Positions 1 through 64,000 of a DNA stretch of 64,000 nucleotides are shown here, piece after piece. Each line of letters starts with the position of its first letter. Position 1 is the first letter of the stretch. Source of the DNA: Anaerolineae bacterium (lineage in GTDB: Bacteria; Chloroflexota; Anaerolineae; B4-G1; DUEL01); the NCBI GenBank assembly GCA_041082215.1, contig JBDOIF010000120.1, forward strand, positions 1 to 64,000, given 5' to 3'. Position numbers and translations under genes: made by a program. The notes beneath the pieces were generated by a model. That model made no database searches and was not told the DNA's origin. It saw nothing but the letters and a program-made list of their open reading frames with translations.

Positions 1-20
1 GGCCCGGCGGCCCGTCCCAT
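1..20 (-). CDS. Possible 5' end of a gene downstream of cstA (runs off window)
   Basis: ATG at 20 (MGRAAG...) preceded by purine-rich GGTGAGGG, 34 nt after cstA stop; only 6 codons visible. Confidence 0.3.
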
Positions 21-54
21 CCCTCACCGCTTTGTGCTCCTGTGCGGGCCAGGC

Positions 55-1824
55 CTACCGGCTGGCTGCTTTAGCCCGCAGCTCCGCCTGATACCGGCGG
101 ATCGAGCCTACAGCGTCCCAGACCAGGATGACCGCCAGCACCACCAGGATGAGGGCCAGGGCGCCAATGGTAATCTGGGCAACTTGGATGTTCCAGACGG
201 GAACTTTCTGGGCCTCGGCCAGTTTTGGCGCGTTGGGCAGGTTGCGGAAGAACGCGGCGTAGGCCGACCAGAGCAGCGCTCCCACAGTGGTAACAAACAT
301 GAACACGAAGGGCCAGAAGGTCCACTGGTAGTTCTTGGCCTTGGACATGAGCCACAGGGTGATGAGCATCAGGGCCAGGGAGGCCATCAACTGGTTGGCC
401 GCGCCGAACACGCCCCAAATCTGGAGGAAGGGCACGAACCAGATCAGGATGAGGGTGAACACCAGAGCGATGATGCTGCCGACATGGACGTTGCGCAGGA
501 TGGGGAAGCGGTCTCCCAGCGCCTCGGCGGTGGCCACGCGCATGAAGCGGACCACCAGGTGCATGATGGTCAGCGCCATCAGGGTGAGGAAAACGGCGCC
601 GTAGGCTGTGCCGAAGCCCTGGCCCAGGGCGGCGTCCAGCCCCCAGTAGTTCAGGAAAGTGGAAAGGCCCTGGGAGAAGATGCCCGCCGGGACAGTCCAG
701 CCCTTGAGTTCGGTGTATTGGGCGAAGCCGACGCCCACCGTGGCGGTCAGGAAAGCGATGGTGGCAAAGAACATCTCCAGGAACATTGCCCCGCCGCCGA
801 CGAAAAGGGCGTCCCCTTCCCGCTCCAACTGCCGTGCCGTGCCAGAGGAAGAGACCAGGCTGTGCCAGCCGGAGATGGCCCCGCAGGCGATGGTCACAAA
901 GAGCATGGGCCAGAGAGGGCCCGCTGGCGCCACAAACGTTTGGAAGGCCGGGAAGTCCCCCATCCCGGGATGGCCGATCAGGAGCCCGATGACGCCCCCT
1001 ACGATCCCCAGGAGGACGATCCAGAAGGCGACGTAGTTGATCGGCTGGGCCCAGCGCCAGATGGGGAGAATGGCACCCAGGTAACAGAAGACCAGCACCA
1101 GCAGGCTGCCGATAAAACCTGCCCGGGTCACCTGCAGGAAGAGGATCGGGCTTTTGCCTTCAGCGTCGAGGGCGTAGAGGGCGGTAAAGAAGTTCTTCAC
1201 CGCCGGCAGTGTCCCCACCCAGACGCCGACCAGAGCGATGACGACGGTGACCACGGTGGTGAGGATGATGTCCTGCTTCCACTTATAGGTCATTTGGCCG
1301 GCCAGGATACCCGCCAGCGTGACAATGATGACGCCCAGGGGCACAGCCGGCTTGGTGAGCAGGACAAAGCCCACCTGGATGCCAAAGGCGCCCATAATCA
1401 TCAGCAGATATACGTAGATGAAGGCCAGAAGGATATTGCGGGCACGGGGGGAGATGAGGCGATAACTGAGAGCGCCGAAGGTCTGTCCCTCTTCCCGGAC
1501 ACCCATAATGATGCTGCTGTAGTCCTGCACCCAGCCGATGAAGAAGGTGCCCAGGATGATCCACAGGAGGGCCGGAAGCCAGCCCCACTGGACCGCGATG
1601 ATGGGGCCCAGGATGGGGCCGAGGGCGGCGATGGACTTGAACTGATAGCCGAAGAGGACGTTCCGGTTAGCGGGGATGAAGTCAACGCCGTCCATGTACA
1701 TCTTGGCTGGCGTAGCCTTGCTGTCGTCCGGCTGGATAATCTTGCGATCGATCGTCTTCGCATAGACGCCGTAGCCGACGCCGATCCCTACGGCAGCCAG
1801 GACCAGGACCAAAAGGGCGTTCAT
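55..1824 (-). CDS. cstA: Carbon starvation protein A family peptide/pyruvate transporter
   Basis: 589 aa polytopic membrane protein with CstA motifs TPA-x4-DGVDFIP, FKSIAALGPILGP, FVTIACGAISGWHSLVSSSGT, FGAANQL; SD AAGGAGAGG. Confidence 0.93.
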   Translation of the reverse strand: MNALLVLVLAAVGIGVGYGVYAKTIDRKIIQPDDSKATPAKMYMDGVDFIPANRNVLFGYQFKSIAALGPILGPIIAVQWGWLPALLWIILGTFFIGWVQDYSSIIMGVREEGQTFGALSYRLISPRARNILLAFIYVYLLMIMGAFGIQVGFVLLTKPAVPLGVIIVTLAGILAGQMTYKWKQDIILTTVVTVVIALVGVWVGTLPAVKNFFTALYALDAEGKSPILFLQVTRAGFIGSLLVLVFCYLGAILPIWRWAQPINYVAFWIVLLGIVGGVIGLLIGHPGMGDFPAFQTFVAPAGPLWPMLFVTIACGAISGWHSLVSSSGTARQLEREGDALFVGGGAMFLEMFFATIAFLTATVGVGFAQYTELKGWTVPAGIFSQGLSTFLNYWGLDAALGQGFGTAYGAVFLTLMALTIMHLVVRFMRVATAEALGDRFPILRNVHVGSIIALVFTLILIWFVPFLQIWGVFGAANQLMASLALMLITLWLMSKAKNYQWTFWPFVFMFVTTVGALLWSAYAAFFRNLPNAPKLAEAQKVPVWNIQVAQITIGALALILVVLAVILVWDAVGSIRRYQAELRAKAASR

Positions 1825-2012
1825 TGCACACCTCTCCTTAAAGAATGGCTATGAGAGACACTCTATCGGCTAAACGGTTCTCCTGCAAGACTCGAGCCGC
1901 TTCTCCCTCCCCCGATTGCATCACCTCCTTTCCCTGTATCCGAGGGAGCCCGACGGCACTATGGAACTTGTTCACGTGCAGATAGACGCCTCTTTAGAAC
2001 CATCCGAAAGCC

Positions 2013-2040
2013 ATTTTAGTCAGAATGAAATGGATGTCAA
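2013..2040 (-). promoter_or_regulatory. sigma70-type promoter P1 for cstA
   Basis: TTGACA-16nt-TAAAAT on minus strand. Confidence 0.65.
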
Positions 2041-2116
2041 ATGGCCTCCGGTTACGCGATATGCCACAATATCAGGGCGAAATTCGCTTCCGGGCTTCCT
2101 TAACGCCTCCAGAATT

Positions 2117-2144
2117 ATTTTAATCTTTGTGGAGTGAATGTCAA
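2117..2144 (-). promoter_or_regulatory. sigma70-type promoter P2 for cstA
   Basis: Second TTGACA-16nt-TAAAAT, 104 bp upstream of P1. Confidence 0.65.
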
Positions 2145-2236
2145 GTTCATTGCCCGTGTGTTGTGAAAGCCTCCAACATCTGTAACACCCCCTCCTGTTA
2201 AAGGTTGCGTTCGCCGGGCTATCCCCCAGCCAGCCA

Positions 2237-3241
2237 TCACGGGCTCAGCCAGGGGTAGGGCGTGGGGGTTGGGGTAGGGGTCTGGCAGATCAGCGCCTGA
2301 CCGAGGAGGGTGTGGAGCTGGGGCCGGTCTGGCCCTACGGCCAGCGCATACTCCAGCATGACCTGTCCGCTGGCGCACTCCCCCACGTGTACATAAGCTG
2401 CTCCCAGGGCGGCGAACAGGTCGGCGACAGGGGTTTCGGAGATGAGATACAGGGAGGGGTCTCCTCTCTCTGCCAGCGCCCGGGCCTGTTCGTAGCAGGT
2501 ACGGGCGTTGGCCCAGGCCCCGTCGGCGGCGTAGGCCTCTCCCAGCGCATACCAGGTGGCTGCTGGTCCCCCTCTCCCCAATGCCTCGACCAGCGTGCGG
2601 ATGGCGGCGCGGGGGTTGCCCTGGGCGATGAGGGCACGGCCCAGGTAGTAGGGGCCTAGCGGGTCGTCGGGGTGGGCGTTCATGTACTCGTTGGCCAGGG
2701 CTACCATTCGATTCCCCTGCCAGCCTGCGGCTGCGGCCTGCCAGCGGGCGGGGAAGAGCGGATCGGCCAGGCCGGGGTCCAGACGGACCGCCTGTTCGTA
2801 GGCCTGAAGGGCATGGACCGGGTCGCCGAACGCGCGCCGGAGCACCTCTCCCAGCAGGGCGTAGGCGGCGGCGTTTTCCGGGTCGGCGGCGACCGCTGCC
2901 TGGGCATCGGCCAGGGCCTCCTGTGGCTTCCCCAGGGTCAGGTAAAGGGAACCTCGCCCCACATAGGCGGGCGCGAGGGTGGGGTCCAGCGCCAGCGCCC
3001 GGGAGAACGCCTCCACCGCCCCCTCCGTATCGCCGGCTGTCTGCAGGGCTATCCCTTCCTGGTAGGCCCTCCTGGCCATTTCCAGCCGGTCCGGCGTGGG
3101 GGTGGAGGGGATGCGGGTGGGGAGGCTGAGGGGGGAAGCGGTGGGACTGGGGGAGGCGCACCCCGTCAGCATCGCCGCCGCCATCCCTACTGCCAGGAGG
3201 AAGAGCACCCTGTGTGTTGCACCGTCACCTGCCATTTGCAT
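2237..3241 (-). CDS. TPR-repeat lipoprotein
   Basis: Hydrophobic signal with lipobox LTGC, Pro/Thr linker, multiple TPR repeats (ALALDPTLAPAYVGRG, DPENAAAYALLG); start 3241 or 3235. Confidence 0.82.
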   Translation of the reverse strand: MQMAGDGATHRVLFLLAVGMAAAMLTGCASPSPTASPLSLPTRIPSTPTPDRLEMARRAYQEGIALQTAGDTEGAVEAFSRALALDPTLAPAYVGRGSLYLTLGKPQEALADAQAAVAADPENAAAYALLGEVLRRAFGDPVHALQAYEQAVRLDPGLADPLFPARWQAAAAGWQGNRMVALANEYMNAHPDDPLGPYYLGRALIAQGNPRAAIRTLVEALGRGGPAATWYALGEAYAADGAWANARTCYEQARALAERGDPSLYLISETPVADLFAALGAAYVHVGECASGQVMLEYALAVGPDRPQLHTLLGQALICQTPTPTPTPYPWLSP

Positions 3242-3261
3242 TTGCTGCTTTCAGCTCTGGC

Positions 3262-3286
3262 GACAGGCTGGAAAGCCTGTCCTGCA
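3262..3286. repeat. REP-like palindrome (CAGGCTTTCCAGCCTG family)
   Basis: GACAGGCTGGAAAGCCTGTCCTGCA; same family as 4827-4911, 17380-17408, 34122-34187. Confidence 0.75.
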
Positions 3287-3422
3287 AGGTTTCACCGTTT
3301 TTCTCTGTTTCCTCTGTGTCTCTGTGGTTTTTCTCCTGCCGCAAGTGCGTAACTCCTGTCCGCGAAAGTATAGCTCACCTGGAGGAAGAGGCAAATAGCT
3401 TCCCTTCTCTGAGGTTGGGAGG

Positions 3423-3482
3423 GGGTAAGGGGAGGGGTGAGGGTCGCTCTCCCATCCTGTCCGAACGCTTGTCCGAAGCCCA
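3423..3482. repeat. ~60-bp dispersed repeat (copy 1) with TGTCCGAA direct repeat
   Basis: Reverse complement closely matches 38553-38611. Confidence 0.7.
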
Positions 3483-3583
3483 GCCTTCTCTCTTGCGCTG
3501 CCTGGAGTTTTCGGGTAAACTCCGACAGGAAGAGCGCCCTGTTGTCAGTTTTTTGTTCAGCTTTCCCCTTAAGGAGACAGCCT

Positions 3584-4825
3584 ATGTTCGAAGCGATGTT
3601 GAGCGCGGAGCAGCGCAGGCTGCGGGACGAGGTGCGGGAGTTCGTCCGCTGGGTGCCCCGGCAATTGATCCTGGATATGGATGCCGACCGCGTCCGCTAC
3701 CCCCGCGAGTTCGTGCAGGAGGCCGGACGGCGGAACCTCCTGGGGCTGCGGTTCCCACCCGAATACGGCGGACGAGGCCTGCGCTGGGAGGATGAGATCA
3801 TTGCCATCGAAGAGGTGGGGGTGCTGGGCACGGCTCTGGCCTGCGCCTATGTGATGCCCTCCATCGTCGGCGAGGCGCTGATGGCTTTCGGGACGCCGGA
3901 GCAGAAGGAGCGGTGGCTGCGGCCGCTGGCAAGGGGCGAGAAGGTCGCCGCCGAAGCCCTCACTGAGCCCCGGGGTGGCTCCGACTTCTTCGGTACCACC
4001 ACGGTGGCCCGGCGGGAGGGGGACGATTACGTCCTGCGGGGGCAGAAGCGGTTCATCGTGGGCGCAGCCGAGGCGGACTTCTTCCTGGTCTATGCCCGCA
4101 CCAACCCCAATCCCCAGGCCCCGCCCCATCAGTCCATCAGCGCCTTCATCGTCGAGCGGGGGCCGGGGGTGGATGTGGAGTACCTCTACGGCCTCCTGGG
4201 CACACGGGGCGGCGGGACGGGCCGTCTGGTGTTCCGGGATGCCCGCGTACCGGCGGAGAATCTGGTCGGAGAGGAAAACGGCGCAGCGGAGATCTTCTAC
4301 CGCATGATGGTCCCGGAGCGGATGACCAGCGCGGCGGGCGCTATCGGGATGGGGCGGGCCGCTCTGGAGGTGGCAGCCCGCTACTCCGACCGGCGCAAAG
4401 CTTTCGGGGAGAAGATCCGTCGCTTCGAGGCGGTCAGTTTCAAGGTGGCCGATTCCATCACGCTCCTGGACGCCGCCCGCGGCCTGGTCTACGGCGCGGC
4501 CCGCAGTGTGGACGCCGACGACGACCCACGTCGGTCCCGCCGCCTGGTCTCCGAGGCCAAGAAGTTCGCCACCGAGGCGGCCTGGCAGGTGGTCAACCAC
4601 GCTATGCAGATTCTGGGCGGCATCGGCTATACCAGCGTCTACCCTATCGAGCGGCTGCTGCGGGATACGCGGCTGATTATGATCTGGACCGGCACCAGCG
4701 AAGTGATGGACCTCATTATCCAGCACGAATATTACAGAGAGGTCCTTTCCCCCCAACCCGATGTGCGCGATCTGGAGGAGGACGCGCCGGAGGCGAACCG
4801 GGAGGAAGAGAAGGTGTACGAGTAA
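3584..4825 (+). CDS. Acyl-CoA dehydrogenase
   Basis: [42 protein letters not shown] motifs; ATG 3584 after SD AAGGAG. Confidence 0.93.
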
Positions 4826-4826
4826 C

Positions 4827-4911
4827 GCAGGGCGAGCCTTCCAGCCAGTCGTTTGTAGGGCAGGCTTTCCGGTCTGTTGCCAGATAGGGCAGGCTGAAAG
4901 CCTGCCCTACA
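4827..4911. repeat. GTAG-REP cluster (REPIN-like) between convergent genes
   Basis: Degenerate copy 4827-4850, TGTAGGGCAGGCTTTCC 4854-4870 and inverted AGGGCAGGCTGAAAGCCTGCCCTACA 4886-4911. Confidence 0.8.
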
Positions 4912-6310
4912 TTTCTGTCAATCGGGCGTGCTTTTCTCTGTGGAGTGCCAGCACCTCCGCCTGCACCCGGGCCAGGTACGCCCCCCGCAGAGGATACCAT
5001 TTGAGGATGACGGCCCCCACGATCAGCGCCGCCCCCGGGATCAGGCCGACGAGGGAGCGGATGCCGAATAGTGCGCTCAGCGGCTGGTCGAGGACTATCT
5101 GCCCACCGTAGGCCTCCCGGGGTATAAAATGGCTTGCCTCAAGGACGGCAGGGATGAGCGCCAGCGCCAGCGACTGGGCCGGCTTCGTCAGCAGCGCGTT
5201 GACGCCGAAGAAAGCCCCCTCCCGCCGCACGCCGGACCGCAGCTCGTCCTCGTCGGCCACCTGGGCGAAAAGGACGTTGGTGAGGGTCTGGGAGCCAGCC
5301 AGGCCGAATCCCCCCAGGGCCAGGCAGATCAGGATCAGGGGGGGCGGCGCCACTGTGACGAGGATCAGGCCGAAGCCGCAGACCAGCAGGAGCAGTTGCT
5401 GGGCGCCGACGACCCCCAGGCGCCTGCGGATCAGCGTCGTCGTCGGAATGCCGATCACCAGCGGGATGAAGACGAAGGCCATCAGGAGGACCGCATCCAT
5501 TTGCAGCACGTAGTCGGCCAGGTAGAACAGTCCTCCCAGGACCAGCGACTGCATCAGGATGGCGGTGAAGTTCTGTGCGACCAGGATCAGGAAAGAGCGG
5601 CTGGCGAAGGTGTGCCGGATGGCCTCCCCGATCCTGAGCGGGGGATCGCCCCGGTAGAATTCGGGCCGTTCCCGGACCCGCAGGGTGGTGATGACGATCA
5701 GCGCTGCGCCAACCGCGCCGACAAAGATCATGGCGGCCCGCAGCGGCAGGAACGAACCCGCTCCGCTCCCCTTAGGACGGAACAGGTCCGGGACGATGAA
5801 GCCCAGGATGAAGCCCAGCAGTGCGAAGAGGGAGGAGGAAATCTGCAGCCCGTTCCTCTCGGCATCCGACTCGGTGACCTCCGGCAACAGCGCCGAGTAG
5901 GTCAGGCCAACAATGGTGTAGGCGGTGTCGTAGAGGAGCATCGTCGTCAGCATCCAGGCAAAGACGGCCTGTTGCCCTGCCCGGGCCGGCGCAAACCAGA
6001 CCAGTGCGAAGGTCAACCCCAGGAACGGTGCGGTGTACCGCATATAAGGAATGCGCCGCCCGCGCCTGAAACGTGTGCTGTCGGTGATGTAGCCGAAGAG
6101 CGGGTCGTTGAGGGCGTTCCAGACGGCGTAGACGAAGGAGGCGATCCCTATCCAGCGGGCCTGCAGGCCCAGGTAGTCCTGGTAGAAGATGGGCAGGAGG
6201 GTGCTGTAGGTGCCGGAGATGAGGGAGGAGCCTAACGAGGCGACGCCCCAGATCAGTTTGTACCCCCGGCTCAGCCGGGGAGGTGCTTCCGGCTCTCCTT
6301 GTCGGACCAT
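4907..6310 (-). CDS. GPH family (MelB-like) glycoside:cation symporter, MFS
   Basis: WNALNDPLFGYITD..GRRIPY, ALLPEVT...ER, DEDELRSGVRREGAFFG; true start ATG 6310 (ORF-track extension overlaps the kinase). Confidence 0.88.
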   Translation of the reverse strand: MVRQGEPEAPPRLSRGYKLIWGVASLGSSLISGTYSTLLPIFYQDYLGLQARWIGIASFVYAVWNALNDPLFGYITDSTRFRRGRRIPYMRYTAPFLGLTFALVWFAPARAGQQAVFAWMLTTMLLYDTAYTIVGLTYSALLPEVTESDAERNGLQISSSLFALLGFILGFIVPDLFRPKGSGAGSFLPLRAAMIFVGAVGAALIVITTLRVRERPEFYRGDPPLRIGEAIRHTFASRSFLILVAQNFTAILMQSLVLGGLFYLADYVLQMDAVLLMAFVFIPLVIGIPTTTLIRRRLGVVGAQQLLLLVCGFGLILVTVAPPPLILICLALGGFGLAGSQTLTNVLFAQVADEDELRSGVRREGAFFGVNALLTKPAQSLALALIPAVLEASHFIPREAYGGQIVLDQPLSALFGIRSLVGLIPGAALIVGAVILKWYPLRGAYLARVQAEVLALHREKHARLTEM

Positions 6311-7449
6311 TGGGCTTCTCCTTTCCTGGCTGCACACTGCACCCGCAGTCCATCCCGGTCCACGTGGGCCAGCCAGACCCGGGCGGCCTTCAGGCCCAGG
6401 TCGGTGGCGGCGGCCTCCAGTGCTGCAGCCAGGCCCTCCTCTTCTCCTGGCCTGGCCAGCGCGAAGACCGACCCCCCGCCCCCGGCGCCGGTCAGTTTGG
6501 CCCCCAGCGCGCCGGCCTCCAGCGCCGCCTCGATCAGCCGGTTGCTGGCCGTCCCCGCCCCGCCGGGCAGACCGCAATAGGTCATTATCTCGTCCACCAG
6601 CCGGTGGTTCTCCACCATCAGCTTCCCAAACCTCTCCCAATCCCGCTCCAGGAGCGCGATCTTCCCCCTCCAGGCCGTCTCCCCGACCCGCCTCATCGCC
6701 TCCACCATAAAGGACGCTGGCCCTCTTCGCCTGCGGACGGCGAATTCTTCAAGATAGCGGGCACGCATCACCCTGTGCACGTCCCCCGAATCCCGCTCGA
6801 CCCCGGTGAAAACGACCACCAGCGGCAGGTCCGGCACCCACCGGTCCAGCCGCTCGTATGTGGCGAAGGGTTCCTGGCCGAGAGGCCGCTGGCGAAGTTT
6901 GCCCCGATAGTCCACATAGGCCAGCCCGCCGAAGAGGGGGACGTATCGGTCGGCGTAGCCGCAGGTGATCCCCAGCTCCCGGGCCTCCACCCGCTGGGCC
7001 AGCTCGGCCAGGACGTAGTCGTTGTGGGTGTGGGGATCGAGCTCATAGAAGGCCCGCAGCCCTGCCAGCGCCAGCAGCACCAGCAGGGAGGAGCCTCCCA
7101 ACCCCGACTGGCGGGGCACATCGGTCCAGGTGGCGATGCGGATCCCTCCCCGTTCCCTCAACCTCTCCCTGAACAGGGCACTCCAGGAATAAAGCCGGTT
7201 GATCGCCCCCTTCAGCAGGTCGAGCGTACCGTCGTAGGGGTAGGGTGGGGGGACATCGAACGTCCGCCGGGCCAGTGTTTCCCCCTCCCGGGTGGTCGCC
7301 TCCAGCACCACCCCTTCGGCCGGCTCGGCTGTAGCTCCGGCGTAGAGGTCTATGGCGGCGGAGATCGTGGCGTGAGCTCCCTCCACGCCGTCCGAGGGGT
7401 TGCCGAGGATGTTCACCCGCGCAGGGATGATCAGCTCATACCGCCTCAT
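6271..7449 (-). CDS. GHMP-family sugar kinase (glucuronokinase-like)
   Basis: PARVNILGNPSDG, ATP loop DVPRQSGLGGSS, GITCGYADR, GAKLTGAGGGGS; ATG 7449. Confidence 0.85.
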   Translation of the reverse strand: MRRYELIIPARVNILGNPSDGVEGAHATISAAIDLYAGATAEPAEGVVLEATTREGETLARRTFDVPPPYPYDGTLDLLKGAINRLYSWSALFRERLRERGGIRIATWTDVPRQSGLGGSSLLVLLALAGLRAFYELDPHTHNDYVLAELAQRVEARELGITCGYADRYVPLFGGLAYVDYRGKLRQRPLGQEPFATYERLDRWVPDLPLVVVFTGVERDSGDVHRVMRARYLEEFAVRRRRGPASFMVEAMRRVGETAWRGKIALLERDWERFGKLMVENHRLVDEIMTYCGLPGGAGTASNRLIEAALEAGALGAKLTGAGGGGSVFALARPGEEEGLAAALEAAATDLGLKAARVWLAHVDRDGLRVQCAARKGEAQWSDKESRKHLPG

Positions 7450-9376
7450 TCTGCGCCCCGTCCGTTTCCAGCAGAAGCACCGTATACACATCGAGCCACA
7501 GCCGCAGGGAGCACCCCTCGAGGGTGGAGGTCTCCTCGCCGTCGGGGGAAAGGGCCCGGGCGCGGACCGGCCAGGGCAGCTCTACCCGCACCTCCTGTGG
7601 CGCGTCGTCGTAGTTGACCAGATGGAGCTGGTCGGTCGCCCCCTGTCGCCACCAGGTGATCAGCACCGGCCTGGCGGCCCGGACGCGGGGGAGGGAGAGG
7701 CTGCCCACCGCTTCGAGCAGCGCCGACCGCTCCTCTACCGTCGGAACGCGGAAGAGGGGGTTGCCCTCGGCCCCTCCCTGGATGATCCGCTGGGTGATGT
7801 GCAGGCCGTCGAGGAGGCGGCGGAAAGGGCGACTGGAGAAGTAAGCCCGGTAGAGGGCCATTCCCCCCCGTCCCACCAGGCTCCGCAGGGTGGGGTGGCG
7901 CTGGAGGAAGGTGGGTCCGGGCCGCTCCCGCAGCCAGACCGATCGGGCCTGTGGCCACGTCTCGCCCAGCGCGACCACCCGTCCGCCCGATCCGATGAAG
8001 CTCTCCACTCGCCGCCGGAGCGGCTCGGAGCGGGAGGGGGGAAGGATGAGCAGCTCGACCCCCTCCCAGCTTCCGGAGCCGACGATGCGGAAGGGGATCC
8101 CTTCGACCAGCAGGGCCTGGCAGGCGGCGAAGGTGAGGGGGGCGGCGTAGCTCCACTCGAAGGGCAGGGTGTCATACGGAAAGTAGACGGCGACGGGCGA
8201 GCGTTCCTGCCGCCCTTCGTACAGTTCTGCGTGCGCCTCCAGCCAGCGGTGGATGCGTCCCAGCGCCTCCCGCTCGGCGGCGAAGGGGGCGCTGGTGAGC
8301 AGCGTGAAGCCCCCGTCCCGCTCGTCATAGAACTCCGTCCCTTTGACAACGGTTCCGGTGCCGCAGGCGGCTCCTTCGGCCACCGCCCGCCGGAACTGAC
8401 GGGGGGTGTAGACGGGGTCGAAGCCGATGCCAGCGATGTAGGGGTCGGTGGTGACAGGCGTATCCCCGACCCAGGCGCGGGCCGCCTTGCAGGTGATCCC
8501 GTTGTTGACCACCATCCGGTCGGAGACGATACGGGGGAGGCTGTGGTCCTCGATCATCACCAGATCGGAGACGCGAGCCGCCTGCCGCAGGTCCACCCCG
8601 AAGTCGGCGTAGTGGTTCCGGTTGATGACGTCATAGACGTTCTCGGCGACGACGACGCCGGGCCGCAGGGAGCGGGCGTATTCGGCCAGTTCTCCCACCA
8701 GTTGCCACATCTCATCGGCCCGCCAGGAGAGGTAGTGGCGGGTCCGGGGATCATCGGGGTCGAGCTGGCGGGGGATGGGATCCCCGCCGGAGGCGCGGGG
8801 GTAGGCAGCCTGGCAGCGGGAGCAGTAGCAGCCCGCGCCGGTGACCCAGGTGTCGAACAGGCTGATGGCGTGGAGGCCCATCCAGGGGTTGTCCAGGAAG
8901 ACCCCATCGGCTCCGGCCTCGACCACCCCGCGTACCCGTTCCCGGAGCTGCTGACGCCATTCGGGGTGGTGGAGGCAGACCATGTACCGGCCGGTGTAGT
9001 AGTGGATGGGGCGGCCCCAGGGGTCGAGGGCGTACCAGTCCTTCTGCCGGTAGGAGCCGGTGTAGACGCAGTTGGAAAGCTGCACGTAGCCGAAGGCCCG
9101 AATGCCGGCCTGGTGGAAGACCTCCACGGCCCGGCGAAAACTCTCCCGCTGGGCCTCGTCCTCTTCGGGGGGGAAGCCCCAGTTGTACATCAGGTAGGCC
9201 CAGTTGAATCCGGCTTCGACCAGGAGGCGGGCCGCCTGGGGGGTATGGGCCTCCAGATGGACTCCCTCGTTGACCGGTGCGCCCATGAACTTGAGCCGGT
9301 TCATCCGTATCGTATCCGGGCCGGCCCAGAAGTAGACGGGCCGATGGTGTCCGACGGCGAAGTTCGCTTTCCCCAT
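7436..9376 (-). CDS. Putative glycoside hydrolase (TIM barrel plus GATase-like trimerization domain)
   Basis: GADGVFLDN, CYCSRC zinc-like motif, SPVAVYFP and C-terminal HLVNYD typical of GHL6/GH42-like proteins; SD AGGAGG. Confidence 0.7.
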   Translation of the reverse strand: MGKANFAVGHHRPVYFWAGPDTIRMNRLKFMGAPVNEGVHLEAHTPQAARLLVEAGFNWAYLMYNWGFPPEEDEAQRESFRRAVEVFHQAGIRAFGYVQLSNCVYTGSYRQKDWYALDPWGRPIHYYTGRYMVCLHHPEWRQQLRERVRGVVEAGADGVFLDNPWMGLHAISLFDTWVTGAGCYCSRCQAAYPRASGGDPIPRQLDPDDPRTRHYLSWRADEMWQLVGELAEYARSLRPGVVVAENVYDVINRNHYADFGVDLRQAARVSDLVMIEDHSLPRIVSDRMVVNNGITCKAARAWVGDTPVTTDPYIAGIGFDPVYTPRQFRRAVAEGAACGTGTVVKGTEFYDERDGGFTLLTSAPFAAEREALGRIHRWLEAHAELYEGRQERSPVAVYFPYDTLPFEWSYAAPLTFAACQALLVEGIPFRIVGSGSWEGVELLILPPSRSEPLRRRVESFIGSGGRVVALGETWPQARSVWLRERPGPTFLQRHPTLRSLVGRGGMALYRAYFSSRPFRRLLDGLHITQRIIQGGAEGNPLFRVPTVEERSALLEAVGSLSLPRVRAARPVLITWWRQGATDQLHLVNYDDAPQEVRVELPWPVRARALSPDGEETSTLEGCSLRLWLDVYTVLLLETDGAQNEAV

Positions 9377-9393
9377 TTGAACCTCCTGAACGG

Positions 9394-9456
9394 ATACTAG
9401 CCAAGAAGGGGGGTTCTGTCAAGCGAGTTGACCTTTGTACTCTTTGATGCTACAAT
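9394..9456. promoter_or_regulatory. Back-to-back divergent sigma70 promoters
   Basis: Minus: TTGACA(9422-9417)-17-TAGTAT(9399-9394); plus: TTGACC(9428-9433)-17-TACAAT(9451-9456) with extended TG. Confidence 0.75.
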
Positions 9457-9481
9457 TCCTGGTGGAAGGACCTCCAAACCT

Positions 9482-10336
9482 ATGGCCTGGGCTTCCGACT
9501 TCACGACCGACGAGTTGATCTGCGTTTGCATTGCTCGTCAGATAACCGACGGCGAGGTGGTGGCCCAGGGTATCTCCACGCCGTTGGTGATGGCAGGCTA
9601 CCTGCTGGCCAAGCATACCCACGCTCCCAACCTCTACTTCGCCTCCGCCATCGGCGCTGCGCTGGTGCGCGATCCGGCCCCTGTGGGTCTGGCCCGTGTC
9701 GAGGAGCTGTGGCTTGGGCAGGCCCTTGCCCGGATGAGCTTCGCCCAGGCAGCCTGCGAGCTTCTGCCCCGGTTCCGCCCCAAGGAGTTCTTCCGCCCCG
9801 CCCAGGTGGACCCCTTCGGGAACTTCAATAACATCATCGTCGGCGAGGACTATCGCCACCCCCAGATGCGTCTGCCCGGCTGTGGGGGGATCGCCGATGT
9901 TACCTTCTTCCTCGGCCCCGGTCGGATTCACCTTTACGTCCCCCGCCACAGCCGGGCTGTCTTTGTGCCCCGGCTGGATTTCCTGAGCGGGTTGGGGCAT
10001 CGGACGGACCGGCCAGCAGGGGCCGGTCCGTGTTATCTGGTGAGCAACCTGGGCCAGTTCGACTTTGCCGACGGTCGGATGCGGCTCACCACACTCCACC
10101 CCGGCGTCTCCCTGGAAACGGTCCAGGCGCGGACCGGCTTCTCCCTGCAGGTTGCGCCGGACCTGCGGGAGACGGAGCCGCCGACGGTGGAGGAGGTGCG
10201 GCTTCTGCGGGAGGTGATTGACCCGCTGGGGGTGCGTCGCCTGGAGACGGCCAGCGGCAGCCAGCGCAAGCAGATCGTGCGGGAAATCCTGGCCGCCGAG
10301 GGCTGCCTGGAGGGGACGATAGCCCCACGGGTATAA
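9482..10336 (+). CDS. Family I CoA-transferase beta subunit (GctB/IpdB-like)
   Basis: AKHTHAPNL, AQVDPFGNFN, RLPGCGG, HSRAVFVPRLDF, HPGVS...TGF, PPT.EE...LRE.IDP. Confidence 0.8.
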   Translation: MAWASDFTTDELICVCIARQITDGEVVAQGISTPLVMAGYLLAKHTHAPNLYFASAIGAALVRDPAPVGLARVEELWLGQALARMSFAQAACELLPRFRPKEFFRPAQVDPFGNFNNIIVGEDYRHPQMRLPGCGGIADVTFFLGPGRIHLYVPRHSRAVFVPRLDFLSGLGHRTDRPAGAGPCYLVSNLGQFDFADGRMRLTTLHPGVSLETVQARTGFSLQVAPDLRETEPPTVEEVRLLREVIDPLGVRRLETASGSQRKQIVREILAAEGCLEGTIAPRV

Positions 10337-10380
10337 AGCGTCGGCTCAGCGTGTGATGAGAACACTTCAGGAGGTTTCAG

Positions 10381-11640
10381 ATGGTCACCGTCAATATGGA
10401 TTTGAGCCGAGAGATCCCGGTGCTTGACTGGACGCCCCATCTGGCCAGCCGCACAGAGCAGATGCGGAGCTCGGCGATCCGGGAACTGCTGAAGCTGACC
10501 CAGCAGCCCGACATTATCTCCTTTGCCGGGGGGCTGCCGGCCCCAGAGCTTTTCCCCCTCCGGGAGGTCGGTGAGGCCTGCCGCTATGTCCTGCGGGAGC
10601 ATGGGGCGCAGGCTCTCCAGTATGGCACAACAGAGGGGTATCTGCCGCTGAGAGAATGGCTGGCGACCAGTATGCACAAGTACGGCGTCCCCGCCGTCCC
10701 GAACAATGTGCTTCTCACCAACGGCTCCCAGCAGGCGCTGGACCTCATCGGCAAGGTGTTCATCAACCGGGGTGACTACGTTATCACCAGCCGCCCCACC
10801 TATCTGGGGGCCATCCAGGCCTGGAACGCCTATGGGGCCCGCTATCACACCGTCAACCTGGACGACGACGGGATGGTGGTGGAGGAGATCGAACAGGCCT
10901 ATCAGAAGGTCCTGGCCGACTCAGGCCGTCCGCCCAAGTTCATCTACGTCCTTCCCAACTTCCACAACCCGGCCGGCACCACGCTCTCCCTGGAGCGGCG
11001 GGCACAACTGGCGGAGGTCGCCACCCGACTGAACCTCCCCATCGTCGAAGACGACCCTTACGGCGCGCTGCGGTTTGAGGGGGAGGACCTGCCGCCGGTG
11101 TGTACCTTTGTGCCGGAGCGGACGATCTACCTGGGGACCTTTTCCAAGACCCTGGCCCCCGGCCTCCGGTTGGGGTGGATTGTCTGCCCGGAGGTGCTGA
11201 TGCAGCGGTTTGTGATGGCCAAGCAAGGGGCCGATCTCCATACAGGGACCTTTGCCCAGTACATCGCCAACGACATCTGCCAGCGGGGTATCCTCAAGCC
11301 CCATATCCAGCGCATCCGGCGGGTTTATAAGGAGCGGCGGGATACCATGCTGGATGCACTGGCCGAGTTCTGGCCTGAGGGATGCACGTGGACCCGCCCC
11401 CAGGGCGGGCTTTTCCTCTGGGCACAGGTGCCGGAGCCGATCAACACGCTGGAGCTCTTCGAACGGGCCATCGAAGAGAAGGTAGCCTACGTGCCGGGAG
11501 TGAATTTCTACCCCAACGCCGACGGTGGTTACAACGCCATGCGGCTGAACTTCTCCTACAGCGACCCGGAGACCATCGTCGAGGGCATTCGACGGCTGGG
11601 GAATGCCATTAAGAAAGAGCTGGCACGCCATACTGTTTGA
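10381..11640 (+). CDS. PLP-dependent class I aminotransferase (2-aminoadipate transaminase-like)
   Basis: SSAIRELLK, ISFAGGLP, PNFHNPAG, EDDPYG, GTFSKTLAPGLRLGW. Confidence 0.92.
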   Translation: MVTVNMDLSREIPVLDWTPHLASRTEQMRSSAIRELLKLTQQPDIISFAGGLPAPELFPLREVGEACRYVLREHGAQALQYGTTEGYLPLREWLATSMHKYGVPAVPNNVLLTNGSQQALDLIGKVFINRGDYVITSRPTYLGAIQAWNAYGARYHTVNLDDDGMVVEEIEQAYQKVLADSGRPPKFIYVLPNFHNPAGTTLSLERRAQLAEVATRLNLPIVEDDPYGALRFEGEDLPPVCTFVPERTIYLGTFSKTLAPGLRLGWIVCPEVLMQRFVMAKQGADLHTGTFAQYIANDICQRGILKPHIQRIRRVYKERRDTMLDALAEFWPEGCTWTRPQGGLFLWAQVPEPINTLELFERAIEEKVAYVPGVNFYPNADGGYNAMRLNFSYSDPETIVEGIRRLGNAIKKELARHTV

Positions 11641-11665
11641 CAGCTTCCCCTTGCCGTGGTATAGT
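11637..11665 (+). promoter_or_regulatory. sigma70 promoter for roadblock gene, overlapping aminotransferase stop
   Basis: TTGACA-17-TATAGT with extended TG. Confidence 0.7.
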
Positions 11666-11712
11666 TATCTTCAATCCGTGGTGGAGGGGCCAGGATCGGC
11701 AAAGGAGGCGGG

Positions 11713-12084
11713 ATGGCAAGACCACGTCCAGAGCTGCTGGTAGACCGCCTGCGAGACCTGCAGGCCAGCACCCCCGACGTAGAGGCATCGGCCATCGTCA
11801 GCGTGGATGGGTTGATCATCGCTTCCTCCCTGCCGGCAGGCGTGGAGGAAGACCGGGTGTCCGCGATGTCGGCGGCCATGCTCTCCCTCGGCGAGCGGAT
11901 CGCCAGCGAGCTGAGGCGGGGAGAGCTGGAACAGGTCTACGTCAAGGGGAACAACGGCTACATTGTCCTCACCGCTGTCGGTGAGGAGGCCGTCCTCACT
12001 GTGATGGCTCGCTCCACCGCCAAGCTGGGGCTGGTATTCCTGGAGATGCGCCGTGCAGCGGAGGACCTGGAGAAGCTTATCTAG
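11713..12084 (+). CDS. Roadblock/LC7 domain protein (MglB-like)
   Basis: ASAIVSVDGLIIAS, SAMSAAMLSLG, AKLGLVFLEM; SD AAGGAGG. Confidence 0.92.
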   Translation: MARPRPELLVDRLRDLQASTPDVEASAIVSVDGLIIASSLPAGVEEDRVSAMSAAMLSLGERIASELRRGELEQVYVKGNNGYIVLTAVGEEAVLTVMARSTAKLGLVFLEMRRAAEDLEKLI

Positions 12085-12115
12085 TCACAGCTCCGCCGAA
12101 CGATGGGAAGCCTGA

Positions 12116-13828
<1,713 letters not shown>

Positions 13829-13848
13829 CAGGGAATGACCAGACGAAA

Positions 13849-13877
13849 TTGACCCTGCGATCTATCTGTGCTACAAT
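13849..13877 (+). promoter_or_regulatory. sigma70 promoter
   Basis: TTGACC-17-TACAAT with extended TG, upstream of SBP gene. Confidence 0.7.
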
Positions 13878-13894
13878 CTAACGAGGGGTAATGT

Positions 13895-15823
13895 ATGAAA
13901 AGACAATTCATCTGGATAGGATCGCTGTTTGTTGCCGGGATTCTGCTGGGCTCCTGCGTCCCCACGCCGGTGGTGGAAACCGTCGAAGTGCCCGGCCCCA
14001 CCCAGGTGGTCACCGCCACACCGACCCCCGTCGGAACTCCCGAACCGGCCACGCTGGTCGTCTGCCAGGATGCGGAGCCGGAAAGCCTCTACCTGTACAG
14101 CGGCGCCCCGTCCGCCCGCCACATCCTGGAGGCTATCTACGATGGCCCGATAGACCACCGCACCTACGGCTTTCAGCCGGTCATCCTGGAGAAGCTGCCC
14201 AGTCTGGAGGACGGGGATGCCTATTTCGAGCCAGTGACAGTCCAGGCCGGGGATCAGGTGGTGGATGTCACCGGTGAGCCGGTCGAGCTGCAGACAGGGG
14301 TCCAGGTCTTCCCCAGCCACACCTGCCTGGATGTGACCAATCCCGAATGTGTGGCCACCTTTGACGGGACAACGCCCATCGGGATGGAACAGATGGTCGT
14401 CTCCTGGTCGCTGCTGGAGGGGGTGACCTGGTCGGATGGAGAGCCGGTGACCGCCGACGACTCCGTCTACAGCTACAGAATGGCCTGCGATCCGGAGACG
14501 CCGTCGTCCAAGTACCTCTGCGACCGGACCGCCTCCTACCTTGCCGCCGGGGAGCGAACGGTGGTCTGGACGGGGCTGCCGGGTTACGTGGACGATCTGT
14601 ACTTCCTGAACCTCTTCAGCCCGCTGCCCCGCCATCTCCTCGAGAGGCAGCATCACTATACCGCCGCCGACCTGTTGAGCCGGCCTGAGAGCACGCGGAC
14701 GCCCATCGGCTGGGGGCCCTTCGTCATCCGGGAGTGGGTCCAGGGGGACCACATCCTTCTGGAGCGCAACCCCCATTACTTCCGCGCCGACGAGGGGCTG
14801 CCCCGGGTCGAGCGGGTGGTGTTTCGCTTTGCCCAGGACCCCAACGAGCTTCTGGCGATGGTGCTGGCCGGGGAATGCGATCTCGCCCTTCGGGAAGGGG
14901 AGTGGGGTTCGTTGATGCCATTCCTGATGGCCGCCCGGGAGCAGGGGCTTCTGGAGCTGGTCGCCACGCCCGACAGCACGTGGGAGAACCTGCTCTTCGG
15001 CATCAACCCGGCCTCCACCTATCGGCGCCCCGATTTCTTTGAGGATGTGCGGGTGCGGCAGGCGATCGCTCAATGCGTTGACCGGCAGGCGATGGTGGAC
15101 GAGGTGACGTTCGGACTGGGAAGGGTGGCCGATGTGTATATCCCGCCCGACCATCCCCTGTATGCCGGGGACCGGCTTGCCCGCTGGCCCTATGACCCTG
15201 AAGCCGGGCAGGCGCTGCTGGCGGAGGCGGGGTGGGTGGATGAGGATGGGGACGGGATCGTGGAGGCCCACAGGGTAGAAGGTGTCCGCATGGGCACCCC
15301 CTTCCAGGTCTCCCTGCTGGTGACGCAGGGGGACCCCCAGCAGGAGGCGCTGGCCCGGATCATCCGCTCCAACCTGGCCGACTGCGGCATCCGGGTGGAG
15401 TTGAACCCGGTCCCCGCCTGGGACCTCTTTGCCGACGGTCCTACTGGTCCCCTCTTCGGCCGGCAGTTCGACCTGGCACTCTTTGCCTGGTACAACGACG
15501 TGGAGCCTCCCTGCGCCCTCTACCTTACGGAGCAGATCCCGGACGAGGGGAACTGGGGGCTGCCCAACGCCTCCGGTTTTTCCAGCGAGGAGTACGACGG
15601 GGCCTGTCGGGCGGCGCTGGCCGCGCTGCCGGGCACGTTCGAATACGAACAGTTCCATGCCGAGGCTCAGCAGCGGTTCACAGAGCAACTGCCGGCCGTG
15701 CCTCTCCTCTGGCGGGCCCGCCTGGTGCTGACCCGTCCGGGGGTGGAGGGGTTCACCCTCGACCCCTCCGAGGAAAGCGAATTGTGGGGGATCGAGGAGA
15801 TCGGCCTGGAGCCGGTCAGATAA
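13895..15823 (+). CDS. Peptide/nickel ABC transporter substrate-binding lipoprotein (SBP family 5), standalone
   Basis: Lipobox LGSC, WSDGEPVTADD, PIGWGPF, FEDVRVRQAIA, LPAVPL. Confidence 0.9.
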   Translation: MKRQFIWIGSLFVAGILLGSCVPTPVVETVEVPGPTQVVTATPTPVGTPEPATLVVCQDAEPESLYLYSGAPSARHILEAIYDGPIDHRTYGFQPVILEKLPSLEDGDAYFEPVTVQAGDQVVDVTGEPVELQTGVQVFPSHTCLDVTNPECVATFDGTTPIGMEQMVVSWSLLEGVTWSDGEPVTADDSVYSYRMACDPETPSSKYLCDRTASYLAAGERTVVWTGLPGYVDDLYFLNLFSPLPRHLLERQHHYTAADLLSRPESTRTPIGWGPFVIREWVQGDHILLERNPHYFRADEGLPRVERVVFRFAQDPNELLAMVLAGECDLALREGEWGSLMPFLMAAREQGLLELVATPDSTWENLLFGINPASTYRRPDFFEDVRVRQAIAQCVDRQAMVDEVTFGLGRVADVYIPPDHPLYAGDRLARWPYDPEAGQALLAEAGWVDEDGDGIVEAHRVEGVRMGTPFQVSLLVTQGDPQQEALARIIRSNLADCGIRVELNPVPAWDLFADGPTGPLFGRQFDLALFAWYNDVEPPCALYLTEQIPDEGNWGLPNASGFSSEEYDGACRAALAALPGTFEYEQFHAEAQQRFTEQLPAVPLLWRARLVLTRPGVEGFTLDPSEESELWGIEEIGLEPVR

Positions 15824-16523
15824 GCCGCTGCCGGAAGCGGAGGGCGTCTTCCCACATCGAGACGTTATTGAAAAGGACGTAGCCGGTCTCGAAGGGCCTG
15901 CACAGGGCCAGCAGTCGGTCCAGGTCGGCCCCGGTGTACTGGTAGCGGTAGCCGCCGATGCCGTGTAGCCGGAAGTAGGCCAGGCCGGTGGTGACTGGCG
16001 ATCTTGTGAAGGGGTCCACGCAGTGGACCAGTTCCAGCTCCTGGCACAGCGACGCGACAAGCTCGTCGGGCCAGTCCCCGCGCGGCTCCCAGGCAAAGGT
16101 CAACCCGCCCCGTTCCACCCGTCGGAAAAAATCCCGGAGCCGGGCGATGTTCTCCGGTGTCGGATTGAAGCCAGCCGGGCACTGGAAGAGGACAACGGGA
16201 GCCTCCAGAGCCAGGCCGATCTCCCGTGTCCGCTCCCAGGCGGCAAGCACCGGTTCTGTGGGCCGGAATCCCCCGTAAAGCTCCCGCTGCTCCGTCGGGA
16301 TATCCAGCCCGGCCTTCCGGTAGGTGGGGCTGGTGGGCGCATGGGTGATGAGTTGCCAGGCCTTGAGGGTGAAGATGAAGCCAGGCGGGGCCTCCTCTCG
16401 CCATCGCCGGGCCGTCTCGATGCGGGGGGGCCTGTAGAAGGTCTGCTGGACCTCGACGAGGGACAGGTGGCGGAAGTAGACGGCGCGGGCTTTCTGGAAG
16501 CCGCAACAGCCAACGTGGATCAC
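15816..16523 (-). CDS. DUF72 family protein
   Basis: IHVGCCGF, VEVQQTFY, FTLKAWQLITH, LFQCP, WEPRG, YFRLHG, LFNN; GTGA overlap with GNAT stop. Confidence 0.9.
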   Translation of the reverse strand: MIHVGCCGFQKARAVYFRHLSLVEVQQTFYRPPRIETARRWREEAPPGFIFTLKAWQLITHAPTSPTYRKAGLDIPTEQRELYGGFRPTEPVLAAWERTREIGLALEAPVVLFQCPAGFNPTPENIARLRDFFRRVERGGLTFAWEPRGDWPDELVASLCQELELVHCVDPFTRSPVTTGLAYFRLHGIGGYRYQYTGADLDRLLALCRPFETGYVLFNNVSMWEDALRFRQRLI

Positions 16524-17041
16524 AGGAACAGCTCCATAAAGACCTCGTCTTCGTACTGCCCGTCTATCTTAACCTGCCTGGCGAGCACGCCTTTGGGCAC
16601 GAAGCCCAGGCTGCGGTAGAAGGTCTGGGCGGTGGTGTTGCCCGCCCGCACGTAGATGACCAGCTTCTCGTAGCCGTGAGCGCGGGCAAAGTCGAAGGTG
16701 TGCCGGGCAAGCATACGGCCAATCCCCTTTCCTCGCCATCCGGGGAGGATGATGGTGCCGACCACGCCGACGTGGGCGAAGGATTCGGAGTAGCTGGCCC
16801 AGAGGTCGAGGGACTGAAAGCCGACGATCTGGCCCTCTGCCTCGGCCAGGAAGATGGCCTCCCGGTCGGAAAGGGAGGCGATGTATTCCCGTTCCTGCTG
16901 GGGGGTGAAGGGCCGGTCCACGGCGGTGTAGACCCGCTCGGCGCAGACCACGGCCCAGACGGAGGAGATCGCCTCGGCGTCGTCGGGGGTGGCGCGGCGG
17001 ACCCGGATGCGGTCGGTTATATCTTCCGGCTTTCCGGCCAA
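16520..17041 (-). CDS. GNAT family N-acetyltransferase
   Basis: WRGKGIG acetyl-CoA motif, NTTAQTFYRSLGF; TTG start with GGAG SD. Confidence 0.88.
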   Translation of the reverse strand: MAGKPEDITDRIRVRRATPDDAEAISSVWAVVCAERVYTAVDRPFTPQQEREYIASLSDREAIFLAEAEGQIVGFQSLDLWASYSESFAHVGVVGTIILPGWRGKGIGRMLARHTFDFARAHGYEKLVIYVRAGNTTAQTFYRSLGFVPKGVLARQVKIDGQYEDEVFMELFL

Positions 17042-17117
17042 ATGCGTAACTCCTGCTATGAAAGGCCGGGCCCCTGTTTTCCCCCCAGGCGGCCCGGCGT
17101 ATGGGCAGGCAGACGAA

Positions 17118-17207
17118 TGGCGGAGAGGGTGGGATTTGAACCCACGGAGCCTTGCGGCTCACGCGCTCTCCAGGCGCGCGCGTTAGGCCAGACTACGCTA
17201 CCTCTCC
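17118..17207 (-). tRNA. tRNA-Ser(GGA)
   Basis: GGAGAGG acceptor stem, anticodon arm CGCGC-CTGGAGA-GCGCG, long variable arm, GGTTCAAATCC, encoded CCA. Confidence 0.96.
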
Positions 17208-17230
17208 GTACGAATGAGTCGGTTTTCAGG

Positions 17231-17301
17231 CTGGGGGCGGAGGATTCGAACCCCCACATACGGATCCAGAGTCCGCTGTCCTACCATTAGACGAGCCCCC
17301 A
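17231..17301 (-). tRNA. tRNA-Gln(CTG)
   Basis: TGGGGGC acceptor stem, anticodon arm GCGGA-CTCTGGA-TCCGT, GGTTCGAATCC; 3' end reads CCT, so CCA is not fully encoded. Confidence 0.95.
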
Positions 17302-17343
17302 GCGCGAATCTTCTGGATCGCAGCCCAGTTCGTTCGCGGAGTT

Positions 17344-17372
17344 ATTTTACCACTTTTTCCCTGGAAGGGCAA
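17344..17372 (-). promoter_or_regulatory. Promoter for tRNA pair
   Basis: TTGCCC-17-TAAAAT with extended TG. Confidence 0.6.
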
Positions 17373-17379
17373 ATCGAGC

Positions 17380-17408
17380 TGTAGGACAAGCTGGAAGCCT
17401 GCCCTGCA
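17380..17408. repeat. GTAG-REP palindrome
   Basis: TGTAGGACAAGCTGGAAGCCTGCCCTGCA. Confidence 0.7.
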
Positions 17409-17411
17409 GGT

Positions 17412-18347
17412 TCAGCGACGCAGCCGCCCGATCTCCTCCCGCAACATGGCTCTGCGGGCCAGGCTCTGCCGGGCCGGGCCGGCCACGTTGTTTTCCCACT
17501 CCTCTGTCAATGTGAGCACCTTCTGCGCCACTTCCCTGGCCGGGTCCAGCACCGTGGTGAGGAGGGGGGTGACGAACCAGCCGTTCAGGCCGGCGTCGGG
17601 GCGGGAACTGAACCAGCCGTCCATCGGCTCCAGGATGCGGGTGTAGAGCCCCTGGATGAGGTCGGGGACGGCGGTGACGACCTCGCCGATCCGTTCCAGC
17701 GCCCCGTAGACCTGCTGGCCGGTCGCGTAGGGAAGGCGGTCGAGAAGATCGGCCAGAAAGCCGCCCAGCGTCTCTGCGATCGGGCCGGAGAGGCCGAGGG
17801 CCTGGTTCACCGCATTTTCCAGTCCCAGCAGCCTCTGAGAAAGGGTGGTGAGGTTCTCCTGCAGCCAGCGGAACCCGGATTGCAGGGAGGGGAAACGGGA
17901 GCGGAAGGAGATGAGGGCGCTGCGGGTCTCTTCCACGGCGGCGAGAAGCCCCGCTGCCAGGGCACGGCCTCCCTCCGCCAGCCGCCCCACCACAGCCAGC
18001 CCCCGCGCCATCTGCTCGTCCAGCCCTGTGGCGTCCATTTCTTCGTAGAGGGCGACGATCTGCCGGAGCGCGGCGGCCTCGTCCTCCAGGGCGGCCATAT
18101 GCATAGCCTCCAGTTGCCAGACGACCAGCCCTCCCATCGTCGCCACCACCGCCCCGCCCGCCACCATCCCCAGGAACCGGCGACGATCCATCCCCCTCTC
18201 TTTCTCCAGCCCGGCCCCGCTGACCGCTTCTGCCGTCAATCGGTCCAGCAGTTCCAGCGTGCCGTCATCCAGCCGCTGGAGCCGCTCGATGATCCGGGCC
18301 GTCCGCGCTGCGCGGCGCACCTTTGCCATTCGGGCTTCCTCTGCCAT
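17412..18347 (-). CDS. Hypothetical alpha-helical membrane-anchored protein with internal twin-arginine motif
   Basis: DRRRFLG followed by a hydrophobic helix about 55 aa in; amphipathic helical remainder; ATG 18347 (or 18353). Confidence 0.7.
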   Translation of the reverse strand: MAEEARMAKVRRAARTARIIERLQRLDDGTLELLDRLTAEAVSGAGLEKERGMDRRRFLGMVAGGAVVATMGGLVVWQLEAMHMAALEDEAAALRQIVALYEEMDATGLDEQMARGLAVVGRLAEGGRALAAGLLAAVEETRSALISFRSRFPSLQSGFRWLQENLTTLSQRLLGLENAVNQALGLSGPIAETLGGFLADLLDRLPYATGQQVYGALERIGEVVTAVPDLIQGLYTRILEPMDGWFSSRPDAGLNGWFVTPLLTTVLDPAREVAQKVLTLTEEWENNVAGPARQSLARRAMLREEIGRLRR

Positions 18348-18385
18348 AGTCATCTCCGCGTCCCCACGTCCCTGTGCCCCTCTGC

Positions 18386-19330
18386 TTAATCCGGCGCGTA
18401 CCCCATCCGCCGCACCTCTTGCAGGTCCCGCCGCCAGTTCTTGCTCACCTTGACCCACAGTTCCAGGTAGACCTGTCCTCCCACCATTCGCTCGATCTCC
18501 TGACGGGCCGCCGTGCCGATGCGGCGGAGCATCTGTCCCCCTCTGCCGATGAGGATCCCTTTTTGGGACTCCCGCTCCACGTAGATGGTGGCGGCGATGT
18601 AGAGCGTGCCGTTCTCCCGCTCCTTGAATTCTTCCACGACGACGGCGACGGCGTGGGGGACCTCGTCGCGGGTGAAGCGGAGCACCTGCTCGCGGATCAG
18701 CTCGGCGGCGATTTCCCGCTCCGTCTGGTCGGTGATCTGGTCGCCGGGGTAGTAGCGGGGCCCCTCGGGGAGTTGCCCGACGATCATCTCCAGCAGCTTG
18801 TCCAGGTTGACCCCCTCAGTAGCGATCGTCATCATCCACCCGGCATGGTCTGGCATCAGCTCCCAGTAGGCTTCCGTATGGGGCTTCACCCGGTCCGGCG
18901 GCAGCCGGTCCATCTTGTTGAGGACCAGAATGACCGGATTCCGGGTCCGCTCCCGGATCATCCGGGCGATCATCCGGTCCTCCTCCCGGGGCATCACCGA
19001 CACATCCACCACGAAGAGGACCACGTCGGCATCGGGGATGGCACGGGCGGCCTGCTCGACCATCACCTCCCCCAGCTTATGGAGCGGTCTATGGAGGCCA
19101 GGCGTATCCACAAAGATGATCTGGACCGTCTCCCGGGTGAGGATGCCCTGAATGCGGGTGCGGGTGGTCTGAGGTTTAGGGGAGACGATGGCCACCTTGT
19201 GCCCCAGGAGCTGGTTCATCAGGGTGGATTTCCCCACATTGGGCCGGCCGATGACGGCGACGAAGCCGGATTTGTGGCCGGGCGGTACGGCTTCCAGATC
19301 GTGAAGGTTAGTCTCAGTCGTATGATTCAT
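18386..19330 (-). CDS. era: GTPase Era
   Basis: GRPNVGKSTL, KPQTTR, DTPG, NKMD, KH motif GILIGRGG; ATG 19330. Confidence 0.97.
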   Translation of the reverse strand: MNHTTETNLHDLEAVPPGHKSGFVAVIGRPNVGKSTLMNQLLGHKVAIVSPKPQTTRTRIQGILTRETVQIIFVDTPGLHRPLHKLGEVMVEQAARAIPDADVVLFVVDVSVMPREEDRMIARMIRERTRNPVILVLNKMDRLPPDRVKPHTEAYWELMPDHAGWMMTIATEGVNLDKLLEMIVGQLPEGPRYYPGDQITDQTEREIAAELIREQVLRFTRDEVPHAVAVVVEEFKERENGTLYIAATIYVERESQKGILIGRGGQMLRRIGTAARQEIERMVGGQVYLELWVKVSKNWRRDLQEVRRMGYAPD

Positions 19331-19346
19331 ATGATAATGTGAAACG

Positions 19347-20459
19347 TCAAACGTCGGGCGTTTGCTGTTTGGCAACAAGCGGCAGGTACACAGGGGAGCC
19401 TCCGGCGAGGAAGGCCGCGTCGGTGAGCGTATAGACGCCACCCGCTGCATCGTCCCGGTAGGTCTCAAGGACAACCGTCTCCCCCTCGACGCGGATGATG
19501 AGGAAGGTGCTGCGCGCTCCGGTATCTCCCAGCCCCCGGGCGTGGCCGGCGTCCAGTTGCCAGACCCCTCCGATGCGGACGCGGCTGTAGTTGTGGGTGT
19601 GGCCGCAGATGTAGGCGACGGCCCCCTCATCCCGCAGGAGGTCCCAGAACCGGTCCCGGTTATCCGGGTGGGCGTTCAGGCTGTCTTCCATATGGCGCTC
19701 CCGGCCGTTGTCGGCGTCGGGCTGGGGGTAGGCCGGCTCGTGGCCAAAGATGAAGATATGGGGCCTGTCGGTCGCCGCCAGGTCGGCAGCCAGCCAGTCG
19801 TACAGGTGGTCCCGGATGTCTCCATCGGTGACCGCGTCCCCGGCGACGTCGCAGTACTCGTTCAGCACGACGAAGTGGGCGTTTTCGTAGTCGAAGGAGT
19901 AGGTGGTCTCCGGACATCCGGCGGGGCCGGGGTTGACCGGGCCGTAGTCATAGGCGCGCAGCCAGGCCATATCCTCCGGCGTCTCCACCTCGTGATTTCC
20001 CACGGCCGGAAACCACGGGAATTCGGGGCCGAGGGTCTGGTCGAGGGTCCAGCGCACATCCGCCGGGGGGTCAACATCGCCCGGACTGACCATAAAGGCC
20101 ACGTCCCCCCGGGCGGCGATAGCTTCGCAGGCTCCCCGGAAGTAGTGAGGAGAGTCGTAGTTGGGTCCGGCGTAGATGCGCATATCAACAGTGACGGCGA
20201 AGGCGAAGGGGTGGGGGGAAGGAGGGGTGGGGGAGACGCAGGGAGAGGGGGAGGGGGAGATGCGGGGAGGGGGAGGCGCAGTGGCGCGGGGAGGGGGGGA
20301 GGGGGAGACGCGGGGGGAGAGAGAGGGGGTGGCTTCCTCGGTGGGGAGGGTAGTGGTGGGAGGCGCAGCGGGACGGCTGGCGCAGTGGACTGCCGCTAGA
20401 AGGCATGCCAGCAGGATCGGCAAGATGGACTTCAGTCTGCTGCTCCAACCTCTCAGCAT
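19347..20459 (-). CDS. Exported calcineurin-like metallophosphoesterase with Pro-rich linker
   Basis: Signal-like N-terminus, PS-rich linker, GDVD, GNHE, GHEP, GHTH motifs, C-terminal VYLPLVAK. Confidence 0.82.
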   Translation of the reverse strand: MLRGWSSRLKSILPILLACLLAAVHCASRPAAPPTTTLPTEEATPSLSPRVSPSPPPRATAPPPPRISPSPSPCVSPTPPSPHPFAFAVTVDMRIYAGPNYDSPHYFRGACEAIAARGDVAFMVSPGDVDPPADVRWTLDQTLGPEFPWFPAVGNHEVETPEDMAWLRAYDYGPVNPGPAGCPETTYSFDYENAHFVVLNEYCDVAGDAVTDGDIRDHLYDWLAADLAATDRPHIFIFGHEPAYPQPDADNGRERHMEDSLNAHPDNRDRFWDLLRDEGAVAYICGHTHNYSRVRIGGVWQLDAGHARGLGDTGARSTFLIIRVEGETVVLETYRDDAAGGVYTLTDAAFLAGGSPVYLPLVAKQQTPDV

Positions 20460-21094
20460 TTCTCGATGTCCCTCCGTCCCTCCCGTGTCCCTGTGGTGGA
20501 GGATTCCTTCACCGTATAGATCCCCGGCAGGCTCACCAGGGTCACCGCTCCTTTCAGGAGCACGTTGGCCCAGAAGATGGACCAGACGGTAGGGGCGGGA
20601 AGGACGCCTCCGAAGGCCCCCCAGCAGAAGATGAGGCTATCCAGCGGGACGCTGATCCCGTTGCTCACCAGCACCCGCGTCCACTGGAAGCGGCGGGTGA
20701 TGCGGGTGACCCAGAGGTGGTAGACCTCGGTGTCGGTCAGCTCGCTGAAGAGCTCGGCGACGATGGAGGCGATGACGATGCGCCAGACCGGGGTGAGGAC
20801 GGCGGCGAACTCCCGCTGGAGCGGCCAGGTTGGGTCTGGCGGGAGCCAGGCGGCGAAGGCGAATAGCCCGGCCATCGCCAGGTTGATCACCCCCGCCGCA
20901 ACGATGACCGTCCGTGCTGCCGGGCGCCCCAGCAGTTTATGCACCATATCGCGCAGGGTGAAGGTGAAGGGATAGATAAAGGTGCCCGCATCCACGCTGA
21001 AGCCGGCCACCCAGGCGATCTTCAGGCTCAGTACGTCCGAAAGCATCTGGGCAGCGATGTAGGCGGAGACGACGAGGACAGCGGGAGTGGTCAT
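20453..21094 (-). CDS. Queuosine precursor transporter (YhhQ/VUT family)
   Basis: VLSLKI, AGTFIYPFTFTLRD, RIVIAS, DSLIF; ATGA-coupled to ttuA. Confidence 0.85.
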   Translation of the reverse strand: MTTPAVLVVSAYIAAQMLSDVLSLKIAWVAGFSVDAGTFIYPFTFTLRDMVHKLLGRPAARTVIVAAGVINLAMAGLFAFAAWLPPDPTWPLQREFAAVLTPVWRIVIASIVAELFSELTDTEVYHLWVTRITRRFQWTRVLVSNGISVPLDSLIFCWGAFGGVLPAPTVWSIFWANVLLKGAVTLVSLPGIYTVKESSTTGTREGRRDIEKC

Positions 21095-22038
21095 GGTGCT
21101 GGTTGCTGGTTGCTGGTTGCGGGTTGCTGGTCCCACAGGCGGCAGAAGGCGCAGGGGCCGGGGACGCTGGTGGGCTGCCCGCAGACGGGACAGGGGTGCA
21201 GCTCCACCCGGTCTGCCTGCTCCTTGAACAGCCCATCCTCACGGGCGCGGAGGAAGCTCAGGTAGAACTGGAGTTTCGACCCCGGAGAGCTGACCTCCAG
21301 TCGGTTGAGCAGCTCCTTGTAAAAGATGGTGGTGCTCCCCTCGGCGAACGGACATTCCTCGTAGATGTAATCAATCCCCCGCATCAGGGCATAGGCGGCC
21401 ACCTCCCGCTCGTAGAACCGGCAGAAGGGCTTTACCTTACGGGCCAGTCCCTCCTGCTCCTCCAGCACAGGGGCCTGGCGGGCCAGATAACCCACCTGCC
21501 AGCGAAGGGTGTTGCTCAGAAGGACCGCCACCTCGTCGTCCAGGTTGTGGCCGGTGGCGAGGACATTGTAGCCCTGCTCCTGGGCGATCCGGTTCATCTC
21601 ATGCCGTTTGATCAGCCCGCACACGGAGCAGGGCTTCCCCCGCCCCCGCAGCTTCCGCCGCGCCGTCTCGGGGATGGACTCCCCGTATCCGGCGACCACG
21701 TCCACCACGTGGAGCCGGACTTCGGGATGGTCAGCGGCGAATGCCTCCACCTTCTGGAACGAGAGGGCGGAGTAGCCGAAGCCGCCGTCTATGCCCAGAT
21801 TGATGTACAGACCGTCGGCCCGGTAGCCCAGGCGGAGGAGGACGTCCCAGAGGCTGAGGCTGTCCTTCCCGCCGGAAACCGCCACCAGGACCCGCTCGTC
21901 GGGGCGGAACATCCTGTACCTGTGGATCGTCCGCTCCGTCTGGTTCTGGAACCACTCCAGGTAGTGCTCTTCACAAAGCGCCAGCTTGTGGTGCCGCATG
22001 TTGAACGCGGCCCGCTGCCCACATTTGCGACACTTCAT
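21091..22038 (-). CDS. ttuA: tRNA 2-thiolation enzyme TtuA (TIGR00269-like)
   Basis: N-terminal CRKC..C..H zinc finger, PP-loop SGGKDS, CSVC, TGHNLDD, ECPF, C-terminal CPVC/CAFC. Confidence 0.9.
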   Translation of the reverse strand: MKCRKCGQRAAFNMRHHKLALCEEHYLEWFQNQTERTIHRYRMFRPDERVLVAVSGGKDSLSLWDVLLRLGYRADGLYINLGIDGGFGYSALSFQKVEAFAADHPEVRLHVVDVVAGYGESIPETARRKLRGRGKPCSVCGLIKRHEMNRIAQEQGYNVLATGHNLDDEVAVLLSNTLRWQVGYLARQAPVLEEQEGLARKVKPFCRFYEREVAAYALMRGIDYIYEECPFAEGSTTIFYKELLNRLEVSSPGSKLQFYLSFLRAREDGLFKEQADRVELHPCPVCGQPTSVPGPCAFCRLWDQQPATSNQQPAP

Positions 22039-22041
22039 CTC

Positions 22042-23199
22042 CTACTTTAACTTTTCCTCCCCTCCAAACGGCCGGTACGGGCTCAGCTCCTCCAGGACCT
22101 CCTGCTCTTCCTGTGTCAGACGGTCCTGGACCAGGTGGGAGAGCAGGACACCCAGGCCCGGCCCCAGCATATATCCCTGCCCGCACATCCCCACGGCGAA
22201 GATATATCCTTCCAGCTCCCGTGCCCGACCCACGATGGGGGAGCCGTCGGGGGTCATCGGGTAGAGTCCTCGCCAGGTGCGCCGGACCCTGATGTTGGCC
22301 AGTTTCGGCATCAGGTCTACCATCCGGGGGGCGATCATCGGCAGGAAAGTGGAGGTCTCCCGCCGGTCAGTGCCGACAATGGGAGGCTCCGGTGTGATGC
22401 AGAAGACGACCGCCCCGGTCCGGTGCTGGTAGAAGTAGTAGTTCTTGGACCCTTCAGCGGGGCGGATGTCCACCACCATTGGCTCGACGAAGCGGGCGAC
22501 CGGCTCGGTGATCCCCGCCTCGTGGCTGTCCGGTATCACCGGCGTGTCCAGCCCAGCCATCTGGGCCGCTGCCCGCGCCCAGGGGCCAGCGGCGTTGATG
22601 ACGACTTCGGTGGCATATCCCCCCTTATCGGTGCGGACCCCCACCACCCGCCCCCGGCGACGGATGATGCCGGTCACTCGCTCCTGGAAGCGGAACTCTG
22701 CCCCCCGTTCCTTTGCCCGGATGTAGAAGGCGTGGGCGGTCAGGAGGGGCGAAGCGGAACCATCCTCCGGCGAGTAAGTCCCCCCGATCAGCCCCTCCGG
22801 GTTCAGGTCCGGGATCACCTCCAGAAGCTCCTCACGGTCCAGCCAGTTGATGTTCAGCCCGTAGGAATGCTGGACCTTCAACAGATCCTTCAGCACCCGC
22901 TCTTCCCGCTCTCCGTAGGCGACGAAGGAGTAGCCTCCCTGGTACCATTCGATGTTGTCCCCGTAGACCTCTTCCCAGGTGGAGAAGATCTCGATGGACT
23001 TGAGGCAAAGGCGGATTTTGGCGGGGGTGGAGTGGGTGGCGCGGATGCCGCCGATGGCGGCCTTGTTGGAACCCTGCCCGGGGCTGGCAAACTGGTCAAT
23101 GACCAGGGGGTTGAGGCCGGCCTCGGCCAGGTAGAAAGCAGCGGGTAGGCCGACGCTGCCGGCGCCAATGATGATGACGTCGTACACCTGAGTGGTCAT
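22042..23199 (-). CDS. FAD-dependent oxidoreductase (sarcosine oxidase beta / proline dehydrogenase-like)
   Basis: IIIGAGSVG, VINAAGPWA, TWRGLYPMTPDGSPIVG, GMCGQGYMLGP; ATG 23199 with GGAGG. Confidence 0.88.
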   Translation of the reverse strand: MTTQVYDVIIIGAGSVGLPAAFYLAEAGLNPLVIDQFASPGQGSNKAAIGGIRATHSTPAKIRLCLKSIEIFSTWEEVYGDNIEWYQGGYSFVAYGEREERVLKDLLKVQHSYGLNINWLDREELLEVIPDLNPEGLIGGTYSPEDGSASPLLTAHAFYIRAKERGAEFRFQERVTGIIRRRGRVVGVRTDKGGYATEVVINAAGPWARAAAQMAGLDTPVIPDSHEAGITEPVARFVEPMVVDIRPAEGSKNYYFYQHRTGAVVFCITPEPPIVGTDRRETSTFLPMIAPRMVDLMPKLANIRVRRTWRGLYPMTPDGSPIVGRARELEGYIFAVGMCGQGYMLGPGLGVLLSHLVQDRLTQEEQEVLEELSPYRPFGGEEKLK

Positions 23200-23259
23200 A
23201 TATACCTCCATGCGATTCGAGGCGACCTTAGAAGAACGGCCCGGTAGACATATCGCTGG

Positions 23260-24468
23260 CTACAGCAGTATACTCACCAGCACCAGCATCGCAACTGCCA
23301 GCGCTGCGCCGGCGATAAACACGCCCCCCACTCCCGAAAACCCCAGCACCATCCCCATCAGGAGCGGCCCCGCCGTCTGGCCCAGCCGAAGGGCCATCCC
23401 GCTGAGCGACATAAACGCCGCCCGTTGCTCCATCGGGGCCATCCCGGCGATGAGCGCCTGGATGCTGGGGACGTTCAACCCGTGGCCGATGCCGAAGAGG
23501 ATAACCGGGACGATCAGCAAATCCAGGCGAGGCACCAGCGGGAACAACAGCAGGGCCAGTGCGTAGAAAGCAAAGGCTATCCTGAGGATCGCCTTCTCCG
23601 TGTAAGCTCTAGCCAGCCGCCCCAACTGGGAGGAGACAAGGGCTGTGGTCAGGGACATGCCCGACATCATCAGGCCGATGACAAAGGGGGGCGCAGCGAA
23701 CGATCCCTCCATCAGAAACGGCAGGTGGGTCATGTAGGAGCCGTAGAGAATGACGAAGGCCACGAACCCGGCCAGGAACGCGCAGGCCACGCGCAGGCTC
23801 TTGAGGCTCTTCCACGCCTGGCCCAGATAGATGCCAAGCTGTTGCCGGTCCGTTGGTTCGGGGTTCTTCAGCCCGAACAGGACCAGGAATCCGATCGGCA
23901 ATGCAAGCAGGGGCAGGAAGAATGGGTACCGCCACCCCAGGGATGCCAGCGCCCCACCAATGGCAGGATAGCTGGCGGTGCCGACGCTGAGGACACTGGC
24001 ATTATACCCCATTGCCGTGATCCGCTGCTGGCCGGTATAGAGATCGCCGATCAGGGTGACGTTGAGGGAGCCGAGGGAGGCCGCCCCAACCCCCTGCAGA
24101 AAGCGCAGGCCCAGCAAGAGGTTGAAATCGCGGGCCAGCGCACAGCTTCCCCCGGCCAGGCCGAAGAGCAGAAGGGAGGGCACAAGCACCCGCTTACGGC
24201 CCCACCGGTCGGCCATAACCCCCAGGACGGGGGTCAATACAACGCCGGGCAGGGTGAAAACGGTGATCAGCAGCCCGACTCTCTGGGAGGAAAGGTGGAG
24301 TTCCTGCCCGATCCTGGGGAAGGCGGGCGTGATGCTGGCAACGCCCAGCACGGCCATCAACGTGATGCTGAAGACAATCTGGAGGTTGGGGTCGCAGTAG
24401 AGCCGCCTCCCGGAAAGCCTCTTCTCACTGTTCACTCTCCCGCAGGCCCCGGTTTGACTTTCTGCCAT
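23260..24468 (-). CDS. MFS transporter
   Basis: 12-TM pattern, motif A GVMADRWGRKR. Confidence 0.88.
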   Translation of the reverse strand: MAESQTGACGRVNSEKRLSGRRLYCDPNLQIVFSITLMAVLGVASITPAFPRIGQELHLSSQRVGLLITVFTLPGVVLTPVLGVMADRWGRKRVLVPSLLLFGLAGGSCALARDFNLLLGLRFLQGVGAASLGSLNVTLIGDLYTGQQRITAMGYNASVLSVGTASYPAIGGALASLGWRYPFFLPLLALPIGFLVLFGLKNPEPTDRQQLGIYLGQAWKSLKSLRVACAFLAGFVAFVILYGSYMTHLPFLMEGSFAAPPFVIGLMMSGMSLTTALVSSQLGRLARAYTEKAILRIAFAFYALALLLFPLVPRLDLLIVPVILFGIGHGLNVPSIQALIAGMAPMEQRAAFMSLSGMALRLGQTAGPLLMGMVLGFSGVGGVFIAGAALAVAMLVLVSILL

Positions 24469-24480
24469 GCTTGCCCCTGT

Positions 24481-26861
<2,381 letters not shown>

Positions 26862-26899
26862 TTCTGCCTCCTCGATTTTTTAATTTTTACGAGGGAATC

Positions 26900-27403
26900 T
26901 TACGGATGTTCCACTGGCTGCAGGTAATTTCCCACTGCCCACCCCTGGCGGGTCTCATCGTCAGGGTCCCGCACCAGCCACCAGACGTAGCCGCCCGTTT
27001 CGCGCGGCCCGTCCAGGACGATGAACACCTCCCCTTCGTAGCCGACCCCCAGCCGCGGGCTGTTGACGTCGGGGCTCTGCCGCAGGCTGACCCCTGCGCC
27101 TTCGGTGCCGCTCACCCGCACGTACCGGCCCACCGCGATCTCCGGGGAGACGGTGGGGGTGGGGATGGGGGTTTCGGTGGGGGTGGGGGCGGGGGTGAAG
27201 GTGGGTGTGGGGGTGGCGGTCCAGATAATGGGGGTGGGGTTGGGGCCGGGCAGCGGCTGACGGGAGCGGATGAGGTAGAAGGCCCACAGGCCGCACGCCA
27301 CCGATGCCAGTAGCAGGACGACCAGCGCCAGCGGCCAGACGTAGGGAGGGATGGCCGCCAGGTCGCGGCGAACGTAATCATCTCCAGGCTGTCTCTCCGT
27401 CAC
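26900..27403 (-). CDS. Membrane-anchored SH3-like domain protein with PT-rich linker
   Basis: TM helix, (TP)n linker, VSLRQSP...GEVFIVLDGP...YVWW..GWAVGNYL; GTG 27403 overlaps upstream TGA. Confidence 0.78.
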   Translation of the reverse strand: MTERQPGDDYVRRDLAAIPPYVWPLALVVLLLASVACGLWAFYLIRSRQPLPGPNPTPIIWTATPTPTFTPAPTPTETPIPTPTVSPEIAVGRYVRVSGTEGAGVSLRQSPDVNSPRLGVGYEGEVFIVLDGPRETGGYVWWLVRDPDDETRQGWAVGNYLQPVEHP

Positions 27404-28575
27404 TTGCGCTCCATCCTTTCCCAGGTCAGGTTGGAGCCGAGATTGGGGTTGAAGTTCGGGTCGTCGGTGACGATGTACTCGCCCAGGGCGTTCCCCCAGG
27501 CGTACCGGTAGCCGCCGGGCAGCTCCACGCCCTGCCCGGCGAAGGAGTCGTAGTATTCGTCCACCCCCCGGATCGTCTGGCTGAACTGTGTGGCCAGCCG
27601 GTCCATCGTGTCCTGCCGCCGGTAGTAGGATTCCATCATCATATCGCTGATCTGGCTGCTGGTCTGGCTGATGATGCGGCTCAGTTGTCCTACGTTGTGG
27701 ATCTGCTGGATCTGGTTCTGGATCAGGAACTGGCTGACCTGCATATACCGCCCGTACCACTGGGGGTTGAGGCGGAAGGAACGGACGATGGATGTGAAGG
27801 TGTCGGAGAGGGAGTCGAGCTGACCGGCCAGGGCGCGGAAGGAGAAGAGGTAGTCGGCCATCCAGAAGATCATTTCATGTACGCCGAACATCGTCGGCAG
27901 GCCCACGCGGGTGATTTCGACGACGCCGTAGACGTCTTCTTCGACCTCGTGTTCGCCGTACCGGTAGCGGATGCGCACCCGCGCGCCGTCGGCGTCGGTG
28001 ATCCCGGAGGGATCCCCCGGGGTGCCGGCCCGCAACGCACGGGGCAGGTCCGGCAGGTGTTCCTGAGCGACGGCCCGCAGGCCGGGTATCCTTCCGCGGT
28101 AGCGGGGGATGACCATCTCATGCAGCACCTGCAACGCCGGGGCCGGCGGCCTGACCTCGTTGCCGAAGTAGAGGCTGCCTACGGGGAACATCCCTAACAC
28201 CATCGGGTTGTTGGTCCAGTAGCAGGAGATGTTGGGGAAAATCTCGAATGCCTCCAGGCCATGGGGGTTGTAGGCGCGGCAGGAGAGGACGGCGGGCATG
28301 CCGGGATTGTTCATCAGCCAGTGGATGCCGCCCTGGAACTCCCAGGAGGCCGGGATCAGCATGCGGAAAGCCTCGATGCCGATGCCCTGCTGGTCAATGC
28401 AGGTGATGGTCTTGAGGTGCACTCCCCACCCTCCGGCACCTTCCGGTCCGGGCGGTCCCTGGCGGACCAGAGAGGCTCCACAGTAGGCACAGGTGAGCCG
28501 TTCCCCGGTTCCTGGTGGCAACGGCGCCCCGCACTGGGGGCATTGCTGAGGGACCACTTGCTCGCCCCTGTTCAT
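27400..28575 (-). CDS. Hypothetical protein with N-terminal zinc ribbon
   Basis: CPQCGAPL...CAYCG; ATG 28575 in ATGA overlap with phosphatase stop. Confidence 0.75.
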   Translation of the reverse strand: MNRGEQVVPQQCPQCGAPLPPGTGERLTCAYCGASLVRQGPPGPEGAGGWGVHLKTITCIDQQGIGIEAFRMLIPASWEFQGGIHWLMNNPGMPAVLSCRAYNPHGLEAFEIFPNISCYWTNNPMVLGMFPVGSLYFGNEVRPPAPALQVLHEMVIPRYRGRIPGLRAVAQEHLPDLPRALRAGTPGDPSGITDADGARVRIRYRYGEHEVEEDVYGVVEITRVGLPTMFGVHEMIFWMADYLFSFRALAGQLDSLSDTFTSIVRSFRLNPQWYGRYMQVSQFLIQNQIQQIHNVGQLSRIISQTSSQISDMMMESYYRRQDTMDRLATQFSQTIRGVDEYYDSFAGQGVELPGGYRYAWGNALGEYIVTDDPNFNPNLGSNLTWERMERK

Positions 28576-29054
28576 CGCCCTAATCCTCCTTTCCCAATTC
28601 GTGCCAGAATCGTCACCAGTCGCCTGAACCCCGGCGAGCGCAGCGCCTGAGGGTTGAGCGCCTTCAGGCGGCGGATCGCCTCGGCGGGCGCAAGCCCCTG
28701 GTGGCGGATCAGGTAGCCAGCCAGCACCGCACCGGTGCGGTCGTTCCCCTGACGGCAGTGGACCAGGGTGGGGCGGCCCGCCGCCACCTCCGCCGCGATG
28801 AAGTCCACCACCTCCAGCACCTGCCGCGCCAGCCGCCGCCGCAGGACCGGCAGGAAGGCCAGCCCGCCGTTGAGGGGGACGGCAAGATGGCGGAAGCCCG
28901 CCTCCCGTATCGGTGCCCCGTCCACCCGGTTCAGCGAGACAATGGTACGGAAACCTGCGTCCCAGAGCGCCTCCAGGTCCCAGGGGGCTTCGCCTGGGCC
29001 GGGCCGCCCGGCAAGGAGACCGGGCAGTATCCAGAAGATGTGTTGTTCCGTCAT
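28572..29054 (-). CDS. Dual-specificity/protein-tyrosine phosphatase family protein
   Basis: CX5R loop VHCRQGNDRTG; ATGA-coupled to PIN gene. Confidence 0.88.
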   Translation of the reverse strand: MTEQHIFWILPGLLAGRPGPGEAPWDLEALWDAGFRTIVSLNRVDGAPIREAGFRHLAVPLNGGLAFLPVLRRRLARQVLEVVDFIAAEVAAGRPTLVHCRQGNDRTGAVLAGYLIRHQGLAPAEAIRRLKALNPQALRSPGFRRLVTILARIGKGGLGR

Positions 29055-29452
29055 TCTTTGCAGTGCAGGCTCTCCAACCGTACCCCCTCCAGAGTCTCAA
29101 ACCCGGGGTCCTTATGCACCAGAACTGCCCCGTGCTGAAAGGCGAAGGCGGCAACGAGAGCATCTGCCAGAGAAAGGCGGTGGCGCGCCTTGAAGCGTCC
29201 AGCCGTGAGCAGGGTTGGCTCGTCCACATCCCACAGAAAGGTGACCGGAAGTTGTTTCAGAAGGGCGTAGCGCCAATCGGCCACATCCTCCGTTCGTTCC
29301 TGAAGGGAGACATAATAAGCCTCCAGGAGCACCACAAAGGGCAGGAGGACATGTTCCCTGCGGAGGAGTGACTCCACCCGCTCCGCTCCTTCTCCGTCTT
29401 CCAGCAGCGTCAGGATAGCCGACGTGTCCAGAAGATATTTATCCTCGCTCAC
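29051..29452 (-). CDS. vapC: PIN-domain toxin (VapC family)
   Basis: YLLDTSA, LLEAYY, LSLADA, HKDPGF acidic PIN residues. Confidence 0.88.
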   Translation of the reverse strand: MSEDKYLLDTSAILTLLEDGEGAERVESLLRREHVLLPFVVLLEAYYVSLQERTEDVADWRYALLKQLPVTFLWDVDEPTLLTAGRFKARHRLSLADALVAAFAFQHGAVLVHKDPGFETLEGVRLESLHCKE

Positions 29453-29672
29453 GCTCCCTGTCCTCCTTACGCGCCCTCAGGAGCTGTTCCACCAGCCTCT
29501 CTCCCCGTGCACACCCCCGCAGGGCCTGGATGGGGTCGGCCGGAATGGGGACGACCCTGATGACCTGCCCATCGTCAATCCATCCCAGGGAATCCCCTCC
29601 TTTAAGGCCATACCGCTTCCGGATGGCGGCTGGGATCGCCGTCTGGGCTCGCTTCGTAATGGTCGTTCTCAT
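29439..29672 (-). CDS. AbrB/MazE/SpoVT-family antitoxin
   Basis: TTITKRAQTAIPAAIRKRYGLKGGD; ATG 29672 with GAGGTG SD; overlaps toxin start. Confidence 0.88.
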   Translation of the reverse strand: MRTTITKRAQTAIPAAIRKRYGLKGGDSLGWIDDGQVIRVVPIPADPIQALRGCARGERLVEQLLRARKEDRERERG

Positions 29673-29691
29673 TTCCGTCACCTCGCACCCC

Positions 29692-29725
29692 ATTTTACAA
29701 TGCAAATCGGAGTTATGCAAGGCAA
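29692..29725 (-). promoter_or_regulatory. TA operon promoter with overlapping TTGC/TTGCA repeats (likely operator)
   Basis: TTGCAT(29720-29715)-17-TAAAAT(29697-29692) with repeated TTGC units. Confidence 0.6.
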
Positions 29726-29747
29726 AATCTGTTTTTGGCTTGTAATA

Positions 29748-32700
29748 TCAGGGTGGGCAAACCTCCAGTGCCACGTCGTCCACGTACATCGCCGCTGTGT
29801 CGTCGTCGCCGTCGTTACGAGCACCAATGTAGAGGGTGATCGTCTGCCCTGTGTACGCGCTCAGGTCGTACTCACGCCACTCCCAGGCCTGTCCGTTGGA
29901 CCGCCAGACCTCGATGGAATGGTAATTGTTGAAGGGGTCAAACAGGCCCACATAGAACCAGTCCCCGCTGTCGTTCCCCTCACCAATGGGATAGACCCAC
30001 ATCGAAAGGGTGGCTGTGGAGCCTGTAGGCACCGTCACCTTTTGGGTGACGGAGGAATAGGCATATTGCCCCGGCTCTCCCGGTGGGATGCCCACCCGAA
30101 CACTCCGCGCGCCCGTGTGGACAACCACGGTCTCGTAAGTTGCCAGCCGGTTGAACGTCCATCCCTCGTCCGACTCGAAGCCGCCGTTGAGGATGACATC
30201 CGTGCACGGGGTCTCCCTTTCCACAAAATCATGCAAAACTGTCGGCAGCCAGAGGTGGAGGCGGGAGATAGTGAAGGTGTCGGTGACCCACCCAGAGCGG
30301 TTCCCTGCTGCATCGAAAACCTGTACCCCCCAGGTATGCGGTCCGTCGGCGATCTGGGTGAGGGTGTAGACCGATTGGGTGGTCGTGTAAGGCTGCCCAT
30401 CCAGCTCCACCCGGTAGGCCAGGGGCGAACCGCCATCCGGTCCGACGGGCATCCACTCCAGGGTCACGCCAGGCAGGCCGGGGATGGTGACCCCGCCTGT
30501 CGGGGTGATGAGGGAGGTGGCGGTGGGCGAGATTGTGTCGTAGGTGAAAACGACCTCGGCAGGTGACGGGTCGAGCTCCCCTCCGGTCGTCCGCGCGCGG
30601 GCGCGCAGGCGATAACTGTCGTCTATCAGGGGCATTGTGAGCGGATAGGTCCAGGAGAAAGTGCCGGTCGCCGTCACCCAGCTCTCCGCTGCCGACCAGA
30701 GGCTGCCCGTCCAGTACGCGCCGTCGCTCTCCCGCCGGACCTGCACCTCGACCCGGCTGAGGGTGGCCGTCCCCCCTGCTTCGGCTGTTCCTGTGAAGGA
30801 AGGGGGCGTGTTATAGGCAGCCCCGTCGCTGGGGGAGGTGATGTGGGTGTTCACTGGTGGGGGCAGGCAGAGCCCCAGGAAATCCATCACCCGCCCCATC
30901 ACGGCGGCCCGATGGTCCGGGTGGATCACCTCGAATGGGAAACCGAAGTGCACCAGCCGCCGGCAGCCGTTCCCGTACTGCACCGCCGCCACCCCGCCGG
31001 TCCCACCGCTGTAGGTCAATGCGGCGGTGGAGCCGTTGACCGGCGCGATCACGTCCGGGTAGTCGGCGTCGTACATACCAGCAGCGTCGAAACGGAAGGA
31101 GGGCAGGCCATCGAAGATGGAGCCGGGAACGGGTGCGACCTGGTAGGTACCGGCGTCGTCTCCCACATAATCGGCCCGCAGGTAGTTGTTGTAGAAACTC
31201 CGGTCGCCGGCGCTGCCCAGGTAGTCCAGATCCCAGCCGATCTCCGCGCCGCTGATGAAGAGCGCCCCGCCCCCATCCAGGAAGGTCCCAAGCAGCCCCT
31301 GTTCGGTCCCGCTCAGGGTCTCATCCTGAGTGGACTCCTCCCCCAGAATCCAGTCTACCACCGTGTAGTCGGTCAGGTCCACGTCTCCGTCCCGCACCGC
31401 CTCGTTGCTGCTGCTGTCGAAGGGGTAGGAGATGACCTCGCCGTGCTGGACGGTGTAGTTGTAGCCGTTCATCCGGTCGAGGAACATCCGCAGGTTGTAC
31501 CCCTCCACCGGGTCGTAGTCGGGGACCAGCATCGTGTTGTTCAGCCGGTCGAAGCCGCTGACCAGGAGCATGCCGGCCCCGTCGCCGACGCGGACAGCCA
31601 GGGTTTCGGTGGGGAAGGACTCGCCGCCGGCGTTGACGGCGGTGACGCGCACGAAGAGGAGTTGTCCGGGCACGAGGCCGGTGAGGGTGTAAACAGTGGT
31701 GTTTCCGACAGGGATGGAGTTCGACCAGCCGATGCCGCTGGTGGAGGTGTAGACCCGGTAGCCGGTCGCGGCGTCGCCCCGCAGCCCGACGGTGTCGGTG
31801 GGGGAGGGGCGCCAGGAAATCCGCACCCTCCCGCCGCCGACGTTCTGCACGGCCAGATGGGTGGGCGGCTCCGGCAGGAGGGTCAGGTCAATCCCGTCCC
31901 GCTGCTCGAAGTATTTGACGATGCCCTGGTAGATGGCCCGGGCGGCCAGCATCTGAAAGGCCGGCTCCTTCAGCGCCGCTGCGTCGTAGGGGTTGTCGTG
32001 GAAGGCGATCTCGACCAGCGCCCCCGGCATCCGCACCAGAGGGTTATCGTCCCACAGGAGCCGCAGCTCCCCCAGGTTCTTCAGCTTTTCCCCCCGGTCA
32101 ATCCAGTTTGGGTCCCATCCGGCGCGGATGTCGTGGACCAGCTCGGTGTGGACGGTGTGGCGCAGTTCCAGGCTCCCCTCGGTGCGGGGCAGCCCTTCCC
32201 CGTTGTGGGCATAGGTCTCCGTGCCACGGACGGTGCCGTTGTAGCCGTTGGTGTGCCAGGAGATATAGACCGCATCGTCCCCCGTTCCAGCGTGCTCCCA
32301 GCGGGCGTAGATGGGGCGGGCGATGACATCGTTGAAGTCGGTGTAGTTACTGGGATTCACCCCCATCCGCTGGACGTAGTAGTAGGCGGCCGTCTCCCAC
32401 CAGGGCTTATTCGGCGGGTAGGGGGCGGAGGTCTGGATGCCGGCCAGGCTGTTGAAGGTGCCGCCGCCGAAGCGGACCGCGTCGGCGATGACGGCGGTGC
32501 TGGAATAGGCCGAGCAGTTGGAGCAGTTGGAGAGGGTGACCGTAGCGACCTCCCCGCCCCGGAAGCCGTAGGTGCCCAGGTAGTGCCAGGTGTTGCCGTG
32601 GACCTTCTGGTTGACCACGACCTCGGTGCTGCCGCCAGCGTGGCGGACCGTGTAGCGGGCGTCGGGCGCGCGGTTGGTCCACTGTCGGTACCATGCGTAC

Positions 32701-33788
32701 ACGGCGTACTGCCCATCGGCCGGCAGGGTGGCAGTCCAGACGGCTGTGGCTGTTGCGGCCCCCGGGGTGGTCAGGGCGTACCGGTAGGTGCCCCCATTGT
32801 AGCCTTGCGAGATGCTCGTCGTCCACGTCCCTGTCTCCGCGTAGCCGTTCCCGGGTCCAGGCGCATCGTTGTCCACGATCACCGTGGAGGGGTTCATATC
32901 CCGCTCGCGCACCGGCCAGGCCAGCGCCCCGGCGTTCCAGAGGTAGGCCAGCAGGTATTGATCCACCGCCTCGGCGTTGTTGTGGTCTTCGATGAAGCCC
33001 TGATAGACCGGCCGCTGGGTTCGCCAGGCTGTGCCGTTCCACTGCCAGCCGTGGCCGGCGCTGACGTAGATGGTTTTGCCCGTCAACGCGCCCTGGGGCT
33101 GAGCCTGACCGGGGGCGGGGGGCTGACCGGTGTAGGTGGGGGAGACCTCGTTCCCTGCCCGGCCCGCGGAGGGGGGAGGGCTGGGGAGGGGGGTGAGGGC
33201 CACAGCCTCCGCCTTCCTCGGCGGCTCGATGGCGGGCAGGAAGTCCGCCAGGGGCACAAAGGACTCCGTGGCCGGGTCCCATGTCTGGATGTAGAGTTCC
33301 CGCCACCCCACCGGCTCCAGCGTCCAACCAATTTGCTCGACGATGGCCTCGAAGGTGGCGTGATCCAGCTCCCGGAGGGCCCCCGGGGGCACCTTCAAGC
33401 GGACGGTGAACGATCTCCCCTCAATATCCACTCCGCCCAGCGTGGTTCCGGCAGGGATGGCGCTCCAGATGCCACGGGCCTGTTCCCGGGGGGAAGGCCC
33501 GGCCAGGAGGGCGGCCAGCAGCGCCTCCGGCTCGGGCGCGGCCGTCTCCAATACGCCGGCCCGCTCCACACACACCGGGCCCTGAACGGACCAGAAGCAG
33601 ATCGGCGGGGCGGAGCGGGCTGCACTGGAATGGGCGGATGCGAGGAACAAAAGGAGCGCCAGGGTGAGGAGCGATCCGCTCAACGCAGCTCTCTTGGCGG
33701 CCCACCCGTTGCGCTGCAGATCCGACTTCGGCCTGCTGCTGCCCGGATGGGGGGGCCAATCGCACTGGTGCTGGCGTTTCTGGAACAT
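29748..33788 (-). CDS. Large secreted N-acetylmuramoyl-L-alanine amidase (Amidase_3) with GerMN-like, golvesin/XLY-like, FN3 and Ig/CBM-like domains
   Basis: Zn ligands SAGHG, IED, SWHTN, LVEIAFHDN; IVDND..ADAVRF insert; FN3 (PPTHL..ISW..GYRVY..VTAVNAGGES); ILNGGFE C-domain; SD GGAGG. Confidence 0.85.
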   Translation of the reverse strand: MFQKRQHQCDWPPHPGSSRPKSDLQRNGWAAKRAALSGSLLTLALLLFLASAHSSAARSAPPICFWSVQGPVCVERAGVLETAAPEPEALLAALLAGPSPREQARGIWSAIPAGTTLGGVDIEGRSFTVRLKVPPGALRELDHATFEAIVEQIGWTLEPVGWRELYIQTWDPATESFVPLADFLPAIEPPRKAEAVALTPLPSPPPSAGRAGNEVSPTYTGQPPAPGQAQPQGALTGKTIYVSAGHGWQWNGTAWRTQRPVYQGFIEDHNNAEAVDQYLLAYLWNAGALAWPVRERDMNPSTVIVDNDAPGPGNGYAETGTWTTSISQGYNGGTYRYALTTPGAATATAVWTATLPADGQYAVYAWYRQWTNRAPDARYTVRHAGGSTEVVVNQKVHGNTWHYLGTYGFRGGEVATVTLSNCSNCSAYSSTAVIADAVRFGGGTFNSLAGIQTSAPYPPNKPWWETAAYYYVQRMGVNPSNYTDFNDVIARPIYARWEHAGTGDDAVYISWHTNGYNGTVRGTETYAHNGEGLPRTEGSLELRHTVHTELVHDIRAGWDPNWIDRGEKLKNLGELRLLWDDNPLVRMPGALVEIAFHDNPYDAAALKEPAFQMLAARAIYQGIVKYFEQRDGIDLTLLPEPPTHLAVQNVGGGRVRISWRPSPTDTVGLRGDAATGYRVYTSTSGIGWSNSIPVGNTTVYTLTGLVPGQLLFVRVTAVNAGGESFPTETLAVRVGDGAGMLLVSGFDRLNNTMLVPDYDPVEGYNLRMFLDRMNGYNYTVQHGEVISYPFDSSSNEAVRDGDVDLTDYTVVDWILGEESTQDETLSGTEQGLLGTFLDGGGALFISGAEIGWDLDYLGSAGDRSFYNNYLRADYVGDDAGTYQVAPVPGSIFDGLPSFRFDAAGMYDADYPDVIAPVNGSTAALTYSGGTGGVAAVQYGNGCRRLVHFGFPFEVIHPDHRAAVMGRVMDFLGLCLPPPVNTHITSPSDGAAYNTPPSFTGTAEAGGTATLSRVEVQVRRESDGAYWTGSLWSAAESWVTATGTFSWTYPLTMPLIDDSYRLRARARTTGGELDPSPAEVVFTYDTISPTATSLITPTGGVTIPGLPGVTLEWMPVGPDGGSPLAYRVELDGQPYTTTQSVYTLTQIADGPHTWGVQVFDAAGNRSGWVTDTFTISRLHLWLPTVLHDFVERETPCTDVILNGGFESDEGWTFNRLATYETVVVHTGARSVRVGIPPGEPGQYAYSSVTQKVTVPTGSTATLSMWVYPIGEGNDSGDWFYVGLFDPFNNYHSIEVWRSNGQAWEWREYDLSAYTGQTITLYIGARNDGDDDTAAMYVDDVALEVCPP

Positions 33789-33890
33789 AGGATGTCCTCC
33801 GGCAGGAAGCTCCCGTTCAGCCTCTTTCCAGTGCGCCAGACGGAGCGGAGATCTCTGCGTTATGGCTTTGCCCTTTTGCTGAACAGGGCA

Positions 33891-34115
33891 TTACAGGGCT
33901 GCGGTCAGCGCCTCGGCAGGGGAGCAGGTGGTCAGCATACCGGCCACCCGTTTCCGTTGCTCCCGATCCAGGGTGACCGCAGAATCCTGTTCTTCTATCA
34001 ACTGCTCCAATACATACCGGAGCAGAGAGGCATGCAGGCGAAACGTGATGAAAAACGTTGCGCCTGGTGGCTGCCAGTGAGGCAGACGTCGGCAGTAGAA
34101 AAACTGGTATCTGTT
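33891..34115 (-). pseudogene. Truncated REP-associated tyrosine transposase (RAYT) remnant
   Basis: FYCRRLPHWQPPGATFFITFRL is the RAYT N-terminal signature; no start codon, stops before the HUH motif; abuts REP doublet. Confidence 0.75.
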
Positions 34116-34121
34116 ATGCCT

Positions 34122-34187
34122 TGTAGCGCAGGCTGTCAGCCTGCACAGAGCAGGCCTGGCGGCCTGCGCTACAGCACCCTGCGCTAC
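34122..34187. repeat. GTAG-REP doublet plus partial third copy
   Basis: TGTAGCGCAGGCTGTCAGCCTGC ... GCAGGCCTGGCGGCCTGCGCTACA, then CCTGCGCTAC again, containing the polX stop. Confidence 0.82.
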
Positions 34188-35902
34188 TCCTTCCTCGCCC
34201 ACGCCAGCACATCCTCCGCGCTGCGGGTGTTGAGGATGTCGGCGGCGGTGGCCCACCCCCGGCGGGCGGTGGCGACGCCGAAGTGGAGCAGCCGGAAACC
34301 GTCGGTGTCGTGGGCGTCGGAGCTGATCGCCAGCATCACCCCCAGCTCCACGGCGCGGCGGCTGTAGACGTCGTTCAGGTCGAGCCGGAGGGGGTGGGCA
34401 CAGACCTCCACCGCCTTGCCGGCCTCGGCGGCGGCCTGCAGGATCGCCTCCACGTCTATATCTGCCCCCTCCCGCCGGCCGATGAGCCGGCCCGTGGGGT
34501 GGGCCAGGATGTCCACATGGGGGTGGCGGATCGCCGCCAGCGCCCGCGCCGTCACCTGTTCGCGGGGTTGCCGCAGCCCGCTGTGGACCGCTGCCACCAC
34601 CACCTCGAGTTCGGCCAGCACCTCGTCCGGCAGGTCGAGCGAGCCATCGGCACGCACCTCCACCTCCACCCCCGCCAGCACCCGGAGGGTCCCGCCCATC
34701 TTCCGGTTGACCTCCTCGATCTCGGCCCGCTGGCGCCGGACGTCCTCGGCGGTCATCCCCCGGGCCACCCCCAGACCGGAGGAGTGGTCGGTGACGAGCG
34801 CATACCTCAACCCCTGCACCCGCGCCGCCTCCGCCATCTCCAGCAATGAGCAGTGCCCGTCCGACCGGGTGGTGTGGAACTGGAAGTCCCCCTGGAGGTC
34901 CGTCAGCTCCACCAGGCGGGGCAATCGTCCCTCCAGCGCCGCCTCGACCTCCCCCCGGTCCTCCCGCAGCTCCGGCGGGATCAAAGGCAACCCCAGGGCG
35001 GCGTAGACCTCTTCCTCGGTGGGGCAGAGGATCTCCGTGCCGTCCTCCCGTTTGAGGGCGTACTCGCTGAGGGAAAGCCCCCGTTCCAGCGCCAGCCCTC
35101 GCAGCCGGATGTTGTGGGCCTTGCTGCCGGTGAAGTACTGGAGCGCCGTGCCCCAGCGGGCCGGCTCCAGCACCCGCAGGTCCACCTGAAGCCCCTCCTG
35201 GGTGCGGACCGATGTCTTGGTGGGGCCGCTGAGGAGCACCTCTGCCACCTGAGGCAGCTCCCGGAAGCGGGCCATCACCGGTTCGGGGTCCTCCGCCGCC
35301 ACCAGCAGGTCCAGGTCCCCTACCGTCTCCCGCATGCGGCGGAGGCTGCCAGCGGGGGCGGCCTGGGCCACACCCGGCAGCTCCCGCAGCGGGGCCAGGA
35401 GCGCCTGGGCCAGCTCCCAGGCGACGCCCAGCGGGATACGGCCACTCCGCCGCTTGAGGGCCTCGATCCCCTCCAGCACCTTCTGTTCGGAGCGGACCCC
35501 CATTCCGGGCAGGTTGCGCAGCTTGCCCGCCCGCGCCGCCTCCTCCAGCTCTTCAATGGAGGTGAGGCCCAGCTCTTTCCAGAAGAGGGCGGCCTTGCGC
35601 GGGCCGACGTCGGGGACCTGAAGCATCGCCACCACCCCATCCGGCACCTGGGCCTTGAGCTTCTCGTAGGCCTCCAACCGGCCCGTCCGCATCAGCTCGT
35701 CTATTTTCCCCGCCAGGGTCTTGCCGATGCCGGGGATGGCTTCCAGCTCCCCCGCCCGCCAGACCTCTTCCAGAGGTCGGCCCAGGGCGGCGATGTTCTC
35801 AGCGGCGCGGCGGTAGGCCATGATACGGTGGTAGCTCTCCCCCTGGATGTCGAGAATATCCGCCATTTCGGCGAAGATCGCGGCGATCTGATGGTTGTCC
35901 AT
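34184..35902 (-). CDS. polX: DNA polymerase X with PHP 3'-5' exonuclease domain
   Basis: AYRRAA, HhH, GSLRR..ETVGDLDLL, VDLR, YFTGSKAHN, PPELRED, PHP motifs TDH, HPTGR, SDAH; ATG 35902. Confidence 0.95.
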   Translation of the reverse strand: MDNHQIAAIFAEMADILDIQGESYHRIMAYRRAAENIAALGRPLEEVWRAGELEAIPGIGKTLAGKIDELMRTGRLEAYEKLKAQVPDGVVAMLQVPDVGPRKAALFWKELGLTSIEELEEAARAGKLRNLPGMGVRSEQKVLEGIEALKRRSGRIPLGVAWELAQALLAPLRELPGVAQAAPAGSLRRMRETVGDLDLLVAAEDPEPVMARFRELPQVAEVLLSGPTKTSVRTQEGLQVDLRVLEPARWGTALQYFTGSKAHNIRLRGLALERGLSLSEYALKREDGTEILCPTEEEVYAALGLPLIPPELREDRGEVEAALEGRLPRLVELTDLQGDFQFHTTRSDGHCSLLEMAEAARVQGLRYALVTDHSSGLGVARGMTAEDVRRQRAEIEEVNRKMGGTLRVLAGVEVEVRADGSLDLPDEVLAELEVVVAAVHSGLRQPREQVTARALAAIRHPHVDILAHPTGRLIGRREGADIDVEAILQAAAEAGKAVEVCAHPLRLDLNDVYSRRAVELGVMLAISSDAHDTDGFRLLHFGVATARRGWATAADILNTRSAEDVLAWARKE

Positions 35903-35911
35903 ACCGCTTTC

Positions 35912-35962
35912 ATTATACCTTTTCTCGTCCTGCTTGACAACGACTTCCCACTCAGGTATCAT
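35912..35962. promoter_or_regulatory. Overlapping divergent promoters sharing a TTGACAA -35 box
   Basis: Minus TTGTCA(35940-35935)-17-TATAAT(35917-35912); plus TTGACA(35934-35939)-17-TATCAT(35957-35962). Confidence 0.72.
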
Positions 35963-35972
35963 TACCCCCACT

Positions 35973-37028
35973 ATGCATTTCCACGAAGTCGTCGGCAATG
36001 TGCATGTCCATTCCGTCTATTCGGATGGGACGGGATTGCATCGGGAGATCGCGGCGGCCGCGGCGCGGGCGGGGCTGGATTTCGTCATCGTCACCGACCA
36101 CAACGTCTGGACCTGCGGCGCGGAGGGGATCTGCGACGGAGTCCTCCTGCTGGTGGGGGAGGAGGTCCACCACGTCCGGCGCAACCCCCAGGCGGACCAT
36201 CTGCTCATCTACGGGGCGGAGGCGGAGCTGGCCCCCTGCGCGGCCGACCCCCAGGGGTTGATAGACGAGGTCCATCGCCGGGGTGGCTTCTGCTTCCTGG
36301 CCCATCCCTTCGAAAAGGGCAGCCCTCTCAGCCCCGACCTGGCCCCCATTCCCTGGGAGGATTGGGAGGTGACGGGATACGTGGGGCTGGAAATCTGGAA
36401 CACGATGTCCGAGTTCAAGGGGCTGCTCCGCAACCGTTTGGCGGCGGTCTTCTTTGCCTACCTGCCCTGTATGGGGCTGCGGGGGCCGTTCCGGGCCACG
36501 CTGCGCAAGTGGGATGAGCTTCTGGCAGCGGGACGGAAGGTGGCCGCCATCGGCGGCTCCGACGCCCACGCCGAGACCTACCGGATGGGCCCCCTCCAGC
36601 GGCAGCTCTTCCCCTATGAGGACCTCTTCCGCTGGGTCAACACTCACGTGCTGGTGGAGCGGCCATTGAGCGGGGAGCTGGAGGCGGATAAGCGGCTGAT
36701 CTACGAGGGGCTACAGGCGGGACGGACCTGGGTAGGGTACGACCGACCGGCCCCGACGCGGGGGTTCCGCTTTCAGGCCCGCAGCGGGGCCAGAAGCGCC
36801 ACCATCGGCGGGGAGCTGGTCCGCGCCGCCGGTGTCATCTTCGAGGTGGAGACGCCGGGCCGGGGAGAGATCCGATTGCTGCGGGACGGGCGGGTGGTGG
36901 CCCGCACGACCGGCAACCGGCTCCGCTTCACCACGGTCGAGAAGGGGAGCTACCGGGTGGAGGTGTGGCGGACCTTCCGGGGGCGGAAGCGGGGATGGAT
37001 TTTCAGCAGTCCCATCTATGTGCGGTGA
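35973..37028 (+). CDS. PHP-like metallohydrolase (CehA/McbA-like)
   Basis: HVHSVYSDG, VTDHN, GEE, LAHP, GLEIWN, GGSDAH, WIFSSPIY; ATG 35973. Confidence 0.85.
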   Translation: MHFHEVVGNVHVHSVYSDGTGLHREIAAAAARAGLDFVIVTDHNVWTCGAEGICDGVLLLVGEEVHHVRRNPQADHLLIYGAEAELAPCAADPQGLIDEVHRRGGFCFLAHPFEKGSPLSPDLAPIPWEDWEVTGYVGLEIWNTMSEFKGLLRNRLAAVFFAYLPCMGLRGPFRATLRKWDELLAAGRKVAAIGGSDAHAETYRMGPLQRQLFPYEDLFRWVNTHVLVERPLSGELEADKRLIYEGLQAGRTWVGYDRPAPTRGFRFQARSGARSATIGGELVRAAGVIFEVETPGRGEIRLLRDGRVVARTTGNRLRFTTVEKGSYRVEVWRTFRGRKRGWIFSSPIYVR

Positions 37029-37032
37029 CGGG

Positions 37033-37076
37033 GGGATGCGGGGACGCGGGGACGCGGAGACGCGGAAACGCGGAGA
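37033..37076 (+). repeat. 8-mer tandem repeat (GACGCGGR)x5
   Basis: Direct reading; same unit at 47076-47116 and 18354-18380 (minus). Confidence 0.85.
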
Positions 37077-37087
37077 GAGGGGCCGTT

Positions 37088-38113
37088 ATGAAAGGTTGGC
37101 AACCTCCGGAGGGTTGGACGGCGATCACGACGGTTGACGCTCACACGGCGGGGGAGCCGCTGCGGGTCATCACCGGCGGCTTTCCGCCCCTGCCGGGCAG
37201 GACGATCCTGGAGAAGCGGCGGTACCTGCGGGAGCATCTGGACCATCTGCGCACTGCCCTGATGTGGGAGCCGCGCGGCCACGCCGATATGTACGGCTGC
37301 ATCGTGACCGAACCGACCACCCCCGATGGCGACCTGGGGGTGATCTTTATGCACAATGAAGGGTACAGCACAATGTGCGGTCACGGCATCATCGGCCTGG
37401 CCAAGGTCGCTCTGGATACGGGAATGGTCGAAAAGGCAGGGGACCGGCCCGTTATCAGGATGGATACGCCGGCCGGTCGGGTGACCGCCTGCGCCCGGCG
37501 GGAGAACGGCCGGGTGGTGGAGGTGACCTTCCAGAACGTCCCCTCGTTCGTCTACGCCCTCGATCGGGAGGTGAGGGTAGACGGCGTGGGCCGGGTGCGG
37601 TACGACGTCGCCTTCGGTGGGGCCTTCTACGCATTCTGTCGGGCGGAAGAGCTGGGACTCCGGCTGGTCCCCGAGGAGTTTCGACTGCTGGTCGAGGTCG
37701 GGATGCGGATCAAGCGGGCGGTAATGGAGAGCCTGGAGATCCGGCATCCCTTTGAGGAGGACCTGGGCTTTCTGTACGGGACGATCCTCGTCGGGCCGCC
37801 CCACGACCCTGCCCATCACAGCCGCAACGTCTGCATCTTCGCCGATGGGCAGGTGGACCGCAGCCCCACGGGGACAGGGGTGAGCGCCCGTGCGGCGCTC
37901 CATTACGCCCGGGGGGAGCTGGGGGTGGGGGAGCCGTTCGTCGTCGAGAGCATCCTGGGGACCTGTTTCACAGGCCGCATCGTGGAGATCGCGGCCTTTG
38001 GCCCTTACGAGGCGGTCATCCCGGAGGTGGCCGGAAGTGCCCACATCTGCGGGCGCAACGAGTGGCTCATAGCCCCCGACGACCCGCTCCGGCACGGGTT
38101 TATCCTGCGGTGA
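37088..38113 (+). CDS. Proline racemase family protein, Cys/Thr type (trans-3-hydroxy-L-proline dehydratase-like)
   Basis: DAHTAGEP, EPRGHADMYG, STMCGH, DRSPTGTG; ATG 37088. Confidence 0.88.
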   Translation: MKGWQPPEGWTAITTVDAHTAGEPLRVITGGFPPLPGRTILEKRRYLREHLDHLRTALMWEPRGHADMYGCIVTEPTTPDGDLGVIFMHNEGYSTMCGHGIIGLAKVALDTGMVEKAGDRPVIRMDTPAGRVTACARRENGRVVEVTFQNVPSFVYALDREVRVDGVGRVRYDVAFGGAFYAFCRAEELGLRLVPEEFRLLVEVGMRIKRAVMESLEIRHPFEEDLGFLYGTILVGPPHDPAHHSRNVCIFADGQVDRSPTGTGVSARAALHYARGELGVGEPFVVESILGTCFTGRIVEIAAFGPYEAVIPEVAGSAHICGRNEWLIAPDDPLRHGFILR

Positions 38114-38141
38114 GGGGCCTTTAAGGAAGGTTGTAGGGAAA

Positions 38142-38167
38142 GGGGCCGCCCCGTTGAGGGCGGCCCC
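38142..38167 (-). terminator. Hairpin terminator between convergent genes
   Basis: GGGGCCGCCC/GGGCGGCCCC 10-bp stem followed by TTT on minus. Confidence 0.65.
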
Positions 38168-38182
38168 GTCGAGTGGGCAGGG

Positions 38183-38449
38183 TTAGACCTGGCCCTTCCC
38201 TGGGCCGACCCTGTAGTAGTCTGCGTTCTTCTGGATGTCGGCCTTGTATTGATCCGGCACCTCATCCTCGTGGAAGATGGCCTCGTTGGGGCATTCCGCC
38301 TCGCAGGCTCCACATTCGATGCAGGTCTCGGGGTTGATGTAATATGTGGGCCACTCAGGGTCATCATCCACAAAGTGGATCGAGTCGGTGGGGCAAACGT
38401 CCACGCAAGCCCCCGCGCGCTTGCACAATCGGGTAATTACGTAGGCCAT
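38183..38449 (-). CDS. Ferredoxin (7Fe-type)
   Basis: MAYVIT..C..AGACVDVCP and CIECGACEAECP; SD GGAGGG; promoter TTGACA-16-TACAAT at 38516-38543. Confidence 0.92.
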   Translation of the reverse strand: MAYVITRLCKRAGACVDVCPTDSIHFVDDDPEWPTYYINPETCIECGACEAECPNEAIFHEDEVPDQYKADIQKNADYYRVGPGKGQV

Positions 38450-38552
38450 TTTGCTTCCCTCCACAATTAATTGATTGGGGTCATCAACTGTGGTGACTCC
38501 TGACAGACAAAGTTGATTGTAGTGAGTTTCAGGCTTTTGTCAAGCGCCTGCT

Positions 38553-38695
38553 TGGGCTTCGGACAGGAGTTCGGGCAGGCTGGGAGGGCGACCTTCACCC
38601 CTCCCCCTACCGGATGGGGCCAGGGGGAGGGGTGAGGGGGATGGGGTGAGGTCAGAAGCGGCCGATGAGCGCCTGTGTCTGAACTCACGTCCGAA
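38553..38695. repeat. Imperfect inverted-repeat element containing copy 2 of the 60-bp repeat
   Basis: TTCGGACAGGAGTTCGGGCAGG...TCACCCCTCCCC / GGGGAGGGGTGA...TGTCTGAACTCACGTCCGAA. Confidence 0.65.
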
Positions 38696-38717
38696 CCTCA
38701 GTCTATGGAGTGAAGGG

Positions 38718-39626
38718 ATGAGGGCTTCTTCCGACAATCCGACTGCGTCGTTCCCCCCTCATCTGGGGCTGGTAGTGGGGGTTCTGGCTGCGTCCACGGC
38801 CTCCACGCTGATCCGGCTGGCCCAGGCGGAGGTGGCGTCGCTGGCGGTGGCTGCCTGGCGGCTCACGCTGGCCTCGCTGATCCTGGCTCCTTTTGCCCTT
38901 GCCACGCGGCGGGAGGAGCTGCGCACGCTGAGCCGTAGGGAGTGGGGGCTGGCGTTCATGGCCGGAACCCTTCTGGCGCTCCACTTTGCCACCTGGATCA
39001 CCTCCCTTGCCCTCACCTCCGTCGCCGCTTCGGTGGTGCTGGTCTCCACCAGCCCCCTCTTTGCCGGCGTGGCCTCTCACCTTATCCTGAAAGAGCGGCT
39101 CACCCGGCCCGTGGTCATCGGGCTGGTGGTGGCGGTTGTGGGTTCGGCGGTCATCGGGGCGGGGGATGTGGGGATCGGCGCCCACCGGCTGCTGGGCGAC
39201 CTGCTGGCGCTGGTTGGCGCGCTGGCGGTGGCGGGGTACTTCCTGATCGGGCGGCGGCTGCGGGCGCGGCTTTCGCTCCTGGGCTACGTCTTTCCGGTGT
39301 ACGGCTCGGCGGCAGTGATCCTGATGATCGTGGCCGCCGTGGCCCGGGTGCCGTTGAGGGGCTATCCTTCCATCTCCTGGCTCTGGCTCCTCCTGGTGGC
39401 GCTGGTGCCTCAGATAGTGGGCCATTCCTCCCTCAACTGGGCCCTCCGTCACCTGACGGCGACCTACGTGACCATCGCCGCGCTGGGCGAACCCATCGGC
39501 TCGACCATCCTGGCCTGGCTTTTGCTGGGGGAGCCTCCCACACCGGTCGCACTGGTCGGAGGGGTCCTGATCCTGACCGGCATCGCCATCGCCAGCCTTC
39601 CCGCACCGGGGGGAGAGGCCGGGTGA
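38718..39626 (+). CDS. DMT/EamA family transporter
   Basis: 10-TM, AAWRL, LALHFATWITSL.LTSVA, GHSSLNWAL, GEPIGS; ATG 38718. Confidence 0.9.
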   Translation: MRASSDNPTASFPPHLGLVVGVLAASTASTLIRLAQAEVASLAVAAWRLTLASLILAPFALATRREELRTLSRREWGLAFMAGTLLALHFATWITSLALTSVAASVVLVSTSPLFAGVASHLILKERLTRPVVIGLVVAVVGSAVIGAGDVGIGAHRLLGDLLALVGALAVAGYFLIGRRLRARLSLLGYVFPVYGSAAVILMIVAAVARVPLRGYPSISWLWLLLVALVPQIVGHSSLNWALRHLTATYVTIAALGEPIGSTILAWLLLGEPPTPVALVGGVLILTGIAIASLPAPGGEAG

Positions 39627-39630
39627 GGCG

Positions 39631-40791
39631 TTATGGGGCCAGGAAGATTCCCTGCACCCGGGCGGCGTAGGCTGCGCTCTCGGCGTCGTCCGTGAGGAAC
39701 TCGATCTCCTCCGGGCTGGATACCCCCAGGCCGAGGGAGACGGCGCGAGCGATCTGCTCCTGTTCGAAAATCGGCCCCTGTTCCACCTCCGGCGTCGTGC
39801 CGAAGAGCCGCAGGATCGCCACACCCACCGCGTCCAGCGCCACCCGATCGGTCCCTGCCAGCACCACCTCTGCTGAAACCCGTTCCCCCCGGTCCGGCCC
39901 GCCGGTGGCGAAGGCTTCCACTCCATCCACCACGACCAGTGCGGGCTGGTAGGCTGTGTTGATCTCGGCGATCATCCGCCGCTGGTGGGGCGAACTGTGC
40001 AGTTCGGCCATGTAGTTGTACCCGTCCGGCCCGTACTTAGCCACCATCCCCACTGAATTCTTCAGGGAGAGCGTGAAGTGCCCACCGTAGCGGTGGGTCT
40101 TCAGGCAGCAGGTCTGTACCACGACGTCGGCCTCCAGGATGGGGCGGGCGAAGAGGAAGCCCCGCGACCAGTGGCTGTCCGGCGGCTGGACGGGAACCCA
40201 ATCCTCCTCGCCCAGCTCATCCAGGACCAGTGGGGTGAAAGCCAGCTCGTCCGCCAGGTCGAAGACGCCCTTTTGTTCCATTACCCGCCGCGTGTTCCCC
40301 ATCCCGCTGCGGTCGGCCACCACGACCGACGAGGCTCCCCCTTGCCAGAGAGCCTCCACCAGTGTGCGGAGGACGTCGTTGTGGGTGGAGCCAGGGGCCG
40401 GATCGGCGCTGTTGAAGTTGGGCTTGAGGAGGACGTTTCGGCCTTCCAGCGGGGGGGGTCCCAGCAGTGCCAGGGCGCGGCGGACGCCTTCGGCCCGATC
40501 CGTCGTTTTGATGAAGGCCACCCGCGCGCCGGACGGCCGGGTTGCCGGCCCCGCCGTCGGGGAGGGGGAGGGGGCTGGGGCCTGCGTCGTCGGCGCAGGG
40601 GAGGGGCGCAGCGACGGGCCTGGCGTGGCCGGCTCTGCCGTCGCTGCGGTTTGCCGGGGTGTCCGTTCACACGCTGCCAGGTGGGAGGCCAGTCCCGCAA
40701 GGCCGATCAGCGCCGCCAGACGGGCCAGGAAGGCTCGCCGCCCCATCCACCGGCCCGCTTCTGCCGGTTCCCGAAAAAGGTTTCCGTCCAT
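39631..40791 (-). CDS. DUF362 domain protein with Tat signal
   Basis: GRRAFL twin-arginine, LAAC lipobox-like, PT linker, VLLKPN, LKTH, TLSLKN..G, DRVALD. Confidence 0.82.
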   Translation of the reverse strand: MDGNLFREPAEAGRWMGRRAFLARLAALIGLAGLASHLAACERTPRQTAATAEPATPGPSLRPSPAPTTQAPAPSPSPTAGPATRPSGARVAFIKTTDRAEGVRRALALLGPPPLEGRNVLLKPNFNSADPAPGSTHNDVLRTLVEALWQGGASSVVVADRSGMGNTRRVMEQKGVFDLADELAFTPLVLDELGEEDWVPVQPPDSHWSRGFLFARPILEADVVVQTCCLKTHRYGGHFTLSLKNSVGMVAKYGPDGYNYMAELHSSPHQRRMIAEINTAYQPALVVVDGVEAFATGGPDRGERVSAEVVLAGTDRVALDAVGVAILRLFGTTPEVEQGPIFEQEQIARAVSLGLGVSSPEEIEFLTDDAESAAYAARVQGIFLAP

Positions 40792-40834
40792 CGTCCCCAC
40801 CTTTTGTCGCCAAAAAAGGAGAAGAGGACCTCAT

Positions 40835-41305
40835 TTATTTATTTAGCTGGTCCAGCAGGCCCAGCAGTTCCTCATTGGGCGGGATATCGCTCATCGAATG
40901 GCCGTAATGGATCCAGCGGACCAGCCCCTCCCGATCCACGATAGCCTGGGCCGGCATCCGCCCCAGTTTGAAGAGGTTGACCTCCTGGCCATACCGCTTG
41001 AGGACGGTGTGTTTCGGGTCGGGCAGGCCGACGAAGGGCAACTGTTCCTCTTCCCAGTAACGGGCGAAGGACGGGGCATCCTCCGGCCCCACGACGATGA
41101 CCTCGGCGCCGCGTTGGGTGAACGCCTCGTAGTCCTGGCGCAACTGCGCCATATGCCGGCGGCAGAAGGGTCATATAAAGCCCCGGTTGAAGACCAGGAC
41201 GACGTGTTTCTTCCCCCGGTAGTCGGAGAGGCGCACTGTCCGCCCCCGGAAATCCTCCAGGGCGAAGTCAGGGGCCTCTAAGTTGATCTCCACCCGTTTC
41301 GCCAT
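40835..41305 (-). CDS. AhpC/TSA peroxiredoxin-like selenoprotein (in-frame UGA = Sec at codon 45)
   Basis: MAKRVEINLEAPDFALEDFRGRTVRLSDYRGKKHVVLVFNRGFI-TGA(41173-41171)-PFCRRHMAQLRQDY...; continuous thioredoxin fold with UxxC; downstream hairpin; SD GGAGGG. Confidence 0.85.
41136..41151 (-). promoter_or_regulatory. Putative bacterial SECIS hairpin
   Basis: UGGCGC-AGUU-GCGCCA beginning 19 nt after the UGA. Confidence 0.55.
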
Positions 41306-41340
41306 TTCGCTCCCTCCAGAGTCCCGATGCAGGCTTTACA

Positions 41341-41512
41341 AGCCACCGGACAGTTTTGTAGATCGCGAATCCTGCGAATCGGGCAAATGACACGAATGGT
41401 GCGAAACAGGCCCCAATAAGGCCAGAACTGCCTGGAAACATTCGTGACATTCGGTCCGTTCGCATCATTCGCGATAAGCTTCCTTGGCTCCGACAAAAGT
41501 GTCAGGTGGCTA
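41341..41512. mobile_element. MITE-like non-autonomous element
   Basis: 19-bp TIRs AGCCACCGGACAGTTTTGT / ACAAAAGTGTCAGGTGGCT (17/19 match), flanked by direct repeat GCAGGCTTTACA (41329-41340, 41513-41524); internal inverted 9-nt-period CGAAT arrays. Confidence 0.8.
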
Positions 41513-41519
41513 GCAGGCT

Positions 41520-41993
41520 TTACAAAGTCGGCGCGCGGTAATCGGCCGGTGTGCCCCAGCGTTCCACCCGGCGGTAGCGGGGCTGGCGGGCATGAAAGTG
41601 TACCTGGATCGGCGCCTGGTCCAGCTCGGGGTGTGCCTCAAAGAACTCCCTGTCTCCGTAGCGGAGCGCCTCCAGTGCCATGGGCAACTCGCGTCGGAAG
41701 AAGAAGTTGCGAAGAGCCGCCGGGCCGAAGACCATTCCCCCGCTGACGTGGCAGTGGACGTGTAGCGCAGGGCCGTCCTCTTCCTCTTTCCACTCTGCCA
41801 GCACTTCGTCGCGCATCAGTCGGGCGTACAGGCCGGAAAGCTGCTGCCGGTTGTACTCCAGACCCACCGTCAGGAACAACTCCCCCGTTGCATCGGAGTG
41901 AGTCAGTGTGTAGCGTCGGGGTATGGCCGGTCCCCCCCGCGTCACATCGCCGGTGAACCGCACATGCAGTTTCTCCGGATTCAACCTGGCCAT
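41520..41993 (-). CDS. Staygreen (SGR) family protein, Mg-dechelatase homolog
   Basis: PRRYTLTHSD, RDEVLAEW, LHVHCHVSG, ELPMALEA..YGD, VHFHA, ERWG. Confidence 0.92.
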   Translation of the reverse strand: MARLNPEKLHVRFTGDVTRGGPAIPRRYTLTHSDATGELFLTVGLEYNRQQLSGLYARLMRDEVLAEWKEEEDGPALHVHCHVSGGMVFGPAALRNFFFRRELPMALEALRYGDREFFEAHPELDQAPIQVHFHARQPRYRRVERWGTPADYRAPTL

Positions 41994-42081
41994 GCCCTCC
42001 TCCCTGCTTACCGCTCATAAGTCAACTGCGGCTCTGCACCCGCGGACGGCCGTCTCCTCAGTGCAGTTGATAAAGCGGCCG

Positions 42082-43068
42082 TCACCTCTGCCTCAGGAAT
42101 TCTTCTACTGCCCGGAGGAACGGCTCTGGACACTCCTCCTGCGGGATGTGGCCGCACTCGGGGATGACGACCAGTTCGGCCCCCGGGATTTCCCCCGCCA
42201 GGCGGATGCTCTGTTCGGTGGGGACGATGCGGTCGTCGTCGCCGGTGATCACCAGCACCGGCACCGTCACCTCGCCCAGCCGCTGGGGCAGATTCAGCGG
42301 ATGGCTGGCGCGGGTGACCTCCCATAACGCCCGGTCCCAATTCTCGACCCGGAACGGCCGGGCGTACCCCTCCCAGATTTCCGGCGTCAGTTTGTTCGGG
42401 TCGTGCCAGGCAGAGCGGCCGAGGTCCACGCCCCAGTTCTGGATGGAGCGGGCCACGAGCGGCCCGAGATGCCGCATCTGGGGGGTGTTGAGGAGGGGGC
42501 GCAGCCAGCCGGGCGTCCCCCCGCCTGTGTAGACCGCTGCATCCACCAGCACCAGCGCCTCCACCCGCTCCGGGTAGGTGAGCGCGGTGAGCAGCGCGAC
42601 CGTCCCGCCGGCGGAGTTGCCCACCAGGACCGCCCGCTCGATCCCCAACGCATCCATCAGCCCCACCGTTATGTCGGCCTGGGCCTCGGGGCTATAGGGG
42701 CTTAGCGCCGCTAAGCCCCTACCTTCCCCTTCCCACTCGCCGGGCATGGGGCGCTCGGTGAGGCCGAAGCCAGGCCGGTCGAAGGCGACGACCGTCCCCA
42801 TCTCCGAAAGCGGTCCCATCACCTCCCGCCAGGAGAAGGTGCTGGCGCCGAAGCCGTGGAGCAACATGAAGGCCGGTTCGCCCTCCCCGGCGATCTTGTA
42901 ATGAATGGTAATCCCGTTCACCTCGACAAACCGGCTATCCGGATCGGCCAACTGGTCCGGCGGCGCTGTCCCCTCCAGCGGCGGCACGGGCACCAGGAAG
43001 GGGCCCACCAGCAGGATGGCCAGGAACACCGCCAGGGCGATCAGCAGTCTGCGAAGCCAGGGTTTCAT
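42082..43068 (-). CDS. Membrane-anchored alpha/beta hydrolase
   Basis: N-terminal TM, LLHGFGAS, DRPGFG, nucleophile GNSAGG, GDDDRIVP, CGHIPQEE; SD AAGGAGG. Confidence 0.9.
   Translation of the reverse strand: MKPWLRRLLIALAVFLAILLVGPFLVPVPPLEGTAPPDQLADPDSRFVEVNGITIHYKIAGEGEPAFMLLHGFGASTFSWREVMGPLSEMGTVVAFDRPGFGLTERPMPGEWEGEGRGLAALSPYSPEAQADITVGLMDALGIERAVLVGNSAGGTVALLTALTYPERVEALVLVDAAVYTGGGTPGWLRPLLNTPQMRHLGPLVARSIQNWGVDLGRSAWHDPNKLTPEIWEGYARPFRVENWDRALWEVTRASHPLNLPQRLGEVTVPVLVITGDDDRIVPTEQSIRLAGEIPGAELVVIPECGHIPQEECPEPFLRAVEEFLRQR
42695..42722. repeat. GTAG-REP inserted in frame in the hydrolase gene
   Basis: Perfect 12-bp stem TAGGGGCTTAGC-GCC-GCTAAGCCCCTA with GTAG foot on minus. Confidence 0.75.
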
Positions 43069-43137
43069 TGTGCCTCCTTTACTTAATTACTGACCATCAT
43101 ACACCAGAGTACAGGAAGTGCAAGGGAGTTTTCCAGA

Positions 43138-43166
43138 TTGACAGAAGCACCGGCTGATGATATACT
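43138..43166 (+). promoter_or_regulatory. sigma70 promoter
   Basis: TTGACA-17-TATACT with extended TG. Confidence 0.72.
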
Positions 43167-43212
43167 CCCCCCGCAAGGACGTCGGCGCATCCCCCAGCGA
43201 ACGGAGGTGAGC

Positions 43213-45165
43213 ATGGGCGAGGCCCCTCCCCGGTACGATTATCTCTTCGTCAGCGACCTGCACGTCTCTCTGGGGTACGATCCTGAGCGGCGTGCCTACC
43301 ATGCCCGGGAGGATTTCTTCTTCGACGAGCCCTTCTTCCGCTGGCTTCGCTGGGCCGATGCCGGCTGCCCCCCCGACAGGCGTTGGGAGCTGGTCTTCGT
43401 CGGTGACGGCTTCGATTTTCTCCCTATTGATCTGGGGGTGGTCCACCAGTACTTCGAGGCCCGCGACCGCCGCCGCGAGCGGCTGGAGCTGGAAGACCGA
43501 AGACAGGTGGTGGCCTACTGGCAGCGGCAGTTCGGCGAGGAAGAGAGGCTCGCTCCGGAAGAGCGGGAGCCCGAGTGGGTGCGCTGGCTCCTGTTTGAAG
43601 ACGACGCGCTGGACGATCGGGTCCGTCTGGCTCCCCCCTCCCCCGGGCCGTTGAAGGCCCTTGCCGTCGAGGAGGCAGCTCCCCCTGTGCCGGACTGGGC
43701 GGTTTGCATCTACGAAGGGGTGCACCCTCCGGCAGGAGGGGAGGGCCGGCTGGTCGCCTCATCTCTCAGCCTGGGGCGGCCATTGGAGGGGCTTCGATTG
43801 ACGGAGGGGGAGGGCCGCCCCGCACGCCGGGCCATCAGCCGTGAAGAGGCTTTCGAACGGCGGTACGGTTTTCTCCCCACCCAGGCCAGGTCCATGGCCC
43901 GCCTCCACTTTATCTACCGGGGCCATTCCACCTTCTTCCGCGCCCTGGCCTGGTTTGTCGGGCGGGGGCACCGAATCACCTTCCTGCGCGGCAATCACGA
44001 CCTGGAACTCTTCTGGCCGGGGGTCCAGACCCTCCTCCGGCGACTGGTGGCCCAGGAATATCCGGCCGCCTTCGAGGGCGCCCCTCTTCCCCCGATGCCC
44101 GATCTGGAGGAGCATATCCGCTTCCGGCCCGGCTGGTTCTATTACCGTCCCGGCCTCTTCTACGCCGAGCACGGCAGCCAGTATGAACCGGTGGATTCCT
44201 GTCCTAACTTCATCCGCCCTCTGCTCCCTGCCGCTCCCCACCTCCTGAATCCGCCTGTCGGCAGCCTGGGAGTGACCACCGTCGTCGCCCGGATGGAGGA
44301 TGAGAACCCGGAGTGGGAAAATCGAGGCAAGCACGCCGTCGTGCTTCTGGAGCTGGTCCGGCGCTACCCCCATCAGGCATTCCTCATCCTCACCCGCCAC
44401 GTCCGCGACTTCCTGTGGATGGCCCAGCGGCTCTGGCAGGCGACGAAGGGAGGGGACCAGAAGCCCGCGGCGGAGGATTTCCGCCGATACGCGGCGGAGG
44501 CAGGGCTTCCCCAGGAGGAGGTGGAGGCGATCTACTGGCAATGGGACCCGCCCATTATGGTGCGCAGGCCGCTGGCCTGGCTCCTTTTCAGTCCCGGCGG
44601 CCATGTCGTCAAGGGGGTCCTGGCTTTGCTGGTATTCGGTGTAGGGGTGGGGGCTGCTCTCCTATGGTATCTGGTGATCGCCCCCGTCCTCTCCGCCCTG
44701 ATCCCTCCCAACTTCCTTTCCGCCACCATCGGTCCGGCGCTCCAGCTCCTGACCCGAATCCTGCTCTGGCTGGTCCCGCCCCTCGCCTGGGAATGGCTGC
44801 GCCGTCGCCTCGAAAGGTGGTATCCACACCCCCTCATGTACAGGGCCGCGCAGCGGGTCCATCAGCACCTGCGAAAAGTGGACCCCGACATCCGTTTCTA
44901 CATCCTGGGCCATGACCATAAGGCTGACGTGCGGGTTGTGGAGCAAAGACCTGCCCACAGACACGTCTACTATCTCAACACCGGCTGCTGGTTTCCTGAG
45001 TTTGCCGAAGGGGCCCGGAGGCTACAGACCCTGGGCCGGGATGTGCAGTTCACTTTCGTCCGGCTGGTCCAGCAGGAAGGGGGAGTGGAGGCCGAGCTGC
45101 TGCGCTGGAACGACGATGCGGGCCGCGCCGACCCCCAGATCGTCCCTCCCGCCCGATCGGAGTGA
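43213..45165 (+). CDS. Calcineurin-like metallophosphoesterase (LpxH-like motif set) with large inserts and TM segments
   Basis: SDLH, GDGFD, GNHD, EHG, GHDH, YLNTG; ATG 43213 with GGAGGTG. Confidence 0.78.
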   Translation: MGEAPPRYDYLFVSDLHVSLGYDPERRAYHAREDFFFDEPFFRWLRWADAGCPPDRRWELVFVGDGFDFLPIDLGVVHQYFEARDRRRERLELEDRRQVVAYWQRQFGEEERLAPEEREPEWVRWLLFEDDALDDRVRLAPPSPGPLKALAVEEAAPPVPDWAVCIYEGVHPPAGGEGRLVASSLSLGRPLEGLRLTEGEGRPARRAISREEAFERRYGFLPTQARSMARLHFIYRGHSTFFRALAWFVGRGHRITFLRGNHDLELFWPGVQTLLRRLVAQEYPAAFEGAPLPPMPDLEEHIRFRPGWFYYRPGLFYAEHGSQYEPVDSCPNFIRPLLPAAPHLLNPPVGSLGVTTVVARMEDENPEWENRGKHAVVLLELVRRYPHQAFLILTRHVRDFLWMAQRLWQATKGGDQKPAAEDFRRYAAEAGLPQEEVEAIYWQWDPPIMVRRPLAWLLFSPGGHVVKGVLALLVFGVGVGAALLWYLVIAPVLSALIPPNFLSATIGPALQLLTRILLWLVPPLAWEWLRRRLERWYPHPLMYRAAQRVHQHLRKVDPDIRFYILGHDHKADVRVVEQRPAHRHVYYLNTGCWFPEFAEGARRLQTLGRDVQFTFVRLVQQEGGVEAELLRWNDDAGRADPQIVPPARSE

Positions 45166-45183
45166 GGAGATGCGGGAAGTGAA

Positions 45184-45269
45184 AACCACGGAGCACAGAG
45201 GACACAGAGAAACACCAGCAGTAATCCGAAAACTTTGCAGAACTCCGTGCCCTCTGTGTCTCTGTGGTT
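45184..45269. repeat. Palindromic CACAGAG-array element, copy 1
   Basis: AACCAC..(CACAGAG)n..spacer..(CTCTGTG)n..GTGGTT. Confidence 0.78.
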
Positions 45270-45326
45270 AGAATCTAATGAAACTGCATGAATCCTCTAA
45301 ATTACAATCCAGGAGGAAAAGGAGCG

Positions 45327-45737
45327 ATGGCTATCAAATTCCCGTCCGACGAGTGGATCAAAGCCCTGAGCGCCAAGCTCAACGAGAGCGAGGCCTACGA
45401 GAAATCGGCCAAAGATTGGGAGGGGGATTTCGTCTTCATCGTAGAGCCGGACGACGCCTATCCCGAGACCGCCTACCTCTTCCTCGCTCTCTATCACGGC
45501 AAAAGCCCTGATGCAGCGATGATCGCCAGCCCCGATGAACGGAGTGCGGAGTTCGTCATCAGCGCCCCCTTCAGCGCCTGGCGGCAGGTCATCGAGGGCA
45601 AGCTCGACCCCATCCAGGGGATGATGACGCGCAAGTTGAAGCTGAAGGGCAATATGATGAAGATCATGCGCTATCCCAAAGCCGCCCAGGAGATCGTCGC
45701 CTGCTGCGCGAAGATCCCCACCGACTTCGGAGGCTGA
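45327..45737 (+). CDS. SCP2 sterol/lipid-binding domain protein
   Basis: FPSDEW, WEGDF, GKLDPIQGMMTRKLKLKGNM; ATG 45327. Confidence 0.88.
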   Translation: MAIKFPSDEWIKALSAKLNESEAYEKSAKDWEGDFVFIVEPDDAYPETAYLFLALYHGKSPDAAMIASPDERSAEFVISAPFSAWRQVIEGKLDPIQGMMTRKLKLKGNMMKIMRYPKAAQEIVACCAKIPTDFGG

Positions 45738-45783
45738 TCTCCTGGCCGTCCCCCAGCCGTTGTGGGGTCTGTGGCGGACGGAA

Positions 45784-45870
45784 AACCACCGGGGCACAGA
45801 AGACACGGAGAGATGATGGGGACTTCGAAATCCTTGCCCAACTCTGTGTTCTCTGTGCCTCTCTGTGGTT
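45784..45870. repeat. Palindromic CACAGAG-array element, copy 2
   Basis: Same ends AACCAC...GTGGTT and inverted CACAGAG units. Confidence 0.78.
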
Positions 45871-45912
45871 ATGACAAGCGAAACTGCGCAGGTTACACCA
45901 GGAGGTGGTGGA

Positions 45913-47076
45913 ATGTGGTACTTTGTCTCGCCCGAGATCGTCTTCGGCGAAGGAGCGCTGGACGCCCTCGATGAGTTGCAGGGGAAGCGCGCCCTGATCG
46001 TCACCGACGCCACACTGCTCCGTCTGGGGCTGGTGGAGCGGGTGAAGGCCCATCTGGACAACGCCGGCATCGAGGTTCACACCTTCGCCGAGGTGGAGCC
46101 GGACCCCAGCGTGCAGACGGTGCGACGGGGGGCGGAGGTGGCCCGGGAGCTGGGGCCGGATTGGATCGTCGGCCTGGGAGGAGGCTCGCCGATGGACGCC
46201 GCCAAAGCGATCTGGGTGCTCTACGAGCGGCCTGACCTGGAGCCGGCGGAGATCAATCCCTTCATCAGCCTGGGCCTCCGGCAGAAGGCCCGCCTCATCA
46301 CCATCCCCACCACCAGCGGCACCGGGGCGGAGGTGACCTGGGCCATCGTGCTGACCGACACCGAGGAGCAGCGCAAGATGGGGCTGGGCAACCGGGAGAA
46401 CCGGGCCGACATCGCCATCGTGGACCCGGTGATGGCGGCGGGGATGCCTCCCCAGTTGACCGCCGACACCGGCCTGGATGCGCTCACCCACGCCGTCGAG
46501 GGGTTTACCTGTACATGGCACACCGACGTGAGCGACGGGCTCTGTGTCTACGCCGCCCGTCTCATCCTCCGTTACCTCCCCCGCGCCGTCGCCGATGGCT
46601 CCGATATGGAGGCCCGTGAACGGATGCACAACGCCGCTACCTGCGCCGGCCTGGGGTTCGGCAACAGCCTGGCCTCGATGGCCCACGCGATGGGCCACGT
46701 GCTGGGGGCGGTGTTCCATATCCCCCACGGTCGGGCGGTGAGCATTTACCTCCCCTACACCATCGAGTTTGCCGCCCGCGAAGCCCCCGAACGGTACGCC
46801 GAGCTTTCCCTTCTCCTCGGCTGCTCCTCCGAAGAGGGAGAGAAAGGGGCAAGGGCGCTGGCCGCCGCCATCCGCGACCTCTGCCGCCGGATCGGCAACC
46901 CCGCCAGCGTCGTCGAGGCGGGCGTCGAAAAGGCTGCCTATGAGGCCCAGCTGGATAAGCTGGTGGAGGATGCCTTCAACGACACCCAGATCATCACCAC
47001 CCCCCGCCCCCCGTCCTATGAGGAGCTGCGCCAGCTCTTCCAGTACGCCTACGAGGGGAGACCCGTTGACTTTTAG
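45913..47076 (+). CDS. Iron-containing alcohol dehydrogenase
   Basis: [42 protein letters not shown] 45913. Confidence 0.92.
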
Positions 47077-47116
47077 GGACGCGGGGACGCGGAGACGCGG
47101 GGACGCGGAGATGCGG
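47076..47116 (+). repeat. 8-mer tandem repeat (GACGCGGR)x5
   Basis: Direct reading. Confidence 0.85.
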
Positions 47117-47141
47117 TCCGTGGTCGTGCAGGAGGGCTGAT

Positions 47142-48314
47142 ATGTCACGTTTTCGCGCTGAGGCGGAGGAACTGCGGGACCGGCTGATCGCCTGGCGGCG
47201 GGATTTCCACATGCACCCGGAGCTGGCTTTTGAGGAGCGCCGTACCGCCGGGATCGTCGCCGATCACCTGAAGGGGCTGGGGTATCGGGTGCGGACCAGC
47301 GTTGGGAAGACAGGGGTGATCGGTGTGCTGGAGGGAGCGCGGCCCGGCCCGACGGTGATGTTCCGCTTCGATATGGACGGGCTACCGGTGGCCGAGGAGA
47401 CAGGGGCGGAATACGCTTCCCGGGAGCCGGGCCGGATGCACGCCTGCGGCCACGACGGCCACGTGGCCATGGGGATGGGACTGGCTGCGCTGCTGGCTGC
47501 CCATCGGGGCGAGATGGCTGGCGTCGCCGTCCTCCTCTTCCAGCCCGCCGAGGAGGGGGGCAACGGAGCCGAGGCGATGATCCGGGATGGGGCGCTGGAG
47601 GACCCCCGGCCGGACTTTTTCATCGCTACCCACGTCTGGATCGAGAGGCCGGTGGGGACGGTGGACATCTCCCCCGGGCCGGTGATGGCAGCGGCAGAAA
47701 AGTGGAGCTGCACGGTCCGCGGCAGGGGAGGGCACGGCGCGCTGCCCCACCAGGCGGTTGACCCCATCGTGGCGGCAGCCCAGGTGGTGACCGCTCTGCA
47801 GACGGTGGTGAGCCGCAACGTCAGCCCGCTGGACACCGCTGTGGTCACCGTCGGCTCCATCCACGGCGGCGACGCTTTCAACGTGATCCCCCCCGATGTC
47901 CGGATGACGGGCACGATCCGCACCTACCAGCCTGCCACCCGGGAGCGGGTCCTCCAGAGGACGCGGGAGGTTATCGAAGGGGTGGCCGCCGCCTGCGGCG
48001 CGGAGGCTGAGCTGGAGATCACCCCTCTCACCCCCGCCGTCATCAACGACCCCGTGGTGACGGAGGTGGTCCGGCGGGCGGCGGAGGCAGTGGTGGGGCC
48101 GGAGCGGGTGGGCTCCGGCGAGCGCACGATGGGGAGCGAGGATGCGGCGTTTTTCATGCGGGAGGTCCCCGGCTGCTACTTCTTCCTCGGCGCGGCCAAT
48201 GCCGAAAAGGGGTTCACCGCCCCCCACCACAACCCCCACTTCGACTTCGATGAGGAGGCGCTGGTGCTGGGGCTGGCGATCCTGGCCGAGGTGGGGGGAA
48301 CCTATCTGCTGTAA
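47142..48314 (+). CDS. M20 family amidohydrolase
   Basis: RRDFHMHPEL, RFDMDGLP, MHACGHDGH, FQPAEE, GSED, PHHNPHF. Confidence 0.92.
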   Translation: MSRFRAEAEELRDRLIAWRRDFHMHPELAFEERRTAGIVADHLKGLGYRVRTSVGKTGVIGVLEGARPGPTVMFRFDMDGLPVAEETGAEYASREPGRMHACGHDGHVAMGMGLAALLAAHRGEMAGVAVLLFQPAEEGGNGAEAMIRDGALEDPRPDFFIATHVWIERPVGTVDISPGPVMAAAEKWSCTVRGRGGHGALPHQAVDPIVAAAQVVTALQTVVSRNVSPLDTAVVTVGSIHGGDAFNVIPPDVRMTGTIRTYQPATRERVLQRTREVIEGVAAACGAEAELEITPLTPAVINDPVVTEVVRRAAEAVVGPERVGSGERTMGSEDAAFFMREVPGCYFFLGAANAEKGFTAPHHNPHFDFDEEALVLGLAILAEVGGTYLL

Positions 48315-48333
48315 CGTTCGGGTATAGAGCTGG

Positions 48334-48370
48334 GCGGGTGCGACGGGCCATCGGGGCGCGTCGCACCTGC
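48334..48370. terminator. Hairpin between convergent genes
   Basis: GCGGGTGCGACG / CGTCGCACCTGC stem. Confidence 0.55.
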
Positions 48371-48372
48371 TG

Positions 48373-51300
48373 TTATGGACCGACCTCCAGCTCCCCGATC
48401 ACAACGTGGTCGCCGACGGGATTCCCGGCAGGGTCCACCACCGGCAGCCGCTCCATCGTCGCCAGCAGGTAGACGCCCACGACCACCTGATACCGCCCCG
48501 CAGGGCTATCCGGCGATAGCGTCACCTGATAGGGGTCCGTGACCTCCTGCCCGGGCACCCATCGGGAGGTGGGCAGGGTCCCCTGCACCGGCCAGGCGTC
48601 CACCTGCCCGTGCAGCCGTCCGTCCGGCCCCAGGAGCTGGACCGTGACGGTGTAGTCTTCCTCCATCGCCCGCAGCGCCCGCCAGCGGAGGAGGACCGGG
48701 AGCGACGCGCCCGGCCGAAGCCGGTCCGCTCCCACCTCTGCGGCTGCCAGCAGAATCCGCCCGTCGAAATTGGCCAGGCCCACCTGGGCCGGCGTCACCT
48801 TCACCGACGCCAGCATGCAGCCATCGGTCGGAGGGGCCAGCCAGTGACAGTGGGCTGTCCCTCCGGTCCATCCAACCCGCAGCCGGTAGGTCCCCGGCAC
48901 GTCGGGGGCCGCCAGCCGCGCCCGGCTCCGTCCTGCCCCCGCTGCTACCTCTACCTCCTGCCCCCCCACGGCCTGTCCGGCCTCGTCCACCCATTCCAGG
49001 TGGGCCACGCCTGCCCCCACCCCCCGCGCCCAGGCCAGGTCCACCGCCACCGGAGAGCCTGCGGGGGCGCTGGTCGGAAGGTCGAACCCCACCAGCCAGG
49101 CTGGTCCCAGGAGCATCCGCACCCGATATGGCAGTGCGTCACCGGCCTCCACCCGGTCCACCGTCACCTGCGCTGCCCGCCACCAGCTCCCCGGCCCGTT
49201 GTCCACCGGAAGCCCCGACCCGGAGAAGCGGGGGAAGAGGCCCACCTCCAGGTCGTAGCGGCCCGGCGCAAGCCAGGGCGGGAGGGGGACGGGGTGGTAG
49301 TCGGCCACGATCGCGCCGGGCAGCCAGCCGTTGGTGGGGTAGTTGCCGCCCACCGGCCGGCTGCCATCCGAGGTCCAGGCCACCTCCCCGGCTCTGTCCA
49401 CCAGCCGCAACCGCACCTCCAGGTCCTCCTGGGGGGTGTCCTCTGCTTGCCAGTAGAGGGTCAGATGCCAGAGCGGACGGTTCCGGGGGTCTGCATCCAG
49501 CTCGAGGGCCGTCAGCTCTACCTCCTGCCCGAACGTTGCCCGCGCCGGTCTTGCCCCCGGCGGCGGCTCCATCAGCGGCTCTGTCCCTACCTCCACCAGC
49601 GGCCCCAGCGAGCGGAGATAGAACCCCTCCAGGTGGGGCAGATACCGGGCCAGATAGACCGTCTGCCCGGACGCCAGCCGCGCCGCCAGGTCGGCCCGGT
49701 ACTCCTCCTCGGTGAAATGGACCACCAGGTCCAGGTCGGGCCGCATCCCCTCGATCTGCTGGAGGTAGTAGAGGGGGGCGAACTTCTCCCCGTCGGCCAG
49801 GATGGCCGCTGAGGGCGCCAGGGGGAGGCTCAGGACATACCGCCCCCACCGTTCTGCCTCCACCCGTCCGCTCTGATCCACCGCTGGCAGGTTGAGCCAG
49901 ATCCGGCTGAGGGGGAGAAGGGCGAAGAGGGCCAGGAGGAGGCCGGTTGCCAGGGGCCGGAGCCGGTCCGTCAGGCGGGTCAGCAGCGCCAGGCCTGCTC
50001 CCATCCAGAGGGCCAGGATGAGGTGGGCCGGGAGCAGGAAGACGGCGATGTCCGGCACCCGGTAGGCCAGCCCGTAGAGGGCGTAGGCCAGGAAGGCCAG
50101 GCCGCCGGTCAGCGCCAGCCGGGGCCGCCGGGCCGCCGTCCAGCCCAGCCCCACTGCCGCCAGGATCAGCCCTGCCCAGCCGAACGGCTCCAGCAGCAGC
50201 CGGCCCAGAATGGCATAGCGGGTGGGATCGCGCAGGAGGGAGAGCTGGAGCGCACCGCTGAACTGCTGTCCGGTCACATAGGCCAGGAACTCCCCCGCCC
50301 CCATCCATCGCCCGTCGTGGAGGGCGGGCCAGCGGAGGGGGATGTAGGCGTAGACGGAGAGGCCCAGCAGGAAGAGGGCTGCGCCAACCGGCCATTCCCG
50401 CCAGCCCAGCCGGGGGCGGGCCAGGAGGAGCGCCAGCCCCACCGCTGGCAAGAGGAGGACCGTCGTCAGGTGGTTGGTGAGGGAGAGGCCAAGCAGGAAA
50501 GCCAGCCCCCGGACGGTCCGCCGTTCGGCCCGGCCTTCCAGCAGCTCGGCCGTCAATGCCAGCACTGCAGCGACGAAGAGGAGGTTCAGCCCGTACACCT
50601 CCGCCACCACCGCCTGGGACCAGAGGACGCGGGAGAAGGCGAGGGCGCACGCTGTCAGCAACGGGGCCAGAGGCTCCTGTGTGAGCCGCTCCAGAGAGAG
50701 GCAGGAAAGGACGACCGCGCCGGTCGTGAAGACGGCGGAAGTAAGGTTTACCCGCCAGGCCATCGAGCCGAGGGGGATCAGGGAGAAGAGTTTGCCCAGG
50801 AGGATGTAGAGAGGGTAGCCGGTGGGGTGGGCGATCCCCAGGGAGGGGGCGACTACCTGGAACTCGAACGTATCCGCCTCCCCCACCGTCCGGCCCATCG
50901 TCCGCAGGTAGATGCTGAAGACGGTCAGGGTCAGAAGGAGGACCCCGCTTCTCTTATCCGGCCTGCCGGCGATGAGAGGGGTCAGGACGACTCCTCCCAC
51001 AAGGAGCACCAGCCCCATCAGCGGATCGGGCTGCGGGGTGAGCAGGTAGGCCAGCGGGAGGAGCAGCCCGGCCCAGCCCCCGGCCCGATGGAGGCGGGGG
51101 GAGGTACAAACCCACCGGCCGAGAAACCACCCGGCCGTGCCGCCGACCGCCGCCATCCCGCCCACGGCCAGGGGGGAGGAGAAGAGGGGGAGCAAATAGA
51201 AGGCCTCGCCCAGGTAACGGGCCAGGCCCAGGGACCAGATGAAGAAGGCCAGTGCCCAGCTTAAGGCCCTGCCGCCGACTGCCGTCCGTGGAAGTACCAC
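48373..51300 (-). CDS. DUF2723 (TMEM260-like) GT-C glycosyltransferase with C-terminal repeated Ig-like domains
   Basis: ADTFEFQ..GIAHPTGYPLY, WSQAVVAEVY, LTNH; probable GTG start at 51300 with GAGGT SD, overlapping the mrdA 3' end by 40 nt. Confidence 0.82.
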   Translation of the reverse strand: MVLPRTAVGGRALSWALAFFIWSLGLARYLGEAFYLLPLFSSPLAVGGMAAVGGTAGWFLGRWVCTSPRLHRAGGWAGLLLPLAYLLTPQPDPLMGLVLLVGGVVLTPLIAGRPDKRSGVLLLTLTVFSIYLRTMGRTVGEADTFEFQVVAPSLGIAHPTGYPLYILLGKLFSLIPLGSMAWRVNLTSAVFTTGAVVLSCLSLERLTQEPLAPLLTACALAFSRVLWSQAVVAEVYGLNLLFVAAVLALTAELLEGRAERRTVRGLAFLLGLSLTNHLTTVLLLPAVGLALLLARPRLGWREWPVGAALFLLGLSVYAYIPLRWPALHDGRWMGAGEFLAYVTGQQFSGALQLSLLRDPTRYAILGRLLLEPFGWAGLILAAVGLGWTAARRPRLALTGGLAFLAYALYGLAYRVPDIAVFLLPAHLILALWMGAGLALLTRLTDRLRPLATGLLLALFALLPLSRIWLNLPAVDQSGRVEAERWGRYVLSLPLAPSAAILADGEKFAPLYYLQQIEGMRPDLDLVVHFTEEEYRADLAARLASGQTVYLARYLPHLEGFYLRSLGPLVEVGTEPLMEPPPGARPARATFGQEVELTALELDADPRNRPLWHLTLYWQAEDTPQEDLEVRLRLVDRAGEVAWTSDGSRPVGGNYPTNGWLPGAIVADYHPVPLPPWLAPGRYDLEVGLFPRFSGSGLPVDNGPGSWWRAAQVTVDRVEAGDALPYRVRMLLGPAWLVGFDLPTSAPAGSPVAVDLAWARGVGAGVAHLEWVDEAGQAVGGQEVEVAAGAGRSRARLAAPDVPGTYRLRVGWTGGTAHCHWLAPPTDGCMLASVKVTPAQVGLANFDGRILLAAAEVGADRLRPGASLPVLLRWRALRAMEEDYTVTVQLLGPDGRLHGQVDAWPVQGTLPTSRWVPGQEVTDPYQVTLSPDSPAGRYQVVVGVYLLATMERLPVVDPAGNPVGDHVVIGELEVGP

Positions 51301-53240
51301 TCCAGCACCTCGTGCGCCACCGGCACCGCTGCCACCGACCCCTCCCCGCCGTTGTAGATAAAGACGATCAGGGCGATCTCCGGCGCTTCCACCGGCGCGA
51401 AGGCCATAAACCAGGCGTGGGTCGGCTGGGCCAGTCCCTCGCCGCAGATGCCCATCTGCTGGGCGATATCGTCGCAAAACTGGGCCGTGCCGGTCTTGCC
51501 GGCCACCCGCACTCCCTCCACCTGCCCGCGGGTCGCCGTGCCGTAGGCCACTGCCCCCTCCAGCCCCTGGTGGATCAGCGTCCAGTTCTCCGGCGAGATG
51601 GGCAGGGTGCGGATGATCTCCGGCTGGAAGGGCTGGACCACGTTTCCCTGGGCGTCGGTGATGTGGTGGACGATCTGGGGGCGGTAGAGGGTGCCGCCGT
51701 TGGCGGTGGCGGCCATCACGTTGAGCATCTGGAGGGGGGTCACCAGCAGATACCCCTGACCGATGGAGAGGTTGTAGGTGTCGCCGGTGGACCAGTTCTC
51801 GCCGATGGTGCGCCGCTTCCAGGTGGCGTTGGGCACCAGCCCGGCCGCCTCGTGGGGCAGTTCGATGCCGGTCGGTTCTCCCAGGCCGAAGAGATGGCTG
51901 TACTCGTCAATCCGCTCCAGCCCCAACCCCTCGAAGTTCTCAAACCCGCCGCCCACTTTGTAGAAAAAGATGTCGCAGGAGTAGGCCAGGCCGTGGACAA
52001 TATCCAGCCAGCCGTGGCCGGAGCGGAGCCAGCAATGGAAGGGCTGGGCACGGCCAGGGTCGTTCGGATAGTACTTGTTGGGGACAACGATCGTTCCGGG
52101 ACAATCCAGCCGGGTCCGTGGAGTGAGCACTCCCTCCTGCAATGCGGCGGCGGCGGGGATAATCTTGAAGATGGACCCCGGCGGGAGCTGGTCGGCGATG
52201 GCGTGGTTCAGGAGAGGCCGGTGGGGGTCCTCCAGCAGACGCTGGTAGTCCTCCACCGAGATGCCCTCGGCGAAGAGGTTGTTGTCGTAGGTGGGCAGGC
52301 TGACCATCGTCAGAACCTCACCGGTGCGGGGGTCCATCGCGATCAGGACTCCCCGCCGGGAGCCGACCCGGTTCATCCCCCGCAGCAGGGCATCCTGGGC
52401 CACCTGTTGCAGCTCCATGTCAATGGTCAGGTAGACATTGTAGCCGGGCGTCGGCGGCTGTTCCTCTCCCAGCACCCGCACCACCCGTCCCAGCACATCC
52501 TCCTCCTGATACCGCTGGCCAGGCTTTCCCCGGAGCCAGTCCTCAAAGGCCGCCTCGACCCCTGCATAGCCCACCCGGTCCGTCGCCGGATCATACCCCT
52601 GGCTGGTGTATGCCTCCGCCTCCTCCTCCGGGATCGCCCCCAGATAGCCGACAAGCTGGGAGACGAGCGGGCCATAGGGGTACTGGCGCCGGGAGACCAC
52701 CTCGACCCGCACGCCGGGGAAGGCGATGCCCTCCCCCTGACCGACCGTCAGAGCGACCTCCCGGTCAACCTGGGCGGCGACGACCAGCGGCTCGTAGGGG
52801 GCGTACAGGCCGGACATCGGGTCCAGGCGGGGTTCCACCAGCTCTTTGAGCCCCCGCAAGCCCTGGGGGTCGGAGTATTCCATCCCCAGCACGGCCGCCA
52901 GCCGCCGCAGGACCGTCTCCCGTTCCAGCTCATCTTCGGGCAAAAGGCCGGGAAAGACGACAACCTGGAAGGCGGGGACGTTGCGCACCAGCGGCTCCCC
53001 GTCCCGGCTGTAGATCAGGCCACGGGGGGCCGGCAGGCGGACCAGTTGACCCCGCTGTTCCTGGGCCTTTCTGGCCCAGTAGTCGGCCTCCACCACCTGG
53101 AGGCGGTAGAGCCGCACGGCCATAACCCCCAGCAGGAGCAGGAAGAGCACCCCCAGGAAGGCCAGCCGTGGGGAGGTCAGGAACAGGTATAACCGCCGGG
53201 CAAGGCCCCGGGGAGGAGGTTGGAGCACCCTACGCGCCAT
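51261..53240 (-). CDS. mrdA: Penicillin-binding protein 2
   Basis: RLYRLQV, APRGLIY, R.YPYG, SIFK (SxxK), SCD, KTGTAQ. Confidence 0.95.
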   Translation of the reverse strand: MARRVLQPPPRGLARRLYLFLTSPRLAFLGVLFLLLLGVMAVRLYRLQVVEADYWARKAQEQRGQLVRLPAPRGLIYSRDGEPLVRNVPAFQVVVFPGLLPEDELERETVLRRLAAVLGMEYSDPQGLRGLKELVEPRLDPMSGLYAPYEPLVVAAQVDREVALTVGQGEGIAFPGVRVEVVSRRQYPYGPLVSQLVGYLGAIPEEEAEAYTSQGYDPATDRVGYAGVEAAFEDWLRGKPGQRYQEEDVLGRVVRVLGEEQPPTPGYNVYLTIDMELQQVAQDALLRGMNRVGSRRGVLIAMDPRTGEVLTMVSLPTYDNNLFAEGISVEDYQRLLEDPHRPLLNHAIADQLPPGSIFKIIPAAAALQEGVLTPRTRLDCPGTIVVPNKYYPNDPGRAQPFHCWLRSGHGWLDIVHGLAYSCDIFFYKVGGGFENFEGLGLERIDEYSHLFGLGEPTGIELPHEAAGLVPNATWKRRTIGENWSTGDTYNLSIGQGYLLVTPLQMLNVMAATANGGTLYRPQIVHHITDAQGNVVQPFQPEIIRTLPISPENWTLIHQGLEGAVAYGTATRGQVEGVRVAGKTGTAQFCDDIAQQMGICGEGLAQPTHAWFMAFAPVEAPEIALIVFIYNGGEGSVAAVPVAHEVLEWYFHGRQSAAGP

Positions 53241-53742
53241 TGAGCGTGAACCCTTCTGGCCGCGTCCTCCGGTCCAGCCAGGCCAGCGGCCAATGGACGA
53301 AGGGGGCCAGTACCCCGTTCAGAACCGCCGAGGGAGCCGCCACGCGGGCCAGACCGTATCCCCAGTCCATCGCGTAGCCGGTCCAGCTCAGGCTGAGGAG
53401 CATCAGGAAGTGGTAGGCAAAACATGCGATCAGCACCAGGAGGACCAGTTGCAGATACATGGACCCCAGCTCCTTTCCCCATTGCTGGCCCACGATAAGG
53501 GCGGCGATCAGGAGGGAGAAAGCGATCGCTCCGAACGGCCCTCCGGAAAAGAGGTCGAGCAGGAGGCCGCCGATGAAGGCCCACAGTGCCCCCTCGATCG
53601 GGCCGCGCAGGAAGGCCCAGCCCGTCACAACGAGGAACACCAGGTCGGGCCGGCCGCCCAGGACGGACACCCCCGCCAGGGTCACGTCCTGGATCAGTGC
53701 CGTCACGGTCAGGAGCGGCAGAACCACATAGAAGCTGAGTAT
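53230..53742 (-). CDS. mreD: Rod shape-determining protein MreD (probable ATA start)
   Basis: RPDLV, GGLLLDLFSGGPFG, position between mreC and mrdA; SD AAGGAGG 5 nt before ATA at 53742; alternative TTG at 53799. Confidence 0.88.
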   Translation of the reverse strand: MLSFYVVLPLLTVTALIQDVTLAGVSVLGGRPDLVFLVVTGWAFLRGPIEGALWAFIGGLLLDLFSGGPFGAIAFSLLIAALIVGQQWGKELGSMYLQLVLLVLIACFAYHFLMLLSLSWTGYAMDWGYGLARVAAPSAVLNGVLAPFVHWPLAWLDRRTRPEGFTLNGA

Positions 53743-53752
53743 GGTCCCCTCC

Positions 53753-54646
53753 TTACGGCTGCTCGCCTGCCCCTTCCCCTTCCCGCACCAGTGGCTCAAA
53801 AGAAGTGATGACCAGCACCATCTCCACCCGTCGGTAGTCCAGCGCTGGTCGCACGACCGCCTCCTGGTGGAGGGCGAAGGGCTGTTGCTGGACCTCGACT
53901 ACCTGCCCGATGACCAGGCCGCGGGGGAGGGCTCCGCCCAACCCTGAGGTCAGCACCACATCTCCCTGCTGGACCTGGTCTTCCTGTGGGATGTAGATCA
54001 TCCGCAGGGAGCCATCGGGCTGTCCCTGGACCAGGCCTGTGGCACGGGATAGTTGCAGGAGGGCCGCGACGTTGCTGGCTGGGTCGTTGAGGAGCTGGAC
54101 CTTGCTGGTGTGCAGCCCCACCTCGGTCACGCGCCCGATCAGCACCGCGCCGCCGGTCACTACCGGCATCCCCACCGCCACACCCTCCTCTGTGCCTACG
54201 TTGATGGTGAGGGATCGGAGATAGGGGTTCGGCTCCCCCCCCACCACCTCGCCGCAGGGGGCATTCAGGCAGGCCGACCGCCCCACCACGTCCGCCCCGC
54301 GGAAGGCCCAGGTGGGGTTTTCGGTGGGGAAGTTGAGCAGTGAACGGAGCTGGGCGGCCTCGGCCTCAAACTCCTTCAGGCGGACGTTCTCGACCGTCAG
54401 CGCATCCACCTGTTCCTGCAGTACCTCCACCCGTGCCCGCAGCTCCCGGACCTCCCGTACGGTCTGAAACAGATCGCCGATCCCCGTCACCAGTCCGTCG
54501 GCCCATCGTTGCAGAGGGGCGAAGACGGTCTGGAGGGAGTTCTCAAGGGGAGCCACGACCCCGGTTTCGTGGAGTGCAAGGAGCAGGATGGAGAGGAAGA
54601 GGAAGAGCAGAGGCAGCCAGGAGCGCCACGTCCCGCGTTTCACCAC
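53753..54646 (-). CDS. mreC: Rod shape-determining protein MreC
   Basis: TM plus coiled coil, TINVG..GV..GMPV, LIGRV, VLTSGLGG..PRGLVIG. Confidence 0.95.
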   Translation of the reverse strand: MVKRGTWRSWLPLLFLFLSILLLALHETGVVAPLENSLQTVFAPLQRWADGLVTGIGDLFQTVREVRELRARVEVLQEQVDALTVENVRLKEFEAEAAQLRSLLNFPTENPTWAFRGADVVGRSACLNAPCGEVVGGEPNPYLRSLTINVGTEEGVAVGMPVVTGGAVLIGRVTEVGLHTSKVQLLNDPASNVAALLQLSRATGLVQGQPDGSLRMIYIPQEDQVQQGDVVLTSGLGGALPRGLVIGQVVEVQQQPFALHQEAVVRPALDYRRVEMVLVITSFEPLVREGEGAGEQP

Positions 54647-54685
54647 ACCTCCCGCTGAGGGTCAGGGAGCACGGCTCAGCCTGTA

Positions 54686-55762
<1,077 letters not shown>

Positions 55763-55775
55763 CTTCTCACCGCCT

Positions 55776-57287
55776 TCAAGTGTCCGAACCGTGCCGGTCT
55801 CCGGTATCGGCGGGAGGATTATACCACAAATTGGGCGGTTGAGAAAAAGGGGGCTGTTCCGAACGGACCATCTCCGTCGTCGCCGTTGCCAGCCCCACGA
55901 TGAGCCAGAAGAGAGTGGCTGAGTGGTGGAAGTCGAGGTTGAAAAAGTAGTGGTCGAAGATGCCGCCGATCAGCGCCCCGATCACCGCCGCATGCAGCCC
56001 CCACCAGAGCGGTTCCAGCCGCCTGTCGGCAGCGACCCTCCGACGGGTGCGCCAGAAGCGGGCGAAGAAGAGGCCGATCACAACCAGGAAGGCGGCCAGC
56101 CCCACCAGCCCCATCTCTTCGGCGATCAGCAGATAGACGTTGGCGACGCCGATGTAGGTATCCACATCCGGCGAGCCAGCAAACCCCACCCCCATAACCG
56201 GATACCGGCGGATGAGGATGAGGGCGTCTTTGTACTCCCCAAACCGCATCTGCGTCGCCAGGTCCTCCCCCCGAATCCCTGCCACGAAGTGGGCCACGAG
56301 GTCCTGTGTCTGGGGGAGGAGGAGCAGCAGCAGGACCGCCGCCAGGATCAGCCACCACAGCTTCCGGTACCGCAGGGTGGCGACGGCCATTAACGCCCCG
56401 CCCACCCCCACCAGCGAGCCCCGGGAGATGGTCAGCCCCAGGCAGAGGACCATCACCCCCAGCATCGGCAGCAGGTACCGCAGCCGGATCACGGGCCGGG
56501 GGGCGAAGAGCTGGGGAACCGTCAGGCTGATGGTGAGGTTGAGCAGGCTACCCAGCACGTTGGGGTCCACCGAGGTGGCGGTGGCCCGTTGTGGCAGGGT
56601 GGGATCATCCTGGATATATCGGAGCACCCCCGGCCCCGAGGGGTATCCGAAGGGGCGCAACGCCGACAGCGCCCGGATGGTCCACTCGTCCGGGATGGCG
56701 TAGAGGATGACGCCGACGAGCGCCTCCAGAAAGGCGAAGAGGATGAGCGCCCGAACGATCCGCTCCAGCCGGTCCGGCTCCTGCACGGTGTTGATGATCA
56801 GGAAGAAGAACAGTACGCTGAGCAGGATCTCGGCGAAGTGGCGGACGATGTAGGAGGTGAGGGGGGCATGGCCCAGCCCCAGCACGAAGGCGGCCAGGGC
56901 CAGGAGGAGGAAAAGGAGCACCGGCCCGCCCAGGTCCGTCACCACCAGCCTCCGCTGTGCCCCTGTCATCACCTGAAGCAGCCAGACGGCGAACAGCGCC
57001 CCCAGTGCTGCGTCCAGAAAGGTGGGGGTGAAGCCGATGTCGAAGGGGAAGGAGGCGAAGGGGAACAGGCAGATGACGCCGATAACTGCCAGATAGGCAA
57101 CCTCGATATCGCGCAACATCCACAGGGCCGCCGCCATCCCCACCACACCGACCGCCGCCAGCAACGGCCCGACCTCCGCCAGAAGGTAGCCGCCCGCGAC
57201 CGCCAGCGCCAGGGTCAACGCCAGCGCCACAAGGACCGCCAGCCAGCGGTGAGTTATAAGAAAAGAGAACCAGTTACTGGAAGGCAT
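55776..57287 (-). CDS. O-antigen ligase (Wzy_C) family membrane protein
   Basis: RATAT..DPNVLG, TISRGS, R...Y..AL..I..YP..GVG, NVYL.IAEEMGLVGL. Confidence 0.85.
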   Translation of the reverse strand: MPSSNWFSFLITHRWLAVLVALALTLALAVAGGYLLAEVGPLLAAVGVVGMAAALWMLRDIEVAYLAVIGVICLFPFASFPFDIGFTPTFLDAALGALFAVWLLQVMTGAQRRLVVTDLGGPVLLFLLLALAAFVLGLGHAPLTSYIVRHFAEILLSVLFFFLIINTVQEPDRLERIVRALILFAFLEALVGVILYAIPDEWTIRALSALRPFGYPSGPGVLRYIQDDPTLPQRATATSVDPNVLGSLLNLTISLTVPQLFAPRPVIRLRYLLPMLGVMVLCLGLTISRGSLVGVGGALMAVATLRYRKLWWLILAAVLLLLLLPQTQDLVAHFVAGIRGEDLATQMRFGEYKDALILIRRYPVMGVGFAGSPDVDTYIGVANVYLLIAEEMGLVGLAAFLVVIGLFFARFWRTRRRVAADRRLEPLWWGLHAAVIGALIGGIFDHYFFNLDFHHSATLFWLIVGLATATTEMVRSEQPPFSQPPNLWYNPPADTGDRHGSDT

Positions 57288-57317
57288 AGTGAGTTTGCAG
57301 GTTTGCAGGTATGCGGC

Positions 57318-59522
57318 TCAGCGAACATCCAGCAGGGTGGGTAGTTCGATGGTGTCGCCAGAGCCGTCCAGACGGGGCAGGCGGGCCATCGTATTCAGGC
57401 TGTACAGGCCCACCAGCAGCCGGTACCGGCCCGGCGGGAGGTCGGCCGGCAGGCTGATGGGGTGGGGGTCGGCCATCACCTCGCCAGGCCCCCACATCCC
57501 CGTCGGGTAGTCGCCGCCCAGCGGAGGCGCATCCCCCTGCGCCACCGGCTCCGGCCCTTCTCCCACCAGATGGACGAAGACCTGGTAGTCGGCGGAAGGG
57601 GCCTCCCGGACCGACCAGTACAGCGTTACCGTCACCACCTCCCCCGGCGCGACCACGTCGGAGGTCAGATCGAATCCCACCAGCGACACCCCGTCGGCCA
57701 GGTCCACCGCCAACCCGTGGGGCGGCGTGGGAACTACCTGCGGAGGCGCCAGCTTCGCCTCTCCCACCTGCGCCACTCCCAGCGTCTGCCCCACCTTTGG
57801 GTCGTACAGGCCTACCTCCACCCGCAGCCGGCTTGGAGCGGCTGCATCCCGGGCGACCCGGATCCGGTACGGATCACGCCACACCTGGCCGGGTTGCCAG
57901 AGGCTGGTGGGGACCATCCCGCATGCCGGCCTCCGGTTGACGTCCCCCACCAGCTCCATCCCCCGCCCCAGAAGGCGGGCAAAGCTCACATAGTCGCCTC
58001 CGTCCGGAGCGACGGCCTCCCAGTATACCACAACTTCCACACTTTCGCCCGTCGCTACGGTCTGGGGTGGCAGTTCCCACCCTACCACCCGCACCCCCGC
58101 CCCCACGTCCACCGGCTCCACGCGGGCCTCCGCAGGGACCTGGGCCAGTGTCAGCGGCGCGGGAAGCCGGTAGGCGGGGAGGATAGAGACGAAGGGAAGC
58201 GTGGCGGCGATGGTAAAGAGGGCCGCTGGCACTCCGACGGTCACTACCCTGTGGAAACGGGGAGGGACCCACTCCCGAAGCCCCACCAGCAGCAGGGGGC
58301 TGATCCCGGCGATGGCGGGGAAGACCAGGCGGCCCTGGAAAGAGAAATAAATCCACGTCCAGCGCAGGACGGAGACAAAGAGAACGGCGATCCAGAGAGC
58401 CGGGATCCACCAGAGAGCGTGCTGTGTACTCTGTACTCCGTGCCGTATGGCCCAGGCGACGAACCCGACCACCCCGGCCAGAGAGAGGAGGTCGAAGAAG
58501 GTGTAGACCCAGCGGGGGGCCATCACGTCCACCGCGCCGAAGAGGCCCCAGTAGGTCCAGCGGAAGGTGCCGAACTCATCCAGCCAGTCGCGGAGGGTGG
58601 GGATGCCGGGCCGCGTCCCCTGGATGGCGACGAAGGCGTTGAGCGCCGTGGGGTCGCCGTAGAGGCGCCAGTTGCGCAGGAACCACCAGCCGGAGAGCAG
58701 GAATGCGATCCCCACCACGATGGACATTCCCACCAGCAGCGGGTGGAAGCTCCGCCTGTGCAGGCTCACCCAGGCCAGCAAGCCTCCCAGCAGGATCAGC
58801 GCTGCCAGGCCGCTCAGCTTGGTCAGCAGGAGCAGCCCCACGACCAGCCCCATTGCCCCGTACCGTCGCAGCGGCAGCGGCCCTTCCAGGCCGTCCCGCA
58901 CCAGCCGTACCGTCATCCACAGGAACAGGCAGCCCAGAAAGGCGGCCAGCGCGTCGTTGTTCACCGCCCCGTTGACGAAGAGGAACATCGGCGTGAACGC
59001 TGTCAGCGCTGCTGCTCCCAGGGCAACGAGGCTGTCCCCCGGAAAAAGCTCCCGCGCCACCAGATAGGTCAGCACCACCGTCCCCGCCCCTAACCCCAGG
59101 GTGAGAAAGCGGATCAGGTGGATCGCCAGCACCGCTCCCCGCCAGGGGAAGGCCTCTCGCTCGGGCCGGTGGATGATCAGATTCTTGTTGCAGACCTGCG
59201 AGGGGTTGCCGATGAAGGCGTGCCAGTTCATCCAGCGGAGGTCGTGCAGGTCGGAGGTATCAATCCAGGAAGTGACCGCCGCCATCAGGATATAGTAGAG
59301 GGGCGGCTGCCCTCCGTCCTGCAGCCAGGGGCAGTCGTCGGGGGTCTCCCGACACGTTTCCGGATCGAGGACCGGCAGGTCGTGGTGCGTCTGCACGTAC
59401 TGAGTATAGGGGTAATGTTTGAACTCGTCGGAAGCCTCCAGAGGCGGGGTGGCCAGGCTGTAGAGGACCCCCAGGGCCAGGTAGAGGAGCAGGACCAGGG
59501 CCAGCCAGCGGCGAGGGGTCAT
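57318..59522 (-). CDS. GT-C glycosyltransferase (PMT_2/ArnT-like) with two C-terminal Ig-like repeats
   Basis: ASDEFKH, QPPLYY, VNND, LTKLSG, WFLRNWRLYGD, QGRL; ATG 59522 in ATGA overlap. Confidence 0.85.
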   Translation of the reverse strand: MTPRRWLALVLLLYLALGVLYSLATPPLEASDEFKHYPYTQYVQTHHDLPVLDPETCRETPDDCPWLQDGGQPPLYYILMAAVTSWIDTSDLHDLRWMNWHAFIGNPSQVCNKNLIIHRPEREAFPWRGAVLAIHLIRFLTLGLGAGTVVLTYLVARELFPGDSLVALGAAALTAFTPMFLFVNGAVNNDALAAFLGCLFLWMTVRLVRDGLEGPLPLRRYGAMGLVVGLLLLTKLSGLAALILLGGLLAWVSLHRRSFHPLLVGMSIVVGIAFLLSGWWFLRNWRLYGDPTALNAFVAIQGTRPGIPTLRDWLDEFGTFRWTYWGLFGAVDVMAPRWVYTFFDLLSLAGVVGFVAWAIRHGVQSTQHALWWIPALWIAVLFVSVLRWTWIYFSFQGRLVFPAIAGISPLLLVGLREWVPPRFHRVVTVGVPAALFTIAATLPFVSILPAYRLPAPLTLAQVPAEARVEPVDVGAGVRVVGWELPPQTVATGESVEVVVYWEAVAPDGGDYVSFARLLGRGMELVGDVNRRPACGMVPTSLWQPGQVWRDPYRIRVARDAAAPSRLRVEVGLYDPKVGQTLGVAQVGEAKLAPPQVVPTPPHGLAVDLADGVSLVGFDLTSDVVAPGEVVTVTLYWSVREAPSADYQVFVHLVGEGPEPVAQGDAPPLGGDYPTGMWGPGEVMADPHPISLPADLPPGRYRLLVGLYSLNTMARLPRLDGSGDTIELPTLLDVR

Positions 59523-61816
59523 CGGACCTCCAGGGTGAGGATGGGGATGGCGTTGTTGGGGAAGGGGTTCCCCTCGGCGTCCGTCGCCGGCAGCCGTGCC
59601 CCTGTGATCGGGTCGTAGAGGCCTGCATACAGGGTGTAGCGGCCGGGAGGCAGCTGGGTCGGGAGGGGGAAGGAGCGGGGATCGCGCACCACCTCCCCGG
59701 CAGCCCACCAGCCGGTTGGGTACGCGCCGTCCAGCGGCGGCCCGTCCTTCTGGGTGACGAACGCTCCCTGCCTGTCCAGCAGGTGGAGGAAGGCGGTGTA
59801 GTCGGCTCCGGGCGCCCGTTCTGCCCGCCAGACCAGGGTGAGGGAGATCGGTTCCCCTGCCTGGACAGGGTAGGAAGTCAGGTCCACGCCGACGAGGGTG
59901 AAGGCCTCCCCCAGCCGGGCCATGATGGGGCGGGCGGCCTGGGCCGGGTTCGGGCGGGCGGGACGCAATGGCGCCACGTCCAGCAGAAGCTCTCCGGGCC
60001 AGGGTTCGCCGGAGGGAAGGGTGAAGGGCAGGGGGTCCTGCCCCTGCAACCGGAGCCCGGCCTGGAGGGCGATCAGCGTTGGGGCTTCCGCCTCTTTGGA
60101 CAGGGGCAGGAGATACCGGTCCTGGTAGATCACCCCCGGCTCCCACAGGCTGGTGGGGAAGGTGCCGCCGCCGGGGTAGCCGTCGGTGCCGGCGACCCGC
60201 TCCCAGCCCCGCCCCAGCAGCCGGACGTGGGCCACATAGTCCTCCTCCACCGGCGCCTGGGTCTGCCAGTAGAGGCTCACCGGAACCCGGTCGCCGGGGC
60301 GGGCCTCGTCCACCTCGATCCGTCCGCCGAGGAGCCGGATCGGCGTCCCGGCGACGGTGACGTCGAAGCGGGTCAGGTCGCCCGGCAGCCCGGCCTCCGC
60401 CACCGGCTGGGGGCGGGCGTAGGCAGGGAGGATGTACACGAACAGGATCGCCACCGACGCCACCAGATGGGCAAAGCCCACCAGGGCTGTGAAGGTCACC
60501 TGCAGGGGTGCGCTGGAGTCTCGCCCCGTCAGGCGGGCCAGGCCCAGCATCAGGAGGGTGGAGATGGCGGCGATGGCGGGGAACAGATACCGCCCTTGTG
60601 AGCCCAGCACGATCATAATGAATTGCCACACAGAGGCAAAGACGCCGAGGAAGGCGACGAAGACCACGGTCAGCCCGGCCTGGGCGGGGCGCGACCACCG
60701 CCAGCGGGTCCACTGGTCGGCCAGGAGCACCAGCAGCCCGGCCACCGCCAGCCGGACCAGCACCCACCAGGCCCGGTACATCCACGGGGCGACGGGGATG
60801 TTGAACCAGCCAAACATCGCCCAGTAGGACATCTCCAGCCCCTCCAACTGGGGGATGACCTCAAGGAAGCCAATCGGTTCAGGGCGGACCGTCCCGGTGT
60901 GGCTCAGCCAGGCGTTGACGCCCATCAGTTCGTCGTAGAGGATCAGGTTGCGGAGAAACCACCCACCGCAGACAAGGATGGCGGTGCCGAAGAGGAGGAG
61001 GGCGTCGAGTGTAATGCGAGTTGCAAGCCGTGTGTTGCGTATGGCGTGTTGCGTATTGCGTGTTGCGTTGAGGAGGAGGGCGAGGGCGACGGCGGGGGCC
61101 AGGGTGAGGCCGCTCAGTTTGGAAAGAGCTGCCAGCCCCAGGGCCGCCCCCAGGCTGACCAGCCCCCGCCTGGAGAGGCCGCGCGCCGCCAGCCGCGTGG
61201 CCCACCAGATGGTCAGGGAGCCGAAAGCGGCAACGGCGGCATCGTTGGAGACGCGCGCGCCGGTGAAGACGAACATAGGGTTAAAGGCCGTCAGCGCCGC
61301 CGCTCCTGCTGCTATATACGGACGTACCCTGCGGTCGCTGGCCAGCTCCCACGCTGTGCCGTAAGTGCCCAACACCGCCACCGCCCCCAGCAAGGCGGAG
61401 ACCAGCCGGGCGATGTGGACGGTGAGGGGGGTTCCCCGCCAGGGGAAGGACTCGGCGTCGGTGTGGATGAGGAAGTTCTTGTTGCCCACCGAGCCGGGGA
61501 AGCCGTTGGCGTGGTAGGGGTTACGCCAGGCCCAATCCCAGAAATCCACGTCGTCCCGAATCCAGAAGGTCAGCGCGGCGCAGAGGGCGTAGTAGAGCGG
61601 CGGATGGCTGGCGACGTAGCCTGTGACCCGTTCGCCGGAGGGGGTCCCCTGCACCGGCAACCCCCGTCCTTCGGTCAGTTCGTGGATGTAGGCGTAATGG
61701 CCGTTCTCGTCGGGGGTCTCAAAGATGGGGATGGCCGCCCCGTAGAGGATCGCCAGCGCCAGATACAGGACGACGATGATCCCAGCCCACCGATGTTCCT
61801 TCAGCGTTTGCTTCAT
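59519..61816 (-). CDS. GT-C glycosyltransferase (PMT_2/ArnT-like), paralog of downstream gene
   Basis: TPDENGH, HPPLYY, VSND, LSKLSG, WFLRNLILYD, QGRYLFP; two C-terminal repeats. Confidence 0.88.
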   Translation of the reverse strand: MKQTLKEHRWAGIIVVLYLALAILYGAAIPIFETPDENGHYAYIHELTEGRGLPVQGTPSGERVTGYVASHPPLYYALCAALTFWIRDDVDFWDWAWRNPYHANGFPGSVGNKNFLIHTDAESFPWRGTPLTVHIARLVSALLGAVAVLGTYGTAWELASDRRVRPYIAAGAAALTAFNPMFVFTGARVSNDAAVAAFGSLTIWWATRLAARGLSRRGLVSLGAALGLAALSKLSGLTLAPAVALALLLNATRNTQHAIRNTRLATRITLDALLLFGTAILVCGGWFLRNLILYDELMGVNAWLSHTGTVRPEPIGFLEVIPQLEGLEMSYWAMFGWFNIPVAPWMYRAWWVLVRLAVAGLLVLLADQWTRWRWSRPAQAGLTVVFVAFLGVFASVWQFIMIVLGSQGRYLFPAIAAISTLLMLGLARLTGRDSSAPLQVTFTALVGFAHLVASVAILFVYILPAYARPQPVAEAGLPGDLTRFDVTVAGTPIRLLGGRIEVDEARPGDRVPVSLYWQTQAPVEEDYVAHVRLLGRGWERVAGTDGYPGGGTFPTSLWEPGVIYQDRYLLPLSKEAEAPTLIALQAGLRLQGQDPLPFTLPSGEPWPGELLLDVAPLRPARPNPAQAARPIMARLGEAFTLVGVDLTSYPVQAGEPISLTLVWRAERAPGADYTAFLHLLDRQGAFVTQKDGPPLDGAYPTGWWAAGEVVRDPRSFPLPTQLPPGRYTLYAGLYDPITGARLPATDAEGNPFPNNAIPILTLEVR

Positions 61817-61848
61817 CTTTTCACCTCGACCATCCCCAACAGGCGGCT

Positions 61849-61873
61849 GTAGGTCGGTTTTGTTACCCGACCT
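61849..61873. repeat. GTAG-REP-like palindrome (second family)
   Basis: GTAGGTCGG-TTTTGTTAC-CCGACCT. Confidence 0.55.
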
Positions 61874-61876
61874 GAT

Positions 61877-63787
61877 TTATTCAGGCGTGATCTGGATCTG
61901 CTCGAACAGGAACCGATCCCCCGGCTGCCCCGGCGGCGGGTTCACGACCCCTACCCGACGGTTTTCGTCCCCTTCCACCGCCAGGCTCACCTCCAGCCGG
62001 TAGGTCCCTGGCGGCGTTGCCGGGTTGAGGTTCAGGTCGAAATGGGTCTCCACCACCTCATCCATCTCCCATCGGTCCGGCGGGTATCGGTCGAAGAGGT
62101 CGGGCCGGCGGTCCATATTCCCGCCCCACACATTGAAGTCCCCGTCCACCACACGGACCAGGGGGCGGAAGGGGGTAGGGGCGATCTGGGCCTGCCGACG
62201 CCAGTAGAGGACGGCGTGGATCCAGTTGCTGGGAGGATGGGAGAGCCGCTCGGTGGGTGGGAGGCTCCGGGCATCGAGCCGGTAGCCGACCAGACAGAGG
62301 CCGTTCTGGAAGCAGAGGTCCAGCGGCACGGCGGTTTCCGGAAGCGCAGGGTAGGTAAAGCGCATCTGGTAGCCGATGAGGGCGATCTGGCCCGCGTTGG
62401 GGTACTGCTCCGTGATGACCGGGAAGGCTGCGGCGGCCACCTCTCGCAGGTGATGGCCAGGGGCCATCGCCTGGTCCTGGTGCAACACCAGCCACAGCCG
62501 GTCGTAGTGTTGGGCCATCTGCTCGTAGAAGGGCCAGGGATCGTACGGGTCGTATGTGAATCCCTCGACCTCTGAAGTGCCCCGGTAGTACCGTTCCAGA
62601 AGCCGGGTGTTGTAGTAGGCGGAGACGACGGCTACGTCGTTCGGGCCTTCGTGGGCCTCGATGTAGCTGGCGATGAACCGCCAATCCCCCCGTTGCATTG
62701 CCGGGTCGGTGAGGTCGCGCACCAGCCCTCCGATCATCAGCCCGCCCAGGGCGAGGAGGAGAACCCCCAGCGGCCGCCAGAGACGGGCCAGGGTTTCGAC
62801 CCCATATGCCACCAGCAGGAAGAGGGCCGGCACGACAGCGGAGAGGTACTTGGCGGTGTAGACCGGCACGCGGAAGGAGATGATGTAGAAGAGAAGCACG
62901 GGCAGAAGGGCGTGGACGGCGACCGCCCATCGCTCCTTCTTTCCCAGGAGAAGCGCCGCCGCACCGACCAGGGCCAGGCCAGCGGGGAGGAGAAAGGCCG
63001 GCCAGGAGACCGTCGGCACGGAGAGCCGGTAAAAATAGTTCCCTAAGGCGTCCCGCAGCAGGGTCCCCAGCGGCACGAACCCCCGCCAGATGTCGCGCGG
63101 CTCATAGTACTGGATAAGCTGCCAGCCAATCTTCAGGAGAGGGAGGTGGGCCAACCCCAGGAGGAGCATCGTCGCCAGATAGGCCAGCAGCCGTTTTCGC
63201 CTCTGCCAGCCCAGGAAGAGGGCCATCACCGCCTGGCTTGCTACCAGAAAAACGCCGAAAAGGTGGCTGTAGAACACCGTCGAGGTGAGGGAAGCAAAGA
63301 GCAGCCAGCGCCACCAGCCGCCCCGCTGGAAAGCCTCTGTGAGGGCCAGGCTGGAAGCGACGGCGACCAGCATGTGGAGGGCGTACATCTTCGCTTCCTG
63401 GGCAAACCACAGGGCGAAGGGGGAGAAGCCCCAGAGCCAGACCGCCACCGCGCCTGCCCGCGCCGTCGCCAGCCGCCGTGCCCAGCGGAAGAGCAGCGGC
63501 ATCGTCAGCACCGAGCAGATGGCTGAGAGGTAACGGACGGCGAAGTCGGAGTCCCCCACCAGATGTCGCCACCCAAAGAGAAGCAGATAAAAGAGGGGGC
63601 CGTTGTGGGAAGGATGGATGATCGTGCGCGCGGTCTCCATGAAGCTCCCTTCCGTGAAGTGGAGGGCCATCACCTCATCCACCCACATGCTCTGGAGGGT
63701 CAGCGTGCCGGTCCGCAGCCCGTAGGCGATGAAGAGCAGGGCCAGGAGGCCGATGTTCAGGGTTGTGTGCTGTCTGGTCGATTTCAT
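61877..63787 (-). CDS. GT-C glycosyltransferase (GT39/PMT_2-like)
   Basis: QSMWVDE, GPLFY, AVRYLS, AQEAKMY, YSH, DWR; one C-terminal repeat. Confidence 0.88.
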   Translation of the reverse strand: MKSTRQHTTLNIGLLALLFIAYGLRTGTLTLQSMWVDEVMALHFTEGSFMETARTIIHPSHNGPLFYLLLFGWRHLVGDSDFAVRYLSAICSVLTMPLLFRWARRLATARAGAVAVWLWGFSPFALWFAQEAKMYALHMLVAVASSLALTEAFQRGGWWRWLLFASLTSTVFYSHLFGVFLVASQAVMALFLGWQRRKRLLAYLATMLLLGLAHLPLLKIGWQLIQYYEPRDIWRGFVPLGTLLRDALGNYFYRLSVPTVSWPAFLLPAGLALVGAAALLLGKKERWAVAVHALLPVLLFYIISFRVPVYTAKYLSAVVPALFLLVAYGVETLARLWRPLGVLLLALGGLMIGGLVRDLTDPAMQRGDWRFIASYIEAHEGPNDVAVVSAYYNTRLLERYYRGTSEVEGFTYDPYDPWPFYEQMAQHYDRLWLVLHQDQAMAPGHHLREVAAAAFPVITEQYPNAGQIALIGYQMRFTYPALPETAVPLDLCFQNGLCLVGYRLDARSLPPTERLSHPPSNWIHAVLYWRRQAQIAPTPFRPLVRVVDGDFNVWGGNMDRRPDLFDRYPPDRWEMDEVVETHFDLNLNPATPPGTYRLEVSLAVEGDENRRVGVVNPPPGQPGDRFLFEQIQITPE

Positions 63788-63789
63788 AT

Positions 63790-63866
63790 GTCAGGCGTCA
63801 AGCGTCAGGCGTCAAACATCAGGTGTCAAACGTCAGGCGTCAAACGTCAGACGTCAGGCGTCGGGT
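63790..63866. repeat. 7-mer tandem repeat (GTCARRC)x11
   Basis: gtcaggc gtcaagc gtcaggc gtcaaac atcaggt gtcaaac gtcaggc gtcaaac gtcagac gtcaggc gtcgggt. Confidence 0.9.
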
Positions 63867-63999
63867 GGCGGGGGATGTTGAGGGCCAGGAGCACGGCTGC
63901 GCCCGCTGCCAGCGCCAGCCCCACCTGGAGGGAGCGGGGGAAGAACCGCATCCTCACCCGGTGGTCCCCCGGCGGGATCAGGACACCGCGGAAGGTGGC
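63847..63999 (-). CDS. 3' end of YfhO-family membrane glycosyltransferase (partial)
   Basis: ATFRGVLIPPGDHRVRMRFFPRSLQVGL + TM + TPDV*; matches YfhO C-terminal pattern FR.V..P.G.H.V...Y/F.P.S. Confidence 0.72.
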   Translation of the reverse strand, partial: ATFRGVLIPPGDHRVRMRFFPRSLQVGLALAAGAAVLLALNIPRHPTPDV

Positions 64000-64000
64000 G

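Follow-up and report, generated by a model that had tools for sequence, protein, structure and literature searches.

Among Staygreen (SGR) homologues, AbSGR-h from Anaerolineae bacterium SM23_63 has been characterised by mutagenesis, which identified H32, D34 and D62 as catalytic and R26, Y28, T29 and D114 as structural residues (PMC8531759). The Anaerolineae homologue is active in vitro as a dechelatase of chlorophyll a, chlorophyllide, protochlorophyllide and chlorophylls b and c (PMC11006732). In the portions of these two papers available to us, the natural role of AbSGR-h is stated as unknown and its gene context is not discussed. The plant pathway joins SGR to the alpha/beta hydrolases PPH/CLD1. 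Heliorhodopsins are described in partner operons and oxidative-stress neighbourhoods (PMC8612252, PMC9769723, PMC9529153), with redox proteins and a hydrolase among the genes nearby (PMC8612252).

The window analysed here is a 64,000-nucleotide stretch from an Anaerolineae bacterium (GCA_041082215.1, contig JBDOIF010000120.1). As described in an earlier note on this DNA, it contains four co-oriented ORFs on the minus strand, which encode an alpha/beta hydrolase, an SGR (Staygreen) protein, a selenoprotein of the AhpC/TSA fold and a DUF362 protein of Tat type. The intergenic gaps are 88 nt, 214 nt (30 nt without an inserted MITE) and 34 nt, and a scan of 39300-43400 predicted no terminator-like site in any of them. 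The locus resembles the plant system in having a Mg-dechelatase and a Ser-Asp-His hydrolase with a G-N-S-x-G-G elbow side by side. The SGR protein here shares its family, length and residue numbering with AbSGR-h, and its gene is flanked by those of a membrane hydrolase and a selenoprotein.

The SGR homologue (157 aa, 41520..41993, minus strand) scored 178.8 bits with the profile of the Mg-dechelatase family PF12638, for which the curated cut-off is 27. Comparison with PDB 7y5y, which is probably the AbSGR-h crystal structure cited in PMC11006732, yielded 191.7 bits (E 7.9e-56) over residues 2-153. The two motifs pointed out previously, T31-H32-S33-D34 and R61-D62-E63, are both retained, and an alignment of 22 homologues shows no variation at most of these positions. 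The residues R26, Y28, T29, T31, H32, D34, D62, R95 and D114 are present under the same numbering as in AbSGR-h, and every residue essential in the characterised Anaerolineae enzyme is kept. The SGR gene is intact and its product catalytically plausible.

The hydrolase (328 aa, 42082..43068, minus strand; PF00561, E 1.3e-31) carries an N-terminal helix at residues 3-25 that anchors it in the membrane. The HGFGAS and GNSAGG motifs named earlier were located at residues 71-76 and 150-155, respectively. The triad Ser152/Asp277-279/His307 is invariant in 17 orthologues and 24 database homologues, and Cys305 and Cys313 are also invariant; the AlphaFold model has a pLDDT of 90.4. Such a Ser-Asp-His triad is common to very many unrelated hydrolases. 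No NCBIfam model reached its cut-off, and the best matches below cut-off in NCBIfam and the PDB were PcaD, BchO-like proteins, MCP hydrolases and esterases, those in the PDB being generic esterases and C-C hydrolases. Neither search linked the hydrolase to a phytyl esterase. Its kinship with PPH, as far as seen, is that of a common fold, and it differs in its N-terminal membrane anchor. Among the matches seen, the only one spanning this helix was PlaF (6i8w), a membrane phospholipase A1 of Pseudomonas aeruginosa that likewise has one N-terminal anchor helix (PMC9132575). The alignment covers residues 6-325 with 89.6 bits and about 25% identity, and PlaF ranks 11th in Foldseek; however, C-C hydrolases and soluble esterases match equally well or better. 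The catalytic domain probably faces outward, as judged by eye from the positive-inside rule. With signal peptides absent from both SGR and the selenoprotein, a soluble substrate common to the three proteins is unlikely.

The selenoprotein (156 aa, 40835..41305, minus strand; PF00578, E 1.3e-26, 93.4 bits) has the motif U45-P-F-C48. The TGA at codon 45 (41171..41173, minus strand) is present in 22/22 distinct orthologous sequences with conserved sequence on both sides, and homologues in the protein database carry Cys at this position as xCPFC, xCVFC or xCPYC (P0122, P0125, P0136, P0151, P0176). The genome itself encodes the selenocysteine machinery, with tRNA-Sec and with selB, selA and selD at 350, 565.5 and 330.4 bits, all above cut-offs. 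By these sequence comparisons, the TGA within the frame does encode selenocysteine. A SECIS-like hairpin of 6 bp, UGGCGC-AGUU-GCGCCA (41136..41151, minus strand), starts 19 nt past the UGA and is a candidate for the bacterial SECIS element. At each of its codons +8, +9 and +10 (GCG CAG TTG), 22/22 sequences lack synonymous change, and at +11 (CGC) 21/22 do; the sole change, CGT, keeps a G-U pair, leaving no covariation to count. Nearby conserved residues that have synonymous codons use two to four of them, with the Cys at +3 as the sole exception. The hairpin is seen in both alifold and single-sequence folds, with an energy that alone is ordinary (z -0.5). In the public gene calls listed by the protein search, the selenoprotein either is shortened to about 105 aa or has W in place of the TGA.

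The earlier designation as a seleno-peroxiredoxin holds for the selenocysteine and the AhpC/TSA fold, but not for a typical peroxiredoxin of the AhpC/TSA, PrxQ/BCP type, a class ruled out by the missing TxxC peroxidatic motif and by the lack of any NCBIfam Prx equivalog model at cut-off. Against the peroxiredoxin 2ywn, U45 takes the position of the Thr and C48 that of the peroxidatic Cys, and against ResA the U-x-x-C aligns with the C-x-x-C. Bacterial UxxC selenoproteins of the Prx-like or thioredoxin fold offer the closer likeness, as the protein combines the AhpC/TSA fold with selenocysteine as the first residue of a CxxC-type motif; compared with the SelL-related redox proteins (NF040769), its 79.9 bits are below the cut-off of 120. 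From its fold and motif, we assign the selenoprotein as a Prx-fold UxxC redox protein.

SGR and the selenoprotein gene are separated by a MITE of 172 bp (41341..41512), which occupies 41329..41524 together with its 12-bp target duplication and was defined from its genome copies and a 5-copy alignment, with no strand assigned. It has inverted ends AGCCACC/GGTGGCT and matches 17 places in the genome, the window copy included. The two copies of the target-site duplication, TGTAAAGCCTGC, occupy 41513-41524 and 41329-41340; the stop codon of SGR falls within the duplication. Removal of the MITE and one duplicate leaves exactly 30 nt from the SGR stop to the next ATG, the distance previously claimed, and this gap carries the ribosome-binding site GGAGGGAG. 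The RNA fold of the MITE is a long hairpin (-89.2 kcal/mol, z -3.6), and no U tract follows it.

The single promoter-like site reported ahead of the four genes (43096..43123, minus strand) has the sequence as written, TTGCAC at 43123-43118, a 16-nt spacer and TATGAT at 43101-43096, 27 nt ahead of the hydrolase start codon, and an AAGGAGG ribosome-binding site follows the site. However, the promoter-like site agrees with the consensus at 8/12 positions, falls under the scan threshold and is unlisted, a weak match that gives no evidence of a promoter. The scan of 39300-43400 listed one site, on the opposite strand, with 0.4 expected from shuffles. The site is not conserved upstream of the hydrolase orthologues, and a search of the hydrolase promoter gave no convincing CarH-type operator.

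Hydrolase orthologues were found in 18/40 relatives and SGR in 5/40. The co-occurrence with a dechelatase across genomes that would be expected of a PPH/CLD1-type hydrolase is not seen here: only 3/18 hydrolase-bearing relatives have SGR and 15/18 have none, and this organism, in contrast to those with the plant pathway, is non-photosynthetic. The hydrolase and the selenoprotein share one contig in 8/10 relatives having both (8/40 overall; G008, G010, G012, G014, G015, G016, G020 and G021). The slot between them is empty in these relatives or holds heliorhodopsin (G015, G020), is taken by SGR in the window and one relative, and in two more public genomes contains heliorhodopsin plus SGR. The order in one of these (L020) is MFS-hydrolase-heliorhodopsin-SGR-selenoprotein, and that in the other (L022) is the same from the hydrolase on, where the contig ends. 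L017, from genome G019, shows MFS-hydrolase-SGR followed by a selenoprotein remnant. The conserved pair in relatives is the hydrolase with the selenoprotein, and the idea of the hydrolase as a specific partner of SGR fails on these counts.

The survey of SGR neighbourhoods for this hydrolase subfamily, as the earlier note had suggested, covered 82 distinct SGR loci besides the window, which come from related genomes and hence are not independent. A recurrent association emerged: the subfamily occurs, invariably on the SGR strand and in at least four gene orders, within 6 kb of SGR at 9/82 loci and within 2 kb at 8 of these. A second hydrolase family, Abhydrolase_5, is within 2 kb at 8/82, 7 of these within 300 nt, and one or both families occur at 13/82. 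The Sec-type redox protein was found at 12/82. The links of SGR to the selenoprotein and the hydrolase persist across varied gene orders, even where SGR identity is as low as 55%.

Genes related to light recur at the same loci. Heliorhodopsin is present at 14/82 (12 within 300 bp), photolyase at 13/82, YbgA/DUF1722 at 10/82, phytoene synthase at 4/82 and TspO at 7/82, while CrtI-like genes were counted at 12 and 11 loci, which may overlap, by two models from separate neighbour clusters. CarH/LitR B12-photoreceptor regulons occur in non-phototrophic bacteria. A MerR-B12 regulator of this type is present at 10/82 SGR loci, adjoining carotenoid and photolyase genes. In total, 40/82 loci have at least one light marker (heliorhodopsin, photolyase, B12-photoreceptor regulator, carotenoid genes or TspO), and the 42/82 with none are in many cases on short contigs; only 5 of 16 archaeal or presumed archaeal loci have one. 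ABC ATPases, used as a control, occur at 15/82 loci, about the chance level for 78 copies per genome and a 12-kb span in a 3.5-Mb genome. Among 50 SGR genomes searched, heliorhodopsin was found in 28 and lies within 6 kb of SGR in 11 of these, against fewer than 0.2 genomes expected by chance. Among the papers found by literature search, none links Staygreen and heliorhodopsin. The likeness to the described heliorhodopsin neighbourhoods lies in the relatives, where heliorhodopsin occupies the same slot beside a peroxiredoxin-fold gene and a hydrolase; here SGR is joined by a membrane esterase and a Prx-fold redox protein, families that recur at heliorhodopsin-Staygreen loci.

Neither Photo_RC nor BchH was found in the genome of this organism (96% complete), and the cell presumably cannot make chlorophyll-type pigments. 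Heliorhodopsin (PF18761), photolyase and TspO are also not found in it. It thus lacks the strongest of the light markers, and the link to light rests on other genomes. In contrast to CarH/LitR regulons, no MerR-B12 regulator is inside the window; one is encoded, together with a DUF1731 SDR, 42 kb off on this contig. A hot-spring RNA library yielded contigs matching exactly. None covers SGR in this sole library holding the organism, where depth is very low.

Based on these comparisons, we propose, with a probability of about 0.55, that the locus is a reduced form of a gene set, found widely in Chloroflexota, for defence against light or photo-oxidative damage. The backbone of this set would be the membrane-anchored hydrolase followed by the cytoplasmic UxxC selenoprotein of AhpC/TSA fold, with a variable slot between them. 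SGR would strip Mg from chlorophyll-type pigments, presumably met in a phototroph-rich habitat and not self-made, and so limit photosensitised damage. The hydrolase might cleave a pigment ester or, in a PlaF-like reaction, a damaged phospholipid, its substrate in either case being embedded in the membrane, and the selenoprotein may reduce peroxides or disulfides arising from such damage. Pheophytin and pheophorbide are themselves photosensitisers, so dechelation alone would be no detoxification, which argues against this reading. So do the unlikely common soluble substrate, the light markers not found in this genome, the SGR loci with no light marker and the few archaeal loci with one. Elsewhere, SGR is accompanied by genes for light sensing and light repair. 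This suits protection better than a harvest of phytol or Mg, and nutrient scavenging is less likely.

Scavenging was the proposal of the earlier note: SGR would dechelate and the hydrolase dephytylate foreign (bacterio)chlorophyll for its phytol or Mg, with the selenoprotein limiting oxidative stress. Its intact SGR, its selenoprotein, its MITE and its recurrent hydrolase were borne out, and the hot-spring signal and the in vitro dechelation of chlorophyll derivatives by the Anaerolineae homologue (PMC11006732) agree with it, as do the same-strand hydrolase and Abhydrolase_5 neighbours of SGR. However, the hydrolase proved not to be specific to SGR, and DUF362 fell outside the conserved set. 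The constant partner of the hydrolase is the selenoprotein, most hydrolase-bearing relatives do without SGR, and the hydrolase searches returned no phytyl esterase. The recurrent neighbour families of SGR are sensors and repair genes, with no phytol-oxidation, pigment-uptake or catabolic, or ring-opening gene among them, nor was a PAO-type ring-opening enzyme seen. PPH, moreover, is reported in PMC5853334 as a plant and green-algal family absent from cyanobacteria. We consider scavenging improbable.

The genes may instead share no pathway, which we regard as rather unlikely yet worth tentative consideration. The hydrolase and selenoprotein would then be a membrane-lipid remodelling or redox pair of their own into whose permissive slot SGR has landed, as has heliorhodopsin in relatives, with dechelation a promiscuous activity, as the title of Obata et al. 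2019 terms the bacterial one, and a native substrate that may not be chlorophyll. The eight relatives with the pair and no SGR, the patchy distribution of SGR, the MITE in the same slot, the lipid genes PlsY, DegV and DUF1295 among the recurrent SGR neighbours and the end-to-end alignment with PlaF, anchor helix included (PMC9132575), all fit this. Passive synteny, however, does not predict SGR links in varied orders at such divergence, and the tight pre-MITE spacing with its ribosome-binding site and the strongly conserved catalytic residues of SGR also count against it. Highly improbable, in our view, is a decaying remnant, in which heliorhodopsin, photolyase and TspO have been lost, the MITE has split the operon and SGR is a leftover heading for loss. 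The markers not found in this genome, the position of the MITE, the degraded selenoprotein copy in the nearest SGR-bearing genome (L017/G019) and the shallow RNA contigs that leave SGR uncovered could be read this way, but SGR is full length with all functional residues, the four genes are all intact, none of the gaps has a predicted terminator-like site, and the MITE spared the stop codon of SGR as well as the ribosome-binding site that follows.

Under the light-defence reading, the DUF362 gene (389 aa, 39631..40800, minus strand; PF04015, E 1.7e-43) would be a local downstream addition outside the conserved unit. Its inclusion in the module was not upheld, as DUF362 accompanies SGR at 1/82 other loci, with 32% identity and 2.3 kb off, and is not beside the selenoprotein in the relatives' loci examined. 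Inspection by eye revealed a twin-arginine GRRAFLA, a lipobox-like LAAC and a Pro/Ala/Thr-rich linker, and the ATG at 40791 is the likely start.

The four co-oriented genes described in the earlier note are indeed head-to-tail open reading frames (ORFs) on the minus strand. They encode a 328-residue alpha/beta hydrolase (43068..42082; PF00561, E 1.3e-31), a 157-residue Staygreen (SGR) homologue (41993..41520; PF12638, 178.8 bits against a cut-off of 27), an AhpC/TSA-fold selenoprotein of 156 codons with TGA as codon 45 (41305..40835; PF00578, E 1.3e-26) and a DUF362 protein (40800..39631; PF04015, E 1.7e-43), separated by gaps of 88, 214 and 34 nt, respectively. Upstream, the unit is bordered by a divergently oriented gene and, downstream, by a gene for an EamA transporter in convergent orientation; a scan of the region predicted no terminator-like sites between the four genes. 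The promoter-like site assigned to them at 43123-43096 has the sequence as written, but it matches the consensus at only 8 of 12 positions and is absent from the list of the promoter scan, which gave one site in the region, on the strand opposite to the cluster, versus 0.4 expected from shuffles. The 17 orthologous hydrolase genes compared have dissimilar upstream regions, and many of them lie directly downstream of another gene, so the proposed promoter cannot be footprinted. The divergent neighbour (43138/43210-45165, plus strand; 651-675 aa) has no Pfam match; inspection by eye revealed metallophosphoesterase-like DxH, GNHD and GHDH motifs together with hydrophobic segments, and the gene lies downstream of TTGACA-17-TATACT, the best promoter-like sequence in the region, which has a TG and agrees with the consensus at 11 of 12 positions. 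In the relative G008 (locus L108), a run of GCGATAA-type short tandem repeats is found directly 5' of the hydrolase start, about 100 nt upstream.

Two raw-read RNA runs contained 0 matching reads, and two RNA contig sets yielded a few short pieces at a depth far too low to judge expression or co-transcription. The exact pieces in the hot-spring RNA library X2 correspond to 39300-39422, 39697-39920, 40444-40735 and 43343-43500, SGR being covered by none at this very low depth. As these short contigs match exactly, this organism or a closely related strain inhabits that hot spring.

The 214-nt gap between SGR and the selenoprotein contains a 172-bp MITE (41512..41341; 41329-41524 with its target duplications) with the inverted ends AGCCACC/GGTGGCT. 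Matches to the element were found at 17 places of the genome, the window copy included; further copies lie at C5:16341-16518, C150:26460-26637, C26:28033-28203 and C83:13636-13807. The target duplications measure roughly 10-12 bp across the family and 12 bp in the window. The SGR stop codon falls inside this 12-bp duplication; therefore the insertion left the SGR ORF intact. Upon removal of the element, SGR is separated from the next gene by 30 nt, just as had been claimed, and this spacer contains the ribosome-binding site GGAGGGAG. The RNA form of the MITE folds as a long hairpin (-89.2 kcal/mol, z -3.6), which is not followed by a U tract.

Comparison with 40 relatives of the source genome revealed which parts of the locus are stable. 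An orthologue of the hydrolase (59-85% identity) is present in 18 relatives, one of the selenoprotein in 12 and SGR in 5, with hydrolase and SGR together in only 3. Of the 10 relatives having both hydrolase and selenoprotein, 8 have them on the same contig. The two genes directly adjoin in G008, G010, G012, G014, G016 and G021, and a heliorhodopsin gene sits between them in G015 and G020. Of two further public genomes, one (locus L020) has the order MFS-hydrolase-heliorhodopsin-SGR-selenoprotein, which the other (L022) repeats from the hydrolase onward, its contig ending there, and the locus L017 of the relative G019 reads MFS-hydrolase-SGR followed by a degraded selenoprotein copy. Therefore, the stable backbone consists of the hydrolase and the selenoprotein, and the slot between these two genes carries SGR and heliorhodopsin as interchangeable cargo. 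In G019, the selenoprotein copy downstream of SGR (L017 and L104) is a short remnant, and an intact copy is found on contig C94 of the same genome.

Selenocysteine decoding of the AhpC/TSA-fold protein is well supported. The TGA is found at the same codon in all 22 distinct orthologous sequences, within the motif NRGFx-U-PFC; Cys homologues at this position are present in the protein database, and the source genome encodes tRNA-Sec, selA, selB and selD. Codons +8 to +11 after the UGA (GCG CAG TTG CGC) show no synonymous variation in 22, 22, 22 and 21 of the 22 sequences, respectively, the single synonymous change retaining a G-U pair. Other nearby conserved residues having synonymous codons use 2-4 codons, with Cys +3 (TGC, 22/22) as the sole exception. 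These four codons form the hairpin UGGCGC-AGUU-GCGCCA, which begins 19 nt past the UGA and whose folding energy by itself is unremarkable (z -0.5). The label peroxiredoxin, given to the protein earlier, fits the fold but is loose, as U45 takes the place of Thr in the peroxiredoxin TxxC motif and no NCBIfam model reached its cut-off, the best being a SelL-related redox protein (79.9 bits versus 120). In the ResA CxxC motif, the counterpart of U45 is the first Cys, and C48 corresponds to the peroxidatic Cys. In the public gene calls that the protein search displayed, members of the family are either cut to about 104-110 aa, starting from MAQLRQDY, or carry W at the TGA. The analysis thus documents a selenoprotein family truncated or misread in such calls, and it looks mis-annotated in those records (P0133, P0186, P0192, P0194 and others; P0123, P0124 and P0130). 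The selD gene (C139:20928-21848, minus strand; locus L099) has one in-frame TGA, so that selenophosphate synthetase is probably a selenoprotein itself.

Ser152, Asp277-279 and His307 of the hydrolase do not vary among its aligned homologues. In the AlphaFold model (pLDDT 90.4), residues 3-25 form an N-terminal helix, and the alpha/beta hydrolase core is normal and carries a helical lid. Reading the locus by eye, the hydrolase domain probably faces outward, whereas SGR and the selenoprotein are cytoplasmic. No NCBIfam model matched the hydrolase at its cut-off, a PDB sequence search gave no specific assignment, and searches of the ESM Atlas and by Foldseek with the AlphaFold model returned only generic alpha/beta hydrolase clusters and at least 500 generic alpha/beta hydrolase matches, respectively. 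Its relatives by sequence and fold are metagenomic esterases, C-C bond hydrolases and enol-lactonases. Because only generic relatives were returned, the GNSxGG motif, previously taken as a tentative pointer to a phytyl esterase, provides no evidence for one. One match, PlaF (6i8w), was seen to cover the anchor helix of the hydrolase too; the relevant part of PMC9132575 describes it as a membrane phospholipase A1. The catalytic His307 stands between two cysteines, Cys305 and Cys313 (C-G-H-x-P-Q-E-E-C), which are kept throughout the 24 homologues aligned. A disulfide between them, either structural or redox-sensitive, may lie beside the active site. The hydrolase with this invariant pair has a UxxC redox protein as its constant neighbour.

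PDB entry 7y5y is presumably the crystal structure that PMC11006732 cites for AbSGR-h, the Anaerolineae homologue; SGR matched this entry with 191.7 bits (E 7.9e-56) over residues 2-153. The numbering is identical to that of AbSGR-h, and the residues R26, Y28, T29, T31, H32, D34, D62, R95 and D114 are all kept, being invariant or nearly so across 22 homologues. The sections of PMC8531759 concerned with mutants report that D34N and D62N abolish the activity of the soluble AbSGR-h protein and that H32A weakens it; a statement in the same source gives the natural role of SGR homologues in non-photosynthetic prokaryotes as unknown. A passage of PMC11006732 attributes low substrate specificity to AbSGR-h. 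Searches of the source genome, which is 96% complete, detected neither BchH nor a member of the reaction-centre L/M family; as far as can be seen, the source organism is no phototroph.

The neighbourhoods of SGR were surveyed in 80 loci from one-genome-per-species public assemblies and 5 from relatives, leaving 82 distinct loci besides the window after removal of 3 duplicates. Neighbours up to 6 kb from SGR were clustered, the clusters named by Pfam and recounted by HMMs on six-frame ORFs (E below 1e-8). MFS transporters occur in 23 loci (13 within 300 bp), heliorhodopsin in 14 (12 within 300 bp), photolyase and DUF1475 in 13 each, the Sec-type redox protein in 12, CrtI-like genes in 12 and 11 (two models from separate neighbour clusters, whose loci may overlap), a MerR-B12 regulator and YbgA/DUF1722 in 10 each, TspO in 7 and phytoene synthase in 4. 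As a control, ABC ATPases occur in 15 loci, which is close to the chance expectation for a family of 78 matches in a 3.5-Mb genome. At least one light marker (heliorhodopsin, photolyase, YbgA, MerR-B12, CrtI, phytoene synthase or TspO) is present in 40 of the 82 loci and absent from 42, counts that are not independent because the loci are phylogenetically related. Whole-genome searches of 50 of the 80 public SGR genomes found heliorhodopsin in 28, within 6 kb of SGR in 11 of these 28. This context argues that SGR belongs to a gene set dealing with light and its damage. The hydrolase subfamily of the window, for which the earlier note had suggested such a survey, is recurrent, being found in 9 loci, always in the orientation of SGR and in 8 of them within 2 kb, and Abhydrolase_5 is found in 8 (7 within 300 nt of SGR). 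DUF362 did not hold as a member of the module, since it lies near SGR in 1 of the 82 loci and directly follows the selenoprotein only in the source genome when compared with the loci of relatives. In L028, L029 and L040, a MerR-B12 regulator or MFS gene is followed by SGR, Abhydrolase_5 and the window's hydrolase subfamily; these genes are co-oriented and either closely spaced or overlapping. Of the gene orders observed, this one comes nearest to a light-controlled operon of SGR plus esterases.

No heliorhodopsin, photolyase or TspO was found in the 96% complete source genome. The only light-related remainder is a MerR-B12 regulator with a DUF1731 SDR, on the same contig and 42 kb away. This CarH/LitR-type regulator gene precedes the SDR gene at C29:85258-87455 (locus L124), outside the window, and the contig ends 200 bp past the pair, so the cluster is visible only up to there. 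TGTACA/TATACA repeats lie upstream of the MerR-B12 gene beside a TTGACA-17-TATACT promoter, and the hydrolase promoter region has a single TGTAC. Comparison of the 170 nt upstream of each of the two genes (10-mers, at most 1 mismatch) gave only two GC-rich, chance-like words in common and no convincing CarH-type operator at the hydrolase.

We propose that the locus is a reduced light-damage defence cluster on the hydrolase-selenoprotein backbone, with a probability of roughly 55%; a caution is that pheophytin-type products remain photosensitisers. The earlier reading as a chlorophyll-scavenging module is partly supported at best: esterase families do recur near SGR, but the recurrent neighbour families include no catabolic gene of a phytol or Mg route, and most occurrences of the hydrolase are without SGR, which sets the context against such a route. 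The idea of an esterase partner for SGR is not dead, because two different hydrolase families recur beside it, one or both in 13 of the 82 loci. The hydrolase-selenoprotein pair could just as plausibly serve to repair peroxidised membrane lipid, since PlsY (8 of 82), DegV and DUF1295 recur in SGR loci and the build of the hydrolase resembles that of PlaF.

It is conceivable, though in our judgement unlikely, that Chloroflexota non-phototrophs living among phototrophs run a dedicated light-linked pathway dismantling foreign membrane-dissolved (bacterio)chlorophyll. In such a pathway, SGR would strip the Mg, membrane esterases of the window's subfamily and Abhydrolase_5 would cleave off the ester tail, the macrocycle would be removed by an MFS pump or TspO, the selenocysteine redox protein would mop up peroxides, and heliorhodopsin, sharing the operon slot of SGR, would act as the light switch. 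If true, this would give a physiological role to both bacterial SGR and heliorhodopsin. Returning to the defence cluster, the role of the bacterial SGR homologues, the presumed source of the plant chlorophyll-degradation enzyme, is made testable by the recurrent, co-oriented clustering of SGR with genes for light sensors, light repair and membrane esterases, and by SGR taking the slot of heliorhodopsin inside the hydrolase-selenoprotein operon in this bacterial family. We found no publication in the literature on a heliorhodopsin-Staygreen (stay-green) link or on Staygreen with photolyase in bacteria, and the 20 papers listed out of 1,075 for a broader query included none on heliorhodopsin. 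The neighbourhood sections of PMC8612252 describe redox proteins and a hydrolase near heliorhodopsins, with a proposed role in light-induced oxidative stress, whereas the source genome has a hydrolase and a redox protein without heliorhodopsin; the main text of that paper, as searched, has no mention of Staygreen, which its figshare supplements may list.

SGR homologues with 53-64% identity also occur on contigs labelled Bathyarchaeia, Hadarchaeota, Nitrososphaeria, Hermodarchaeota and Euryarchaeota (L033, L034, L044, L051, L059, L060, L063, L073, L076, L077, L079, L084, L085, L087 and L091). Counting these 15 together with L047, whose title has no archaeal label, a light marker lies within 6 kb in 5 of the 16 loci.
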